Shown: positions 1 through 64,000 of the stretch, one piece after another
Layout: each line of letters opens with the position of its first letter
How positions within the stretch are numbered: position 1 is the first letter of the stretch
Assembly (NCBI GenBank): GCA_022797215.1
Contig: JAAWKD010000004.1
Location: forward strand, 5,191 to 69,190
Direction: 5' to 3'
DNA length: 64,000 nt
Origin: Clostridia bacterium
Lineage (GTDB): Bacteria > Bacillota > Clostridia > TANB77 > CAG-508
Translations under genes and position numbers: made by a program
The notes under the pieces: generated by a model
What the model was told of the DNA's origin: nothing
Database searches by the model: none
What the model saw: the letters and a program-made list of their open reading frames with translations, nothing else

Positions 1-477
1 TTGTTCACGAAGTGCTTTAGCCATTCGCATATAGACTTGAGAAGTTCCAACAATATGTTTACGTTGTTTACGTTGTTGAGAAACCTCAACCATAACCTCA
101 ATTGGCACATTTTTACTTTCTAATGAATTAAACTCTAGATGAATCTCATCTATAAAATAAATGACCCCAAACTCTCCATTCTCATACTTAGTAAGACTTT
201 CTATCCCTTCGTACTGTACAACAGCCGTATGAGCTGGAAGACCATTTATTCTTGTGTTAGTAACCAAAATAGCACGTGGATACTCTATACAAAGTTTTTT
301 AATATATTGAACAGCTGAAAGCGTTTTCCCTGAGCCTTGACTTCCACAGAAAACAAGCAGACCCTCTGGATCAAAAAAATCTGGGTGCTCTTTAGTAAAT
401 TTATTTCTATACTTTAAAGTTTCAAATACACACTTAGGATTAAGACTACCTTCCAGCATTGACAAATCGAAACTCAT
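1..477 (-). CDS. P-loop NTPase, Zot/pI-like (alternatively FtsK-like) assembly/translocation ATPase; 3' end outside window
   Basis: My translation from ATG at 477 reads MSFDLSMLEGS... It has Walker A GSQGSGKT and Walker B IYFIDEIH, then SQQRKQRKHIVGTSQ, which resembles the RK-x-G-x-x-I..TQ segment of Zot/pI and FtsK ATPases. Confidence 0.5.
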   Translation of the reverse strand, partial: MSFDLSMLEGSLNPKCVFETLKYRNKFTKEHPDFFDPEGLLVFCGSQGSGKTLSAVQYIKKLCIEYPRAILVTNTRINGLPAHTAVVQYEGIESLTKYENGEFGVIYFIDEIHLEFNSLESKNVPIEVMVEVSQQRKQRKHIVGTSQVYMRMAKALREQ

Positions 478-634
478 TCGTTACAACACCACCTTCAACA
501 ATAAAATAACTAGCAAGAAAATTACGATAATTCTTAGCAAGCTTTTGGAAGTGAAGTTCAAAAACTGACTTCCTCTTCTCATCAAAACAGCTAATTTTCT
601 CATATTTGATTTTAGAATAATTAATATTTTCCAC
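446..634 (-). CDS. Hypothetical small protein (62 aa) in phage-like module
   Basis: ORF overlaps neighbouring ORFs in an operon-like way; no recognisable motif. Confidence 0.3.
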   Translation of the reverse strand: MENINYSKIKYEKISCFDEKRKSVFELHFQKLAKNYRNFLASYFIVEGGVVTNEFRFVNAGR

Positions 635-887
635 ATTGTCTACCTCTTTTCTTCTTATATTTTAAACGAATCTTCAAAATCTTAATAACTCTTTTGATAT
701 CTTCACAAGACATAAATTCAAACAAAAATCGACTAGATAAAAGCTCGAATAAAATATCTTTCTGATATGGTCCTAAATCCCCCAAGATAAATTCACCTCT
801 TATAAAAAAAATAATGCGAGAAGATAAAATCCCCCCGCAACACCCTGACAAGAAAACTATAAAATTTTTATCTTTTGTATTTTTCAA
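621..887 (-). CDS. Hypothetical small protein (88 aa), hydrophobic N-terminal half, basic tail
   Basis: ORF immediately downstream of the coat-like gene; no recognisable motif. Confidence 0.3.
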   Translation of the reverse strand: MKNTKDKNFIVFLSGCCGGILSSRIIFFIRGEFILGDLGPYQKDILFELLSSRFLFEFMSCEDIKRVIKILKIRLKYKKKRGRQCGKY

Positions 888-888
888 A

Positions 889-1089
889 CTACGCAGAGAT
901 TTTACCTTTCATGACTGCTTTCTTAAAGATAGAAATACCTTTTCTAACTCCAAACCACATTAGAACAAATCCCATACCTACCCCAATTACAGAAGCTAAA
1001 ACAGCAACTAATTGAACAGGAGTAATAGCATTAGTTAGTGCGTCAGTCACTGGCTTAATTGTTTCAACAATACTTACAGCATTTTCCAT
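889..1089 (-). CDS. Inovirus major-coat-protein-like small membrane protein (66 aa)
   Basis: Acidic/amphipathic N-terminus (MENAVSIVETIKPVTDALTNA). One hydrophobic helix (VQLVAVLASVIGVGMGFVLMWF). Basic C-terminus (RKGISIFKKAVMKGK). This is the architecture of g8p-type coat proteins. Confidence 0.45.
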   Translation of the reverse strand: MENAVSIVETIKPVTDALTNAITPVQLVAVLASVIGVGMGFVLMWFGVRKGISIFKKAVMKGKISA

Positions 1090-1141
1090 TAGTTTTTCCC
1101 TCCTCTTTTTCTTTTGTATTTATATTATTTAAAATAATATA

Positions 1142-1444
1142 CTAATTTTTCTTTGGTACTGGTGCAAAATCTACAACAGCAATTTTACAAGAGTTATTTA
1201 CTAAAACAACGTCAAAAATAAGATTAATTCTATCGTATGCTTTCAAAGCTTTAAATCTAGTAAATAAACTTGTGTTATCTCCAGAAAACTTAACTTTTCT
1301 TTCTTGATAATCTCCGTCTACTTCTTCGTCAAAACGAACGATATAAGCTTTGTCATACTTCACATCCTGTCCTTTATCGTTTCTAAAAACCCCTCCAGCT
1401 CTTTCTTCAATTCCTTTGAATACTACTTCATTATTACATTTCAT
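1142..1444 (-). CDS. Hypothetical 100 aa protein; size and position fit a phage ssDNA-binding (gVp-like) protein
   Basis: Beta-rich soluble 100 aa ORF directly upstream of the coat-like gene. Assignment is positional only. Confidence 0.3.
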   Translation of the reverse strand: MKCNNEVVFKGIEERAGGVFRNDKGQDVKYDKAYIVRFDEEVDGDYQERKVKFSGDNTSLFTRFKALKAYDRINLIFDVVLVNNSCKIAVVDFAPVPKKN

Positions 1445-1445
1445 T

Positions 1446-1658
1446 CTATTTTCCCTCTCTTTCTATTTTCATATTTTCAATAAATTTCACATGAGTTATA
1501 AATAATACTCTATTACACTTTTTTAACTCACGATTAGCAATATTTTTAATCCTATTTGAATATAAATTACTTTCAATAATCTCAGACAGTTCAGTAATTC
1601 GACTATTGACTAAATTTTCAATATAACCTAAATCCAATAAACTAAAATCTTCTCTCAC
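1446..1658 (-). CDS. Hypothetical phage-module protein (70 aa)
   Basis: ORF abutting neighbours, helical heptad-like sequence. Confidence 0.35.
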   Translation of the reverse strand: MREDFSLLDLGYIENLVNSRITELSEIIESNLYSNRIKNIANRELKKCNRVLFITHVKFIENMKIEREGK

Positions 1659-1670
1659 AATTTCTCCTAA

Positions 1671-1892
1671 CTACAATAAATTCTGTACTTTTAAAATCAA
1701 CAAATCAACTTTATCTAATTCTTTATTACAATCAATTAAACAATTATTTAAAATTTCAAAATTAAGTGAACTTTTTCCTTTTATAATCTCACTAAAAAAT
1801 TGTATCTTGGTAATAATATTTTGTTTAAATATATTTAAGCAATATAACAAATCTGCTTTTTCTTCAGCACTTAAAATATCTATACTATACAC
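1671..1892 (-). CDS. Hypothetical phage-module protein (73 aa, GTG start)
   Basis: ORF in track; its start overlaps the stop of the upstream small ORF. Confidence 0.35.
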   Translation of the reverse strand: MYSIDILSAEEKADLLYCLNIFKQNIITKIQFFSEIIKGKSSLNFEILNNCLIDCNKELDKVDLLILKVQNLL

Positions 1893-2061
1893 CCCCTGAC
1901 CTATTCTGTAATGGTTTTACATATTTATCGTAATATGCTTTAGTTCTATAAAACTTACAATTATGACAATCAAGACCTATCAATGCAGAACATTTACAAT
2001 AACCATTTTTTTCAACATAAGCAAAACAGCTCGTTTTGTATTCCTTTTCTTTTTTATTCAT
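1888..2061 (-). CDS. Cys-rich small protein (57 aa), possible zinc-binding regulator
   Basis: My translation: MNKKEKEYKTSCFAYVEKNGYCKCSALIGLDCHNCKFYRTKAYYDKYVKPLQNRSGGV. AGGGGG RBS 5 nt upstream. Too short for the ORF track. Confidence 0.35.
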
Positions 2062-2135
2062 ATGTACCCCCTGACTAGCAATCCACCACCAGGAAAGACA
2101 CGTCAGGTCATGTCCTTCCAGATAGCAAATTTCGC

Positions 2136-2183
2136 GTAACCTTATGGTTACGTCGTATTTACATTATAGAACCGTTTGGTTAC
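2136..2183. promoter_or_regulatory. Two operator-like palindromes in the divergent control region of the phage-like module
   Basis: GTAACC-TTAT-GGTTAC (2136-2151, perfect) and GAACC-GTTT-GGTTAC (2169-2183). They lie between the minus-strand module and the XRE gene start at 2217. Confidence 0.45.
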
Positions 2184-2216
2184 AATGTCAATAGGAAAAG
2201 GAGAAATTTTTTAAAA

Positions 2217-2438
2217 ATGTATTTAAAAAGATTAAAAGAATTAAGAGAAATCAACAATGAAAAGCAAATCAGCATTGCAAATTTACTAAATATGAAACGT
2301 GAACAATACTCAAGATACGAAACTGGGAAAAGAGATATCCCACTAGACTGCTTAATTCAGCTAGCAGACTTCTACAACACTAGCACAGATTACTTATTAG
2401 AAAGAACCGATAAAAAAGAATTTACAAAGGAGAAATAA
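2217..2438 (+). CDS. XRE-family helix-turn-helix transcriptional regulator (73 aa)
   Basis: LKELREINNEKQISIANLLNMKREQYSRYETGKRDIPLDCLIQLADFYNTSTDYLL is a typical Cro/C1 HTH. Confidence 0.85.
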   Translation: MYLKRLKELREINNEKQISIANLLNMKREQYSRYETGKRDIPLDCLIQLADFYNTSTDYLLERTDKKEFTKEK

Positions 2439-2441
2439 AAA

Positions 2442-2960
2442 ATGCAATTTTTAATCATAGGAATAATACTAATCATTATCATAAACTTAACAGACAAACT
2501 TATATTAAATAAAAACAATAAAAGTGAACCCCAGAATACAAAAATTCCGGAAACGAACTTATTAAAATACACAACAAAAAGATATATAATGACACAAACA
2601 GAACTAATATTTTATAGAGAACTAAAAAAAGTAACAGACGAATTACAACTAACAATATTTCCACAAGTTGACCTAGAGAGAATCATACAAGTATCTGACA
2701 ATAACTCTGCTGATAGAAACAAAATAAAATCAAGAAGTATAGACTTCACAATTGTAAATAATAAAAATTGCAAAATAATTTCTTGTATAGAACTAGATGA
2801 CTATACACATAATACAGAAAAAGCAAAACAAGCTGATAATTTTAAAGACAGCTTATTCCAAAAAGTAAAAATTCCACTACATAGAATAAAAGTAAACAAC
2901 AATTATAATTTAGAAGAACTAAAAATAAAATTACAAAGAGAAATTAATGAAAATATATAA
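2442..2960 (+). CDS. DUF2726-like (endonuclease-fold) protein with N-terminal TM helix
   Basis: C-terminal part ...QTELIFYRELKKV...QVDLERII...RSIDFTIVNNKNCKIISCIELDDYTHN...D..K matches my recollection of the DUF2726 signature (IDF.I.. ..IELDD.SH). Confidence 0.55.
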   Translation: MQFLIIGIILIIIINLTDKLILNKNNKSEPQNTKIPETNLLKYTTKRYIMTQTELIFYRELKKVTDELQLTIFPQVDLERIIQVSDNNSADRNKIKSRSIDFTIVNNKNCKIISCIELDDYTHNTEKAKQADNFKDSLFQKVKIPLHRIKVNNNYNLEELKIKLQREINENI

Positions 2961-3130
2961 ATACTACAAATATTATGTACAGTAAAATTATAAAAGCAAT
3001 TTTAAGCTACATATTCGACACATTAAAAGCAAAAAATTAAGAAATAAACATAAAAAACAAATAAAATCAACAGTTATATACATAAAGTTGTCATTTATAA
3101 GAAACTTTTTCAAGACAAAAAAAATAAAAG

Positions 3131-3268
3131 TTGACACAATCTTAACAACTTTTTACAATAATTGTATATTTCTTTCAAAAGCGCTCAACTTACATTTTGC
3201 GCAATAAGGTGTATATAGAATATAAGGTTTTGAGCCTATTTCTAGGCTCTTCCCCTTTATTGTTTTTG
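3131..3268 (+). ncRNA. Orphan promoter-to-terminator unit, candidate small RNA of about 100 nt
   Basis: TTGACA (3131-3136), 17 nt spacer, TACAAT (3154-3159). Hairpin GAGCCTATTTCTAGGCTC (3232-3249) is followed by a T-rich run. No convincing ORF in between. Confidence 0.25.
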
Positions 3269-3289
3269 CTTGTATAACCCTATTAAAAA

Positions 3290-4657
3290 TTATTTCATAT
3301 TTTTTAAAAATAAAGCCATTTTTTCTAAAAATTCTTGATTGGTTTTAGTATTCATAATTTCTGTAATCAATTCTTCTGTTATATCTGCTACTGACATCGT
3401 TGACATTGCTTTTCTTAAAGCAAATACAGTTTCTAATTCTTTTTGCTCTAATAATAATTCTTCACGTCTAGTTCCAGATTTGTTAATATCAATTGCAGGG
3501 AAAATTCTCTTTTCTGATAGTTTTCTGTCTAAATGTACTTCCATGTTGCCTGTTCCTTTAAATTCTTCAAAAATAACATCATCCATTCTACTACCTGTTT
3601 CAATTAATGCTGTAGCTAAAATAGTTAGGCTTCCCCCATTTTCTATATTTCTTGCTGCTCCAAAGAACTTTTTAGGTTTATGTAAGGCACTAGGATCTAA
3701 ACCACCTGATAATGTTCTACCAGAAGATGGAATAACTAAGTTATATGCCCTTGCCAAACGAGTAATACTATCTAATAAGATAACAACATCTTTCTTTTGC
3801 TCTGTCAATCTTTTGGCTCTTTCTAATACCATTTCTGCCACTTTAACATGATGCTCAGGTAATTCATCAAAAGTAGAATAAATAACATCTCCTTTAATAC
3901 TTCTCCTCATGTCTGTAACTTCTTCTGGGCGTTCATCAATTAATAAAACAATTAATTCTATCTCTGGATTATTAGTTGTAATACTATTAGCTATCTTCTT
4001 TAGAAGTGTTGTTTTACCAACTTTTGGTGGTGCTACAATCATACCTCTTTGCCCTTTTCCAATTGGTGACATTAAGTCAATTATTCTCATAGCATATTCT
4101 GTTGGCAATGTTTCTAAACGAATTCTCTCATTGGGATAAATCGGAATAAGATCATCAAATTTTGTCCTTCTGTAAGCTTTTTCAGGAGCTTCACCATTTA
4201 CTTCTCCTACATAAATAAGTGCTGGAAATTTCTCGCCTTCTTTTGGAAGTCTTGAAATACCTTTTATTTTATCTCCCTTGTCCAACCTAAATCTCCTAAT
4301 TTGAACAGGTGAAACATAAACATCTTTTGGTGTAGATAAATAGTTTTCTCCCCTCAAAAAGCCATATCCATCTGGTAATACTTCTAAAATACCTTCTACA
4401 ATTTGGTCATCAGCATTAGTTACCTTGTATCCACCCTCAGTATCATTATTAGATGTTTCTTCTTTTATATTTTCTATATAATTATCTTCCTCTATGTTTT
4501 GTAGCTCTAAATTTTCTATAGGCTTTCTTTCATCTTTACCTTCGATATTAGATAGCTCTTGGATTAATTCCTCTTTCTTCATTTTTGAAGTGTTCTTTAT
4601 TCCTCTTTCTTTTGCAATTTGACGTAATTCTACTAATGTACAATTTTCAAACTCCAT
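3290..4657 (-). CDS. rho: Transcription termination factor Rho
   Basis: 455 aa. N-terminal SAP-like [17 protein letters not shown]-binding [14 protein letters not shown], Walker [12 protein letters not shown]-terminal [19 protein letters not shown]. Confidence 0.96.
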
Positions 4658-4799
4658 ATTTGCCCCCTATTTTAAGTAATACATAATGTAATACTAAATT
4701 CATTTTTATATAAAATATATTTCATAACTTATACTTTTACTTGGAAAAAATAGATATAAATAAATGATTTAAATATAACTAAAGATAAACTAATATATA

Positions 4800-4828
4800 C
4801 TAGACAAAGAGGCAAATAAAATGCCTCC
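4800..4828 (-). terminator. Rho-independent terminator after divIC-like gene
   Basis: GAGGCA/TGCCTC stem (4809-4814, 4822-4827), followed on the minus strand by a T-rich tract. Confidence 0.5.
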
Positions 4829-4833
4829 TTAGT

Positions 4834-5115
4834 TTATTTACTAATATCGATATATACTCTTTCATTTGGTAAATACATATCCAACTTTTCTCTTGCTACT
4901 TCTTCAATATATTCCTTAGAATTAATATTCTCTTTAGTCGCTTTCAATTCCTCTTGTTCTTCTTTAGCCTCTGCAATTTGTTGACTATAGCGTTTTTGAT
5001 CTGCTTGATATGCATTCAACATTTTTTGTTGTGCAAAAAAAGTATAAACAACATATATAATAATTCCTATAAACAAAACTTTCTTTAATAAACTTTTATT
5101 TTTAGTATTTTTCAT
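4834..5115 (-). CDS. divIC: Septum formation initiator family protein (FtsB/DivIC-like)
   Basis: 93 aa. N-terminal TM, coiled coil, C-terminal EEVAREKLDMYLPNERVY motif. Sits downstream of yabP-yabQ as in Bacilli/Clostridia. Confidence 0.75.
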   Translation of the reverse strand: MKNTKNKSLLKKVLFIGIIIYVVYTFFAQQKMLNAYQADQKRYSQQIAEAKEEQEELKATKENINSKEYIEEVAREKLDMYLPNERVYIDISK

Positions 5116-5172
5116 CTGTGCTTCCCTTAATCAAATTTCTGATATGATTATAGCATACCCTATTTATTTTTT

Positions 5173-5688
5173 CTACATTTTTTGTAAAATTCCTTCTTTT
5201 TCTTTCAATTTTTTCTCCATTTTTCTAGGCTTTCTATCATTTTTTGTAAAATTATGTATTTTTTTGTTTGCATTTTTAACTATTCTCTTTCCTTTTTTAG
5301 TAATAAACAAAATTGGATTCATAATTATCATTCTTATAATTTTTTCTATTAAATGAATAGGATACGAAAGAACTTTCTTGAAGATTCCAATAATTGTTAC
5401 AGAAGACTTTACAAAAAATCTGCTAATTGCTAGTATATAAACTATAATTCCTATTAGGATTCCAATAAATACATAACTCCTAATTTCCCCATTATTAAAG
5501 GTAAAAATAGAAAATAGCATAAGACTACCTGCTAATATCCAAAACAAGATATCTTGTATATATGTAATCCAATCTGATGTATGAAAACTTTTTCTTAATA
5601 TTCTAAATATATCAAATAATACACCTATTAAAGCTCCTGTTATAATAAATATGAATAAGCAAAATAGTTGGCTATAAACTTCTTGCAC
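5173..5688 (-). CDS. yabQ: Spore cortex biosynthesis protein YabQ
   Basis: FDIFRILRK...DILFWILAGSLMLFSIFTFNNGEIRSYVFIG is a YabQ-type signature. I prefer the GTG at 5688, preceded by AAAGGAGGG, over the ATG at 5712. Confidence 0.7.
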   Translation of the reverse strand: MQEVYSQLFCLFIFIITGALIGVLFDIFRILRKSFHTSDWITYIQDILFWILAGSLMLFSIFTFNNGEIRSYVFIGILIGIIVYILAISRFFVKSSVTIIGIFKKVLSYPIHLIEKIIRMIIMNPILFITKKGKRIVKNANKKIHNFTKNDRKPRKMEKKLKEKEGILQKM

Positions 5689-5723
5689 CTCTTTTCCCTC
5701 CTTTTGCTGCATTAACTCTATTA

Positions 5724-6026
5724 CTACTTGAATATTTTGTTTAAGAAGCTACCACCTTTTTCCATATTTTCCTTTTCGCTATATGCTAGTTGATATATTT
5801 CGCCATCAACTGTAACCTCAGAAGTATCTAAGCTTAATTTATTAATTCTTAAGTTTTCTCCTTTTACTGTAAGTAATCCTAATTCTGTTTCTAAAATAAC
5901 AATTTGGTCATCAAAACTCAAAACATCTAAAACTCCTGAAATATTTAGTTTTTCCCTATTTTCTAAAACGATATTTTGAATTATATTTGTCATACTTGAC
6001 ATTGTTTTTCTCTCATCTATTGGCAT
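5724..6026 (-). CDS. yabP: Sporulation protein YabP
   Basis: LENREKLNISGVLDVLSFDD...LTVKGENLRINKLSLDT..VTVDGEIYQLAYSE. The ATG at 6026 has an AGGGGTGG RBS; the ORF track extends to 6119. Confidence 0.7.
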   Translation of the reverse strand: MPIDERKTMSSMTNIIQNIVLENREKLNISGVLDVLSFDDQIVILETELGLLTVKGENLRINKLSLDTSEVTVDGEIYQLAYSEKENMEKGGSFLNKIFK

Positions 6027-6134
6027 TTGTACCACCCCTTTAAAAATAAGTCTAATCTTATTATATTCAGGTCTTGTCTTATTTAGAACTATTTTCTTTA
6101 CTTTTTGTCTATCAGACATACTACTATCTAAATC

Positions 6135-6863
6135 TTATTCTTGCACAATACTACCTTTATTATCATTAAAAGTAGATTGAACAATAATTTTAATGCCATA
6201 TTTTTTAGCTATTCTCACACATCTATCATGCAATACTTTGGCACCACTTTGTGCCAAACTATCCATATCTTCATATGAAATGATATCTAATTTTTTAGCA
6301 TCAGAGTATTTATTAGGATCTTTATCATAAATACCATCTGTATCAGTAAAAATATAGCATTCTTTTTGATCTAGTGCAGCAGCTATTGCAAGTGCACTGG
6401 TATCTGATCCGTTTCTTCCCAAAGTAGTAATGTTTCTTTGTACATCCATTCCCTGAAATCCTGCAATTACAACCACATCTTTTTCTTCTAATTCTTGCCA
6501 TATTCTAGTCGGACGAATTTCTTGTATTTTTGCTTGTGTATAGTCTTCATTTGTTATAATTCCTGCTTGTTCTCCTGTTAATGAAATAGCCTTATATCCC
6601 ATTTCATTTAAAAGAATAGCAAACTTACTAATAGATATTTGCTCTCCTACAGATAATAGCATATCTAATTCTCTTTTATTTGGATTTTTGCTTAATTGTT
6701 TAGCTTCTGTTAGTAAAGTATCTGTTGTTTTTCCTTGTGCAGATAAGATAACTACTGCCTTTTGTTTTTCTTTTAAAAACTGAATTGTCTTTTGTGCTGC
6801 CTTTCTTAAATTTTCATCATTAGCAAGTGAACTTCCCCCAAATTTAACAACTTTAATATTCAT
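6135..6863 (-). CDS. Amino-acid kinase family protein, aspartokinase-like catalytic domain without ACT domains (242 aa)
   Basis: N-terminal VVKFGGSSLA and internal GRNGSDTSA motifs typical of aspartokinases. The protein ends before any regulatory ACT domain. Confidence 0.6.
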   Translation of the reverse strand: MNIKVVKFGGSSLANDENLRKAAQKTIQFLKEKQKAVVILSAQGKTTDTLLTEAKQLSKNPNKRELDMLLSVGEQISISKFAILLNEMGYKAISLTGEQAGIITNEDYTQAKIQEIRPTRIWQELEEKDVVVIAGFQGMDVQRNITTLGRNGSDTSALAIAAALDQKECYIFTDTDGIYDKDPNKYSDAKKLDIISYEDMDSLAQSGAKVLHDRCVRIAKKYGIKIIVQSTFNDNKGSIVQE

Positions 6864-6973
6864 AAGATCATGTCCTTATATAAAAAATATACAAGCCAAT
6901 TTGATTTCAAATTTGACTTGTATATCATATGTGATATAATGTAAAGTAGTTAATTTAATTTTTAGGAGTTTTT

Positions 6974-7903
6974 ATGAAAAAAATAATTGTTACTTCTTAT
7001 ATAAATCCTGACTTAGATGGTATAGCTGCCTCTTATGCCTATGCAGAATATCTTGAAAAAACTGGTCAATTGGCTAGTTATTGTTTTGAAGGTCAACCTA
7101 AAAAGGAGGTTTCTATTGTTTGTAATTTATTTGATATTTCTTTAACCTCTTGTAATATTGGAAAAGAAGATTATATTACTATTGTGGACACTAATACAAT
7201 TAAAGACTTTCCCTCTTTTGTTGATATTAATAATGTTGTAGAAATTATCGACCACCATGTTCCAAGTCAAGATACACCTAAATTTTTAAATGCCAAAGTT
7301 CAAATAGAATTAATAGCAGCTGTGGCAACTTTAATCGCAGAAAGATTTTATGAAAATAACATTCCTATTTCTAGAAATTCTGCTATTTTATTATACTATG
7401 CTATTATTTCTAATTCGATTAATCTACATTCTCAAAATACCTCTTCAAAGGACATTGAAATGCTTAAATGGCTGTCTTCTCAGTGCAGTGAAATAAATGA
7501 AAGATATATAAAAAAAATCTTTGAAGAAAAATCTGAAATTGATGAAAGTCATTTAAGGGAAGAAATGGAAGCAGATTATATATTAGAAATAGGCAACAAA
7601 AAACTTATTATCGCTCAATTAGAAATTGTAGATGCCATGAATTTCTTAAGTACTAGCAAAATAGCTATTGAAAATATACTAAATAGCATATTAGAAGAAA
7701 AACAGTTAGATTACATCTTCCTAAATTGTATTGATATATTAAATGGCTACTCTATTCTATATACACCTTTTCTAGCAACTGAAAATTACATCAAAAACTA
7801 TTTTGAAGGAGAATTTGATAACGGTCAACTTATTTTAACTCCCCTTTACATGAGAAAAGAAATTATAAAATTATTAAAAGAAAAGAATTCTTTAAGTTTT
7901 TGA
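6974..7903 (+). CDS. DHH/DHHA2-family phosphoesterase (family II pyrophosphatase-like)
   Basis: NPDLDGIAASYAYAEYL near the N-terminus and EIIDHHV motif; 309 aa. Confidence 0.6.
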   Translation: MKKIIVTSYINPDLDGIAASYAYAEYLEKTGQLASYCFEGQPKKEVSIVCNLFDISLTSCNIGKEDYITIVDTNTIKDFPSFVDINNVVEIIDHHVPSQDTPKFLNAKVQIELIAAVATLIAERFYENNIPISRNSAILLYYAIISNSINLHSQNTSSKDIEMLKWLSSQCSEINERYIKKIFEEKSEIDESHLREEMEADYILEIGNKKLIIAQLEIVDAMNFLSTSKIAIENILNSILEEKQLDYIFLNCIDILNGYSILYTPFLATENYIKNYFEGEFDNGQLILTPLYMRKEIIKLLKEKNSLSF

Positions 7904-7963
7904 TATAAAAAATACTCAATATATTAGGTTAAATTTCCTTTATATTGAGTATTTTTCTTATCG

Positions 7964-9071
7964 CTATTTTTCCACATTATTTTTCAAATAGCTATCAATA
8001 AATCCATCCAACTCACCATCCATAACTGCTTGCACATTTCCTACTTCATAGTTAGTCCTATGGTCTTTTACTAAAGTGTAAGGGCAAAATACATAAGAAC
8101 GAATTTGACTGCCCCATGCAATATCCATTTGAATTCCTTTTAATTCTTCGATTGTATCCTTTTGTTCTTTTTCCTTTAAGTTTAATAACTTAGACTTTAA
8201 CATTTTAAGTGCTGTATCTTTATTCTGGAATTGAGAACGCTCTGTTTGACAAGCTACAACAATTCCTGTTGGAATGTGTGTTAATCTTACTGCAGATGAA
8301 GTCTTATTAATATGTTGTCCTCCTGCTCCTGAAGCCCTATACACATCCATTTTAATATCATCTGGATTAATATCTAATTCAATATCATCTGTAATTTCGG
8401 GTAACACTTCTATAGAAGCAAAAGAAGTATGTCTTCTTCCTCCACTGTCAAAAGGGGAAATTCTAACCAAACGATGTACTCCCATTTCTCCTTTTAAATA
8501 GCCATAAGCATAATCTCCATTAACGGAAAATGTAACACTTTTAAGACCTGCCTCTTCACCTTCTAAATAGTCTAACTCTTTCAATTCATATCCATGTGCA
8601 TTTGACCATCTACTGTACATTCGATATAGCATTTCGGCCCAATCTTGAGCCTCTGTTCCCCCTGCTCCTGGATGAATAGTAATAATAGCGTTATTGTTAT
8701 CGTATTTTCCTGATAATAAGGTAGTAATTTCTAGTTTTTCAATCTCTTTTTCACTACTAGAAGTAGATCTAATAACCTCTTTAGCCATTTCTTCATCTGG
8801 CTCTATTTCTAATAATTCATTCATTTCCAAAATATTGTTTAATTCTATTTGAAGTTTTTTGAACCCATCTATTTTAGATTTTATCCCATTAATTTTTTTT
8901 AATACTTTTGAACTATTTTCAGTATCATTCCAAAAGTTGTTATTCATAGTTTGCTCTTCTAAAAGTTTTAATTCTTTCTCTTGATTTACTACATCAAAGT
9001 GAATCACCTATCTTTAGCAATCTATCTTTTAAATCTTGCAGTTTTCTAGTATTTTCTTCAAGTTCTATCAT
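7964..9071 (-). CDS. prfB: Peptide chain release factor 2, with programmed +1 frameshift (frame 0: 9071-8997; +1 frame: 8995-7964)
   Basis: ATG at 9071 gives 25 codons, MIELEENTRKLQDLKDRLLKIGDSL, ending CTT TGA T (8999-8993). An SD-like AGGTGAT lies 3 nt upstream. The +1 frame continues DVVNQEKE... and contains SPF and GGQHINK(T) motifs. Confidence 0.95.
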
Positions 9072-9155
9072 TACTATTTTCACCCCTTTTTTATACTAAA
9101 ATAGTCTATTTTTTCCTATCATATCACTAAAATCTACAACAATCAAGTTACTTTT

Positions 9156-9184
9156 TTGACATTTTATGTTAAGTATGCTATAAT
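9156..9184 (+). promoter_or_regulatory. Consensus sigma-A-type promoter of the 9239 ORF
   Basis: TTGACA (9156-9161), 17 nt spacer ending TGC, TATAAT (9179-9184). Confidence 0.6.
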
Positions 9185-9238
9185 AGTATTAATCTTAAGC
9201 GTAGAAATGCGTTTTATATTACTAGGGAGGCTTACACC

Positions 9239-9724
9239 ATGTCTATTTTCAAAATCAATTCTCGCATCCGTCAGGTCGGTACCTTTCTGAAGGTCAACCC
9301 CAAGAAGTTCCACATCATCTTTAAAAGCACCAGCGAAAGCTTTTTCCTCAATCCGGGGATCGCTCTGAACTGGACAGATGAGTTGGATATGCAGGAGCTG
9401 GACATTATCCTGCAGCTTCTGGACATTTCTGGCAATGGTTGGCAGGATGAACTACTCGGCAAAAAGGCTTGCTTGATTGTTGAGAGTAAGGAACATGACG
9501 ACGGCACGCTCGGCATTGAGATTAAGGCAATTGGACGCCCTGAGAAAAAGCAGAAGAAAACCAAGGACAAGAAAAACCAAGAAGCAAAAGACACCCAGAA
9601 GACAGACATCGATGTTGATGAAGAGGAAAACAGCCTCAACGGCATGTTCCTTGTTCTGAACAGCGGAGTCCAGCTACTTCCTTACGAGAAAGCCATGGAG
9701 CTTATCGAAAAGAAGAAGCATTAA
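9239..9724 (+). CDS. Hypothetical 161 aa protein encoded by a compositionally foreign (higher G+C, CTG/AAG-rich) gene
   Basis: AGGGAGG RBS 8 nt upstream, own promoter and terminator. About 43-47% G+C by hand count against very AT-rich flanks. Lys/Glu-rich linker (EKKQKKTKDKKNQEAKD). No family recognised. Confidence 0.65.
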   Translation: MSIFKINSRIRQVGTFLKVNPKKFHIIFKSTSESFFLNPGIALNWTDELDMQELDIILQLLDISGNGWQDELLGKKACLIVESKEHDDGTLGIEIKAIGRPEKKQKKTKDKKNQEAKDTQKTDIDVDEEENSLNGMFLVLNSGVQLLPYEKAMELIEKKKH

Positions 9725-9756
9725 TTACAACAGTATCACGCAACTTATCCTAGCAA

Positions 9757-9789
9757 GAAGAGGCGATTGGTAATCGCTTCTTCTTTTTT
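9757..9789 (+). terminator. Rho-independent terminator of the 9239 ORF
   Basis: GAAGAGGCGATT-GGT-AATCGCTTCTTC stem-loop followed by TTTTTT. Confidence 0.7.
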
Positions 9790-9795
9790 GAATTT

Positions 9796-10290
9796 TTAAG
9801 GATAATCATTTTGGAGTTTTTTTAGAGCATGTACCCCCTTTTCTCCTTCAGCTGCAAATATTGCTACATAACCTGAATTCATTTCTATTCCTAAACCGAA
9901 TTTATTTGGAAATTCCTTTTCTTCAGGTGGTGCCTTATCATATTTAATATCTTTTCGATACTTTTTCACGGCAAGAAAACCACATATCGCACTAATAGCA
10001 GACAGTAATAATCCCCATAAAGTTGTTTCTAATAAATAAATAGAAAAAATCCCTGTAATTATACAAGTAATTGTATATCTTTTTATCCAGCTATTTTTAT
10101 TATATTGTTCCATAGATTCATATTGTTTCTTTGCTTCCTCATATTTTAATTTTTCTATATCATGAGCTTTTTTCTCTTTATTTTGAAATCTAAAAATCCA
10201 AGTTCTTGATATATTCGAAATTTTTAAAATTTCGTTTCCATAACATATACTATTTTTATCAATCTCTATATTACTACTAAACTTTGCCAC
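9796..10290 (-). CDS. Hypothetical membrane protein (164 aa, two central TM helices)
   Basis: ORF with hydrophobic segments ITCIITGIFSIYLL and WGLLLSAISAICGFLAV; no family recognised. Confidence 0.45.
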   Translation of the reverse strand: MAKFSSNIEIDKNSICYGNEILKISNISRTWIFRFQNKEKKAHDIEKLKYEEAKKQYESMEQYNKNSWIKRYTITCIITGIFSIYLLETTLWGLLLSAISAICGFLAVKKYRKDIKYDKAPPEEKEFPNKFGLGIEMNSGYVAIFAAEGEKGVHALKKLQNDYP

Positions 10291-10324
10291 ATCTATTTCC
10301 TCTATTTTCTTTTATAACTATTCT

Positions 10325-10819
10325 TTATAGCTGATTTAATGTCAAGTATTTTTCTAATGCATCTACATTCATAATAAAGAACTTATTTCGATTATTTCTT
10401 AGTAATTCTGCTAACTCTTCAATTGCTATCCATCTAATATGCCTTGACTCATTAGTTTCTGTTACAGGTTCTCCTTCTGCTTCACAGATAAAATGATTAC
10501 ATATTATTGAATATGCATTTTCTAAGTTTTGTGTCACACAGAAGGGCATAAAATTTATTGTACTAGTTTCTTCACTATATTTCTTTTCCTCTTCTCCATA
10601 TATCTTAGTAACCTTTAGCCCAGTCTCTTCAAACACTTCTCTTCTTACTGTATCATAAGCATCTTCATATTCTCTTATTTTTCCTGCTGGTAATTCATAT
10701 AAGCCATTCGTTTCGTCTCCATCTTCTTTCCATCTTTCTTGAACAATAATATGCTTTTTACCATTTATCTCTCTTTCTACAATGGCTCCTATAGCAGGTT
10801 TTGCAAACTTTTCTTCCAT
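10325..10819 (-). CDS. NUDIX hydrolase
   Basis: Nudix box GKIREYEDAYDTVRREVFEETGL. Confidence 0.8.
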   Translation of the reverse strand: MEEKFAKPAIGAIVEREINGKKHIIVQERWKEDGDETNGLYELPAGKIREYEDAYDTVRREVFEETGLKVTKIYGEEEKKYSEETSTINFMPFCVTQNLENAYSIICNHFICEAEGEPVTETNESRHIRWIAIEELAELLRNNRNKFFIMNVDALEKYLTLNQL

Positions 10820-10864
10820 TTTATCTCCAACCTTATTAATTTATTTTAATGAGCTTAAAACCTA

Positions 10865-11002
10865 TCAATAACTTAAATTTTATAATAGCAAAATGCTGAC
10901 ATTGGCATTTTTACTTCTGCCAGTATTTACTTGCAATATGCTATTAAATGAACTTTCTTCTATTTTCCACAACAGTTCTTATACTTCTTTCCTAAACCAC
11001 AA
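10865..11002 (-). pseudogene. Displaced remnant copy of the secA 3' end and its downstream region
   Basis: Aligns by eye with 14241-14358, with one roughly 25 nt indel. It retains [13 protein letters not shown]-stop, against [15 protein letters not shown]-stop in the real secA. A stop lies just upstream, so it is not a gene. Confidence 0.65.
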
Positions 11003-11224
11003 GCTCTCAAAAGCAAAAAAATTTTGTCTTTTCTTCAATTTTATTAACCTTTGCTATCGCCACAATCTTGCTTAGGACAAAGAACATTTAAAGTTTATCA
11101 TCATTTATTAACATTTGTTATCTTTTATCAAAAGTTACTTAATAATGACAAATTGCCGACAATATTATCTTTTTATTTATAATATCTTATTTTTTCTTTT
11201 TACACAATAGTTTAAATATAAAAA

Positions 11225-11722
11225 TTAAATATTCTTTTTATCCAGATATTCTAAACACTTTTTTTCTAACTTTTTAAAATCACATATATTAAATCTTTTT
11301 CTACTTACTTCATTTAATCCTAATTTATATACTTGATTTGCTAACTTTTTAATCTTCTCTCTATTTATATTACAATAGTGTAATTCTTTTCTTAATAAAA
11401 CTTGATACTTTTCATCTTCTTTAGAAAAATCTTTTTGATTTAAGTATTCTATTGGACATGGAAACATAAAAGAAAATCTTAATGAAGATATCGGTTTTAG
11501 TTCTTTTGTCTTTTTATCTTTATCCATAATTAAAAATGTAGTATGAGCCTTTTTGTTATAAGAAGAAACTGGAGCAAAATAATTAAAATTATTTATTGTA
11601 AGTACTATTCCACAAAAGAATTTTTTATGTTTTTCATATTCAATATTAGGAATCTTATTATCACCATTTTCTTTTAAATATTTTATATATTCAATATCTA
11701 CTTCATAAAATTTTAATTTCAT
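11225..11722 (-). CDS. toxN: Type III toxin-antitoxin system ToxN/AbiQ-family endoribonuclease toxin
   Basis: 165 aa. MKLKFYEVDIEYIKYLKENGDNKIPN, FFCGIVLTINNFNYFAPVSS, LRFSFMFPC and NICDFKKLEKK align with my recollection of ToxN (KFYTISSKYIEYLKEFDDKVPN, FIGIVLEIQGHKYLAPLTS, LKFMIPI, CNFSLLEEK). Confidence 0.8.
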   Translation of the reverse strand: MKLKFYEVDIEYIKYLKENGDNKIPNIEYEKHKKFFCGIVLTINNFNYFAPVSSYNKKAHTTFLIMDKDKKTKELKPISSLRFSFMFPCPIEYLNQKDFSKEDEKYQVLLRKELHYCNINREKIKKLANQVYKLGLNEVSRKRFNICDFKKLEKKCLEYLDKKNI

Positions 11723-11794
11723 TGCAACATCTCCTTATAACATAAAAATGAGGATTAAAACCTAAATTTTAACCCCCATCAATTAAATTATGCT

Positions 11795-11925
11795 ATTTTG
11801 TTTTGAGTTAGCATTAACTCGAATATATTGTTCACTATATTTCATGAGGTGTGAAACCTCGAATATATCGTTCGCCATTTTTGATTGAGTTGCGAAACAC
11901 TCGAATTATAAATAGCTATTCTCTT
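11795..11925 (-). ncRNA. toxI: ToxI/antiQ-like tandem-repeat antitoxin RNA (about 3 units of 40-42 nt)
   Basis: The plus-strand motif CTCGAAT(A/T)TA recurs at 11818, 11858 and 11900, each preceded by (T)TGAG(G/T)T..GAAAC. A hairpin plus T-run (about 11740-11775, minus strand) separates the repeats from toxN, as in ToxIN loci. Confidence 0.55.
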
Positions 11926-12017
11926 TTAGTATATTTATTATACTATTTTTTTATTCATTATGTCAATAATTTCAAGAAAATTTATTATATTTTACAGATC
12001 CCATTTATTGGTGGGGA

Positions 12018-12647
12018 TTACCTTATTTCTATATTGTTTTCTTTTAAAAGTTCTATTACATCATCTGAATCATTAGAATTGACTCTTCTTCCATTTATTC
12101 CAATAAAATTTGCAACTTCTAAAGTTTTATTAGTATCGTCATCATCAATTAGTATACATTCTTCGGCATTTAGAGAATATCTTTCCAATAGTAATTCAAA
12201 TATTTTTGAATCCGGTTTTTTTATTCCTTCATATGCAGACACAATTGCTCCATCTACCATAGTGAAAAATTCATATTTTTTAGAAAAATATTCAAAAGTA
12301 GCTTTTGACATATTTGACAAAATATATATGTTATAACCTTTTTGTTTTAACCTCTTTCCTATTTCCATTGTTTCAAAATTTACATTACATTTAGTAAACC
12401 AATTTAGCATAAAATTTTCAACTTCATCATAGTTGGTTACATCTACAAGTTTTTCTTCTTTTATAGCATTCGCTATTTCTAAATTATTCATTTTTCCTAA
12501 GTCCATTAGTTTCCAAAATTCTGACTTGAAAATATATTCGTTAAAATTTATGGCATCTTTTTCTTCTTTAAAAAATTCTTTTACTATCTCTATATTGGGA
12601 TTTTGTACAATTACATTACCCAAATCGAAAATTATATTTTTTATCAT
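12018..12647 (-). CDS. HAD-superfamily hydrolase
   Basis: N-terminal IIFDLGNV (DxD-type motif I), GIKKPDSKIFELL and ILIDDDDTN motifs. Confidence 0.8.
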   Translation of the reverse strand: MIKNIIFDLGNVIVQNPNIEIVKEFFKEEKDAINFNEYIFKSEFWKLMDLGKMNNLEIANAIKEEKLVDVTNYDEVENFMLNWFTKCNVNFETMEIGKRLKQKGYNIYILSNMSKATFEYFSKKYEFFTMVDGAIVSAYEGIKKPDSKIFELLLERYSLNAEECILIDDDDTNKTLEVANFIGINGRRVNSNDSDDVIELLKENNIEIR

Positions 12648-12725
12648 ATTTACCTCGTATAATTAAAACATACAAAATATCGTAATTATACTCTCCTTTC
12701 TTTTTAAATTTTGTATAATATATTT

Positions 12726-12800
12726 GCACTGTGGATTTGTTCCTATTTTTCTACAGCTTTGACTGTTTTTGGAGGCTCAAACCACAGATTTTTTATTTTA
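12726..12800 (+). ncRNA. Candidate IS110 bridge/seek RNA in the left non-coding end
   Basis: TGTATAAT extended -10 at 12712-12719. Long-range stem CACTGTGGATTTG (12727-12739) pairs with CAAACCACAG (12778-12787), enclosing internal loops, then ATTTTTTATTTT. Confidence 0.35.
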
Positions 12801-12915
12801 ATTGTTGATTAGTTAGTTAACACTTTGATGTTTTATTATAATCGCGAGGATACAAGGTAGAAAGTTTTGTGGCAAACAAACAGTGCTAAAAATCTAACCA
12901 AGGAGGTGCATGTAT

Positions 12916-14076
12916 ATGATATATGTTGGAATAGATATATCTAAATACAAACACGATTGTTTCATCTGCAATGACTTAGGTGAAATTATCGTAGAAAACT
13001 TATCTTTTGAAAATACTAAAAAAGGATTTCAACAATTTCTTGATTTGCTGAAACCCTATGATAACTCTAATGTCCACATCGGTTTAGAAGCTACTGGACA
13101 TTATGGTTTGAATTTGAAATTGTTTTTAGAAAAAAACAATTATACTTTTATGGAATTTAATCCTCTTTTAGTTAAAGAATTTTCTAAATCTTTATCTTTA
13201 AGAAAGACTAAAACTGATAAAGTTGATGCAATGACCATTGCTCAAAAACTTTTATCTGTTCCATATAAGCCAAATTCAAAACTATTTTATCATAAATATT
13301 CAATGAAATCACTATCTAGATTAAGAGAAACTTTAGTTAAGCAAAGAAGTAAGTATATGGTTCAAATGACTAATGTTCTTGATATTATTTTTCCAGAATT
13401 TAAACCTTTCTTTAGCAATAGATTTTCAGCTACATCTTTGTATATCCTTGAAAAATATAAATCACCAGATAAAATTGCTAATATGAAAGACTTTGATACT
13501 TTAAAATCATTATCTCGTAGTCATTTTACTTATTCAAAATTCATTAAATTAAAAGATTTAGCTAAAAACACCATTGGAGAATCTAATGAAGTATTTGAAT
13601 TACAATTACAAATTCTTCTTAATCTGTATAAAGAAATTGATATTAAAATTGATTCAATAGATAATCAAATTTCTACAATTGTCAAGGAACTTAATCCACC
13701 AACGCTTTCTATTCCAGGAATTGGTGTAAATTCTTGTGCTACAATCATTTCTGAATTTGGAGACATTTCTAAATTTCCTAATCCTAGTAAAATGCTTTCT
13801 TTTGCTGGATTAGAACCAGGTATTATTGAGTCTGGTACTATGTCTTCAAAAGGAAAAATGGTTAAGCGTGGTTCTGGCTATTTATGCTATGCTTTAATGA
13901 ATGTAGCAATGGTTGTTATTGCAAATAACCATATATTCTATGACTTTTATTTTAAGAAACGTACTGAAGGTAAATGTCATAGAGTTGCTTTATCTCATGT
14001 GTGTAAAAAACTAATTAGAGTTATTTACATTCTTGAAACTAAAAATATATCTTTTGATCCATCTTTATTAAGATAA
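12916..14076 (+). CDS. IS110-family transposase
   Basis: N-terminal IYVGIDISKYKHD (DEDD/RuvC-like domain), C-terminal IPGIG...FGDISKF...FAGLEPG...SG... motif. The AAGGAGG RBS favours the ATG at 12916 over 12910. Confidence 0.85.
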   Translation: MIYVGIDISKYKHDCFICNDLGEIIVENLSFENTKKGFQQFLDLLKPYDNSNVHIGLEATGHYGLNLKLFLEKNNYTFMEFNPLLVKEFSKSLSLRKTKTDKVDAMTIAQKLLSVPYKPNSKLFYHKYSMKSLSRLRETLVKQRSKYMVQMTNVLDIIFPEFKPFFSNRFSATSLYILEKYKSPDKIANMKDFDTLKSLSRSHFTYSKFIKLKDLAKNTIGESNEVFELQLQILLNLYKEIDIKIDSIDNQISTIVKELNPPTLSIPGIGVNSCATIISEFGDISKFPNPSKMLSFAGLEPGIIESGTMSSKGKMVKRGSGYLCYALMNVAMVVIANNHIFYDFYFKKRTEGKCHRVALSHVCKKLIRVIYILETKNISFDPSLLR

Positions 14077-14314
14077 ATCAATTTATCTTAAATCTTTAAA
14101 AAAATTAATTTTTAAAGATTTATTTAGCATGCAAATTTTTTAATAAAAAACTTTTTTAATTTTTTTCGGAAATAACTATTGACTTTTAATAGTTAGCCTC
14201 TAATTTTGTCGATTTATTTGTATACTCTATCTAAAAACTGTCAACAACTTAAAATTTAGGATGACAAAATGCTGACATTTGCCTTTTTTACATCTCTGCA
14301 ACCGCTGTAATAGG

Positions 14315-17056
14315 CTATTTTCCGCAACAATTCTTATACTTCTTTCCTGAACCACAAGGACAAGCGTCATTTCTTCCTACATTTGGTGCAGTATTAACAA
14401 CTGTCATATTTCCACCTGATTTTCTAGGAGCTTGTGTATCTAAATCTCTTAATGTATCTTCAAATCCTTCTCCTGTAATTTTGACTGAAGTTGTTCTTTG
14501 TAAGTTCTCTTCTCTTTTTCTAGCATTCATCAAGAATTTGATAACATCTGTCTGAATATCTAAATTCATTTGGTCAAACATGTCTGCCCCTTCCATTCTG
14601 TATTGAACAACAGGGTCTTTTTGACCATAAGCACGAAGACCAATACCATTTTTCAGTTCGTCCATTGCCTCAATATGGTCCATCCATCTATCATCAACAA
14701 TTTTTAACATAATAACTCTTTCAAGTTCTCTCATGTTATCGCTACCTATTTCTTGTTCTTTTTGCTCATAAATTTGATGTGCTTTTTCTTTTAGTTCTTG
14801 AGTTACTTCATTTAATACAATCTTATCTTTTTTAGTAGACTCTAATTCTGTAATACCAAAGTTAATAGCTATTTCTTGCATAAATGCATCCAAATTAAAA
14901 TCGGCTACTTCTGATAAGTATTCCATAGCGGTATCTTCCACTAAATTATCTATCATATTTAATACATTAGTCTTTAAATCTTCTCCATCAAGAACTCTTC
15001 TTCTTTGATCATAAATAGTTCCTCTTTGAACATTCATAACATCATCATATTGTAGAACATTTTTACGAATACTAAAGTTTTGTCCTTCTACCTTCTTTTG
15101 AGCAGTTTCTACTGCATTAGAAAGTAATTTAGATTCTAGTGGCATATCCTCGTCTGCACCCAATGTGTTATATACTCTAGTAATCGCATCTCCACCAAAT
15201 ATTTTCATTAAATCATCATCTAATGCAATATAAAACCTTGACTCTCCTGGATCTCCTTGACGTCCACTACGTCCACGAAGCTGATTATCAATTCTTCTAG
15301 ATTCATGTCTTTCTGTACCAATAATCTTTAGTCCACCTGCTGCAAGTACCTTTTCTTTTTCTTCTTTAATTTCTTGATTAAATTTCTCTTCTAGCTCTTT
15401 GAATTTCTTTCTTGCCTCTAAAATATTTTGATCTTGTGTTTCATTAAAAGCTGTTGCTTGTTCTAGTTGTTCTTCTGTATATCTTTGTCTTCTCATTTCT
15501 TGTTTTGCTAGATATTCACTATTACCACCAAGCATAATATCAGTACCACGACCTGCCATGTTTGTTGCAATTGTAACAGCTCCATATTTACCTGCTTGTG
15601 CAATGATTTCAGCTTCTTTTTCATGGAATTTAGCGTTTAATACTTCATGTTTAATTCCTTCTTTTTTTAGCAAGTTACTCAATTTTTCAGATTTTTCAAT
15701 AGAAACTGTACCAACTAGAACTGGTTGTCCTTTTTCATGACTTTCTTTAATATCTTGAATCACTGCTCTAAATTTAGCATCTTCATTTTTATAAATGATA
15801 TCATGATGGTCATCACGAATCATTGGCTTATTGGTTGGAATTTCAATAACATCTAAATGATAGATTTCTTCAAATTCCTCTTCTTCTGTCATCGCAGTAC
15901 CAGTCATACCAGATAACTTATCATACATTCTAAAGTAGTTTTGGAAGGTAATGGTTGCAAGTGTTTTAGATTCATCTGCAATTTTAACATGTTCTTTTGC
16001 TTCAATTGCTTGATGTAGTCCATTATTATATCTTCTTCCATACATGATACGTCCTGTAAATTCATCTACAATTAATACTTCTCCATCTTTTACGATATAA
16101 TCAATATCTTTTTTCATAATACCATGTGCTCTTAAAGCTTGGTTAACGTTATGCACTAATTCAGAATTTTCAATATCATTGAAGTTTTCTAAATTAAATT
16201 CTCTTTCTGCTTTTTCAATACCCTTTTGTGTCAAAGAAGCTGATTTTGCCTTCAAATCAACAATGTAGTCATAGTTTTCATTGTCTTCTGCTTGTTCTTC
16301 ATCTTTTAAATCTTCTTCTACAATAACTTTTGGTGTTAGTCTTCTAACAAAGTTATCAGCCTTTTTATATAAATCTGATGACTGTGTTCCACGTCCAGAA
16401 ATAATAAGTGGTGTACGAGCCTCGTCTACTAAAATACTATCAATTTCGTCAACGATAGCATAATTTAATTCTCTTTGAACTAATTGCTCTTTGTAAATAA
16501 CCATATTATCTCTTAAATAGTCAAAACCAAATTCGTTGTTAGTACCATAAGTAACATCTGCATGGTATGCATCTCTTTTAGCCTCTGGTTCCATTCCTGC
16601 AACAACTAGTCCTACTGTTAATCCTAAAAATTTATATACTTTTCCCATCCATTCACTATCTCTTTTAGCTAGATAGTCATTAACTGTAATTACATGCACA
16701 CCTTTTCCTGTTAGAGCATTCAAATACACAGGTAATGTAGCAACTAATGTTTTACCTTCACCTGTTTTCATTTCTGCAATTCTTCCTTGATGAAGAATAA
16801 TACCACCAATTAATTGGACATCAAAGTGTCTCATTCCTAATACTCTTTTTGATGCCTCTCTAACAGTTGCAAATGCTTCTGGTAAAATGTCATCTAAAGT
16901 TTTACCTTCTTCTAATTGCTTTTTAAATTCTACTGTTTTGCCACATAATTGTTCATCTGTTAATTTTTGAAATTCTTCTTCTAAACTGTTAATCTTCTCT
17001 ACAATTGGCTTTACTCTCTTTACTTCCTTTTCACTGTATGTTTTAAATAATCCCAT
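14315..17056 (-). CDS. secA: Preprotein translocase ATPase SecA
   Basis: [14 protein letters not shown] Walker [30 protein letters not shown]-terminal zinc tail [15 protein letters not shown]. Confidence 0.97.
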
Positions 17057-17133
17057 TGCTTTCATCCTTCCTAACTTTAATCATAATATTCTTTGTTACT
17101 ATATCACTTTTGCTAAAAAATCGCAAGGAAAAT

Positions 17134-17162
17134 TTGTAATTCCTATCATTTTATGCTATAAT
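17134..17162 (+). promoter_or_regulatory. Promoter of the 17250 ORF
   Basis: TTGTAA (17134-17139), 17 nt spacer ending TGC, TATAAT (17157-17162). Confidence 0.5.
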
Positions 17163-17249
17163 TTCTTCATTCTTCGTAGCCATGCGAAATATGTTAAATG
17201 GCAAGTAGCAAATATCCTTAAAAAATAATTTTTGAAGGGAGAAAATAAT

Positions 17250-18029
17250 ATGTTAAAAAAAATGAAGGAGTTTCGGAAGAGGCATTTTTATGGTACCTCA
17301 GCAGTGGCAGCAATTGCGTTGATGCTGTTTTTTGTATTCTTTGTACCTGTATACTTTGCGCCTATCGCTGTTAAACTTCCCTGTTTCAGTGCGTATGGTC
17401 TTGAACGAGTGAGAAATACTATTGGAGCGATTTCAACACTAACTTTTGTACTTATTATAGTTTTTCCTATTTGTTATTCCGACTATAAAGATTTCAAAGC
17501 AAAGAAAAAACTACAGAGGCGAACACTCTTGGACTATCAAAAGAAGTATCAATATTATGTGGATTTGGTTCAAAGTATACTATCTAAGCCAGAGTATAAA
17601 ACAATTGATTTGGACGAAACATGGGTAAAGGACTTTGACTTATATATTCAGTCTTTGGCACAAATTTGTAAGTCCTCTCGATTTGACTTTACGGATTTTG
17701 ATGTAGCATCCTGCTTAATGTGTGCTCTTATGTCCGTATTTTCTCGTACAGAAAAAAGATCTTGTAGCTTTGCTTTTGAGTGTGTACGAACGCTCATTTC
17801 TGAGCCTAAAGCATATGAAATCAGTTTTCTTTTGGGAGATGAGGCAGTTTTAGAAACGATATACAGTTATCAAAAAGTTGAGCTTTCTGCCCTTTCTTCC
17901 ACTTATGGAAATGCTTGGTTGCTTGCTACTTTGGAAAGCTGCTTTTATTCCAAAGCTTTAAGACACTCTTCTACTCTGACATTTGTCTCTGATTTTTTTA
18001 ACATGTTATATTGGCGATGTTATAAGTAA
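17250..18029 (+). CDS. Hypothetical membrane-anchored protein (259 aa from ATG 17250), from a compositionally atypical gene
   Basis: GAAGGGAG RBS. Two N-terminal TM helices, then a soluble Cys-containing domain. G+C is clearly above the flanks. Contains an in-frame CGG at 17274-17276. No family recognised. Confidence 0.6.
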   Translation: MLKKMKEFRKRHFYGTSAVAAIALMLFFVFFVPVYFAPIAVKLPCFSAYGLERVRNTIGAISTLTFVLIIVFPICYSDYKDFKAKKKLQRRTLLDYQKKYQYYVDLVQSILSKPEYKTIDLDETWVKDFDLYIQSLAQICKSSRFDFTDFDVASCLMCALMSVFSRTEKRSCSFAFECVRTLISEPKAYEISFLLGDEAVLETIYSYQKVELSALSSTYGNAWLLATLESCFYSKALRHSSTLTFVSDFFNMLYWRCYK

Positions 18030-18037
18030 CATAGCTC

Positions 18038-18091
18038 AAGTGAGAATTACCAAGAAAATAAATCTTCTTGAGTAATTCTCACTTATTTTTT
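18038..18091 (+). terminator. Strong rho-independent terminator
   Basis: AAGTGAGAATTAC (18038-18050) pairs perfectly with GTAATTCTCACTT (18072-18084), followed by ATTTTTT. Confidence 0.75.
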
Positions 18092-18157
18092 ATCTTCTAC
18101 GACATATCTTTCTTTCCTATTACATATATTTATAAAAACTAAAAAGGATGGAAATGT

Positions 18158-18703
18158 ATGTTTATTTGTAATTTAAAAGTTAATGGAAATAAGTTAGGTA
18201 AAATTTTATTAGGCTTGCTTTTTGTAGCTATTCTTATTATTACTGCAATCGTCTGTTATCGTATTTTAGGTAATAATTTTTTCAAAACAAACGATACGAT
18301 TAAATCAGAAGAAGTTCAAGAACTAAGCGTTAACAATTATACAAATGTTTTGAAGGCAGTTCATGAAAATACCAACCAGTATATTGACCAAAAAATCAAA
18401 TTTTCTGGTTTTGTTTATCGTATGATAGATTTTAAGCAAACACAATTTGTTTTAGGTAGAAATATGATTGTTTCTTCTGATTTCCAAACTGTTGTTGTAG
18501 GCTTTTTATGTGAATTTGAAGAAGCTATGAAATATGAAGATAATAGCTGGATAGAAATTGAAGGCAAAATCACAAAAGGAAATTATCATGGAGAAATGCC
18601 TATCCTTCAAATTGAAAAGATACAAAAAATAGAAAAGCCATCTGAAGAATATGTATATCCTCCTGATGACTCCTTTGTAACCACTTCTACTTCTGTATAT
18701 TAG
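18158..18703 (+). CDS. Membrane-anchored protein, DUF1980/TIGR03943-like C-terminal domain (tentative)
   Basis: N-terminal TM. C-terminal KIKFSGFVYRM...FVLGRNMI...WIEIEGKI pattern is reminiscent of that family. Confidence 0.4.
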   Translation: MFICNLKVNGNKLGKILLGLLFVAILIITAIVCYRILGNNFFKTNDTIKSEEVQELSVNNYTNVLKAVHENTNQYIDQKIKFSGFVYRMIDFKQTQFVLGRNMIVSSDFQTVVVGFLCEFEEAMKYEDNSWIEIEGKITKGNYHGEMPILQIEKIQKIEKPSEEYVYPPDDSFVTTSTSVY

Positions 18704-19259
18704 GTTGTACACTCTCTACTTTGTTTGCTTTTCTTTTAGCTAATAAATATCCTACTCCAGAACAAAGTAGTACAATTCCCTCTAAGATACCACCAAAAAT
18801 AGATTTAATATAAATATTATATGCTATCCATGACATACTTGTTGGAATTCCAAGCAATTTATAGGTGTTTGTATTTTTCTGCCATATAGAGTATGTGTAT
18901 AAAAATGTTCCTAATACTGAAAATAGGCTAGGAAGTCCGTTATAAGTAAATACACTTAGCACTATAGTGATAACATATAAGAGTGCTAAAATACTAATAT
19001 CTTTTTTGGTATTTTGTTCTCTTTTGCCATTTTTCTTTTCATCTACCATAAAAACAATATTACGGATAATGGCAACTATATCCATCGCTAATCCAGTATA
19101 GGCTTTTAGACAGATAAAAGAAATGGCTTGTGCTATCATTGATAAAATATTAATGATTAGCACAATCCTTCTGTTTTTTAAATAATATGTTGATGCTAGC
19201 AATACATACATAAGTATTGCAAATATTTGTGAAATAATATATGTGGTTGTCAATTCCAT
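18687..19259 (-). CDS. YgjV-like inner membrane protein
   Basis: 190 aa. Duplicated 3-TM halves, N-terminal IISQIFAILMYVLLASTYYLKNRR resembling YgjV-family proteins. Confidence 0.45.
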   Translation of the reverse strand: MELTTTYIISQIFAILMYVLLASTYYLKNRRIVLIINILSMIAQAISFICLKAYTGLAMDIVAIIRNIVFMVDEKKNGKREQNTKKDISILALLYVITIVLSVFTYNGLPSLFSVLGTFLYTYSIWQKNTNTYKLLGIPTSMSWIAYNIYIKSIFGGILEGIVLLCSGVGYLLAKRKANKVESVQPNIQK

Positions 19260-19331
19260 TCTTTTCTTCTCCTGTTAGTTCTTTTTATAGTTTATTCTTT
19301 ATAATTTATTTTGTTAGTTTAAAGTCATTCT

Positions 19332-20426
19332 CTATCTTTCAAAAATTGATTTAAATACCCCTTTATCTATAAATGCAGCAAAGATATTTTTCAAAACAAT
19401 TAGTAAAATAGGGCCTATAATCATTCCTAATACACCTATAAATTTGAAACCTGTGTACATAGCAATTAATGTAAAAATCGGATGAATTCCAATGTGTCCA
19501 CTTACAATCTTGGGTTCTATCATTTGTCTTACAACAGACATAATTGCCCATAATACTAAAATAGCAATTGCTAAGGTAAAATCCCCTGTACAAGCAGTAA
19601 GGACTGCCCAAGGAAGCATAAATGTACCAGAACCGAAAATTGGTAATAAATCTACAAACCCTATAATTAATGCCATTAATAAAGGATACTCTACATTTAG
19701 CCCTACAAAATGGAAAATATATAATCCAATAACAGATATAACAAATGAAATGAGTACCAAGGTAAGTTCTGCTTTTAAGTAACTTCCTAATGACTTAACT
19801 AATCCCTTTAAATGAACTCCTATTTTCTTTACCCATGTTTGTGGCATATGATGCTCTAGTTGATCTATCATATACACCTTATCCACGCACATAAAATACA
19901 AAGACAGTAATGTTATAACTGTGTAAACACCAATTGTTGGAATAGAAGTTAGAAAATTAATTGCTCCTGTTAAAGCATTTTTCGCCCATTCTGTTAGTGT
20001 TCCTAAAAACTCTATAGCAGATTCTTGTATCGTATTCATAATATTTTCTGGTATTTGCAATCTGCTAAAATCAATCTTTGAAAGCATATCTTGCACTAGT
20101 GCATATCCTTTTTCAAAATATTCATTTAGACTGGTTAACAAGTTAGAAGCTTCTGATACGATAGTAACTCCCGCCCAAACTAGCAAACCTACTATAATAA
20201 TAATTGCTATCACAAAAACTAAAATGGAACTTGCTTTTCTTTTTAATTTTGTCTTTTTCATAATAAAACGGATACAAGGTTCTAACATTAAAGCAATAAT
20301 GAAAGCTATTAGAAATGGCATGTAAAATATGGCTAGCTTAAATCCCAAATAGACACCTAGTACAGTCAAGGCTAAAACAACAATATTCTTTAGCACTCTT
20401 CCCCAATAATTCATATCAATAATCAT
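19332..20426 (-). CDS. ytvI: AI-2E family transporter / sporulation integral membrane protein YtvI-like
   Basis: 364 aa multi-pass protein with the C-terminal ...IGIHPIFTLIAMYTGFKFIGVLGMIIGP... pattern typical of the family. Confidence 0.65.
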   Translation of the reverse strand: MIIDMNYWGRVLKNIVVLALTVLGVYLGFKLAIFYMPFLIAFIIALMLEPCIRFIMKKTKLKRKASSILVFVIAIIIIVGLLVWAGVTIVSEASNLLTSLNEYFEKGYALVQDMLSKIDFSRLQIPENIMNTIQESAIEFLGTLTEWAKNALTGAINFLTSIPTIGVYTVITLLSLYFMCVDKVYMIDQLEHHMPQTWVKKIGVHLKGLVKSLGSYLKAELTLVLISFVISVIGLYIFHFVGLNVEYPLLMALIIGFVDLLPIFGSGTFMLPWAVLTACTGDFTLAIAILVLWAIMSVVRQMIEPKIVSGHIGIHPIFTLIAMYTGFKFIGVLGMIIGPILLIVLKNIFAAFIDKGVFKSIFER

Positions 20427-20579
20427 GGTCGCTTTCCTCCTCCTTCTATTATGTGCTAATTATACAAAGTTATGCCCAGTCTGTCAATTCTTAATAATTT
20501 CTTTTATTATGATTGTTGAAAATTATGTAAAATTACTATATAATAGTTATATAGTATGTTTGAAAGGAGCATAAACAGT

Positions 20580-20747
20580 ATGTCAAAAAATGCCGACCAA
20601 AAAGTAACTCTTATTCTAAAGATTGAAGTTGAAGGGAAAGGAGTAATACAGCGAATCATCACAAGTGAAGATATCATTGCCAACATTTTAGATGAGGCAG
20701 GAATCTTTGATGAAGAGATCGGAAAACTTTTGGGATACTCTAATTAG
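20580..20747 (+). CDS. Hypothetical small protein (55 aa)
   Basis: GGAG RBS upstream of the ATG at 20580; no motif. Confidence 0.3.
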   Translation: MSKNADQKVTLILKIEVEGKGVIQRIITSEDIIANILDEAGIFDEEIGKLLGYSN

Positions 20748-20821
20748 TCTCTATTATGAATATTTAATAGAGAGGGAAGCCTATATCTTTAGGCTTCCCC
20801 TTTTTATTCTAACAATTTCTA

Positions 20822-21259
20822 TTACTCTGCATTTTTTCCATTGCATTTGCAAATATTATTTAAAGTATTATCAACACCATTGTCATCAACTTGTGCATTT
20901 GCAGCTAAGTCTCCTAATGTCAGAATACCAACTATTTTATTATTCTCTACAACAGGAATTCTTTTTACTTGATTTTCAGACATTAATTTTTCTGCTTCTG
21001 TCACCTCTACTTCTGGTGTACAACAACAAGGATTACAAGTCATAATTTCACTAATTGGCGTACTTTTAGGGTCTTTATTGCAGGCAACACATCTTAAAAT
21101 AATATCACGATCTGTAATTAATCCAACTACATTTTGAGTATTGTCACATACTGGAACACATCCAATATGTTTATTACACATCATAGTAGCACATTCTTGA
21201 ACGGTACTATTTGGTGTAGCACAACAAACTTCATCACACATACAATCTTTTACCTTCAT
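20822..21259 (-). CDS. CBS-domain pair protein, unusually cysteine-rich
   Basis: Two CBS motifs (VVGLITDRDIIL, IVGILTLGDLA). 19 Cys in 145 aa by my count, including CCC and CC runs. Confidence 0.75.
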   Translation of the reverse strand: MKVKDCMCDEVCCATPNSTVQECATMMCNKHIGCVPVCDNTQNVVGLITDRDIILRCVACNKDPKSTPISEIMTCNPCCCTPEVEVTEAEKLMSENQVKRIPVVENNKIVGILTLGDLAANAQVDDNGVDNTLNNICKCNGKNAE

Positions 21260-21456
21260 TTTTTTACCTACCTTTCATTTTTCTAAATAACAAAACTTTT
21301 ATCAATTTTAAAATATATTAATTTTTCAATAGGCTTTAATATATTTTTGATTTTTAAAAGTATTCTATTATTATTTTTTCTCAAACAAAGAAAGATATAC
21401 AATATGTTTTTGTATATCTTTCCATTTTTTTACATTTTATTTTTCAAAATGTGATT

Positions 21457-22177
21457 TTAAAGAAAATCTGGATATTCTCTTGGTTGTATCATTGGAGGTC
21501 TACCCCCTGGGCCCATTGGTGGTCTCCCTCCTGGAAAAGGTGGTCTTCCTGGCCCACCTGGGAACGGTGGATGTGGTGGTCTTGGTGGTCTGGGTCTATT
21601 TCCAAATATCTGATTTAAAATCAAAATTTTAATTAAATCTCTTAATGTTGAGTTAGAACGTCTTGTCTCACCTGTTATAGCATCTCTATTTCCCTCTGCA
21701 GAAACATTTACTATATTAGACTCTCTATTCTCGGAACTGCTATTTATACTTTTGCTAACTCTTTCATTCCTTGCTTTAGAAGTTCTATTTTCCTCACCGT
21801 TATTTCGGTTTACATTAGAGCTAGAAACTCTCTTCTCTTCCACTTTTGGAGTATTCACTCTAATATTTACTGTTGTTGATGTATCCTCAATAGCCATATA
21901 AACTTCATCTGTCATTCTTTCTATTAATTCTTTTGTAATTGGCTCTGTATTAGTTTCACATACCTTACAAACCATTGGATTTACTAGATGATAAATTTCA
22001 GGATAGCATTTCCTCATTTCTTCTTCAGATAAACTAATTGCTATCTGATTTCTTGAAGAATATGTATCTTGATACATGCCGTTCATTCCTATAATCATAT
22101 GTTTCATAAATATTAGGATCATTTATTGGATACCCTAATACTTGTCGCATATAGTCTTCATAGTTTTGATAATACAT
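21457..22177 (-). CDS. Tyr-rich N-terminus / Pro-Gly-rich C-terminus protein (spore-coat-like?), interrupted at in-frame CGG 22079-22081
   Basis: The ATG at 22177 has a strong AAGGAGG RBS and gives 32 codons, MYYQNYEDYMRQVLGYPINDPNIYETYDYRNE, then CGG. Skipping the C joins it to GMYQDTYSSRNQ... of ORF 21457-22122. No RBS precedes the internal ATGs of that ORF. Confidence 0.5.
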
Positions 22178-22230
22178 ATGATACCTCCTTTTAGTATATC
22201 ATATGTATGGTAAAAAAATATGTGACACTT

Positions 22231-23442
22231 TTACTTTTCATCTGGTACTTTAGATACTTGTACATTACTCTTACTCGAAATTATAGCTGTACTAATATTC
22301 CATGGATCAATCTGCTGCCCTGGTTTCTTCTTTGCTTGGGCAGTTTCGATCAAAGCTTTAATTGCCTTTTGTTGCTTTGGATCCTGTGTACTTTGAAGTG
22401 CTCTTTTTAAATATACTTTTGTTTGTCTTGGAAAATTTTGTTTTTCATATGCTTCTGCTATTAAAAGATTTCTTTGCGTTTCTTCAATTCCCATTTCTTG
22501 CATTTCCTTATTTCTTTGTTCAATATCATCTAATGAAAACGTTCCTTCTCTAATTTGTCTTCTAATAACTTGGACATTATGTTGAATTGAATGCCCTTTC
22601 TTTGGAGTTTCCTCATCTTTTTGATTCGTTCTTCGACTTCCCCTGTCACTTCTTCGTTGTTGTCCCTTTTTCATTTTTTCACATAATTCTATTTGACGTC
22701 TTGCTGGCATATCATTAGGTTCTATTGCTAATCTCTCTTTGCATAGTCTTTCTACTTCTTCCCAGTCTCCTTTTCGCCTAGCTATTTCAGTTAGCTGAAT
22801 TCTTGCTGGCATATCATTAGGTTCCAATGCTAACACCTCTCTACTTAGTCTTTCTGCTTCTTCCCAGTCTCCCTTTTTCTTAGCTTTTTTAGCTAGCTGA
22901 CTTCTTAACGATAGATTATTAGGATCTAATGCTAATATTTCTTTACGTAGTCTTTCTACTTCTTCCTCGTCTTCTTTTCGCATAGCTATTGTAATTAGCT
23001 GGTTTCTTGATAGTAGATTACTAGGTTCTAATGCCAATATCTCTCTGCTTAGTCTTTCTACTTCTTCCCAATCTCCTTTTCGCTTAGCTATTTTAACTAG
23101 CTGACTTCTTACTGATAGTTCATTAGGATTTTGCTTCAAGAGTTCTTTAGCTAGTTCCTCCGCATCATCTAAATAATCAAAATGAATAAATTGATTAATC
23201 ACCTTTCCTGTTAAAAGTACGCTGGACTTTTTATGACCTTCTTGAAATTGTGATATTTCTCTTTTTGCTGCCTCTAAATTCCCCTTTCTGATATATTCAA
23301 TAATCTTCCCTGTTGTATCATACTCTGCTTTCCAACGATACAAAGTAGATTTTGATACATTTGATTTCAGTCTAATTTGTGAAACACTTTGTCCTTTGTG
23401 AAATAAACTCATTACCTTATTTTTTTCTGCTAATTGATACAT
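22231..23442 (-). CDS. HTH domain plus TPR-like repeat protein
   Basis: N-terminal GQSVSQIRLKSNVSKSTLYRWKAEY (transposase/resolvase-type HTH). Then 4.7 tandem 34-aa repeats, A(K/R)(K/R)KGDWEEVERL..E.LA.EPN....R.QL. Confidence 0.7.
   Translation of the reverse strand: MYQLAEKNKVMSLFHKGQSVSQIRLKSNVSKSTLYRWKAEYDTTGKIIEYIRKGNLEAAKREISQFQEGHKKSSVLLTGKVINQFIHFDYLDDAEELAKELLKQNPNELSVRSQLVKIAKRKGDWEEVERLSREILALEPSNLLSRNQLITIAMRKEDEEEVERLRKEILALDPNNLSLRSQLAKKAKKKGDWEEAERLSREVLALEPNDMPARIQLTEIARRKGDWEEVERLCKERLAIEPNDMPARRQIELCEKMKKGQQRRSDRGSRRTNQKDEETPKKGHSIQHNVQVIRRQIREGTFSLDDIEQRNKEMQEMGIEETQRNLLIAEAYEKQNFPRQTKVYLKRALQSTQDPKQQKAIKALIETAQAKKKPGQQIDPWNISTAIISSKSNVQVSKVPDEK
22681..23163 (-). repeat. 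Tandem 102-nt (34-codon) coding repeats inside the TPR-like gene
   Basis: Four full units and one partial unit, visible at both protein and DNA level. Confidence 0.8.
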
Positions 23443-23467
23443 TATTTAATTCCTTTCTTGGTTTATT

Positions 23468-24874
23468 TCATTCTTCTATTTTCTGCACTAACTCTTTAAA
23501 CATTTCTCCTCTTTCTTCAAAATTCTTAAACATATCAAAACTTGCACTTGCTGGAGAGAATAGCACAATCTCATCTTCCTTTGCTATTTCATATGCTTTT
23601 TGCACTGTTTCTTGTAAAGTATTACAATGATAGATTGGTAGTTCTTTTCCTTGCATTTCTAGTTCTTGTATTACTACTTCTTCTATCTTTGGAGCGGTTG
23701 CGCCCATTAAAATTAATTTGCTAACATTAGCAACAATAGGTTTTGCGATAGGAGTATAATCTAAATGCTTATCATATCCACCTGCAATTAGTACAATTCT
23801 TTCTGAAAAAGCATTTAAGCCTGCAATTGTTCTTGTTGGCGAACTTCCTATCGAATCATTGTACCATTTTACGCCATTTAATTCCTTTATAAACTCTAAT
23901 CTATGTTCAACACCTTTAAACTTTTTAATGGCATCTGCCTGAATTTCAGGTTCTACTAAGCTAGCTGTTGCCGCAATAGCACTACAGATATTTTCATGAT
24001 TATGTACCCCTCGAAGTAAGATGTCTTTTGTATTTAAAATATGTCTTCTTACTTTTTCCTCACAAGATTTAACAATACCACCATCACAAATCACACCATC
24101 TTCTAGCTTTTGTTTTCTACTAAAATATATAGTTTTCCCTTTAGTCTCTGCTTTAAATTCTCTTGTAATAGTATTATCATAATTAATCACTAAAATATCA
24201 TTTTCATTTTGATACTTAAAAATATTTTTCTTAGCATCTATATATTCTTCATAAGATTTATGAATATCTAAATGATTTGGAGAAATATTAGTAATAACCG
24301 AAATATGTGGACTTACTTGCATATCCATTAATTGAAAACTACTAAGTTCTAACACCACCATGTCTTCTGGTTTCATTTCTTTTACCTTTGTAAATAGGGG
24401 AATCCCAATATTGCCACCCAAATAACAATGATACCCTTTTTCTTTTAAAATATGATAAATCAAGTTAGTAGTTGTTGTTTTCCCATCACTTCCAGTAATT
24501 CCAATAATAGTACTAGGGCATGTTTGCATTAACATTTCAATTTCAGAGGTTAAAATTGCTCCTCTTTCTAATTCTTTTACAATTTCTGGAGTATCTGGTC
24601 TGCAACTTGGCGAACGGAAGATAACATCAAAACCAATTAAATGTTTCATACTATCTGGCCCTGTATACAATTCAAATTCTGCATTTTGGATTTTTTCTAT
24701 TGCTTGCTTATCTAACTTTTCTTCTTCTCTTTTGTCAAAAACGCTAACCATACAGTGTAAGCTATAAAAATAATCCAATAATGGTATATTGCTTACTCCT
24801 AATCCTATAATTGCTACCTTTTTTCCTGTTATATATTGTTCAAATTCTTCTAATTTTTCATTTCGATAACCCAT
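23468..24874 (-). CDS. murD: UDP-N-acetylmuramoylalanine--D-glutamate ligase
   Basis: KKVAIIGLGVSNIPL, GITGSDGKTTTT, GNIGIPL and HRLE motifs. The ATG at 24874 has an AAGGGAG RBS. Confidence 0.9.
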   Translation of the reverse strand: MGYRNEKLEEFEQYITGKKVAIIGLGVSNIPLLDYFYSLHCMVSVFDKREEEKLDKQAIEKIQNAEFELYTGPDSMKHLIGFDVIFRSPSCRPDTPEIVKELERGAILTSEIEMLMQTCPSTIIGITGSDGKTTTTNLIYHILKEKGYHCYLGGNIGIPLFTKVKEMKPEDMVVLELSSFQLMDMQVSPHISVITNISPNHLDIHKSYEEYIDAKKNIFKYQNENDILVINYDNTITREFKAETKGKTIYFSRKQKLEDGVICDGGIVKSCEEKVRRHILNTKDILLRGVHNHENICSAIAATASLVEPEIQADAIKKFKGVEHRLEFIKELNGVKWYNDSIGSSPTRTIAGLNAFSERIVLIAGGYDKHLDYTPIAKPIVANVSKLILMGATAPKIEEVVIQELEMQGKELPIYHCNTLQETVQKAYEIAKEDEIVLFSPASASFDMFKNFEERGEMFKELVQKIEE

Positions 24875-24908
24875 AATTTCTTTTCTCCCTTTTATATCTA
24901 AGTTCAAG

Positions 24909-25589
24909 CTATAAACTAATATGCTTTAGCACTTCTTTTGCCGAATCTTCAATTGTTTTACAGTTGGTAACATCTACCACGATTGTATTTTCATATTCCT
25001 GATAATAACCTGACTGTTCTTGTACTTTATCTCTTTGAATAATATTCTGTCTCACTTCTTCTTGACTAATTGTTTCATTATATTTTATGCACTTTCTTCT
25101 AACACGTTCATCTAAAGAAGCAGTTACTAGGAAATGATAATCTAAATCTGGATAGATTTTCATTAAATCTCTTCCTGAAACAATCACGTTGAATTTAGCC
25201 TTGAATTCTTCAATAATTTTTCTTCCAAACAAATAAAAGTTTTGATTATCTGCCACATTGCTAATCTCAGAAACGGCTAAAGATGAAGAAGTTGATTGTA
25301 AAAGTTCTTCTTCTATCTTTTTTCCATCCATATAAATAACAGTATCTCTATTTTCGATTGCAATTTGAATTTTTAGTTTCTCCATAATTTGCTTTATGTC
25401 TGTTTGCTTCATGTTTTGCTTTAATTCTTCTAGGTTAGCACCCGAACGTAGCAAAGCATAAGCAATTCCACGATATAGGTTCCCACCTTGTAGTAAAATA
25501 CTATTTGGTATTTCATTTAGTAGTTTTTTACATATGGCAGTTTTTCCTGCCCCAACATATCCTTCTATTCCTATCACTAAATTTTGCAT
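24909..25589 (-). CDS. Cytidylate-kinase-like P-loop kinase
   Basis: IGIEGYVGAGKTAICKKL Walker A and GGNLYRGIAY segment. Confidence 0.55.
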   Translation of the reverse strand: MQNLVIGIEGYVGAGKTAICKKLLNEIPNSILLQGGNLYRGIAYALLRSGANLEELKQNMKQTDIKQIMEKLKIQIAIENRDTVIYMDGKKIEEELLQSTSSSLAVSEISNVADNQNFYLFGRKIIEEFKAKFNVIVSGRDLMKIYPDLDYHFLVTASLDERVRRKCIKYNETISQEEVRQNIIQRDKVQEQSGYYQEYENTIVVDVTNCKTIEDSAKEVLKHISL

Positions 25590-25707
25590 TTTTTTGTGTG
25601 AATGTTAGATTTTCTAACCTTCTCTCCTTCTTAACTTTTTGATGATTATACCATACTTTTGCATTTTTTGGAAGTTTACTATTATAATTTAATATTTGTA
25701 TGATTAA

Positions 25708-26598
25708 TCAATTTGTTATTTTCTCAATATATTCTTCTAAACATAAATTTTGCTCTTTCATTTTTTTTGCATGCTCTTCTCCTACATATCTCCAATGCCA
25801 TGGTTCATAGCTTACTTTGGTAATCTCTTCTTTTTCTTCTTCATATCGCAAAATAAATCCATAATTTTGAGCATTTTCTTGTAGCCACTGGAAGGCTGCT
25901 GTATTTTCAAATTCTCTATTCACATAATTAAAATCTACAGCTAGTCCCAAATTATGCTCACTATGCCATGGCTTATTAATAATTTTTTCTGTTAATTCTC
26001 TAGCACTTTTCTCACTATATCCTTGATAAATATAAGCTTGTACTTGTTTTTCAAATAATATCTCTTGATCTTCTGGCTTTCTATAAGCCGACTGTATCCA
26101 TATATTTGTAATTCCTGCATATCTAATATCATTTATCATTTGAGTTAAATGTCGAATTGCTCTTATATCAAAACTCCTATATTGGTCAATATTGCCTAAT
26201 TGAACTTTATATCCATCTGGCATCTTATTATTTGTATTTACTAATAGCAAATTCCAATCTAATTCTACTTCTTTTTTCTCATCTTCTTTATTTCCTTCTA
26301 ATAACTCATTCTCTTTCTTCAAAACTACTGTTATTTTGTGTACTGGTTTATCTTCTAATTCATTTTTAGGAATATTGCTATTAATATTATTATCATCTTT
26401 TCCTAATATCTCTGTTTGACTACTACTTGTAAGTTCATTATCATTCTTCATCTGCCTATAAACAACTCGTTTAATCAAAATAATCAAAAGTAATACTAAA
26501 AGTACTAATATCACTCTTCTTACAACTTTTTTTCTATCTATCTTTGGCTTTTGTTGCATAATTTTTGTCCTTTCTATTGGTTGTATCCATTCTATCAT
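25708..26598 (-). CDS. VanY/M15-family D-alanyl-D-alanine carboxypeptidase, membrane anchored
   Basis: SAYRKPEDQ, HSEHNLGLAVDF and EPWHWRYVG motifs. Confidence 0.8.
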   Translation of the reverse strand: MIEWIQPIERTKIMQQKPKIDRKKVVRRVILVLLVLLLIILIKRVVYRQMKNDNELTSSSQTEILGKDDNNINSNIPKNELEDKPVHKITVVLKKENELLEGNKEDEKKEVELDWNLLLVNTNNKMPDGYKVQLGNIDQYRSFDIRAIRHLTQMINDIRYAGITNIWIQSAYRKPEDQEILFEKQVQAYIYQGYSEKSARELTEKIINKPWHSEHNLGLAVDFNYVNREFENTAAFQWLQENAQNYGFILRYEEEKEEITKVSYEPWHWRYVGEEHAKKMKEQNLCLEEYIEKITN

Positions 26599-26725
26599 TT
26601 TTTCTTTATAAATATATTTATAAAATTATAATTTTTTTAAGTTACTTTAATTATATTATTTTTTGAATAAAATTTCAATTTTTCGTACAAAATAATATTA
26701 CTAAAAAGAAATGGAGGTGTTCTTT

Positions 26726-26830
26726 ATGTCAGAAAATCAAAATAAACAAAACAGAAACAATAACAACAACAAGAATAATCAAAATAATAACAAAAATGAA
26801 AGAAGTAACAACAATAATAACTGCAAATAG
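26726..26830 (+). CDS. Possible 34-aa Asn-rich micro-protein
   Basis: GGAGGTG RBS 7 nt upstream. MSENQNKQNRNNNNNKNNQNNNKNERSNNNNNCK. The low complexity makes it uncertain. Confidence 0.3.
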   Translation: MSENQNKQNRNNNNNKNNQNNNKNERSNNNNNCK

Positions 26831-26893
26831 TTAATATTTATGTTTCCTTTTAAGTTAGCTGTTGGAAGTGAAACGACCTTACAGATAACTTAT

Positions 26894-27102
26894 GCGTAAT
26901 GTAATGAAGTTAAGTAAAAGGTGCAAAAATAAATGGACATTCATATTTTTCTTTAACCTATGAAGGTTAAAACTTTGATATCCCTTTCTTTTGTTTATAT
27001 AAAGTCTCATTTTTTCTTGAAACTTTTTTATTAAAGTTATGTTTTTGTTTTTCTCCGTGAATGTCCATTTACTTTTGCATCTTTTACACTTATTACATAT
27101 TC
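26894..27102. repeat. MITE-like element / long imperfect inverted repeat (arms about 45-50 nt)
   Basis: TGCAAAAATAAATGGACATTCA (26922-26943) against the reverse complement of 27058-27079, with one mismatch. The arms extend outward with small indels. A partial third copy of the inner arm lies at 40785-40812. Confidence 0.5.
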
Positions 27103-27114
27103 TTCTAAAAAAAT

Positions 27115-27140
27115 TAAAGAGGCAAGACAATATGTCTTGC
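27115..27140 (-). terminator. Terminator downstream of uvrA
   Basis: GAGGCAAGACA/TGTCTTGCCTC stem, followed on the minus strand by TTTAATTTTTTT. Confidence 0.65.
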
Positions 27141-27170
27141 CTCCAGTTTTATACACTTATATTATAACAA

Positions 27171-30006
27171 TTACACTAACTTATCCAAATATTTCTTTAA
27201 GAACTTACCTGTATAACTTTGCTCATTTTTCACAATCTGTTCAGGAGAACCTACACTAATAATTTGTCCACCTTTTTCTCCACCTTCTGGTCCTAGGTCA
27301 ATGATATAGTCGGCTGTCTTAATTAAGTCTAGGTTATGCTCAATAACAATAATGCTATTACCTGTATCTACCAGTCTTTGTAAAATATCTACTAATTTAT
27401 GAACGTCTGCAATATGAAGACCAGTTGTTGGCTCATCTAAAATATATAAAGTTTTGCCTGTTGCCTTTTTAGATAATTCTGTTGCAAGTTTTACACGTTG
27501 TGCTTCTCCTCCTGATAAGGTTGTAGAAGGTTGTCCTAATTTAATGTATCCAAGTCCTACATCATGTAAAGTTTGAATTTTGGTCTTAATTCTTGGAATA
27601 TTTTCAAAGAAGGTTAAAGCTTCTTCTACTGTCATATCTAGTACATCTGCAATTGTTTTTCCTTTATACTTCACCTCTAATGTTTCTCTGTTATATCTTT
27701 TTCCTTTACATACTTCACAAGGTACATAAATATCTGGTAAAAAGTGCATCTCTATTTTTAACACACCATCACCACTACAAGCCTCACATCTTCCACCTGT
27801 TACATTAAAGCTAAATCTACCTTTGTCATATCCTCGAAGTTTTGCTTCTTCTGTACTTGAAAAAATATCACGTATCATATCAAATACACCTGTATAGGTA
27901 GCAGGATTAGAACGTGGTGTTCTACCAATTGGAGATTGATCTATATTAATAATTTTGTCAATATTCTCTAATCCTTTTATTTCTTTACATGCCCCAGGTC
28001 TTTCATTAGAGCCATAAATTTCTTTTGCAGCTGTTCTATATAGAATCTCATTGACTAACGTACTTTTTCCAGAGCCTGAAACACCTGTAACACATACAAA
28101 TTGTCCTAATGGAAATTTGACATTAACATTTTTCAAATTATGTTCTGTTGCACCTTTTACTTCAATTGCTTTTCCATTTGATTTTCTTCTTTTCTTTGGA
28201 ACTGTAATTTGCTTTTTACCACTCAAGTACTGTCCTGTAATAGAACCTTCTATCAATTTTATTTCTTCTGCAGTTCCTTGTGCAATTACTTTCCCACCAT
28301 GAACTCCTGGTCCTGGACCTATATCAATGATTTGGTCTGCTGCATACATGGTATCTTCATCATGTTCTACTACTAAAACTGTATTTCCTAAATCTCTTAG
28401 TTTTTTCAATGTCGCAATTAACTTATCATTATCTCTTTGATGTAACCCAATACTTGGCTCATCTAATATATATAGTACACCTGTTAATCCAGAACCAATT
28501 TGCGTTGCTAAACGAATACGTTGTGCTTCTCCTCCTGATAAACTTCCTGCACTCCTAGATAACGTTAAGTAATCTAGTCCAACATCAATTAAAAATTGTA
28601 AACGCTTATTTAACTCTTTTAAGATTTGGTCTGCAATCATCTTGTCTTTGTTATTTAGCTCCAACCCATTTAGAAAGTCTTTAATTTTATCAATAGACAT
28701 CTCTGTTAATTCATTAATATTTTTCTCTCCTACTTTAACAGATAAACTCTCCTTTTTTAATCTTGCACCATGGCAGTCATAACAAGGTTTCTCGCTCATG
28801 TAGAATTCATAGAAGTCTCTCATTCCCTGAGATTTTGTTTCATGATATCTTCTATCTAATGTTGGAAGTACTCCTTCAAATGGCGTGCTAAACTTTCTAG
28901 TACCTGCTGCTGAAGAATACTCAAAATCAATTACTTCATCACCTGTACCATATAGGATTTTCTCTAAAAACCACCTTGGCAATTTTTTTATTGGTACATC
29001 TTTAATTTCTACCTTATAATGTTTGGCAATGCTTTCGAAATACATTTTAGCCATAGTGTCACCTTTTTTCATTGTGCTAGAGCCAAATGCTTTTACACCA
29101 TCATAAAGTGTTTTATTCTTGTCTGGAATGATTAAATTTTCATCCATTATCATTAAGTATCCAATACCTGTACAGGTTGGGCAAGCTCCAAAAGGATTGT
29201 TGAAAGAGAACATTCTTGGTGTTAGTTCTTCTATACTAATTCCACAATCTGGACAAGCATAATTTTGACTAAACAAGATTTCTCTTTCTCCTAGTATATC
29301 TACTGTTACAAGATTATTGGCATATTTTAATGCAATTTCTACTGATTCTGTTAGCCTTGTCCTAATATCTGGCTTAATCACTAGTCTATCTACTACTAAA
29401 TCAATATTGTGTTTTTTCTTTCTATCAATTGTAATATCATCTGATAATTCATAAGTCTCTCCATCAATTCGTACACGAACAAAACCTTCTTTTTGAAAGT
29501 CTTGTAATAGTTTTGTGTATTCCCCTTTTCTGCCACGAACTACTGGTGCTAATACTTGTATTCTTGTATCCTCTTTCATTGACATGACTTGGTCAATAAT
29601 TTGGTCAATCGTTTGTTTTTCAATCTTTCTGCCACAATTTGGACAATGTGGTACACCAATACGTGCATATAGTAGACGAATATAGTCATAAATTTCTGTC
29701 ACTGTTCCTACTGTTGAACGTGGGTTTCTAGATGTTGTTTTTTGATCAATTGAAATAGCTGGTGATAGTCCATCAATAGATTCTACATCTGGTTTTTCCA
29801 TCAAGCCTAAGAACTGCCTTGCATAAGAAGATAAACTTTCTACATATCTTCTTTGTCCTTCTGCATATAAAGTGTCAAAAGCAAGTGATGATTTTCCGAG
29901 AACCAGAAAGTCCTGTAATAACCACCAATTTATCTCTTGGAATTTCTAAATTAATATCTTTCAAATTGTGCTCTTTTGCACCTTTAATGATAATACTATT
30001 TTGCAT
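27171..30006 (-). CDS. uvrA: Excinuclease ABC subunit A, interrupted at in-frame CGG 29896-29898 (frame 0: 30006-29899; +1 frame: 29897-27171)
   Basis: N-terminal 36 codons [36 protein letters not shown], then CGG. Skipping the C gives [38 protein letters not shown], contiguous with ORF 27171-29804. Total about 944 aa, with both ABC modules and the zinc fingers. Confidence 0.9.
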
Positions 30007-30111
30007 ATTTGCCCCCTGATTTAATTCAATGTTTCTATGTTTTGTAATCCTTTACATTATAAAACAATAGTTTGTGTTTGTCAATCAATTAAGTAAATTT
30101 TCCCATTTTTA

Positions 30112-30140
30112 TTTACATAATATAATTTTTGTGATAAAAT
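30112..30140 (+). promoter_or_regulatory. Promoter of the 30217 ORF
   Basis: TTTACA (30112-30117), 17 nt spacer with TG, TAAAAT (30135-30140). Confidence 0.45.
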
Positions 30141-30216
30141 ATAGAGCACAATGTCTTTTTATAGTTGTTGTTATAACAATAACTAAAGCATTGAAATTTT
30201 AAAGGAGGTTTCCATA

Positions 30217-30510
30217 ATGGGAAAACCGACTCTCCGCACCCTATTGTTGGCACATGCTGATGCGGGCGTTATTGGCATGAAACGCAATCTGTATCCTCGA
30301 CAGGAGAAATCCCTTATCAGACAGGGATTTACCGTTCGGCGTTTAGGTGTTGTGCCTAATTATCCCAACCAGTTTGTCTGTTGGAGCAGTTGGAGCCACG
30401 TTTTTGGGCGGCGCACCTTTGCTTATCAGCTTTTGAAGAGGGCTGCAGAAGTAAATCCTGAGGTGTTAAACGATGTAGAGCCCCATGTTCCTGTCCCTTA
30501 TGCCTATTAA
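30217..30510 (+). CDS. Hypothetical basic 97-aa protein; about 50% G+C gene lying antisense between uvrB and uvrA
   Basis: AAAGGAGG RBS 8 nt upstream, own promoter, shares a bidirectional terminator with uvrB. Two in-frame CGG codons (30337, 30409). No family recognised. Confidence 0.5.
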   Translation: MGKPTLRTLLLAHADAGVIGMKRNLYPRQEKSLIRQGFTVRRLGVVPNYPNQFVCWSSWSHVFGRRTFAYQLLKRAAEVNPEVLNDVEPHVPVPYAY

Positions 30511-30538
30511 TTGGGGTTAAGGTTACATATTGTCCTTT

Positions 30539-30580
30539 AAAAACCACCCCAAAAGGAAATTCCTTTTGGGGTGGTTTTAT
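30539..30580. terminator. Bidirectional terminator between the 30217 ORF and uvrB
   Basis: AACCACCCCAAAAGGA / TCCTTTTGGGGTGGTT stem, flanked by A-run and T-run. Confidence 0.8.
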
Positions 30581-30586
30581 TATATT

Positions 30587-32544
30587 CTATAACATTTTTT
30601 CTAATTCTTTTATCTTATCTCTTACCTCTGCTGCTTTTTCAAATTCCATTTCTTGTGCATATTTTAACATCTCATCTGTTAATTTACTAATAATCTCTTT
30701 TGTATCTACATCTTTATCTAATTGGTATTCTTCTTGAATATCGGCCACAAAACTTGCTTTAATCGTATCACGTATTGCTTTTTGAATAGTTTGTGGGGTA
30801 ATTCCATTCTTTTCGTTATACTCTTGTTGAATTTTCCTTCTACGATTTGTTTCTGTAATCGCTTTTTCCATACTTTCTGTTAGTTCATCTGCGTACATAA
30901 TAACTTTTCCATCTGTATTTCTAGCAGCACGTCCAATCGTTTGAATTAAAGAACGTTCTGAACGTAAAAATCCTTCTTTATCTGCATCTAAAATAGCAAC
31001 TAGCGAAACTTCTGGAATATCTAAACCTTCCCTTAATAAGTTGATACCTACTAATACATCAAACTCTCCTAATCTCAAGTCTCGGATAATCTCCATTCTT
31101 TCTAATGCTTTAATATCAGAGTGCATATACCTTACTTTAATATCAATTCCTGCTAAGTAAGTAGTTAAATCTTCAGCCATTTTTTTGGTTAAAGTAGTTA
31201 CTAGTACTCTTTCTTTCTTTTCTACTCTTTCACGAATTTGTTCGATTAAATCATCTATCTGATTTGTGACTGGTTTTACTTCAATTTTAGGGTCTAATAA
31301 TCCTGTAGGACGAATAATCTGTTCTACTACATTTTCCTTACTATGTTCTTTTTCATAATCTGCTGGTGTGGCACTCACAAAAACTACTTGATTAACTAAC
31401 TTTTCAAATTCTTCAAATTTCAAGGGTCTATTATCAAAAGCAGATGGCAAACGAAATCCATAATTAACTAGTGATTCCTTTCTTGCTCTATCCCCATTAT
31501 ACATAGCTCTTACTTGTGGAACTGTTGCATGAGATTCGTCAATAAGTAACAAGAAGTCCTTTGGAAAATAATCAAATAATGTATATGGTCTGCTTCCGTG
31601 GTTCCCTACCACTAATATGTCTTGAATAGTTCTCAATACCTTGACAAAATCCAGTTTCCTGCATCATTTCTATATCAAAATTGGTTCTTTCTTCAATTCT
31701 TTGTGCCTCAATTAATTTGTTATTTTCTTTGAAATATTTCACTCTTTCTTGCATTTCTTGTTCAATTGTGACTATCGCTCTTTGCATTTTGTCTGAAGTT
31801 GTAGCATAGTGAGAATTAGGAAATATCATAACATGTTGCCTTATTCCTACTACTTTTCCTGTTAAAGGATTGATTTCAGATATTTTTTCTATCTCTTCTC
31901 CCCAGAATTCTACTCTTATAGCAGTTTCGCTTTCATCTGCAGGATAAATCTCTACAATGTCTCCCTTGGCTCTAAAAGTTCCCCTTTTAAATTCTAATTC
32001 ACTTCTAGTATATTGCATACTAACTAGTTTTTTTAACATTCCATTTCTTTCTATCTGCATACCTGGTCTAATGGAAATACTTAACTCCTGGTAATCTTCT
32101 GGATCTCCTAAGCCATAGATACAAGAAACAGAGGCTACAATAATAATATCTCTTGTTTCAAATAAAGCTGCAGTAGCAGAGTGACGAAGTTTATCAATTT
32201 CGTCATTCACCGAAGAATCTTTTTCAATATAGGTGTCTGATTGTGGGATATATGCTTCTGGTTGATAGTAGTCATAATAAGATACAAAATATTCTACATT
32301 ATTTTCTGGAAAAAACTCTTTGAATTCGCTATAAAGTTGTCCTGCTAGTGTCTTATTGTGTGCCAAAACTAAAGTTGGTTTTTGCACTTTTTGGATAATA
32401 TTTGCCATAGTAAAAGTTTTTCCGTGAACCTGTAACTCCTAGAAGTGTCTGAAACTTCTTACCTTCTTGTATTCCTTTGCTTAAATATTCTATTGCTTTT
32501 GGCTGATCGCCTGTTGGTTGGTATTCTGAATGTATTTTGAACAT
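30587..32544 (-). CDS. uvrB: Excinuclease ABC subunit B, interrupted at two in-frame CGG codons (32422-32424 and 31596-31598)
   Basis: Three consecutive ORFs. Skipping the C of each CGG gives [17 protein letters not shown] (Walker A) and [34 protein letters not shown]. Total about 651 aa. C-terminal UVR motif [17 protein letters not shown]. Confidence 0.9.
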
Positions 32545-32617
32545 ACTTTCCTCCCTTTTAACTATATAAGTCTAAGTCATCTATCCTTATTTTCTAAGCT
32601 CAAGTATTCCTATTTCT

Positions 32618-33193
32618 TTACTCATTTTCCTTTATAATATCTACTACTTTCGGAATTTCTTCGAGTCCACTTTTCTTTCCCATATGTCCAATATTTTCTA
32701 TTAATATCGGAATGGCATCTATGCTCTTTGGATACTTTTGTAATATATCAAATGGTACAATATGGTCATTATTGCTATATATTGAATACTTTTTGACATA
32801 TCTATTTTTAAAGTCTTGTAATTCTCTTTCATTTACTAAAAATTCTTTACATGCTCTATTTAAGTCCTCTTTATTTTCCCATTCAAAATATTCTGAAAAT
32901 CCTGCTAAACTAATATACAATTTTGCTCTCAAGTCATTTTCATTAAAATATTTAATAATAAATTCATTGCCTATAGAATGAGCTACTATAATACTTTCCT
33001 CATGTATATAATTTTTATACTCATCGAATAACTTTTTCCACTCTTTATATCTAACGCCTTCTCTTGGTTTAAATTTTGGAACAATAACATTATATCCTAA
33101 CTCTTCAAGTTCATTTTCTAGCCACTCGTAAATTTTAGGTATACCATTATATCCATGAATTAAAAGTATATTTTTATCATTTTTCTTATTCAC
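32618..33193 (-). CDS. Alpha/beta hydrolase (YdeN/RBBP9-like serine hydrolase)
   Basis: ILLIHGYNG and VAHSIGN nucleophile elbow; 191 aa; GTG start with AGGGAG RBS. Confidence 0.65.
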   Translation of the reverse strand: MNKKNDKNILLIHGYNGIPKIYEWLENELEELGYNVIVPKFKPREGVRYKEWKKLFDEYKNYIHEESIIVAHSIGNEFIIKYFNENDLRAKLYISLAGFSEYFEWENKEDLNRACKEFLVNERELQDFKNRYVKKYSIYSNNDHIVPFDILQKYPKSIDAIPILIENIGHMGKKSGLEEIPKVVDIIKENE

Positions 33194-33219
33194 TATATCA
33201 TCTCCCTAATTAAACATTT

Positions 33220-33738
33220 TCATACTTCGCCTATTATAAAACTATAGTTTTTAAGCGCCTCAAAAAAATTCCTTATTCTTTGTTGCGTTTCTAAAAATAG
33301 CTCTTCATTTATATTTGGGAACTCTTCATTTTCAAAATCTCTTTTCTCTATATAGGTACCATACCATAATTCCATCTGCAATGTTTCACATCTTCCTCTT
33401 TTACTACCATAATACTTTGTTATATATCCTCCACTATATAACTCATTATTCTTTACTCTAAATCCTTCCTTGTTTAACATTTTTTCAATCTGTTCTAAAA
33501 AAGCCTTATTTGTTGTCTTTCCATTGCCATTTCCTAAAATAATATCTGCTCGCAAATCTCTTCCAAAACTATGTAGAACAATTAAATATACTTTATTAAA
33601 GCATTTCAATTTTTCTTGTATAGCTTGATTTATCATTTTACTTTTCATTTTTGGAGTAATATATTCTCCACTATGAGGAATACTTATAACAAATGGGAAA
33701 TCATGCTTGTGTATATTAAAGGTTGTTATTATTTTCAT
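33220..33738 (-). CDS. N-formylglutamate amidohydrolase-family protein (short form)
   Basis: FPFVISIPHSGEYITP and LIVLHSF...D..LGNG segments. Shorter than typical family members. Confidence 0.45.
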   Translation of the reverse strand: MKIITTFNIHKHDFPFVISIPHSGEYITPKMKSKMINQAIQEKLKCFNKVYLIVLHSFGRDLRADIILGNGNGKTTNKAFLEQIEKMLNKEGFRVKNNELYSGGYITKYYGSKRGRCETLQMELWYGTYIEKRDFENEEFPNINEELFLETQQRIRNFFEALKNYSFIIGEV

Positions 33739-33762
33739 TATAAATTCCTTTCCCAATTCTTC

Positions 33763-34632
33763 TTAATCAATATTAATTAACTCATATTCTCTTGAGCCAA
33801 AACCAAGCATCGCTGCTACTTCTATTGTATAAATTCCATTTTGTCTTTCCACTCTTTCTATAAAATGATTTCTTCCTGGATCATCTGAATTATATACTAA
33901 GTCAATACAAGCTTGGTCAATAGCAATTGGAACTAAACTTGCTAAGATCCCAATATCTTGCATACAAGGATCTTCGGCAACAGCACAACAATCACAGTCT
34001 ACTGACATATTGCACATAACATTAATATAGACAATTCTATTTTCAAAATGTTTTGCTACTGCTGATGCAGAATCTGCCATTGCCTCTAAAAATTTATTTT
34101 GCTCGGCTGACCATATCTCTTCTGGATTTCCTGCTCCATGTATAAATGCTTTTCCATAACTAGATGCTATGCCAATAGATAATTGCTTTAATGCTCCACC
34201 ATAACCACCCATTGGATGACCTTTAAAATGAGATAATACCAACATTGAATCGTAATTATCAATATTTTTTCCCACATAATCTTTTTGAATTACTTTTCCA
34301 TTTGGAATTTCTAATACCTTATCTGGACCTTCTCCATCCATAATATCTACTTTAAAGTATTTGCTCCATCCATGTTCTTCCATTAATTTTTCATGTTTTT
34401 CAGTTATGTTTCGTTCTCCATCATAAGCAGTATTACATTCTACCACTGTTCCTTTTACTCTTTCTACAATTGATTTTACAAATTCTGGTCTTAAATAGTT
34501 TTGATTTCCTTTTTCTCCTGAATGCAACTTAACTGCTACTCTTCCTGGTAATTCCTTCCCTAGTGCTTCATACATCTTTACAACACTTTCAGGAGTAATT
34601 TCTTTTGTAAAGTAAACTTTTGATTTTGCCAT
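33763..34632 (-). CDS. DUF362 domain protein
   Basis: VYFTKEITPESVVKMYEALG...VAVKLHSGE...ECNTAY and a C-terminal Cys cluster CNMSVDCDCC. Confidence 0.65.
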   Translation of the reverse strand: MAKSKVYFTKEITPESVVKMYEALGKELPGRVAVKLHSGEKGNQNYLRPEFVKSIVERVKGTVVECNTAYDGERNITEKHEKLMEEHGWSKYFKVDIMDGEGPDKVLEIPNGKVIQKDYVGKNIDNYDSMLVLSHFKGHPMGGYGGALKQLSIGIASSYGKAFIHGAGNPEEIWSAEQNKFLEAMADSASAVAKHFENRIVYINVMCNMSVDCDCCAVAEDPCMQDIGILASLVPIAIDQACIDLVYNSDDPGRNHFIERVERQNGIYTIEVAAMLGFGSREYELINID

Positions 34633-34653
34633 AAATGCATTCCTTTCTTTCTA

Positions 34654-35808
34654 TTACATTGCTTCTCTATATAACCTAATGAAATCTTCTTTAGTTGTTT
34701 CTCTTGGATTTCCTGGTCTGCATGGATCTTCCATTGCTTTATCTGCTAACATTTCTAAATCTTCTTCTTTGCATCCAGTATCTTTTACAGTAATTGTAAC
34801 ACCACATTCTCTTGATAATTCTTGAATCATCCATACAAATGTATTAATTACATCTTGATCATTTAAATCTCTCGCATCTGGTCTACCAATACGGCACAAG
34901 ATTTCCCTAAACCTATCTGCACATACTATTCCATTAAATCTCATAACGGTTGGAAGTAAAATAGCATTTGCTATTCCATGTGGAGTATCATATACTGCTC
35001 CCAATTGGTGAGCCATCGAATGAACAATACCAAGTCCTACATTAGAAAATCCCATTCCTGCTATATACTGCGCTAATGCCATATTTTCAATTGCTTTTGA
35101 ATCTTTTTCATTTACTGCCTTTGATAAGTTTTCAAATATTAATTCAATTGCTCTTATATGAAACATATCTGACATTGTATTATGTGATTTTGTAATGTAT
35201 CCTTCAACAGCATGTGTCAAGGCATCCAATCCTGTTGCTGCGGCTGTCATCTTTGGAAGTGATTCCATTAATTCGGAGTCTACAATAGCAAGAATTGGTA
35301 TATCATGTGGATCTACACATACCATTTTTACCTGTCTTTCCTCATCTGTTATAACATAATTAATTGTAACTTCCGCTGCTGTTCCGTGAGTTGTTGGAAG
35401 TGCAATAATTGGTAATCCTTTATTTTCTGTATTAGAAAGTCCATTTAAAGATACTACATCCAATCTATCTGGATTTGTCATTAAAATAGAAATTCCTTTT
35501 GCCGTATCTATTGCAGAACCTCCTCCAACAACTACGATTAAGTCTGCATTAATACTTTTACATATTTCATATCCATCTAATACATTTTTGATTGTTGGAT
35601 TTGGCTTTATTTCCGAATATAAAGTATAATCTATACTAGACTCTTCTAAAATTGCAGTTACTTTATGAATTAGTCCACATTCCACTAATCCTTTATCTGT
35701 GACCAATAATACTTTTTTAAATCCTCTTGCATTTATTTCATTTGGTAATTCTATTCTACTTCCCCTTCCGAAAATAGAAGTTTCATTTAAAACAAATTTT
35801 TCTGACAT
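34654..35808 (-). CDS. Iron-containing (group III) alcohol dehydrogenase
   Basis: VGGGSAIDTAKG, GTAAEVT, and the HxxxH region GLGIVHSMAHQLGAVYDTPHG. Confidence 0.9.
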   Translation of the reverse strand: MSEKFVLNETSIFGRGSRIELPNEINARGFKKVLLVTDKGLVECGLIHKVTAILEESSIDYTLYSEIKPNPTIKNVLDGYEICKSINADLIVVVGGGSAIDTAKGISILMTNPDRLDVVSLNGLSNTENKGLPIIALPTTHGTAAEVTINYVITDEERQVKMVCVDPHDIPILAIVDSELMESLPKMTAAATGLDALTHAVEGYITKSHNTMSDMFHIRAIELIFENLSKAVNEKDSKAIENMALAQYIAGMGFSNVGLGIVHSMAHQLGAVYDTPHGIANAILLPTVMRFNGIVCADRFREILCRIGRPDARDLNDQDVINTFVWMIQELSRECGVTITVKDTGCKEEDLEMLADKAMEDPCRPGNPRETTKEDFIRLYREAM

Positions 35809-35894
35809 TCTTTTTCCTCCTTAGTTTATTTTATAAAACAATATTACCATAACATTTTCTAAATAGCAAATACTTCTCTAAAAAGAACAGATTT

Positions 35895-35923
35895 TTGACA
35901 AACAGCCAAAAATCTGCTATAAT
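35895..35923 (+). promoter_or_regulatory. Consensus promoter of the 36008 ORF
   Basis: TTGACA (35895-35900), 17 nt spacer ending TGC, TATAAT (35918-35923). Confidence 0.55.
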
Positions 35924-36007
35924 GAAGTATAACCCTTTTATAAAAGGAACTTTTTGTGCTTACAAATTAGTTCCAAAAAAACGACCAATTAATTGGAGGT
36001 AAATGTT

Positions 36008-36895
36008 ATGAAACGAACCCATGTGCTCCGGTTGCAATTACTTATTTTGGCATTGATACTATTTTTTAGTATCACACCTACCGCTTTAGCAACCACCACT
36101 CTGGCTGACACAGATTTTTCTATCGAGCAGCAAGAAATTGATACTCAGCACTATTACTATAATCAGCTTAATAAACTTGAACAGAAGGTTTATAACACCT
36201 TTACTAAGTCCAAAGCTGATATTTTAGCTAATAAGAGTTTCTCTTTCTTGCTTGGACCTCTTGCTTCAAAAGAGGCCTATGTTTACTCAGTTTCTCGTGC
36301 ACGACAGGCCTTTATTTTAGATGACCCCCAAGCCTTAATTTGGTTCCAAAACGTACAACTTTCTCTGACATTTGAAAACTCCAACGTTTTTGTTTGGGTC
36401 AAGCCAAAGGAAGCTGTTGGCCAGTATTCTGATCTAAGTCCAGAAGAATTTCCAGATGCGTACAAAGCTTTTGAGGAAAAAGCTTCTGAACTTGTCAAAA
36501 CCTTAAATGGCACAGACACTCAAAAATTACTTCAGATTTATAACTGGCTCATTGACAATGTGAAATATGACTACACACATAACCTTCCTAATGCTAGAAG
36601 TGCTTATGGTGCACTTATAAACGGTATAGCTGTTTGTTCAGGTTTTGCTTACGCTTATAAGTACATCGCAGACCTCGCTGGCTTAGAGGTATTGTATGTT
36701 ACAGGAACTTATCAATTAAACGATGCTACTGGTTATCATGCTTGGAACATGGCCAAAGTTGATGGGAAGTGGTATTTCATTGATGCAACATGGGGTGCTA
36801 CCAGTTCACGAATTTTTAGAAAACACTATTTCTTAGCCTCTACCGATACTAAAATTCTTTCTCCTGACACTCTTTATTTCACCTATCCCAGTTAA
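36008..36895 (+). CDS. Secreted transglutaminase-like cysteine protease-fold protein; compositionally atypical gene
   Basis: Signal peptide MKRTHVLRLQLLILALILFFSITPTALA. Catalytic-triad pattern GIAVCSGFAYAYKY...GYHAWNMAKVDGKWYFIDATW. G+C higher than the flanks. In-frame CGG at 36029-36031. Confidence 0.75.
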   Translation: MKRTHVLRLQLLILALILFFSITPTALATTTLADTDFSIEQQEIDTQHYYYNQLNKLEQKVYNTFTKSKADILANKSFSFLLGPLASKEAYVYSVSRARQAFILDDPQALIWFQNVQLSLTFENSNVFVWVKPKEAVGQYSDLSPEEFPDAYKAFEEKASELVKTLNGTDTQKLLQIYNWLIDNVKYDYTHNLPNARSAYGALINGIAVCSGFAYAYKYIADLAGLEVLYVTGTYQLNDATGYHAWNMAKVDGKWYFIDATWGATSSRIFRKHYFLASTDTKILSPDTLYFTYPS

Positions 36896-36999
36896 AGATC
36901 GTTTTGCTCCTGTTGTTCTAACAACAGGAGCTTTATTGTCTATTTGTATATTATATCCTAAAAATTAGTTTTGTCAATACACACAGCATTTCGCCTTTT

Positions 37000-39204
37000 C
37001 TATAGCTCCACTCCTTCTGGCACTGGTGTTTGTGCTTTCCTATATTGCTCTATTAACTGTTCTGCTGGTGGAGTTCTTTCTACATATACCATTTTTCTCT
37101 TACCTTTCAATTCTCTTACAATGCCATTTAATTTATGAGCAGCTTTTGGATGTGCCCTTTCAAATTCTACTGCATCTGGACTTATAATATATCCCTTTTT
37201 ATATTTATCATAAGAATCTACCATTCCTATCTCATAAATATTAGCATTTGTAATTGCTGACTGTAATCCAGGAAATGCTGTTTCTAGTTCCTTTTTTATT
37301 TGTAATAACAAAACTCTACCTATAATTTGATTATCTCTAGGTTTTATCTCAATTGTTCTAGCCACTCCTGACATTTCATAAATACAATTTTGATAACTTG
37401 CTACACAAAAAGAAATATCAATTGGTTGCTCATTTACCATAATAGTAATAAGTTTTCTATATCCATTTACCTTTAAAGTATTTTCTAATTCTTCTGCTAA
37501 TCCAATAGATGCTAAAAATTCTCTATAATCTTTTAATTGTGTACTATTTCCAATTTCTTCTTGCTTTACTCTATTCGTATATGTTGTTTCTCCACCTTCT
37601 TCATATGTTTTATATGTAATTCTCTTACTTTTATACTCTCTTGTTTGTTTTCCTTGATATTGTGTATGCCCATGTCTGATACGCAATGCTTTCCCTTGTT
37701 CTAATAATGAAAAATCTTCGGTATAATCATAATAGCAATCTGTAAACATATAGAGAGCTTCATCTACCTTAGCATATTTTTGTGTCATGAAATCCATCAT
37801 ATCATCTGCATAAATATTTCCTTCTGTTAATAAATATTTTAATTCAAAATCTTGTACTGGCTTTGATTGATTTTCAATAATGTCCTTTAAAGTATCCATA
37901 TATCTATTTTGAAATTCTTCTTTTGAAATTCCTAATTCAAAACGTAATAATTCAAGATTTATTGCTATCACAGACCTTTTTATTGGCTTCAAACTGACAC
38001 TCTTAGGTAAATCCTCAAATTTCTGTATACCTGCTTTTGTAATAATATTAGTACTTCCATATTTAGTCTTTTTATATGGCAGAATTGTTCTTTCTTGTGA
38101 AAAAATACAATGTGAATCCTCTGGAAAATTAGGAATAACTTGTTTTAGTAGTTTCCTAATATACTCTTCACTTCTTCCATTATATAATACTTGATAATCA
38201 TTTTTTGCGCTTTCTCTATAATTGCATAAATATCTTATTTTTTCATTTTGAGTAGTTCGTGCTATTAATTTAATAGCCTCTTCTATTGGAGTAGTTGTTA
38301 ATTGCATATACTCTTGACTTGTAAAATCAGCTTTCTCTTGTGTTAAAAATTTTCGTATCGCCTCTGGAATAGTATCTAGTACTTCTTCTGGATGTTTTCT
38401 TAATTCTAATAATAATTGTGTAAAAGCATAATTTCCTGTAAAATCGCTATTACAAAAATATATCTCACTATAATTTCTTGTTCTTTCTAAAATAGTAGCC
38501 TCTAAAAAGAATTTCTTTTCTTGTGGTATTCCTACCATAATTTGATTTCCAGCTAGAATACACTCAAAGCCATTAATTAGTTCTGTATAATTTGTTAAAG
38601 TTCCTAATCCTGTATAAGTAGATTCTCTCATTAAATAATCAATTCGATCTAAATCAATATTATGAGAAATTAGCGAAGCAAGTAAGCCCTTTAGGGGTAT
38701 AGTATTGTCATCTCTTAATTCGATAGTTTCTGTAACTTCGCCATTTCCATAAATGCAATCCATAAATTCTGTTAATTTTTCAACAAAGTTTTCTCCATAA
38801 TGCTTTCTAATAATTTGGTGTATCTGTGTGGTTGGATCTTTGATAATATCAATTCCTCTTTGCTCATGAGATACTCCTGTTATTTCTTCTAACAAATGAG
38901 AATTCACACCATGCCCTATATCATGTAACAAGGCTGCTAATTTTGCCATTTCTTTTTCTTCTTTGGAAAGTCGAAGTCCATAAGCACTTAGTTTTCTTTC
39001 TAAGCTATTTAATGTTCTACACATTAAATAGTAAACACCTATACTATGTTCATAACGTGTTTCTTGTTCTAGTTCGGGATATTCAATACTATTAAAAGCA
39101 GTTTGCACAACGTCTTGCAATCTAGAAAAGTCTTGAGATTTTACAATTTCTTCGTAAATTCCATCTAATTCTATATTACCATATATAATATCTTTTTGTA
39201 TCAT
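37000..39204 (-). CDS. HD-domain (dNTP triphosphohydrolase-like) protein fused to a C-terminal CYTH-like domain
   Basis: N-terminal YEHSIGVYYLM...AALLHDIGHGVNSHLLE (SAMHD1/dGTPase-type HD). C-terminal ALRIRHG...RITYKTY...R.E.E. strand pattern resembles CYTH/CyaB-ThTPase. Confidence 0.6.
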   Translation of the reverse strand: MIQKDIIYGNIELDGIYEEIVKSQDFSRLQDVVQTAFNSIEYPELEQETRYEHSIGVYYLMCRTLNSLERKLSAYGLRLSKEEKEMAKLAALLHDIGHGVNSHLLEEITGVSHEQRGIDIIKDPTTQIHQIIRKHYGENFVEKLTEFMDCIYGNGEVTETIELRDDNTIPLKGLLASLISHNIDLDRIDYLMRESTYTGLGTLTNYTELINGFECILAGNQIMVGIPQEKKFFLEATILERTRNYSEIYFCNSDFTGNYAFTQLLLELRKHPEEVLDTIPEAIRKFLTQEKADFTSQEYMQLTTTPIEEAIKLIARTTQNEKIRYLCNYRESAKNDYQVLYNGRSEEYIRKLLKQVIPNFPEDSHCIFSQERTILPYKKTKYGSTNIITKAGIQKFEDLPKSVSLKPIKRSVIAINLELLRFELGISKEEFQNRYMDTLKDIIENQSKPVQDFELKYLLTEGNIYADDMMDFMTQKYAKVDEALYMFTDCYYDYTEDFSLLEQGKALRIRHGHTQYQGKQTREYKSKRITYKTYEEGGETTYTNRVKQEEIGNSTQLKDYREFLASIGLAEELENTLKVNGYRKLITIMVNEQPIDISFCVASYQNCIYEMSGVARTIEIKPRDNQIIGRVLLLQIKKELETAFPGLQSAITNANIYEIGMVDSYDKYKKGYIISPDAVEFERAHPKAAHKLNGIVRELKGKRKMVYVERTPPAEQLIEQYRKAQTPVPEGVEL

Positions 39205-39206
39205 AT

Positions 39207-39515
39207 CTATTTCTCCATATATTGATATTTCTCACATTCTATTTTTTTGCTTAAGTATTTTGATAAATCTTTTGTCTGTATCAGTTCTTCTTTTTTCTCT
39301 TTTGGTAAGTGCTTGATATGATATTCTAATTTAGATGCTAAACCTCTATCCTCTGCAATCCATATTGCTTCTATTTTTAATACAGAATGTCCTTTTGTAT
39401 ATTTAGCACCTCTTTCTTCTTTATTGTGATGTTCCTCCCACCTTCTTCTAATATCCTTTGTAATTCCTGTATATATAGAATTGTCTTCACACCTAATCAT
39501 ATAAATATAGTACAT
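39207..39515 (-). CDS. GIY-YIG nuclease superfamily protein (UPF0213-like)
   Basis: MYYIYMIRCEDNSIYTGITKDIRRRWEEH. Confidence 0.8.
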   Translation of the reverse strand: MYYIYMIRCEDNSIYTGITKDIRRRWEEHHNKEERGAKYTKGHSVLKIEAIWIAEDRGLASKLEYHIKHLPKEKKEELIQTKDLSKYLSKKIECEKYQYMEK

Positions 39516-39697
39516 TCTTCTTTTTCCTTTTTACTTAATCACTAGGATTATATCATATTTTTTAGAAAAGTACATATTTTAGTAGGAGAATTTAAAAAAA
39601 GATAGTTTTAGTAAATTTTTTTAAAAATATATAGACTTTTTTTTCTGAATTGTGTATGATTATATGGTAACGATAGAAAAAGGGAGGATTTTTTGAG

Positions 39698-40105
39698 ATG
39701 ACAAAAAAATCATTAAGAATATTTTTAATTTTACTAGTTATATTTAGTATTTGCACTATTTGTTCTTCTGCTGCTAATATTAACTTAAATTTGCCAGGAA
39801 CAGATAATAGTCAAGTAGATAATAACGATGTAGCTACTAATAATCAAGTAAATGACAATAATTTAGTAGATAATAATACGCAAAATGATGTAAATAATAC
39901 TGACACCAATATTGTAGATAATAACAATCTTGTAGATAATACACTTCCTGATGATCCACTAGATGATATGCAAACTTTACAGCCAACCCCTACCGATTCT
40001 TCTAATTCAGGATTATCAGTAACTAATATTATTAATATCTTATTAATTGCTGTTGGCGTTATTCTAATTTTACTAGCCATTGCTATTATGATTCGACTAA
40101 AATAA
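39698..40105 (+). CDS. Secreted Asn/Asp-rich low-complexity protein with C-terminal TM anchor
   Basis: Signal peptide, NN(L/I)VDN repeats, C-terminal hydrophobic helix. Confidence 0.5.
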   Translation: MTKKSLRIFLILLVIFSICTICSSAANINLNLPGTDNSQVDNNDVATNNQVNDNNLVDNNTQNDVNNTDTNIVDNNNLVDNTLPDDPLDDMQTLQPTPTDSSNSGLSVTNIINILLIAVGVILILLAIAIMIRLK

Positions 40106-40252
40106 TGACAAAAACTGTTAAATTTTTTAAAATTTAGCAGCTTTTTTAATATTGCCTTTTCCACTTTTTATCAGAATATTTTATTATCAAATATGAATAA
40201 TAATATTGAGCAATTTTGAACTCAAATTTTGATAAAAGGAGGATTTCATCTA

Positions 40253-40741
40253 ATGAAAAAGAAGTTTTTTATAATAGTTGTTCTTTTCGCTATTTTCTCT
40301 TTTGCCCTTATTTCTTATACATTGGCTGCTACTAATATGGATAACGCAGTAAATGGTATTAGAAATTTTGTTGGTGGTGCTGAAAATGTAGTTGAAGATG
40401 CTGGAAAAGGTGTTGCTAATGGTATCAAAGATGGTGTAAATGCTATTGGAAATGGCGCTAAAAGTGTAACTAATGGTATTGAAAATGGAATGAATCGTGA
40501 TGGTAATAGAAATGATACTGTAAGAACAACTGGTACTATTGATGGAAATAATGGTGGTTATACAGCTACTAGAACATCTGCTGACACAGGCGCTGCTAGT
40601 TTATTCGGTAATGTATCAAATAATGTGTGGACTTGGATGGTTTTAGCCATTGTTGGTATTGTCATTGTAGCTTTAGTTATGTATTATGCAAAACAAAATA
40701 ATATAACTACTTATACTCACAATGATAATGATGAGGAATAG
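40253..40741 (+). CDS. Secreted Gly/Asn-rich protein with C-terminal TM anchor
   Basis: AAAGGAGG RBS before the ATG at 40253. Signal peptide, repeated NG(I/V).. motifs, C-terminal TM. Confidence 0.5.
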   Translation: MKKKFFIIVVLFAIFSFALISYTLAATNMDNAVNGIRNFVGGAENVVEDAGKGVANGIKDGVNAIGNGAKSVTNGIENGMNRDGNRNDTVRTTGTIDGNNGGYTATRTSADTGAASLFGNVSNNVWTWMVLAIVGIVIVALVMYYAKQNNITTYTHNDNDEE

Positions 40742-40942
40742 TTTTTCTTAACTATCTTTATTTTGATTAAATTGTCTTAATAATATGTGTTTTTGTTTTT
40801 CGAATGTCCATTATAGTCATTAAACGCAAAGAAGAAAATTAGAACAGTACTTTTCAAAACTATAAAACAGATATTATTAAGACTAACTAAAAAATCAAAC
40901 TAATTTTAAACATAAATACAAGAATTAAAGGAGATTACATAT

Positions 40943-41393
40943 ATGAATAAAAAAATAATAGCTACTAATCCTGTAGCTAAACATAATTATACCATTTCAG
41001 ATACTTTAGAAATTGGAATCGTCCTAACAGGAACTGAAATCAAATCAATCCGTAACCGGAAAAGTAAACTTAAAGGATAGTTATGTAGGTATAAAAAATG
41101 GAGAAGCCTATATATATAGTATGCATATTTCACCTTATGAACAAGGAAATATTTTCAATAAAGATCCTTTACGTGACCGAAAGCTTTTACTAAACAAAAG
41201 AGAAATTCATAAATTAATTGGTCTAGTAAAGCAACAAGGATATACTCTTGTTCCTATCAGTCTCTATTTTTCTGGAAATTTTGTTAAGATGGAACTAGGT
41301 ATTGGTAAAGGTAAAAAATTATATGATAAACGTGAAGATATTGCTAAAAAGGATGCTGAAAGAAGATTAAGACAACAATTTGGAAAAGTATAA
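40943..41393 (+). CDS. smpB: SsrA-binding protein SmpB, interrupted at in-frame CGG 41057-41059 (frame 0: 40943-41056; +1 frame: 41058-41393)
   Basis: [38 protein letters not shown], then CGG. Skipping the C gives [31 protein letters not shown]..., colinear with SmpB ([14 protein letters not shown]...NMHISPYE). Confidence 0.9.
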
Positions 41394-41507
41394 ACATCTA
41401 TCCTTAAAACCGACTTCTAATGTATATAATGATTTGTAAGGTTTTTATCCCTTACAAATCATTTAACTTTTGTCACTTTTAAAGAACGCCCCAAAACTGA
41501 CATAACA

Positions 41508-42437
41508 TTAAGCTTTATTGCTCGAACCAAATACATCTCTAATCTTATGTTGTACTGTTTCTTGGATTAATTCTCTTGCAGGTAACATATATTTTCTTGG
41601 GTCAAATATAGAAGTGTCTTCTGCAAATGTCTTTCTAATTGCTGCTGTCATTGCTAAACGTAAGTCTGTATCTACATTGATTTTAGAAACTCCCAATTTA
41701 CTTGCTTCATTTAACATTTCATCTGGAACACCTTTTGCTCCTGGAATGTTGCCCCCATATTGATTGCACATTTCTACAAGTTCTGGAATTACTGTTGAGG
41801 CTCCATGTAATACAATTGGAGTATTAGGTAATTTTTCTTTTATCTTTTGTAATATATCAAATCTTAATTTTGCATCTCCTTTAAATTTATATGCCCCATG
41901 ACTTGTTCCAATTGCAATTGCTAAAGAATCACATCCTGTTCTTTCTACAAATTCTTTTGCTTGGTCTGGATCTGTATACATTGCATCTGATGCTGACACA
42001 TTTATCTCATCCTCTACTCCTGCTAACTTCCCAAGTTCTGCTTCTACCACAACTCCTTTACTATGAGCATATTCTACTACTTGTTTTGTTACAGCAATAT
42101 TTTCCTCAAAATCGTATTTAGAGCCATCTATCATAACAGATGTAAATCCGTTATCTATACACATTTTACAAGTTTCAAAATCTGCTCCATGGTCTAAATG
42201 TAATGCAATTGGAATATCATGTTCTTCTAGTGCTGCTTCTATCATTTTTTTCAAGTATCCTATTCTTGCATATTTAATTGCACTAGAAGATGCCTGCAAA
42301 ATAACTGGTGAATTTTCTTCTGCTGCCGCATCTACAATTCCTTGTATAATTTCCATATTATTAACATTAAATGCTCCTATTGCAAAATGTTCCTTCATTG
42401 ATTTTTCAAACATATTTTTTGTTGTTACTAATGGCAT
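41508..42437 (-). CDS. fba: Class II fructose-1,6-bisphosphate aldolase
   Basis: FAIGAFNVNNME, ALHLDHG, GTSHGAYKF and LHGAS motifs. The ATG at 42437 has an AAGGAGG RBS. Confidence 0.93.
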   Translation of the reverse strand: MPLVTTKNMFEKSMKEHFAIGAFNVNNMEIIQGIVDAAAEENSPVILQASSSAIKYARIGYLKKMIEAALEEHDIPIALHLDHGADFETCKMCIDNGFTSVMIDGSKYDFEENIAVTKQVVEYAHSKGVVVEAELGKLAGVEDEINVSASDAMYTDPDQAKEFVERTGCDSLAIAIGTSHGAYKFKGDAKLRFDILQKIKEKLPNTPIVLHGASTVIPELVEMCNQYGGNIPGAKGVPDEMLNEASKLGVSKINVDTDLRLAMTAAIRKTFAEDTSIFDPRKYMLPARELIQETVQHKIRDVFGSSNKA

Positions 42438-42607
42438 AATTTTATCCTCCTTCATTGTTTTCTCCTATTTTATTGCTAATTATTTTAAAAGTCAATAGAT
42501 TTTTCTGCGGTCTCTTCTAAGCTTTCGATGAGGTGTTATAGAAATCCTTAATCTTTATGGCCAGATGAGGAACTCTTTTTTAGAGTTCCTCATCATTATA
42601 TCGCACT

Positions 42608-42775
42608 TTAATTGTTTTCATGTTTATAACTACTACACATTGATTCATCAGGCTCTTTTGTTTCACATCCAATAATTGGAGTTACAATAATTTGCTCTAG
42701 TGTACATTGTTGGTATCCTTTATCATTATATTTGCAGCTTGTTACTGTACAATTAATTTTTTGATTTTTTTCCAT
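42608..42775 (-). CDS. DUF1540-like small Cys-rich protein
   Basis: CTVTSCKYN...C motif repeated. AAAGGAGG RBS before the ATG at 42775. Confidence 0.55.
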   Translation of the reverse strand: MEKNQKINCTVTSCKYNDKGYQQCTLEQIIVTPIIGCETKEPDESMCSSYKHENN

Positions 42776-42835
42776 AAAAATAGCCTCCTTTAATATTTTC
42801 AATGCTATTAGTATGGCTATTTTTTCAAATTTTAT

Positions 42836-44041
42836 TTAATTTTCAGCCCCTTTTATATGTATGGTATGTTTTTCCATTGAAAGTTCCCATCTTTTCATTA
42901 AGTTACAATCCACAATTTTAGGATTTCCACAACTTGCTTTCAACAATTCAATAAACTCGCTTAAATCTAATATATGAAAAAAAGTACCTGTTTTTTTGAT
43001 TGTTTCAAATAGGAGTTTTTCAATTTCACTCCAATCTCCATCATGAATCAATTCTGGAATGAGAATAATGCAATGTGGTGTTTTAGATCTACAAACATCA
43101 ATCACTTCACCTTGATTAGTATATATTTTTTGTTCTCCTAGGAAAGTACCTAGTGCTCCCTTCAGTTGCTCTATAGCTTTTTTCACATGTTTTTGAGTTA
43201 TAGAAATTCTTTTTGCCCTATCATGTATACCACTTTCTCCCATAATGGCTACATCCTTTAACTCTATCAAAAAATCTCCATATTGATAATGTGCAAATAT
43301 ATCTGTCATTTCCTTCATAGCATTGCCTTTTTTATATTTAGGACCTTTATATAGGTTTGAAGGAAATACAGAAACTAACGCAGATGCTATTTCTTCTTCA
43401 AATGTTCTCCCTTCATCTTTAGGTTCACTAATTTCAAAATGATAACATTCTTCATTAGTATAAGAATAATTCTCAACACTATGCCATTCTCCTATTATCG
43501 TATCTATCTCTATAATAGGAATTTTATATGCTTCAGGAAATTGATATTTATATCTTTCTTCTACTGAAACGCAAAAACAATTATGTGCATATTCTATTTC
43601 CTTTGTGTAATTCCCTACATATAACTCTGTTTTTTCATTTATCCAATTTAAAACTTTTAAGGAGTCTTCTTTTGATATATTAATTTTTGACCATGCTAAT
43701 AAATTTCCCATTTCATTAATTAAAGAGATTTTAAATTCTCTTTCTTGAAGTGCATACACTAAATCTTTATGTTCTTGTAAGCTATATTGAACCTTAGAAA
43801 TGAATACTGGTGCATCAGGAATATCGATTATTCTAGCTCCTATACATAAATAATTATCCTTTTTTCCAAATACTAACTTCAAAGAACATCCTTTTATTAA
43901 TGCCTTGATGCTCGGAGTAATTGTTTTTATCATTAATATTGTTTCTTTTGGCTGAGCAGTAGGATTATTATACCAAATTGAGAACTTTTCTTCATATATT
44001 TCTTTGTTTATTATATTAGTAATATTACCTTTATCATCCAT
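42836..44041 (-). CDS. Hypothetical 401-aa protein with a C-terminal PD-(D/E)xK-nuclease-like motif
   Basis: EEEIASALVSVF ... TDIFAHYQYGDFLIELKD fits an E...D...ExK restriction-endonuclease-fold arrangement. No family recognised. Confidence 0.4.
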   Translation of the reverse strand: MDDKGNITNIINKEIYEEKFSIWYNNPTAQPKETILMIKTITPSIKALIKGCSLKLVFGKKDNYLCIGARIIDIPDAPVFISKVQYSLQEHKDLVYALQEREFKISLINEMGNLLAWSKINISKEDSLKVLNWINEKTELYVGNYTKEIEYAHNCFCVSVEERYKYQFPEAYKIPIIEIDTIIGEWHSVENYSYTNEECYHFEISEPKDEGRTFEEEIASALVSVFPSNLYKGPKYKKGNAMKEMTDIFAHYQYGDFLIELKDVAIMGESGIHDRAKRISITQKHVKKAIEQLKGALGTFLGEQKIYTNQGEVIDVCRSKTPHCIILIPELIHDGDWSEIEKLLFETIKKTGTFFHILDLSEFIELLKASCGNPKIVDCNLMKRWELSMEKHTIHIKGAEN

Positions 44042-44184
44042 TCTTATTCTTCCTTCTTCTTACAATTTATTATTCTTCTATTAGCAAATCACAAAAGACT
44101 TCCTATTTCATTTTATAGGCAGGCAACTCCCTTTTCGACAACAATTCTTTTTCTGATTGATAATTATCTTTTAAAATATAGAAG

Positions 44185-45363
44185 TTATATACCAAATATG
44201 TATATTTCTTGCATTAAATCCCTATCATAAATTTTATTTATTTTTGTATCATTTGGTATTGTAAATGCTGGTCTCACTCCAAACTTTGCACCATTGCCTG
44301 TTTTTGTAACTCCTCCAGTATATCCCACTATATAATATTCTGATGCATAATATGATGTTCTTGTCCAATATGGACTTTCTACGCCTATATCATTTATTGT
44401 ACTTTTATTACTAGCATTAAAATATTTTAATTTCATTTTATTTTTTGTTTGGTGATCATAGTATGCCCCACTACGATCATTTAATTCTGTAAGTGATAGT
44501 ATAAAAAATTTTCTATTAATTTCATAATTATTATATTTTCCTTTTTCATATCCATATTCAGAAAAACTTAATTCTGTATTATATATTTGATTTAATAGTT
44601 TAGAATCAAATCTTTTTAGAAATTCTCCTGTTAAATATTTATCTACATCCGTTTCTTCGTATTTTACATGGCTTGCCATTTCTAACCACCCATCATATAC
44701 TCTATCCTTTGCAATTGTTCCATTATAGTCTTCAATATATCCTTTTTCTCCTCCTACTACATTCTCTCTTAAGCAAAGAGCATTATTAGTCTTGTTATAG
44801 TTATACGTTAATACTAAATAAGGAACATATTTATCATTTTCTTTTATATGAATTATATATCCCAAACTCGAGTTATAATCATATGCTATATAACCTATTG
44901 TATCTTCTTTTAATAATGGAGTAGTTATTATTCTAGTAACTATTGGCATTAATGACATAATAACTAGAACTATTCCCATTATAATAAATGTCTTCCATCT
45001 TTTTTCTTTAATCAACTTTATTGTTAATTTGACAATTCCATATCCCACCCATATAATCCCATCAATAATAAGCGATATTATAATACACCCACCTATTACA
45101 AGTGGTACAATTGTTGTTAATGACATATAGCCAAAAGCTTGTATCATTGTTGATATGTCTGAGCCATCCATTAACATTTCAGGTAAATTATTTAGTGTAA
45201 ATATAATAAAGCCCAATATAATTATTCCAACAACTATACTTATTATCATTATAAGAATTGATATTATCAATAAAATTTTGTTTACTCTTTTTAAATTCAT
45301 TTTTTTCCTAATTTCCTCCTCTGCTTTATCAGAATTGTACCATTTGTAATATCTTTTTACCAT
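44185..45363 (-). CDS. Multi-TM N-terminal domain protein with C-terminal DUF6273-like domain (tentative)
   Basis: Several N-terminal TM helices. C-terminal SPYWTRTSY...FGVRPAFTIP is reminiscent of the YWLRS...GVRPA(L/M)W motif. Confidence 0.4.
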   Translation of the reverse strand: MVKRYYKWYNSDKAEEEIRKKMNLKRVNKILLIISILIMIISIVVGIIILGFIIFTLNNLPEMLMDGSDISTMIQAFGYMSLTTIVPLVIGGCIIISLIIDGIIWVGYGIVKLTIKLIKEKRWKTFIIMGIVLVIMSLMPIVTRIITTPLLKEDTIGYIAYDYNSSLGYIIHIKENDKYVPYLVLTYNYNKTNNALCLRENVVGGEKGYIEDYNGTIAKDRVYDGWLEMASHVKYEETDVDKYLTGEFLKRFDSKLLNQIYNTELSFSEYGYEKGKYNNYEINRKFFILSLTELNDRSGAYYDHQTKNKMKLKYFNASNKSTINDIGVESPYWTRTSYYASEYYIVGYTGGVTKTGNGAKFGVRPAFTIPNDTKINKIYDRDLMQEIYIFGI

Positions 45364-45429
45364 ACTTTTTGTTAATATTATTTTCCTATTAAAAATAAGT
45401 TAACTTTAAAAGCTAACTTATTTCTTCTT

Positions 45430-45903
45430 TTATCTATTTTTCTCCTCTATTTTATCACAAGTGCAATTATCAGTCTCTAGTACCCTACAATCCTTTACAT
45501 TTTGAAATCCTAAATACCAACTCATTCCATTTTGATTTTTCTCCATTTCTCTTTTTCTTGCTTCTAACTCTGCAAAAGTTTGTGGAGCAGGTAAAATTCC
45601 TGGCTCACAAGGTATCCAATTTGCTGGCATAGAAAGTTTGTTGGCATCTGCTACTTGTAATGCAGTTAATGCCCTTAAAATTTCTGGAATAGATCTTCCT
45701 ACATTCATTGGATAAACTAAAATTAATCTCACAATTCCTTTATCATCAATAATGAAAACATTTCTAACTGTTTCTGTATTACTTACATCATTAGATATCA
45801 TTCCATATTTTCTAGCAATTTGCCCATTTCTATCTGCTATAATTGGAAATGGAACTCTAATTCCTGTTTTGCAATAAATATCATATAGCCATGCTAAATG
45901 TGA
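45430..45903 (-). pseudogene. Peroxiredoxin gene, C-terminal two-thirds (separated from the rest by the 17 kb element)
   Basis: In-frame translation from 45903 reads SHLAWLYDIYCKTGIRVPFPIIADRNGQIARKYGMISNDVS...VFIIDDKGIVRLILVYPMNVGRSIPEILRALTALQ, typical of 1-Cys/Prx6-type peroxiredoxins. Confidence 0.8.
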
Positions 45904-45951
45904 GGCACTTATAAAGTTACCAATACTATATAAAAAAATTTTATGTTATGA

Positions 45952-47567
45952 CTATGCACTTTGTATAATACATTCTTTTCCTAATTCGTCACTTAGCATA
46001 TTTAATTCAGAAAAGTTAAAGTAAATGTAAATATTTTTGTATTCGTCTAATTCTATTCTGTCTATTAGTTCATGTAAGATTTTCCTACTTGGATTTTCAA
46101 GTTTTAGAAAGTCATCAACAATTGCTTCTATGTTTGCATCATTTTCCTTGTTTTGCTTCTTCTCTTTTAAAATATTTATCTTTTCCTCAATACTTATCTT
46201 TTCTTTTTTTAGTCTTTCTCTCTCTTCTATAAATCCTTTGGAATATTTAAAGTAGTCATCATTTGAAATCAAGCCATTTACACTGTCTAAGTAAATTTTA
46301 TCTATTTTCTTGGATATCTCTGCTACTTTGTTTTCTATACTTTTTAGCTGCCTATTTTCTTTTTCAATTAAACTTTCATAATTGTTTTTATATTTTTCAT
46401 ATATCTTTTTTAGTTCGTTTTTATCTGCATATGTATTGCATATTTCTCTAATAATAGTTAGCACTTTTTCTTCAAACTTATTGTAGTTATAATTGCAAGT
46501 TTGGCATTTCTTCTCTTTTCCCCTTGCTAAGCTACAATCTATGTATCCTATTTTAGTATTTTTACCTCTATAACATACTCTTAACTTTCTTTTGCAATTA
46601 TGACAAAATAGTAAACCTTTTAGTAGAAAATTATGCTTGGGTAACGATACATTCTTTTTGCTTTTTATCATTTCTTGAACCTTGTAAAACAATTCTCTTG
46701 AAATAATTGCATTGTGGGTGTTTTCCACTCTGATATATTCTTCTGGATTTTTCTTTCTCTTTTTCTTTATTTTGTAGGATATCGAAGTACATTTATTTTG
46801 AACAGTATTTCCAATATATGCTTCATTTATAAGTATGGCTCTTATTGTTTTAGGACTCCAACTTTCTCTTTGATGACTCATTCCTAAATACTTGCTTGGT
46901 GTTATTACATTTTCATTATCCAATATGGTTGCTATCTTTTGAAACCCATTACCTTCTTCATATAACTCAAAAATTCTTTCTACTATTTTTGAAACATTTT
47001 CATCTACTTCTAATTTGTTTTTTTGTTCTTTACTTTTCTTATAGCCATAAGGCGCATAACTTCCTAAGTATTCACCTTTTAATTCTTTTTCCTTTAATAC
47101 ACCTTTAATTTTTTTAGAAATATCTTTTGCATACATATCATTGATAATTGCTTTAAATGGCGTTACATCATTATTGGTACTATCTAAATAAGTATCTATT
47201 CCGTCTAATATGGAAACATAGCGAATGCTATTTTCTGGGAAGTAATTTTCTATGTAATAGCCTGTTTTGATATAATCTCTCCCAAGCCTTGATAAATCTT
47301 TAGTAATAACCATATTAATTTTCTTATTTTCTATATCTGTAATCATTCTTTGAAATGCTGGTCTTTCAAAAGTTGTACCGTGATATCCCATCATCTACAT
47401 ACTCATCAATTAATATATACTTATTTTCTTTAACATACCTTTGCAATATATCTCTTTGATTTTGCACACTTTCGCTCTCCAATTTATCTCCATCTTCACG
47501 AGATAAACGTATGTATATTCCTACTTTAAATATCTTTTTTATTAAATTTCCGATTGCTAAAATTCAT
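45952..47567 (-). CDS. Large serine recombinase, interrupted at two in-frame CGG codons (47550-47552 and 47378-47380)
   Basis: With both Cs skipped: MNFSN-GNLIKKIFKVGIYIRLSREDGDKLESESVQNQRDILQRY...YVDDGIS-GTTFERPAFQRMI...VITKDLSRLGRD, then the recombinase and zinc-ribbon domains and a coiled coil. About 537 aa. Confidence 0.85.
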
Positions 47568-47588
47568 ATTTTCACGCTCCTTTTTGTT

Positions 47589-47744
47589 TTAGCAATCATC
47601 TGCTTGGTCATTATATACTTGTTTCCCTTGTATTTCAATACTTTTATTACCTTTTAAGTATTCTTTAAAAGCATTTTCTATTTGTGATTGAAAACTTTCC
47701 TTTTTATTATTAAATATACAATATATCTTTTCTTTTTCTTGCAC
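47589..47744 (-). CDS. Small 51-aa protein upstream of the recombinase (GTG start)
   Basis: AAGGAGG RBS. VQEKEKIYCIFNNKKESFQSQIENAFKEYLKGNKSIEIQGKQVYNDQADDC. Confidence 0.35.
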   Translation of the reverse strand: MQEKEKIYCIFNNKKESFQSQIENAFKEYLKGNKSIEIQGKQVYNDQADDC

Positions 47745-48032
47745 TTCGTGAGCCTCCTTAGAAAAATACTATTAAAACTGGTGTAAAAAAATGACCTGTA
47801 AAAAGTATTTTTCAATAAAATACGAATTTAAGAAACTGTATGTCGCTTTGCTCCTACACTTTCTAAAATTCCCATAATTATCTTGTATGGAGCTTTTATC
47901 CCTTATGGTCGAAAATTCCTACAATCTAAAAAATAAGTGAAGGAAATTTATCCCCTCACTTATTTGCTCACTAAAACGTAATTTGTCCCCCCTATATTTT
48001 GCATTACTTTATTTTATTATCTAATTCTTCTT

Positions 48033-48248
48033 TCAATATTTCATATATATACGCTGAAGACTCATAATATAAATGTCTTTATATGTTAGTTCTTTTATTA
48101 GTGTATCAATGTCTATTAAGCCTCTTACGAAAGTTCTAAATAATACGATTATATCATCATCTGCAACTGGTCCTATTACCAAATCATACTTGTTGTCAAA
48201 ATTGCATTCTAAATTACTAATATCGCTAAAATTTAAATGTAATAACAA
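48033..48248 (-). pseudogene. DUF3990-like gene fragment
   Basis: GPVADDDIIVLFRTFVRGLIDIDTLIKEL resembles DUF3990. N-terminally truncated. The likely true C-terminus (YEILKEELDNKIK) lies in another frame. Confidence 0.4.
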
Positions 48249-48300
48249 CGCAATATTGCAACAATGTTTAATGTTTCTAACAAAATATTATTACAATATA

Positions 48301-48778
48301 CTAGACTTTCAATTTATATAATCTTTGACTTCTTTGTTCTTCGATACAAGTGTCTATATTGCCTACATATTCCCAGCCAAATTTATCGTACAAGTCGATA
48401 TATTTTGTATATAACCATAGTTCATTAAATTCTGTGTTCTGTTTTGCATTTTGTTTTACACTTTCTAGCATCCTTCTGCATACACCACTACCTCTATATT
48501 CTTCATCTACATATACATTAGCAAGCCACGGATATATATCTGGTCTAACAAATAAATCTTCATAAGTAAATTGATACATTCCGAATAATTTTATCTCCAA
48601 TAAAAGCACCATAAGTTTGAGGTAATCTTTCTTTTTGCATACAATGTTTTAGAAAGACTTTTACTTGTTCTAGTGTAAGAGCTTCACTCTTTCCCCACCA
48701 CTCATATATCCACTTAGTCATTTTATTCAAATTATTTTCATCTATTTCTATCACTTTTTTTATTTCTATATTTTCCAT
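48301..48778 (-). CDS. GNAT-family N-acetyltransferase, interrupted at in-frame CGG 48581-48583
   Basis: ...QTYGAFIGDKII, then CGG. Skipping the C gives GMYQFTYEDLFVRPDIYPWLANVYVDEEYRGSGVCRRML (acetyl-CoA binding motif). About 158 aa. Confidence 0.75.
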
Positions 48779-48793
48779 TTGTTATTTCTCCAT

Positions 48794-49285
48794 TTATTCA
48801 TTATAAAATTGCCAATCTAAAAAACTACTAATATGCCATGACTCAATTCCTTTTCTTTCTGCTTCTCGTAAAATCGTTATTACATCATCAACAAAGATAA
48901 TATCTTTCAACTCTATTGCTTTTTCCTTGCAATATTCTATAATACAATCTGCTTTAGAAATATCTTCTGTTATAAATAATCTATCTCTAATCATTGGATA
49001 ATATTTATCTAACCATAGTTGTTTATCATCCTTTTCTTTTTGGTTTTGACAATGCCCCATTATAATATTTTTCTTTGCATTACATTCACTTAATACTTTT
49101 TGCATTAGCTTAGATGGTTTTCTTTCTAAAAATATTCCGTGTTCTATTTCTTCTAAAGACATTCCGTTATCTGTACCATTAGGATCTGCCACATGACCAT
49201 TAAATCTATATGCTGCTAAAGTTCCATCAATGTCCCAAAATACATATTTATTTTTTAATACTTGCTTTGTTATCATACTATCCAT
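48794..49285 (-). CDS. HAD-like phosphatase (5'-nucleotidase-like)
   Basis: YVFWDIDGTLA motif I and IIFVDDV motif. Confidence 0.6.
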   Translation of the reverse strand: MDSMITKQVLKNKYVFWDIDGTLAAYRFNGHVADPNGTDNGMSLEEIEHGIFLERKPSKLMQKVLSECNAKKNIIMGHCQNQKEKDDKQLWLDKYYPMIRDRLFITEDISKADCIIEYCKEKAIELKDIIFVDDVITILREAERKGIESWHISSFLDWQFYNE

Positions 49286-49730
49286 AGATTTTTCCTTGCT
49301 CTCTTTCTTCTATAAATCTTTCCATTATATAGTTTTGCCACTCTCTACACATTTTGTTTGTATATTCTTCTGGTTTTACCCAAAGTACAGTATGGTCTTT
49401 TTCAATAGGCTCTGCTACTTTTTTATCAAATTCTGCAAGGTAAACATAGGCTGTTACTTCTAAATATCCTTTTTCTTCTGCATATATGTATGAGCCTACT
49501 TCTTCAAACTTTCTTACATTTTTTAGTGTATAGCCTGCTTCTTCAATTAGTTCTCTCTTTAAGGCATCTAACTCACTTTCTCCTTCTTCTATACCTCCAC
49601 CTAAATAAAAATAATCTTTTGCATCTGTTACAATTCCAATTTTCTCTTGGTTATCATTTATAATAATTGCATAAGCTCCAGGTCTTTTTGTATATTTTAT
49701 ATTTTCATCTTTATTTCCTACATATTTCAT
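49278..49730 (-). CDS. NUDIX hydrolase
   Basis: Nudix box GGGIEEGESELDALKRELIEEAGY. Confidence 0.8.
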   Translation of the reverse strand: MKYVGNKDENIKYTKRPGAYAIIINDNQEKIGIVTDAKDYFYLGGGIEEGESELDALKRELIEEAGYTLKNVRKFEEVGSYIYAEEKGYLEVTAYVYLAEFDKKVAEPIEKDHTVLWVKPEEYTNKMCREWQNYIMERFIEEREQGKIYG

Positions 49731-49773
49731 TTTTCAATTCATCTCCCATTTTCTATTCTATATATAGTTTTAT

Positions 49774-50964
49774 TTAACTTCTACTGTCTCTTTTTTTGTT
49801 TTTCCTCAAATAAATTAAATAGTAAGCTAGTCCTATTTGAAAAATCATAAAGAAAGCAGATAGTCCAAACATATATCTTAATCCTATCTCATACATTATA
49901 CCACATAAGAATATTCCTGTTGCCTCTCCTAAATATCTAACTATGTATCTAAAATTGGTAAGTGCTAATTGATATTTATTATCTACTTCGTTGATATAAT
50001 ATCCATCACAAATGTTTTCGTATGCTGTTGAAATAAGGATCGACCAAGTTATTGCAATTAGTGTGATAATAATATTATTAGATAAAAATGCTATTGTATA
50101 GCCAATAAACCTTATTCCAAATTTTATTGTAACTGTTATATAATCATTTTTAGGAGTAAGAAACTTTAATGCTAATATTCCTACTAAATCTGCTAATAAC
50201 CCTACTATTAGCAAATAATTTGTTGCTTGATTATCTGTAAATTCAAAGTAGTTTGTAAGTGTTAGCATTTTAAGTCCCAATGCTGTCATCATTGCCATTG
50301 AGCCTATAAAAGTGTATATTGCATATATAACTTGTGTTTTTCTTTGTGCTATGTATTTTAGTATTTGAACTTTCTCGCTAGCTTCTGATTTTACTTCTTT
50401 GCAAGCTGATATATTGAACATTACAATTACAGAAATTGCTAAAAATATAATGGATATTAGCAAACACATATTATAATCTATCAATACCCCTATTATGTTT
50501 TTTCCAATTAGCAGTCCTCCAACTAAAATTCCTATATCTCTAAAAAGATATTCTGTTAGTTTTCTTTTACTATAAATTGTATTGTTTTTTATAATTGTTG
50601 TTATTAATGGATATATGCTAGTTGTAACTAAATAACCTGTTACTACATCTAAAATAATAGAAAAGTTAATTAAACTTGTATTTCCTTTATTTTTTAGGCT
50701 TAATAACATTATCAAATTTAAAAATTTGATAATTAGAGCAAGGCTTACAAACCCTTTTAGTTTCTCTAATTTAATATTTTTTCCTACAAACATGATGCCT
50801 AATACACTAATTAGAGTTCCTATGCTTATAATATTACTAATATTAGTTACTGTGAAATTATTATCTTGCAGCCATAGTTGTCTAAAATTCTCCCATAGCC
50901 CCATTGAAATACTAAAAAATGCTAACATGATTAATATTTGATTTTCGCCTTTTATTTTTTTCAT
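49774..50964 (-). CDS. MFS-type transporter
   Basis: 396 aa, about 12 predicted TM segments. Confidence 0.65.
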   Translation of the reverse strand: MKKIKGENQILIMLAFFSISMGLWENFRQLWLQDNNFTVTNISNIISIGTLISVLGIMFVGKNIKLEKLKGFVSLALIIKFLNLIMLLSLKNKGNTSLINFSIILDVVTGYLVTTSIYPLITTIIKNNTIYSKRKLTEYLFRDIGILVGGLLIGKNIIGVLIDYNMCLLISIIFLAISVIVMFNISACKEVKSEASEKVQILKYIAQRKTQVIYAIYTFIGSMAMMTALGLKMLTLTNYFEFTDNQATNYLLIVGLLADLVGILALKFLTPKNDYITVTIKFGIRFIGYTIAFLSNNIIITLIAITWSILISTAYENICDGYYINEVDNKYQLALTNFRYIVRYLGEATGIFLCGIMYEIGLRYMFGLSAFFMIFQIGLAYYLIYLRKNKKRDSRS

Positions 50965-50990
50965 CTGTTACTCCATTCCAATTATATATC

Positions 50991-51099
50991 TATAAATTGC
51001 ATTCCAATCTTTCAAAGTAATAAATTCATTATTTTGTATATTGTCATTCGCTATTCTTATTGAGGCTACTCCTATTTTTGGTACATCTATATAATTACT
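50991..51099 (-). repeat. Remnant copy of an internal part of the HAD-NUDIX gene (duplicate of 52216-52324)
   Basis: About 109 nt, nearly identical by eye (TATAAATTGCATTCCAATCTTTCAAAGTAATAAATTCATTATTTTGTATATT...). Confidence 0.75.
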
Positions 51100-51156
51100 T
51101 CTTTGCTTATTTTTTAAAGAGTCCATATTCAAGAGAATATGGACTACTTATTTGCA

Positions 51157-51498
51157 TTAATCACTTATACGGCAATAGTCTGGATCAATTGAGTGTGCAC
51201 AAGCATGACATTTTAATTCTTTAAAAGCTACATATATTTTATCTACATCCAACTCACTCATATCGGTATAGCACCAAATTTTGATAACTGAGCTCTTTGG
51301 TACGCTTTGTTCCAATGCCACTTGAGTGTCATAACTCAGATATTCTATCCTTTTTTCCAATCCTTCTTGTTCGATAAGCGCAATAGAATAGCCTTTTTCA
51401 ATGGCTTCTTTTGTTAATCTAGCCATTTTAGTATTAGCTAATCTAGAATACCGCTCATCTAATTGTTGTTTTGATAAGACCATTACTTTAGATTTCAT
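51157..51498 (-). CDS. Hypothetical protein (113 aa from ATG 51498), mildly G+C-elevated gene
   Basis: AAAGGAG RBS. C-terminal CHACAHSIDPDYC. Contains in-frame CGG 51451-51453 that must be read as sense to give the long ORF. Confidence 0.45.
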   Translation of the reverse strand: MKSKVMVLSKQQLDERYSRLANTKMARLTKEAIEKGYSIALIEQEGLEKRIEYLSYDTQVALEQSVPKSSVIKIWCYTDMSELDVDKIYVAFKELKCHACAHSIDPDYCRISD

Positions 51499-51679
51499 TA
51501 TGCAAATCTCCTTTCTACTCATATCATTTTTTGAAATGCGTAAAATCTAAAAGTGAAAGGATCTCCCTTCACTAATTAGTAAAAAAGGGAATCTTTAGCA
51601 ATTATACTTGCTCATAAAATTTTATATTACTATAATATCATATTGTAATATAAAATTCAAGCATTGCATTATACTGCTG

Positions 51680-52777
51680 TTACTTTATATCCTTTATTTT
51701 TTCTTTCATATATGTTACTAGCTTTGGAAAGAATGAATGCTTTATAAAATGAATATCATTTGTATCATGTGCAGTAATTAATTCTTTCAAAGAAAAATAT
51801 CTGGCATCTGATACTTCTTCAACTTGTAGTGTTAACTCTTCTATTTTTACATCTTTTTCTATAAAATAAATATCTACAAATTTTTTCTTTTCTTTCACTT
51901 CTAATATTTTAATTAGATTATCTTTACTTACATCAATCCCAATTTCTTCTTTTGTTTCTCTTATAATCGCTTCTAGACTGTTTTCTCCTACTTTTACATG
52001 TCCTCCAGAAGTCAAATCCCATTTATTAGGATGCGACTCCTTATTCTTTGACCTTTTTTGAAGGAGAATTTGTTTTGTTTTTGGATTCATAAGCCATAGA
52101 TTAACTATTTTATAAAATTCTTTATCTTTTACTATTTTATCTCTTGTTTTTATTTTTCCTGTTATATTTCCATTTTCATCTAAAACATCCATAAGTTCTA
52201 TTTGAGATATGTACTTATAAATTGCATTCCAATCTTTCAAAGTAATAAATTCATTATTTTGTATATTATCATTCGCTATTCTTATTGCTACTACTCCTAT
52301 ATTTGATACATCTATGCAATTACTCGCTTTATCATCAATAAATATGTCTATTTTTTCTTCTTTACAAATTTGTGCCTTATCTCTTGCATTTACAATTAAT
52401 TTGTCATATTCTATATTATTCTTGTCTAGCCACTCTTTGCTTAGTTTATATGGATTATCGTGAAATTCAGAATCTCTTGCTGTTACAATATATACTTCAT
52501 GTCCTGCTTTTCTTAATTTACTGATTGTTTCCTTTGCATTTTCTCTTGGAATTGCTTTATTTGTAACTGATTCTTGGATGTCTTTTAGAAAATATTTAAG
52601 TTCATCATAAGTAAATCCATATTTTGCTTGATAAATGTTCCCATCATTCTTATCTACTAGATTAGATATGTCTTTTGCTTGTTTTTTTCCTAATTTAGTA
52701 GCATACTCTAATGCTGCATTTTCTAGTTCTTTATTTATGTCAGTTAGTGTATCATCAATATCTATACCTATTCGCAT
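51680..52777 (-). CDS. Fusion protein: NT5C-like HAD (deoxy)nucleotidase domain + NUDIX hydrolase domain
   Basis: N-terminal MRIGIDIDDTLTD and DIFIDDK. C-terminal Nudix box GGHVKVGENSLEAIIRETKEEIGI. Confidence 0.75.
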   Translation of the reverse strand: MRIGIDIDDTLTDINKELENAALEYATKLGKKQAKDISNLVDKNDGNIYQAKYGFTYDELKYFLKDIQESVTNKAIPRENAKETISKLRKAGHEVYIVTARDSEFHDNPYKLSKEWLDKNNIEYDKLIVNARDKAQICKEEKIDIFIDDKASNCIDVSNIGVVAIRIANDNIQNNEFITLKDWNAIYKYISQIELMDVLDENGNITGKIKTRDKIVKDKEFYKIVNLWLMNPKTKQILLQKRSKNKESHPNKWDLTSGGHVKVGENSLEAIIRETKEEIGIDVSKDNLIKILEVKEKKKFVDIYFIEKDVKIEELTLQVEEVSDARYFSLKELITAHDTNDIHFIKHSFFPKLVTYMKEKIKDIK

Positions 52778-53937
52778 TTTTTAATACTCTCCCTTTTTAT
52801 ACTACAATTAATCCAAAGTGTTGATATAATTGATAAACCAAAAATTATCATAAATACTTTTTCTCCAATAATACTACTTAAAATTGCTAATATACTAAAA
52901 ACAACTACTTCTGTAAAACATAGACTCATTTGCCCAACTGTTGCTAGAAGTTCATTATTTTCTTCTTGCTCTTTTATAATATTCTGTATTGATGTTGTTA
53001 TTGTTGTATCATACACTTTTTCAAAATTATCACTTAATGTTTTATTGAAAGCTATTGCTATTTTATTTCGAGCAAATAGAAATACCCCTGTTATAATACT
53101 TTTTACAACTGTTACTAAATTATTTGCCTTCCATATATTTTTATCTGAATACTTCCCTATAAAAGTAACCGTAATCACTTGTATCAATAATGATACTATC
53201 ATAATTGAAGAAAATAGTGAAAAATCCTTTAATACTATATATAGGTATAGTGGTATAAATTGTCTTTCTATTATATGGTTTGTCCTTAACGCATATATCA
53301 GTTTATATCTACTTTTGCTTTTAAATATGTAATTCATAGATGCCTTAAAAGGACTTGTTCTATTTTCTATTTTATAGTCTATTTTTCTAATAAAAATGTA
53401 TTGCAATAAGAAAAATATAGATATGATTGTAAATAGAATAATGCTATTATCTGAAATAACTCCCCAAGCTACTAAGCCACTTGCTATTGCCGTTCCTAAT
53501 ATTTTTGTTATATTTAAGAAACTATTGAATTTTCCCCTATGCTCACTTTCAACATACTTACTAGATAGTGCATCTGTTGATGGATTAGATAATCCCATAA
53601 ATCCCATTGCAAGTATAAAAATAATTATATTTTTGTATATGTTAGTTCCATCTAGCATCATATACGCACTCACTATACTAAAAATATTAGAAATTAGAAT
53701 ACATTTTGCAATTCCTACTCTCGAAGATATACTAACAAAAAGTGGACTGCATAATCCTGTTATTCCAAATCGTAAGCCATAAATCAATAAAATAAGCCAT
53801 ATTGGTATTCCATTTTTGTATAGCATTACTGTCCCAAATGTTCCTATTAGTGCATTTGCAAAGCTGTATGATATGTTACCTAAATACATATATTTATACT
53901 CTGGTTTGCTAAAATATTGCTTCATATCTTGCTCCAT
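52768..53937 (-). CDS. MFS-type transporter
   Basis: 389 aa multi-pass membrane protein. Start/stop overlaps with its neighbours suggest an operon. Confidence 0.65.
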   Translation of the reverse strand: MEQDMKQYFSKPEYKYMYLGNISYSFANALIGTFGTVMLYKNGIPIWLILLIYGLRFGITGLCSPLFVSISSRVGIAKCILISNIFSIVSAYMMLDGTNIYKNIIIFILAMGFMGLSNPSTDALSSKYVESEHRGKFNSFLNITKILGTAIASGLVAWGVISDNSIILFTIISIFFLLQYIFIRKIDYKIENRTSPFKASMNYIFKSKSRYKLIYALRTNHIIERQFIPLYLYIVLKDFSLFSSIMIVSLLIQVITVTFIGKYSDKNIWKANNLVTVVKSIITGVFLFARNKIAIAFNKTLSDNFEKVYDTTITTSIQNIIKEQEENNELLATVGQMSLCFTEVVVFSILAILSSIIGEKVFMIIFGLSIISTLWINCSIKRESIKKCE

Positions 53938-53942
53938 TCTGA

Positions 53943-55685
53943 TTAACTATTCGTTGTTTCCTTACTCATATACAAGTTGTAATAATAACCATGTTTTTGA
54001 ATAAGATCTTCATGCTTTCCCATTTCAACATTTTTTTTATTCTCTATCAATATAATCAAATCTGCATCTTTTACTGTATTTATTCTATGAGCAATCACAA
54101 AAGAAATTTTGTCTTTCAAAATTGCCTTATTAGCCTCCATAACATTTCTTTCAAATTCTAAATCTAAATTAGATGTTACCTCATCTAATATAACGATACT
54201 TCCATTTTTCAGAATTGCCCTTGCAAAACTTAACAACTGCTTTTCTCCATAAGATAATATGTCTGTTTCTGCATTTATGATTGTATCATATCCTTGAGTA
54301 AAACTCTCTATCTTTTCATTTAATCCTATTTCTTTACAAACTTTTATAACATCTTGAAAACTTACATTTTCATTTCCATACATCAAGTTTTCTTTTATTG
54401 ACATATTCAAAATAGTAGGATTTTGAAAGACATAAGAGATATTTTTCCTTAATTCACTTAATTTGTACTTTGTATAATCAATTCCATTTATTAAAATTCG
54501 ACCTTCTGTTAAGTTATAAAATCTTGGAATTAGATTTACAAGTGATGTTTTTCCTGCTCCACTTTTTCCTACAATTGCAATCGTTGCTCTCTTATCTATT
54601 TTCAAGTTTATCTGATCTAATATTGTGTTTACACCATCATAACTTAATGTTACATTTTCAAATTCTATTGAATCAATTTTCTCTAATGATAATGTCCCTT
54701 CATCTTTTTCTTTAGCAATACTGACAATTGTTAATACATTGATAAAACAATTATATTTGTTTATAACCCCATGAACATGTTCTAGTAAACTATTCATGTG
54801 ATTATTAATATCACTAATATAATCTACTATTAGCATAATTGTTGAACCTACTCCGATTCCTAATACAATTTGATTTCCGCCTATTATAAGAGTAGCAATT
54901 ACAGCACCAAATGTTAATAATGCAAACAAAGCTGTATGTAATCCTAAAATTTTACTAGATTTTATTAACTCATTTTTTGCCCTTTCTAGCATTGACTTAA
55001 TATCGTTCATATTGATTTCTTCTAATCTTAATGTCTTTGTAGTTGAAAAACTATCAATATATTCATTTATTTTTCCTTGCAAATCAATAATAGAATATTG
55101 CAATTTTTTATAAGTTTTCATATTTTTATTGTAAAATGGCATCAATATGATATACGATACTATAAAAATTCCTATCACAACTAATGCAATTTTCCAATTT
55201 ATAAATAGCATAATAATGGATATAACAACAATGCTTCTTAATCTAACTGCAAATATACCTATAACATTCCATACAAACATTTGTGATGATTCAAAGCTTT
55301 GTGTTGTCGTTAAATTAAATAAATTTCCTACTTGTATTTTGTCTAATTCACTAATATCTGCATCTTGTATGCTATCAAAAACTTTATTTTTTATTTGTCT
55401 ATCATTATCATAATATATTATTTTTCTTTCAGTTTCCATATATAAATCTAGGCAAAATCTAATGATAATATATGCTATCAGTACAAAAGACAGTAAAACT
55501 GCCATTTTTACATTTTTATCTGGAATATACTGATCAATTACTTTAGATAGTACATATTGATAAAGTATTAAATATGGAATAGCTGCAAAAAAACCAATTA
55601 TTCCTCTTTTTATTGTTCTTTTCGTATTGGTTGTAAAATAAAACATTTCTTTTAATAACTCTTTATTAAACATAGTTTTCTTCAC
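53943..55685 (-). CDS. ABC transporter, fused permease/ATP-binding subunit (exporter type)
   Basis: N-terminal 6-TM domain. GKSGAGKTSL Walker A, LSYGEKQLLSFARA signature, ILDEVTSNLD Walker B. Confidence 0.9.
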   Translation of the reverse strand: MKKTMFNKELLKEMFYFTTNTKRTIKRGIIGFFAAIPYLILYQYVLSKVIDQYIPDKNVKMAVLLSFVLIAYIIIRFCLDLYMETERKIIYYDNDRQIKNKVFDSIQDADISELDKIQVGNLFNLTTTQSFESSQMFVWNVIGIFAVRLRSIVVISIIMLFINWKIALVVIGIFIVSYIILMPFYNKNMKTYKKLQYSIIDLQGKINEYIDSFSTTKTLRLEEINMNDIKSMLERAKNELIKSSKILGLHTALFALLTFGAVIATLIIGGNQIVLGIGVGSTIMLIVDYISDINNHMNSLLEHVHGVINKYNCFINVLTIVSIAKEKDEGTLSLEKIDSIEFENVTLSYDGVNTILDQINLKIDKRATIAIVGKSGAGKTSLVNLIPRFYNLTEGRILINGIDYTKYKLSELRKNISYVFQNPTILNMSIKENLMYGNENVSFQDVIKVCKEIGLNEKIESFTQGYDTIINAETDILSYGEKQLLSFARAILKNGSIVILDEVTSNLDLEFERNVMEANKAILKDKISFVIAHRINTVKDADLIILIENKKNVEMGKHEDLIQKHGYYYNLYMSKETTNS

Positions 55686-57438
55686 CTATTTTATTTAAAT
55701 TTAAACTATATATTTCACTATAACTTTTATCTTTTAATAGTTCTTCGTGTGTGCCACATATTGCTTGTTTATTGTTGATATAAACTATTTTTTCAAATTT
55801 AGGAGCTAGTTCAATATCGTGAGTAACAAATATTTTACTTGTTTTATCATCTAATAACATTAAATTGTCTAATATCTTCTTTTTATTTATCCTATCAATC
55901 GCACTAAATGAGTCATCAAAAATCATAATTGGCTTTGGTTTTGTATATGCTCTTACTAACACTAATCTTTGTTTTTGTCCTTTTGATAATACAATCCCAT
56001 TTTGCCCTATGCTGCTATCATATTTTTTATCAAATTTTGTTACATCACTATGAAATGAGAAAAAACTCGAAAGTTCTACTATCTCTGGATATGTTATTTG
56101 TGGTACTAATATCTTTATATTTTCTGCAATTGTTTTTGAAAACAAATAGGAATCTTGTAACAATAAGCAAATCATTTCTCTTACACTTTTTTTGTTTAAT
56201 TCTCTAATTTCATAGTTTCCTATTTTAATACTACCTTCATAATCGTAAAATCCTACTAATGTTTTTAATAATATCGTTTTTCCACTTCCTGTACTTCCTA
56301 CAATCATTACTTTTTCATTTGGATAAATCGTAAAATTCATATTCTTTAAAATAACTTTTCCATTTACAGTAATAGTAGCATCTTTAAATGTTATAGTTGT
56401 ATCTTCCGTTACAATTTCTTTATTTTCGGTATCATCATCTTCTAATGTCAATTTCAATAAATTATCTAACCTTTTATATGAAGCCATACATACATTAAAA
56501 ACTTCAAGAATTTCTGTGAGATTAGTAAATGCTCTTGTTACTTTATTAGAATAGTTAATGGTAACATATATACTTCCAATTGTAATAAATGCTTTGCTAT
56601 ACAAATATGCACTTAAAATAAAGATAAAAGGTGTTTGTATTCTTACAATACCATCTACTAACATCTTATATAGACTGTCAACTTTTACTTTACTTTTATT
56701 AGCTTCAAAATTTTTAGTATTGATTTGTCTAAACCTTTTCTTCTCTTTTTCTTGCAAATTATTAATTTTTATAAATTTCAAATTAGAATAATTGTCATTC
56801 AAATTTGAGTATAATTCTCTTTGCACTTTAATTCTACTTTCTATAATTGGTCTGGACTTTTTGAAATACCATATAGATAATAGAATGATAATTGAAATTG
56901 CTACAATCATAACTGTTGACAGTCTTAAATCTAAATTTACAAGTTGTGTTATTGCAAAAATAATGATTAGTATAATGTCTAATATATAGGTAAATTGCTT
57001 TTCTATAAAACTCACTATATGGTTCACATCATCTGCCATATTTTGTACTAAATCTGCAAGAGAATTTTGGTAAAAATCTTGATAAGTCAAGTTTTGTATA
57101 TGTTCAAATAATTTTAGTTTTAAGTCAAATTGAAATTCTTGTATTATTTTATTTTTTACAATTGTTCTTATATAGGTTGATAAAACAATAGTTCCTTCTA
57201 TTAGCAATAGCAATATACATATAGTTAGTATAAAGGAGAATTTGTTATCAAATAGGTTAATAAAGTATTGTATTGCATAATTATCAACATCTTGCTTTAG
57301 TAGTACATCTATAAAATATTGTATCACTACTGGAATGTAAGTTATTAAATAGTTTAATATAATACTTAATATAAAAAATATTACTATAAGCAATTTTGTA
57401 TGTTTTAGACTTGATAGGATTGTTTTCAAAATTTTCAT
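55666..57438 (-). CDS. ABC transporter, fused permease/ATP-binding subunit (partner of 53943-55685)
   Basis: GSTGSGKTIL Walker A, LSKGQKQRLVLVRA signature, IFDDSFSAID Walker B. Confidence 0.9.
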   Translation of the reverse strand: MKILKTILSSLKHTKLLIVIFFILSIILNYLITYIPVVIQYFIDVLLKQDVDNYAIQYFINLFDNKFSFILTICILLLLIEGTIVLSTYIRTIVKNKIIQEFQFDLKLKLFEHIQNLTYQDFYQNSLADLVQNMADDVNHIVSFIEKQFTYILDIILIIIFAITQLVNLDLRLSTVMIVAISIIILLSIWYFKKSRPIIESRIKVQRELYSNLNDNYSNLKFIKINNLQEKEKKRFRQINTKNFEANKSKVKVDSLYKMLVDGIVRIQTPFIFILSAYLYSKAFITIGSIYVTINYSNKVTRAFTNLTEILEVFNVCMASYKRLDNLLKLTLEDDDTENKEIVTEDTTITFKDATITVNGKVILKNMNFTIYPNEKVMIVGSTGSGKTILLKTLVGFYDYEGSIKIGNYEIRELNKKSVREMICLLLQDSYLFSKTIAENIKILVPQITYPEIVELSSFFSFHSDVTKFDKKYDSSIGQNGIVLSKGQKQRLVLVRAYTKPKPIMIFDDSFSAIDRINKKKILDNLMLLDDKTSKIFVTHDIELAPKFEKIVYINNKQAICGTHEELLKDKSYSEIYSLNLNKIGEENYV

Positions 57439-57456
57439 ATTTTTCCTCTTATCTAT

Positions 57457-58065
57457 TTACAAATTTTCCTTTATCTCTGGAAATAAGTCATAAAGATTAT
57501 ATCCTAGTAAATTATCAAAAAATTCCTTTAACTTGTATGTTTCTATTACATGATATTGTGTATTAGGATGAGCTCCTTTTCTAATGATAATGTCAATTAA
57601 TCTTTTATCTATTGTAAATACTTTACCGCCAGGAGGACACATTAAATCACATAAATTGATTAGTTTTTCTTCTATTGTGTAATGATGATTTTTTATAAAA
57701 TCGGTTAAAAATGGGATTTCTTTCGAATCTGATACTCCACCTGCTGTACAAGTAATGTCATTGTTTAAGTAGGAATGTGTTAAACATATATTACAATATT
57801 CTTCATCATATCCTAACTCTTTCATATAGTTATATCCACTTATTTCGTGTTTATGGAATTTATCATTGTACTTTCCTATATCATGCGCATATCCAAGTGT
57901 CATTGCTTTGTCTATATCTACATTGTATCCTTTTTCGTTCAAAGCCTTTGCTATTTTTCCTGCTGTATTTCCTACGCAAATGCAATGTTCTATCCATTTA
58001 TCTTCTTTTACTTCTAATCTTGCTTTCTCTAATATTTCTCTTGCTTCTTCACTTGTTAATTTCAA
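57457..58065 (-). CDS. HD-domain phosphohydrolase
   Basis: H...GYAHDIGKY HD motif; 202 aa. Confidence 0.7.
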   Translation of the reverse strand: MKLTSEEAREILEKARLEVKEDKWIEHCICVGNTAGKIAKALNEKGYNVDIDKAMTLGYAHDIGKYNDKFHKHEISGYNYMKELGYDEEYCNICLTHSYLNNDITCTAGGVSDSKEIPFLTDFIKNHHYTIEEKLINLCDLMCPPGGKVFTIDKRLIDIIIRKGAHPNTQYHVIETYKLKEFFDNLLGYNLYDLFPEIKENL

Positions 58066-58068
58066 AAC

Positions 58069-64000: not shown

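Follow-up and report, generated by a model that had tools for sequence, protein, structure and literature searches.

In the 64,000-nucleotide stretch of DNA analysed here (the window), secA and prfB are separated by a block that carries a ToxIN module, a HAD-family hydrolase gene and an IS110 element, and that is bracketed by two copies of the secA 3' end. The question raised by this arrangement is which process duplicated the end of a housekeeping gene around a block whose sole recombinase is the IS110 transposase. Comparison with related sequences suggests, with a probability that we put at roughly 85%, that the copies were left as attL-like and attR-like scars by at least one tyrosine-integrase element inserting into the last ~42 nt of secA.

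The duplicated secA end

The two copies lie at about 10847-11003 and 14219-14358. A gapped local alignment (10855-11003 against 14231-14358) gives 106 identical columns out of 126 (84.1%) and a score of 91, compared with 17.2 +/- 2.4 (maximum 26) for 2980 segments of equal kind drawn at random from these 64 kb. The duplication had been proposed by an earlier note on this DNA, which was right about its place and close in its estimate of the similarity (roughly 85%), but the copies are slightly longer than described there and their alignment has five gaps (1, 11, 1, 1 and 9 nt) rather than one indel. Two sub-blocks were recovered by repeat search, 10856-10912 against 14232-14288 (82%) and 10960-11003 against 14315-14358 (93%, 41/44), the latter position being the last 44 nt of secA. 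Searched against the 1.98-Mb assembly, each copy finds nothing but its partner besides itself (E 1.5e-14); a third copy is absent, which leaves no room for the genome-wide REP-like repeat that had been considered as an explanation.

The resident secA gene (14315-17065, minus strand) is intact and encodes a protein of 916 aa with the Pfam domains SecA_DEAD, P-loop_SecA, SecA_SW, SecA_PP_bind and SEC-C, the last being the C-terminal zinc motif. Its tail of 13 residues and a stop (14315-14358, minus strand), the putative shared core of an attL-like site, shares 93% identity with the distal tail but just 76-79% with those of the closest relatives, compared with ~90% for their secA bodies; moreover, a Ser codon in it reads TCA in the window and AGT in those relatives. 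The gene has thus been kept intact with an end of the replacement type that an element would supply. The segment downstream of the stop (14201-14314, minus strand) is 84-87% identical to its counterparts in four relatives (G008, G010, G042 and G055).

The distal pseudo-secA tail, also of 13 residues and a stop (10960-11003, minus strand; nhmmer E 3.7e-10), would represent the core of an attR-like site. It is, as had been noticed earlier, a decayed SEC-C tail without an upstream open reading frame: 24 residues can be read to the stop, an in-frame stop lies 11 codons upstream of the Cys codon, and identity to secA falls to 20% in the 30 nt upstream. The non-coding island-side flank (11004-11224) has stops in the secA sense upstream of the tail, shows no similarity to secA and contains no significant repeats. 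The island lies between direct repeats, each of which contains the 3' end of its target gene. On the other side, the distal copy of the secA-downstream segment (10847-10959, minus strand) is decayed, with 54-64% identity to every other copy. A point against the integrase reading is that both tails of the window belong to the same non-resident tail type, which would need two integrations or gene conversion.

A tyrosine integrase family at the secA 3' end of relatives

Between secA and prfB, seven other genomes of the genus carry at least nine further partial secA tails, with different cargo between the copies (G019, G023 twice, G044, G050, G049 twice, G009 and G005:C53), and a tenth stands at a contig start (G062:C92). 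Every extra tail begins at the same Cys codon, consists of 13 residues and a stop, and diverges just upstream of it; in 15 of 16 copy pairs the 42-nt tail has an identity of 0.69-0.98, against 0.20-0.47 for the 30 nt upstream of it. One breakpoint is thus common to independent insertions, and five distal copies have the same island-side flank, ATAAAGTCTTC, up to the boundary with TGTGG.

In G041 and G005 the secA stop is immediately followed by an intact integrase gene (424 and 436 aa, respectively), and N-terminal integrase remnants, now pseudogenes, occupy the same place in five genomes (G023, G049, G044, G050 and G019). The protein is composed of Arm-DNA-bind_4, Phage_int_SAM_3 and Phage_integrase domains. 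Among loci of named genomes with an integrase at least 60% identical and enough upstream sequence, a secA tail lies 215-247 nt upstream of the integrase start in 49 of 50, and this set includes hosts in which the C-terminal region of SecA is only 35-45% identical; bracketed elements were found in L101, L109, L077 and L133. To judge from these loci, the integrase family appears to be linked almost exclusively to the secA 3' end in many uncultured gut bacteria. The idea that an island had integrated site-specifically and brought a replacement secA end, first raised from the window itself, is borne out by this family and by the single breakpoint.

In the window, no integrase remnant was detected (tblastn, E<=10), and the rest of the genome has no secA-type integrase, its best homologue being 47% identical and located at another site. 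An integrase beside an att-like site is therefore a feature of the relatives and not of the window, and for this reason we infer the mechanism from the relatives rather than see it at the locus. Since no integrase remnant is left, the ToxIN-HAD block is a fossil island that has lost its own integrase. It is less likely, although conceivable from sequence comparison, that the integrase of the resident C47 prophage could still bind the integrase-less island.

The probable order of events can be outlined as follows. The ~42-nt target encodes a 12-residue part of the SEC-C zinc motif, and crossover would take place at or just 3' of the Cys codon. The attP of the incoming element would bring its own secA tail plus downstream region, so that integration would rebuild an intact secA and displace the earlier tail to the island's distal border, leaving it there to decay. 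Repeated integration would produce tandem arrays between secA and prfB, and loss of the integrase gene would freeze the cargo in place, the window presumably being a case with mosaic cargo and a deleted integrase into which IS110 inserted afterwards, near the HAD start codon.

An unlikely alternative is that the distal tail arrived by a route that is not site-specific, for instance homology-facilitated illegitimate recombination or transformation, in which a foreign segment with a secA end, NUDIX and prfB was anchored at prfB and joined at random downstream of toxIN, the breakpoint at 11003 being accidental. The window does lack an integrase, close relatives show strong mosaicism between secA and prfB, and G055 and the window agree better in the HAD-ToxI block (89%) than in secA (83%), from which it follows that exchange by flanking homology occurs at the locus. 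Random joining would not, however, end at one Cys codon, and the breakpoint lies within a few nt of the one seen elsewhere in at least nine independent copies from other genomes, which are in turn tied to the integrase family with the 49/50 association. An exact empty site, with secA running directly into sequence of the 10865 type as the earlier note had expected of a relative, was not found among the relatives examined: the secA-downstream segment of G022 runs into a cut-off NUDIX gene, two other genes are present in G042 and G010, and G008 has the HAD gene plus two other genes. No assembled contig spans a usable empty site either, and an excision product has been seen for no member of the family; a join of 10983 to 14352 in run X13 was rejected, since one side of it measures only 23 nt, 13 of its letters are foreign and it stems from a relative's conserved tail.

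The secA-downstream segment of the window also contains a putative cluster of arm-type sites (14239-14277), made of two TGTCA sites 11 nt apart and an inverted TGACA. The window has this pattern once, against 0.01 expected, and the whole genome has it 4 times; the cluster is 31/39 identical (79%) to one beside the C47 prophage integrase. In secA-integrase spacers of relatives an exact 7-mer pair with 11-nt phasing is present in 43/51, versus 30/1020 shuffles (3%); in the window, exact k-mer iteration is not significant in the proximal, distal or island-side segments, and the proximal copy has the same site layout as those spacers. The repeat core named in the earlier note falls inside this pair-plus-inverted cluster, which is typical for the arm sites of the family, and the cluster may be read as an arm-site set. 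In the distal copy, sites 2 and 3 are mutated (TGCTA and TGATA).

These features also bear on whether the distal copy was retained for a function, as a terminator or insulator after toxN or as a promoter element of the NUDIX gene, which seems very improbable. Its position, with the 3' end of toxN on one side and the NUDIX start on the other, would suit such a role, and related secA-downstream segments form a hairpin, GCTGACAT...ATGTCAGC, followed by a T run; but in this copy the hairpin arms and 2/3 TGTCA sites are mutated, the segment is the most diverged of all copies, and a function would leave its origin unexplained.

A later IS110 insertion and a mosaic cargo

The cargo anticipated by the earlier note was found at 11225-11906 (toxIN), 12018-12647 (HAD) and 12657-14200 (IS110). 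The IS110-family element (12657-14200, plus strand) measures 1544 bp and encodes a transposase at 12910-14076 with the Pfam domains DEDD_Tnp_IS110 and Transposase_20, which NCBIfam assigns to the IS110 RNA-guided transposases. Its right end was set by comparison with multi-copy relatives, and CCTC is present at both junctions. The element is placed between the HAD start, 15 nt from the start codon, and the secA-downstream segment. Because the same HAD/secA junction is uninterrupted in G008, and in X7 and X10 contigs, which come from two mouse-gut studies, 12652 is joined to 14197 with exactly 1544 nt left out (4 ambiguous nt), the insertion is late: IS110 is a later passenger, unrelated to the secA duplication.

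That IS110 made or captured the duplication, with a bridge RNA aimed at the repeat core and the repeats as target or donor sites, can hence be set aside almost with certainty. It is true that it is the only recombinase in the block, as the earlier note had stressed, that it belongs to a family called RNA-guided and that its right end at 14200 is near the left limit of the proximal copy; yet the two ends of the element (12657 and 14200) abut neither 11003 nor 14358, both repeat copies are covered by contigs from the same runs that yielded the IS-less joins, and multi-copy relatives have unrelated flanks. The proposed match between IS110 guide loops and the repeat core was not obtained, the longest match of the 5' non-coding region to the core being 5 nt, no better than chance, with the core more than 60 nt from the IS end. 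Against the true target flanks the longest matches are 7-8 nt, within chance for AT-rich DNA, and bridge-RNA loops could not be assigned. The presence of a sole, seemingly unsuitable recombinase is explained under the integrase reading by deletion of the island integrase without remnant and the later arrival of IS110. The element resembles the IS110/IS621-type RNA-guided DEDD transposases in both Pfam domains, in the short shared core CCTC at both junctions and in the lack of a long target duplication, but it is a passenger here and did not create the secA duplication.

The toxin gene (11225-11722, minus strand) encodes a ToxN/AbiQ type III toxin (Pfam PF13958, 1e-32; PADLOC AbiQ, 1e-31) and is preceded by tandem ToxI-like antitoxin RNA repeats (11817-11906, minus strand; 2.2 copies of 40 nt, TRF score 117), the arrangement of a type III toxin-antitoxin system. 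An Rfam scan of 9000-15000 at E<=1 recognised neither a ToxI nor a bridge-RNA family and returned nothing else. At unrelated loci in G017, G007 and G040 the 0.78-kb toxIN module recurs with ~80% identity; these copies have no secA tail nearby, and toxIN was therefore rejected as a diagnostic of the element. A short repeat at 11919-11972 has matches in many genomes and only weak matches in its own.

The HAD-family hydrolase gene (12018-12647, minus strand; Pfam PF00702/PF13419), also island cargo, encodes a protein 91% identical to the G008 orthologue at the same junction, and the C-terminal half of HAD adjoins secA in G055. The HAD start region and the L116/L127 spacers share an AT-rich exact match of 18 nt, which was judged to be due to chance. 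Since HAD abuts secA without ToxIN in G008, and ToxIN sits at other loci elsewhere, the ToxIN-HAD block is a mosaic and not one element, toxIN being separately mobile. On the prfB side the distal copy is abutted by a NUDIX hydrolase gene (10325-10819, minus strand; Pfam), which has an orthologue in G042 (82% aa identity) and a cut-off version in G022; beyond it lie a 164-aa gene of no known kind (9796-10290) and prfB (7964-9007).

Known systems and the meaning of the secA site

The mechanism is ordinary and the element of a known kind. The secA-type integrases share with the heterobivalent integrases of Firmicutes phages and conjugative transposons an arm-binding N-terminal domain, SAM-like core-binding and catalytic domains, and iterated arm sites beside the integrase gene, but differ in target specificity and are less than 40% identical (36.6% to Paenibacillus larvae phage integrases). 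They also match the 'Int protein' of PDB 6emy (E 6e-8), presumably the Int of Tn1549. Integrases of tRNA and tmRNA genes show a sublocation preference, as reportedly described by Williams in Nucleic Acids Res in 2002. As in those systems, the identity block extends from the crossover to the gene 3' end and displaced copies begin at one position; the secA target, in contrast, is protein-coding and constrained at the amino-acid level, not by RNA structure.

A similar arrangement is known for genomic islands in the 3' end of conserved protein-coding genes such as SGI1 at trmE, where the target of a tyrosine integrase and the 3' end of a conserved housekeeping gene are a few tens of bp apart, with direct repeats around the island and tandem arrays at one site (PMC6531882, PMC2297512). 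Here the target is the SEC-C tail of secA, the host an uncultured low-GC gut Firmicutes bacterium and the integrase of another lineage; moreover, the integrase is lost and the cargo consists of defence and housekeeping-type genes. The dusA-specific integrases likewise form one clade found almost exclusively on one protein-coding gene in many species, with elements that restore the gene end, although at its 5' rather than its 3' end (PMC4482086). The secA SEC-C tail was not found reported as a target: a full-text literature search returned no paper naming secA as an attachment site, and such a paper may still exist. It is a tentative suggestion, somewhat short of an even chance, that this tail is an undescribed, protein-constrained attB used by one integrase clade (72-79% identical) in ~60 species of uncultured gut Firmicutes with very divergent SecA, and that defence and accessory genes generally accrete in the secA-prfB interval.

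A puzzling island, in which att-like repeats are present and a matching recombinase is not, is thereby explained as a fossil left by a well-understood process that is distinct from the enclosed IS110 element. The target codes for a zinc-binding motif that is conserved, and distant hosts therefore retain the site, which helps to annotate islands in metagenome-assembled genomes. In many uncultured gut bacteria the secA-prfB interval emerges as a predictable spot for defence genes (ToxIN/AbiQ, AbiE and PADLOC candidates). The preserved site may possibly serve as an integration tool as well; if the proposal is true, the elements would offer a compact int/attP pair with which DNA could be inserted site-specifically into bacteria that are difficult to engineer.

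The duplicated secA tail and its surroundings

Two direct copies of the secA 3' end were recovered by a repeat search and MAFFT alignment of the window, as an earlier note on this DNA had claimed; in a gapped local alignment they are identical in 106 of 126 columns (41 of 44 in the coding portion), with a score of 91 against 17.2 ± 2.4, maximum 26, for random windows of the same 64 kb. The proximal copy comprises the end of secA (14315-17065, reverse strand; 916 aa, all SecA domains and the SEC-C motif) and part of the 114-nt segment that, in the same orientation, separates the secA stop from an IS110-family element (12657-14200, 1544 bp; transposase 12910-14076, forward strand). These are followed, on the reverse strand, by a HAD hydrolase gene (12018-12647), a 40-nt repeat in 2.2 copies (11817-11906) and ToxN (11225-11722), and, after 220 nt of non-coding DNA, by the distal copy (about 10847-11003), a NUDIX gene (10325-10819), a gene for a 164-aa protein with no known function and prfB (7964-9007). 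The distal tail translates to a Cys-led SEC-C peptide and then a stop and, with an in-frame stop 11 codons upstream of the Cys, has no ORF ahead of it, as had been noticed. The whole 1.98-Mb assembly holds only these two copies; the repeat is therefore not dispersed, which rules out a generic genome-wide repeat, one of the two explanations that the note had named as possible refutations. Between ToxI and HAD, the AT-rich stretch 11919-11972 gives matches of about 50 nt at 82-96% in many genus genomes, several at contig ends, and weak ones in its own genome; it could be a promoter common to these genomes, or a small mobile element may end here.

Secondary secA tails and the integrase in relatives

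Genomes of the same genus (G-numbers) were screened for partial secA tails downstream of secA, and extra tails, usually before prfB, were found in G019 (one, 2.5 kb from secA), G023 (two, 3.1 and 7.4 kb), G044 (one, 5 kb), G049 (two, 11.9 and 12.6 kb) and, one each, in G050, G009, contig C53 of G005 and contig C92 of G062. The cargo varies (AbiE, a GNAT-DUF402 protein, an ABC transporter, CopZ/CopA, small genes without assigned function); all extra tails retain the Cys-led peptide, and secA similarity ends just upstream of that Cys. Among 16 copy pairs from genus genomes and named loci, identity is 0.69-0.98 over the 42-nt tail and 0.20-0.47 over the 30 nt upstream of it in 15. In the genus the duplication is thus recurrent and its breakpoint fixed, and the island-side flank ATAAAGTCTTC, common to five distal copies from different genomes directly before TGTGG, is a conserved element end.

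In G023, a 127-aa ORF with an Arm DNA-binding domain directly follows the middle tail. Genus genomes searched with this ORF contain integrase remnants right after the secA stop (G023, G049, G044, G050 and G019, mostly with internal stops) and intact genes co-directional with secA in G005 (436 aa) and G041 (424 aa); the domains of the secA-adjacent integrases are Arm-DNA-bind_4, Phage_int_SAM_3 and Phage_integrase. A scan of named genomes with the G041 integrase at a threshold of at least 60% identity gave 62 loci, from MAGs labelled Clostridia, Bacilli, Mollicutes, Erysipelotrichaceae, Clostridium sp. CAG:914 and Coprobacillus sp. CAG:605. The secA tail lies 215-247 nt (median 228) before the integrase start in 49 of the 50 loci with enough upstream sequence, the integrase being truncated in the exception, and in some hosts whose SecA C-terminal region is only 35-45% identical to the window's the integrases are still 72-79% identical. 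Elements are fully bracketed at L101 (2.6 kb), L109 (5.8 kb) and L077; in a second layout (L133, L125, contig C22 of G009, C53 of G005) a 40-47%-identical integrase reads into the distal tail, preceded in G005 by an HTH_17 Xis-like gene. Genes found on intact elements are those for TnpV, ParA/ParB, a thioester/SpaA adhesin and a second recombinase. The closest named relatives of the integrase are those of Paenibacillus larvae phages (36.6% identity), and the closest solved structure is 'Int protein' (PDB 6emy, E 6e-8). As the relatives indicate, the recombinase of the secA-tail islands is a tyrosine integrase, of which no remnant survives in the window. The fixed breakpoint and the secA-adjacent integrase support the main interpretation first offered, integration of an island that supplies a replacement secA end.

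The secA-prfB interval acts as a defence-gene hotspot. It holds an AbiEi/AbiEii pair in G023 (L045, C26, 13283-14702) and, in G008 (L037, C11, 5636-6961), a 441-aa protein matching the PADLOC candidates PDC-S64, HEC-08 and DUF3644. Two small genes (137 and 101 aa; the second with a weak DUF4406 match) form a conserved pair in this interval in two species (L042 of G019, 3087-3820; L059 of G055, 6201-6933). SecA C-termini differ after CCG (K-stop, KNA-stop, RNQ-stop, KN-stop) at L042, L043, L047, L050, L052 and L053, and the same variants are found on displaced tails, which is consistent with mobile elements rewriting the final residues of an essential protein. In G062 (L049, C8, about 6300-6345) the secA ORF ends inside the tail region and the tail frame has an in-frame stop upstream, pointing to either a frameshift or a join introduced by assembly at the att core; this SecA may be without its zinc motif.

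Signs of integration in the window

The two window tails are 93% identical to one another and only 71-81% identical to those of G008, G010, G042 and G022. Tails of these four relatives agree with each other at 88-98%, and their secA bodies match the window's at about 90%; for Ser the window tails use TCA/TTA and the relatives' tails AGT. The low tail identity relative to the secA body and the codon change fit a swapped-in tail. Identity to those relatives is 84-87% in the distal part of the proximal downstream segment, while the distal copy of the segment reaches 54-64% with all others; the distal copy is therefore the older, decaying one.

Spacers between secA and the integrase are rich in iterated sites of the TGCAAACA, TACAAACA, GTGGACAA and TTGACAAA types, with an 8-mer present at least three times in 43 of 51 and an exact 7-mer pair at 11-nt phasing in 43/51 versus 3% of shuffles. 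The proximal copy in the window reads TGTCAGCATTT-TGTCATC, about 20 nt, GTTGACA, and the repeat core singled out previously, AAAATGCTGACATT, is the reverse complement of the first two sites of this cluster. The genome has four instances of the pair-plus-inverted TGTCA layout (reversed control, 0), one of them in the window, where 0.01 would be expected. One genome match, 31/39 identical to the window's cluster, lies on contig C47, 25 nt from the 3' end of the genome's own prophage integrase; this integrase shares 47% identity with the secA type and has a rumA-like gene as its neighbour. The window's TGTCA cluster is a putative set of arm-type integrase sites, exact k-mer iteration in the window's short segments being not significant. 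The C47 cluster (2916-2954, L055), TGTCAACCATTTGTCAACC...GTTGACA, belongs to a prophage that encodes an intact 418-aa integrase and lies at the 3' end of the rumA-like methyltransferase gene; the other two matches (C36, 9884-9925; C72, 10373-10414) are mutually alike (TGTCAG...TGTCAG...CTGACA).

The IS110 passenger and a proposed order of events

In G008 the HAD gene directly abuts the secA-downstream segment in uninterrupted sequence (...ATATTTGCCTCTACTTTTGTCG...), and in the window CCTC flanks the 1544-bp insert on either side; its right end is fixed because multi-copy IS110 relatives within the same genome terminate at ...AATAGTTGGTCTC before unrelated flanks. In contigs from two independent mouse-gut studies (runs X7 and X10), 12652 is joined to 14197 and precisely 1544 nt are missing, with 4 ambiguous letters; the distal copy, toxIN and the HAD 3' end are present on other contigs of these runs. 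A third study has the form with IS110, with 4 differences over 4.3 kb. The IS110 element arrived late, as a passenger. A match of its guide loops to the repeat core had been proposed as a check, with a negative outcome: the longest match of the core to the IS110 5' non-coding region is 5 nt. This, the IS-less junctions in G008 and X7/X10 and the position of the core, more than 60 nt from the IS110 end, exclude the element as source of the duplication. The multi-copy relative has a palindromic right-end motif, TAACTATTGACTTTTAATAGTT (window 14173-14194), and ends in ...GGTCTC; at least six contig ends of this genome (L011-L016) and many in other genus genomes carry it, with mutually unrelated flanks, so it breaks assemblies.

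The block is not one clean element. G008 has HAD at the junction with the secA-downstream segment but neither toxIN nor a distal tail; in G055 the HAD C-terminal half and ToxI adjoin secA and are 89% identical to the window, versus 83% for secA; and copies of the 0.78-kb toxIN module with about 80% identity occur in three other genomes, at unrelated loci that lack a nearby secA tail. Because the distal copy carries a decayed site cluster, it most likely served an earlier resident element as its secA-proximal att site, into which a later element would have integrated, both integrase genes being afterwards lost by deletions. We infer this order for the window; tandem accretion of the kind proposed is seen directly in G023 and G049.

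The secA islands follow the standard logic of islands that insert at a conserved gene's 3' end and bring a replacement for that end; SGI1 at trmE is an island at such a 3' end (PMC6531882, PMC2297512), and dusA exemplifies a single gene with its own integrases (PMC4482086). In full-text literature searches secA did not turn up as an attachment site, although this does not prove novelty, and the feature appears to be a decayed integrase island at a seemingly undescribed target, the secA end. Its interest lies chiefly in annotating gut MAGs and in possibly serving as a tool for integration.

Follow-up and report, generated by a model that had tools for sequence, protein, structure and literature searches.

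Organization of the locus

Within the 64,000-nucleotide stretch of DNA that we analyzed (the window), which comes from an uncultured mouse-gut Clostridia genome, a chromosomal cassette of 740 bases reads as a ToxN-family toxin gene with three upstream repeats of a predicted pseudoknot RNA (Table 1). The promoter, repeats, terminator, ribosome binding site (RBS) and toxin gene all lie on one strand, and the locus thus has the organization by which Blower et al. recognized type III loci (PMC3401426). The original prediction of a ToxIN-type layout is upheld in every element that could be tested computationally, including toxin homology and fold, the array, the terminator, the promoter and pseudoknot potential.

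The candidate promoter, predicted by consensus, matches that consensus at 12 of 12 positions, with a transcription start expected near 11930, and its TTGACA and TATAAT hexamers, separated by 17–18 nt, are kept in nearly all related loci. The limits first proposed for the locus enclosed the toxin and the array and left the promoter unmentioned; the locus is about 40 nt longer than the end given at the time. Between promoter and array, the leader provides a ...UAAUUCGAG junction ahead of unit 1. It is kept in 33 loci as TATACTAA..AGAATAGCTATTYA(A)TA, and the junction logo reads TAATTCGAG at no less than 85–100%.

The hairpin and T-run that had been noticed ahead of the toxin RBS form an intrinsic terminator, the sole such site within 1.3 kb, where 0.1 would be expected. 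Its hairpin has a dG of -15.2 (z -5.0), and a hairpin of -13 to -20 kcal/mol occupies the same place in all related loci for which the site was picked correctly (all but L014), with sequence changes among relatives that preserve the stem. A consensus scan found no promoter-like site between the terminator and the toxN ATG, an interval that also leaves no room for one. The 161-aa plus-strand open reading frame (ORF) that overlaps the antitoxin region is spurious, as had been supposed, because it matches nothing in Pfam or NCBIfam and is antisense to a gene for a HAD hydrolase, for which a match was obtained.

Table 1. Positions of the features of the cassette within the window.
Feature	Position	Strand	Description
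toxN	11225-11722	-	165-aa ToxN/AbiQ-family endoribonuclease toxin; ATG start
RBS	11731-11736	-	AAGGAG, 8 nt upstream of toxN ATG; read from sequence
Intrinsic terminator toxI/toxN	11737-11780	-	15-pair stem (11780-11747), 4-nt loop, UUUUUAU
toxI-like unit 3	11783-11824	-	42 nt (end ~11783); S1 GAGU/ACUC as in unit 1; S2 AUGCUA/UAGCAU, entirely different
toxI-like unit 2	11825-11864	-	40 nt; S1 GAGG/CCUC, S2 UUCAC/GUGAA
toxI-like unit 1	11865-11906	-	42 nt: AUUC-GAGU-GU-UUCGC-A-ACUC-AAUCAAAAAUG-GCGAA-CGAUAU
Leader	11907-11936	-	30 nt; 3' part AGAAUAGCUAUUUAUA like the 3' tail of a repeat unit (partial '0.4' repeat)
Sigma-70-type promoter of the toxI-toxN operon (predicted)	11937-11966	-	TTGACA, 18 nt, TATAAT
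Spurious 161-aa ORF	11851-12336	+	Overlaps antitoxin region

Identity of the toxin

The resemblance of the 165-aa ORF to ToxN/AbiQ over its whole length, as first proposed, was confirmed by profile and by fold. The HMM search that had been suggested as a check returned Pfam family PF13958 (ToxN_toxin) at 1.1e-32 (113.8 bits; cutoff 25) over profile positions 1–159 of 159, and the PADLOC search returned the AbiQ model at 1.3e-31. These two were the only significant models in Pfam and PADLOC, neither of which gave a match to CptN or TenpN, and an NCBIfam scan matched no model to toxN. A phmmer search of PDB sequences placed 4ATO first (1.3e-13), followed by 7D8O, 2XD0 and 4GLK. The AF2 model of the toxin (pLDDT 80.7, pTM 0.78, with one of five models confident) was built from a shallow alignment whose homologues came from among the matches listed (at least 120). 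With this model, Foldseek returned exactly the same four structures at E<=0.001 (TM 0.67–0.74), and the next match was a distant MazF at E 1.5. By sequence and fold, significant PDB matches were confined to ToxN_Bt, ToxN_Ec, ToxN_Pa and AbiQ, and the modeled structure matches the ToxN fold, which consists of a twisted antiparallel beta-sheet core and surrounding helices, among them a long kinked helix.

The catalytic Ser/Thr-Ser motif is present after the beta-strand ...Y(F/L)(A/V/I)P(L/V)-. Ser54, which corresponds to Ser53 of ToxN_Pa and Ser51 of AbiQ, is invariant in the clade and in ToxN_Pa, ToxN_Bt and AbiQ; in the alignment, Ser53-Ser54 falls on the active-site pair Thr52-Ser53 of ToxN_Pa, and Lys34 falls on its Lys33 (ToxN_Pa active-site residues as given in PMC5086642 and PMC8860590). 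Two further ToxN_Pa residues have ambiguous counterparts: Tyr29 lies two positions off Tyr29 of ToxN_Pa, across an alignment gap and in a low-confidence loop, and Lys55 of ToxN_Pa aligns with Asn56, with Lys57-Lys58 adjoining, in a loop of pLDDT <50. The active-site loops (residues 32–34 and 55–60) are the low-confidence parts of the model, at pLDDT <50. The analysis shows the toxin family, the fold and the catalytic serine. The toxin is 30–33% identical to the solved ToxN/AbiQ proteins, and such divergence, together with that of the RNA sequence, is usual inside the toxIN family.

The repeat array

Tandem Repeats Finder reported a repeat at 11817–11906 with a period of 40, 2.2 copies, 80% matches and a score of 117, and the CTCGAAT core recurs on the plus strand at 11818, 11858 and 11900. 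Read on the coding strand, the array consists of units of 42, 40 and 42 nt, in agreement with the roughly three tandem units of 40–42 nt first described. In unit 1, S1 would pair 11902–11899 with 11890–11887, and S2 would pair 11896–11892 with 11875–11871. Both helices of unit 2 differ from those of unit 1 by compensatory changes, and the 3' tail of unit 3, AAUUUAAUU, leads into the terminator instead of another unit. Among relatives, the third-unit S2 is AGGUUA/UAACCU, ACGCUU/ARGCGU or AGAUUA/UAGUCU, always complementary to its own downstream segment.

Three units of 38–43 nt were found in 30 of 33 related arrays, and a tally of the listed units indicates that about 12 of these 30 carry three different S2 helices and 11 carry two. 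The inter-unit linker CNAUAUAUUC is at least 94% conserved at nine of its ten positions, as expected for overhangs recognized by ToxN in a base-specific manner (PMC8860590). The original prediction had raised the possibility that the repeat length marks a distinct subfamily. Neither repeat length nor copy number is a mark of such a subfamily, since 40–42 nt and about three copies fall within the toxIN family ranges of 31–62 nt (mean 38.1) and 1.9–5.6 copies (mean 2.8) given by Blower et al. (2012, PMC3401426 Table 2). Repeat length, copy number and toxin size are all inside the published ranges for this family. A gathering-threshold Rfam scan of the whole window and three loci gave nothing that reached the gathering score, and a permissive Rfam 15 scan of 11000–12300 gave, at E<=10, only two chance matches to eukaryotic families.

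Covariation and the predicted pseudoknot

Each unit could form an H-type pseudoknot with single-stranded tails, with S1 as GAGY/RCTC and S2 as TTCGC/GCGAA. Since nested-structure energy models folded single units no better than shuffles (z 0.35 to -2.2), it is covariation that argues for this structure. Over the aligned units, 99.4% of S1 cells and 83.9% of S2 cells were paired. For both helices together, 90.7% of cells were paired, compared with 27–61% in slid controls, and 49 were doubly changed, compared with 13.5+-3 in shuffles (0 of 500 shuffles). A double change from G-C to A-U at alignment columns 14 and 36 is carried by 13 distinct units, and at least seven different compensating S2 helices were seen, often inside one array. 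The predicted loops of 1–2 nt, 1 nt and then 8–12 nt, the last of them A-rich, fit the 'Group II' ToxI template of Blower et al. (2012), with its long loop 1b-2b (PMC3401426).

Because S2 varies between neighboring units, pairing within a unit can be compared with pairing between units. The hairpin loop forms a mean of 5.2 Watson-Crick bp with its own downstream segment, compared with 3.9 with the segment of the preceding unit, and its own segment pairs better in 43 cases, equally in 15 and worse in four; the observed value was equalled in none of 300 reassortment shuffles. We rejected a circularly permuted unit, cut in the A-rich tract and forming S2 with the preceding unit, on the basis of these 43 cases against four, and pseudoknot geometry suggests that in this topology a 1-nt loop would have to span a 5-bp stem.

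Conservation and genomic context

The cassette, with little else, was found again in 36 genomes of gut Clostridia, where its housekeeping surroundings vary; the carriers derive from gut metagenomes of mouse, human, rabbit and deer. Its layout is identical in the 33 of 36 related loci that were parsed, and the promoter, leader, three units, terminator and toxN remain in register across 30+ independent genomes, which indicates that the array is more than a product of chance. Between most species, homology is limited to about 11225–11995, the cassette itself; it reaches from the promoter to the stop codon, and no ORF besides toxN is conserved alongside. Mean identity to relatives is 87% in the promoter, 85% in the leader, 83% in the repeats and 80% in the terminator, and 68.5% at third codon positions of toxN. 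The toxin gene is under strong purifying selection, with a median dN/dS of 0.09 and values of 0.07–0.12 for the copy in the window against 20 relatives. Six of the 36 loci (L028–L030 and L033–L035) contain a decayed toxN, with toxI and the promoter retained.

Neighborhoods examined were secA/prfB, NUDIX/yebC-spoIIIA and enolase/radical-SAM-ftsZ. In all of them the cassette stands alone among housekeeping genes, and a recognizable defense island was present in none. Insertion sites differ between species, and conserved synteny was absent except that the four closest loci share secA beside the cassette. A NUDIX gene adjoins the cassette in another species as well, and we treat this as coincidence because the two proteins are unrelated beyond their fold (E 0.16). 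Neither a phage-borne copy nor a decoy repeat turned up in IMG/VR, which was scanned by protein and for exact matches to the repeat-core pattern, and a literature search on the clade gave nothing relevant. Logan contigs from runs listed as RNA, of which X30 is labelled metatranscriptomic and X26 and X27 were only guessed to be RNA, hold toxI-toxN sequences of close relatives at 96–97% identity, which speaks for transcription; these contigs pass upstream of the promoter, are uninformative on the start or processed ends, and may reflect DNA carry-over.

Proposed mechanism and alternative explanations

We conclude, with a probability of roughly 0.88, that the cassette is a complete type III toxin-antitoxin system in the toxIN family and is probably functional, and as such a new and fairly ordinary case of a known class of phage-defense and addiction modules. 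Self-processing, neutralization, ring assembly, the trigger and the phage-defense phenotype are here inferred by analogy with ToxIN_Pa, ToxIN_Bt, ToxIN_Ec and AbiQ. A strong constitutive promoter would give a transcript of the leader and three repeats of about 41 nt, most of which would stop at the terminator and leave the repeat RNA in excess, while a minority would read through and allow translation of ToxN, a putative sequence-specific endoribonuclease. In this way, partial read-through at the terminator would determine how much antitoxin RNA is made relative to toxin mRNA. [quoted passage not shown] The single-stranded tails of the units may then bind ToxN and block its active sites, forming a closed, inactive RNA-protein ring. 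A fall in repeat RNA, such as would follow phage-induced shut-off or loss of the locus, would allow the labile RNA to decay and free ToxN, which would degrade cellular and phage RNAs and cause growth arrest, with abortive infection and/or addiction as the possible result.

The same mechanism of ToxN and repeat RNA could instead serve addiction, stabilizing a chromosomal segment, or selfish persistence rather than phage defense. The solitary position of the cassette in housekeeping surroundings in every context examined, never in a defense island, is consistent with such a role, as is a site that differs from species to species. Retention of toxI and the promoter in the six decayed loci is the pattern that would arise if loss of the antitoxin before the toxin kills the cell, and plasmid stabilization is known for some type III systems (PMC5086642). 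However, abortive infection is the phenotype of all experimentally studied ToxN/AbiQ systems (PMC3401426, PMC5086642), and strong purifying selection across many species fits a benefit to the host equally well. We regard such a role as unlikely, and it and phage defense are not mutually exclusive.

The decayed copies in related genomes could also suggest that the cassette in the window is an inactive relic, with a toxN that is no longer toxic or repeats that no longer act as antitoxin. This is very improbable, given that toxN is full length and keeps the invariant residues of the family, that the 12/12 promoter, the terminator and the RBS are intact, that dN/dS against 20 relatives is low, and that both helices are kept in all three units. 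We attach even less credence to the proposal that the repeats regulate the translation or transcription of toxN in cis, as a 5' leader or attenuator, and that another factor neutralizes the toxin. It is true that the 5' UTR of toxN contains both the repeats and the terminator, and that the latter could clearly attenuate expression of the gene. Against this, conservation extends to no ORF other than toxN, the retention of promoter and repeats in loci that lack a translatable toxN would be hard to explain, and an architecture of tandem pseudoknots with conserved single-stranded linkers has been shown to bind ToxN in three solved complexes (PMC5086642, PMC8860590).

Possible linker specificity and significance of the clade

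The characterized ToxN enzymes all cut between two A's, at AA|AU, GAA|AU and AAA|AA (PMC8860590), and the linker CNAUAUAUUC is without an A-run. It is conceivable, although rather doubtful, that the clade represents a ToxIN variant in which ToxN cuts this alternating A/U linker, and in which the units of one array are deliberately non-identical, each having its own 'orthogonal' S2. The sets of S2 found in arrays are CGC, CAC and AUGCUA/AGGUUA/ACGCUU. If the conjecture is true, cutting of an A/U linker would give the ToxN family a new cleavage specificity, and non-identical S2 helices could avert mis-pairing of neighboring repeats during co-transcriptional folding, or the recombinational loss of repeats, with no change to S1 or to the tails that contact the protein. 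A cut site in the linker would extend the known ToxN specificities, provide a possible sequence-specific RNase, and inform the co-evolution of toxin and RNA specificity.

The locus adds a well-supported and abundant ToxIN clade from uncultured low-GC gut Clostridia, which represents a natural covariation data set for type III antitoxin RNA. S2 is free to vary provided that pairing holds, and S1, linker and tails are fixed, a pattern from which the toxin-contacting parts of the RNA can be predicted. In other respects the system is a textbook ToxIN, and its only practical outcome is correct annotation of the non-coding antitoxin and of the spurious plus-strand ORF that lies over it.

Comparison with known type III systems

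The remaining type III families, CptIN (from Eubacterium rectale) and TenpIN, share the logic of a repeat RNA and an endoribonuclease, and CptIN is also found in gut Clostridia. CptIN repeats of 40–48 nt with an A-rich long loop are described in PMC3401426 and PMC5086642, and the loop lengths predicted here fit the ToxI template better than the single-base L1 and A-minor twist of CptI (PMC5086642), the difference in L1 being small. The PADLOC search assigned the toxin to the model of AbiQ from Lactococcus lactis (4GLK), to which it is 31% identical, and its SSY(N/K)K motif resembles the LSYKK of AbiQ that contains the catalytic Ser51. The antiQ repeats are 35 nt long and number about 2.8, similar to the count in our array; AbiQ is plasmid-borne.

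ToxIN_Pa of Pectobacterium atrosepticum pECA1039 (2XD0/2XDB/2XDD) and ToxIN_Ec (7D8O) are the archetypes of the family, with which our toxin shares its fold at TM 0.67–0.70, including equivalents (Lys34 and Ser53-Ser54) of Lys33 and Thr52-Ser53 of ToxN_Pa. The architecture in which a terminator governs the ratio of RNA to toxin is likewise shared (PMC3401426), and the cleavage motifs of the two systems are AA|AU and GAA|AU (PMC8860590). In ToxIN_Pa, 5.5 nearly identical repeats of 36 nt are carried by a proteobacterial plasmid, whereas the cassette described here is chromosomal, with 3 (+0.4) repeats of 40–42 nt, S2 helices that differ within the array, and a toxin of 30% identity.

The best match by both sequence (1.3e-13) and fold (TM 0.74) is ToxIN_Bt from plasmid pAW63 of Bacillus thuringiensis (4ATO), also a Firmicute type III system with the order promoter-repeats-terminator-toxN and an H-type pseudoknot antitoxin. 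The toxin here is only 33% identical to ToxN_Bt, and the ToxI_Bt repeats are 34 nt long compared with 40–42 nt. ToxN_Bt cuts AAA|AA in an A-rich overhang (PMC8860590), whereas in our cassette the linker is CNAUAUAUUC and the A-rich tract would be an internal loop of the pseudoknot.

Organization of the toxIN cassette

The promoter, repeats, terminator, ribosome-binding site (RBS) and ToxN/AbiQ toxin gene were all found on one strand (see the table), and we consider it highly probable (about 0.88) that the locus functions as the ToxIN-type module outlined below. The original prediction had proposed such a locus, with about three tandem units of 40–42 nt on the same strand and a hairpin/T-run ahead of the toxin RBS; each of these elements was recovered, the CTCGAAT cores lying at 11818, 11858 and 11900 as it had placed them. 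Tandem Repeats Finder reported an array at 11817–11906 (period 40, score 117), and the terminator was the only site of its type in 1.3 kb, where 0.1 were expected. The stretch 3' of it leaves no space for a promoter serving toxN by itself, which agrees with control by read-through. The 161-aa plus-strand ORF at 11851–12336 gave no match in family searches and runs antisense to a HAD-hydrolase gene for which the Pfam matches are clear; it is therefore spurious, as had been suspected.

Features of the toxIN cassette and its neighborhood (leader and repeat units delimited by reading the coding strand and comparison with relatives)
Feature	Position	Strand	Remarks
prfB	7964-9007	-	
ORF, 161 aa	9239-9724	+	own GGGAGG ribosome-binding site
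ORF, 164 aa	9796-10290	-	hydrophobic middle segment, probably membrane-spanning
NUDIX gene	10325-10819	-	just downstream of toxN
toxN ORF, 165 aa	11225-11722	-	ATG start
RBS	downstream of terminator	-	AAGGAG, 8 nt before ATG
Terminator	11780-11737	-	15-pair hairpin + T-run; dG -15.2 kcal/mol, z -5.0
Repeat unit 3	11824-~11783	-	
Repeat unit 2, 40 nt	11864-11825	-	
Repeat unit 1, 42 nt	11906-11865	-	
Leader, 30 nt	11936-11907	-	3' part similar to repeat tail
Sigma-70 promoter	11966-11937	-	TTGACA-18-TATAAT, 12/12 consensus match
IS110-family transposase	12910-14076	+	
secA	14315-17065	-	

The toxin

The toxN product covered the entire Pfam ToxN_toxin profile (1.1e-32) and matched the PADLOC AbiQ model (1.3e-31), bearing out the predicted likeness to ToxN/AbiQ along its length. 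Its only significant PDB sequence matches were ToxN of B. thuringiensis, E. coli and P. atrosepticum, and AbiQ, solved proteins to which it is 30–33% identical. An AlphaFold model (pLDDT 80.7; one of five models confident, active-site loops poorly modelled) pointed to the same fold, since the only significant Foldseek matches were these four structures (TM 0.67–0.74). With active-site residues taken from PMC5086642 and PMC8860590, Ser54 was invariant in a joint alignment and corresponds to ToxN_Pa Ser53 and AbiQ Ser51; Ser53 lies opposite Thr52 and Lys34 opposite Lys33 of ToxN_Pa, and the equivalents of Tyr29 and Lys55 are ambiguously placed.

Repeat RNA and predicted pseudoknot

The unit consensus, AUUC-GAGU-G(U)-UUCGC-A-ACUC-(8–12 nt, A-rich)-GCGAA-CNAUAU, contains two possible helices. 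In S1, GAGY pairs with RCUC; in S2, the UUCGC of the hairpin loop pairs with GCGAA further downstream. An RNA with both helices would be a classical H-type pseudoknot in which loops 1 and 2 are short and loop 3 is long and A-rich. Nested-structure energy folding of single units gave S1 or S2 alternately and did not reach significance per unit, so the predicted pseudoknot rests on covariation. In a MAFFT alignment of 83 distinct units, 90.7% of cells were paired, compared to only 27–61% in slid-register controls, and 49 cells were doubly changed, compared to 13.5±3 in column shuffles (0/500). This count is conservative, because MAFFT set divergent third units one column off. A register-free script found a 4–6 bp Watson-Crick helix between the loop and its own downstream segment in every unit, and at least seven distinct S2 sequences: UUCGC/GCGAA, UUCAC/GUGAA, AUGCUA/UAGCAU, AGGUUA/UAACCU, ACGCUU/ARGCGU, AGAUUA/UAGUCU and UUCGCU/AGCGAA. 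In the window array itself each of the three units has an S2 helix that differs from those of the other two, and unit 2 of the related locus L034 has another compensated pair in S1 (AAGU/ACUU).

Rfam models did not match the repeat RNA, and a gathering-score scan of the whole window (1–64000) returned zero families, tRNA included. With a loop 1b-2b of >7 nt, the unit matches the 'Group II' ToxI structural template published by Blower et al. 2012 (PMC3401426). The suggestion that repeat length marks a distinct subfamily was not sustained, because published toxIN loci (repeats of 31–62 nt, 1.9–5.6 copies, mean toxin of 168 aa; PMC3401426) comfortably span the three units of 40–42 nt and the 165-aa toxin observed here.

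Distribution, conservation and decay

A protein search returned 241 relatives, the best 120 of which were 80–94% identical. Scanning one genome per species yielded 36 loci, all in metagenome-assembled genomes of uncultured gut Clostridia from mouse, human, rabbit and deer; the DNA runs holding the full window sequence were mouse gut metagenomes. Promoter, leader, repeats, terminator and toxN were in register in all 33 parsed loci, with exactly three units of 38–43 nt in 30 of the 33 arrays. Nucleotide homology between most species is limited to ~11225–11995, a stretch bounded by the -35 box and the stop codon. Beside the cassette, the window and its four closest relatives have secA and prfB, another species has NUDIX and yebC-spoIIIA, and a third has enolase and radical-SAM/ftsZ. 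Because homology ends at its borders and the flanking genes differ, the cassette is a self-contained unit among housekeeping genes. Its contexts lie outside prophages and defence islands, and a search for a phage-borne copy found none.

toxN evolves under strong purifying selection (median dN/dS 0.09, 20 comparisons). Identity to relatives was 87% in the promoter, 85% in the leader, 83% in the units and 80% in the terminator, compared to 68.5% at toxN third codon positions and 65% in the RBS spacer; the non-coding part is better conserved than synonymous-like sites.

Six of the 36 loci kept the promoter and repeats with a truncated or frameshifted toxN, the order of decay expected of a toxin-antitoxin pair. 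The first ~45 codons are absent in L028–L030, only ~55 C-terminal codons are left in L034, and the damage in L033 and L035 is internal. In three species a common ~160-bp deletion took the 3' half of the terminator together with the RBS and the opening ~45 codons. These decayed cassettes could be orphan antitoxins.

Genomic neighborhood

The region between prfB and secA (9007–14315) looks like a small variable island, where two uncharacterised ORFs accompany the transposase, the HAD hydrolase, the cassette and the NUDIX gene; in the relative L031 the gene order is secA, toxIN, prfB and a pyrH-like kinase. The 161-aa ORF at 9239–9724 is oriented opposite to its neighbors, lies in a patch of 37–40% GC within DNA of 21–33% GC, and gave no match in searches of Pfam, NCBIfam, PHROG and PADLOC; the gene was probably acquired horizontally. 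The 164-aa ORF has no credible family; its one match, to a bunyavirus NSm model, is below threshold and due to chance. For the NUDIX gene, PADLOC gave a match to its candidate defence model PDC-S07 (4.9e-11). A NUDIX gene adjoins the cassette in another species (L037–L040) as well; the two proteins have only the fold in common, so this adjacency looks coincidental. L011, L012, L013 and L031 carry ~75–105 nt extra between terminator and toxN RBS. In L012 and L031 this insert includes an element that looks structured and is richer in GC (…GGTTAAGTTACCTTGGGCTGTGCGGTTTGCAAAGCAAACC…GTGGCGAAGCCAC…); the window lacks it, and it has no Rfam match at gathering score.

Proposed mechanism and comparison with known systems

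By homology with ToxIN_Pa, ToxIN_Bt, ToxIN_Ec and AbiQ, most transcripts from the promoter would end at the terminator as repeat RNA, and a minority would read through to give toxN mRNA. ToxN would trim the repeat precursor into single pseudoknots, which would hold it in a closed, inactive complex, and loss of the RNA supply would set the RNase free. The module may serve phage defence, addiction or both. Sequence 96–97% identical to toxI-toxN occurs in assemblies of runs listed as RNA, X30 being labelled metatranscriptomic and X26 and X27 only guessed to be RNA; this is compatible with expression but does not bear on processing.

In ToxN complexes of known structure, the enzyme recognises and cleaves the single-stranded overhangs lying between one pseudoknot and the next (PMC8860590), and the inter-unit linker is therefore most likely the cut site here. 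This linker, CNAUAUAUUC, spans 10 nt between S2 and the next S1; nine of its positions are ≥94% conserved, more than S2 itself, and its 3' half, UA(U)AUUC, recurs at the leader/unit-1 junction. Cleavage could alternatively fall inside the A-rich tract, giving a circularly permuted unit. However, the better partner of a loop was its own downstream segment in 43 cases and that of the preceding unit in 4, random reassortment of segments reached the observed mean pairing in 0/300 trials, and pseudoknot geometry also disfavours permutation.

Among type III toxin-antitoxin/abortive-infection systems, the cassette represents a new, well-conserved clade within the toxIN family, and as such belongs to an already known kind of system. 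Its modest interest lies in an array whose pseudoknot helices are position-specific and differ from one another, and in the linker: while the three characterised ToxN enzymes cut at AA|AU, GAA|AU or AAA|AA (PMC8860590), the linker has no conserved A-run, suggesting a cleavage specificity apart from theirs.
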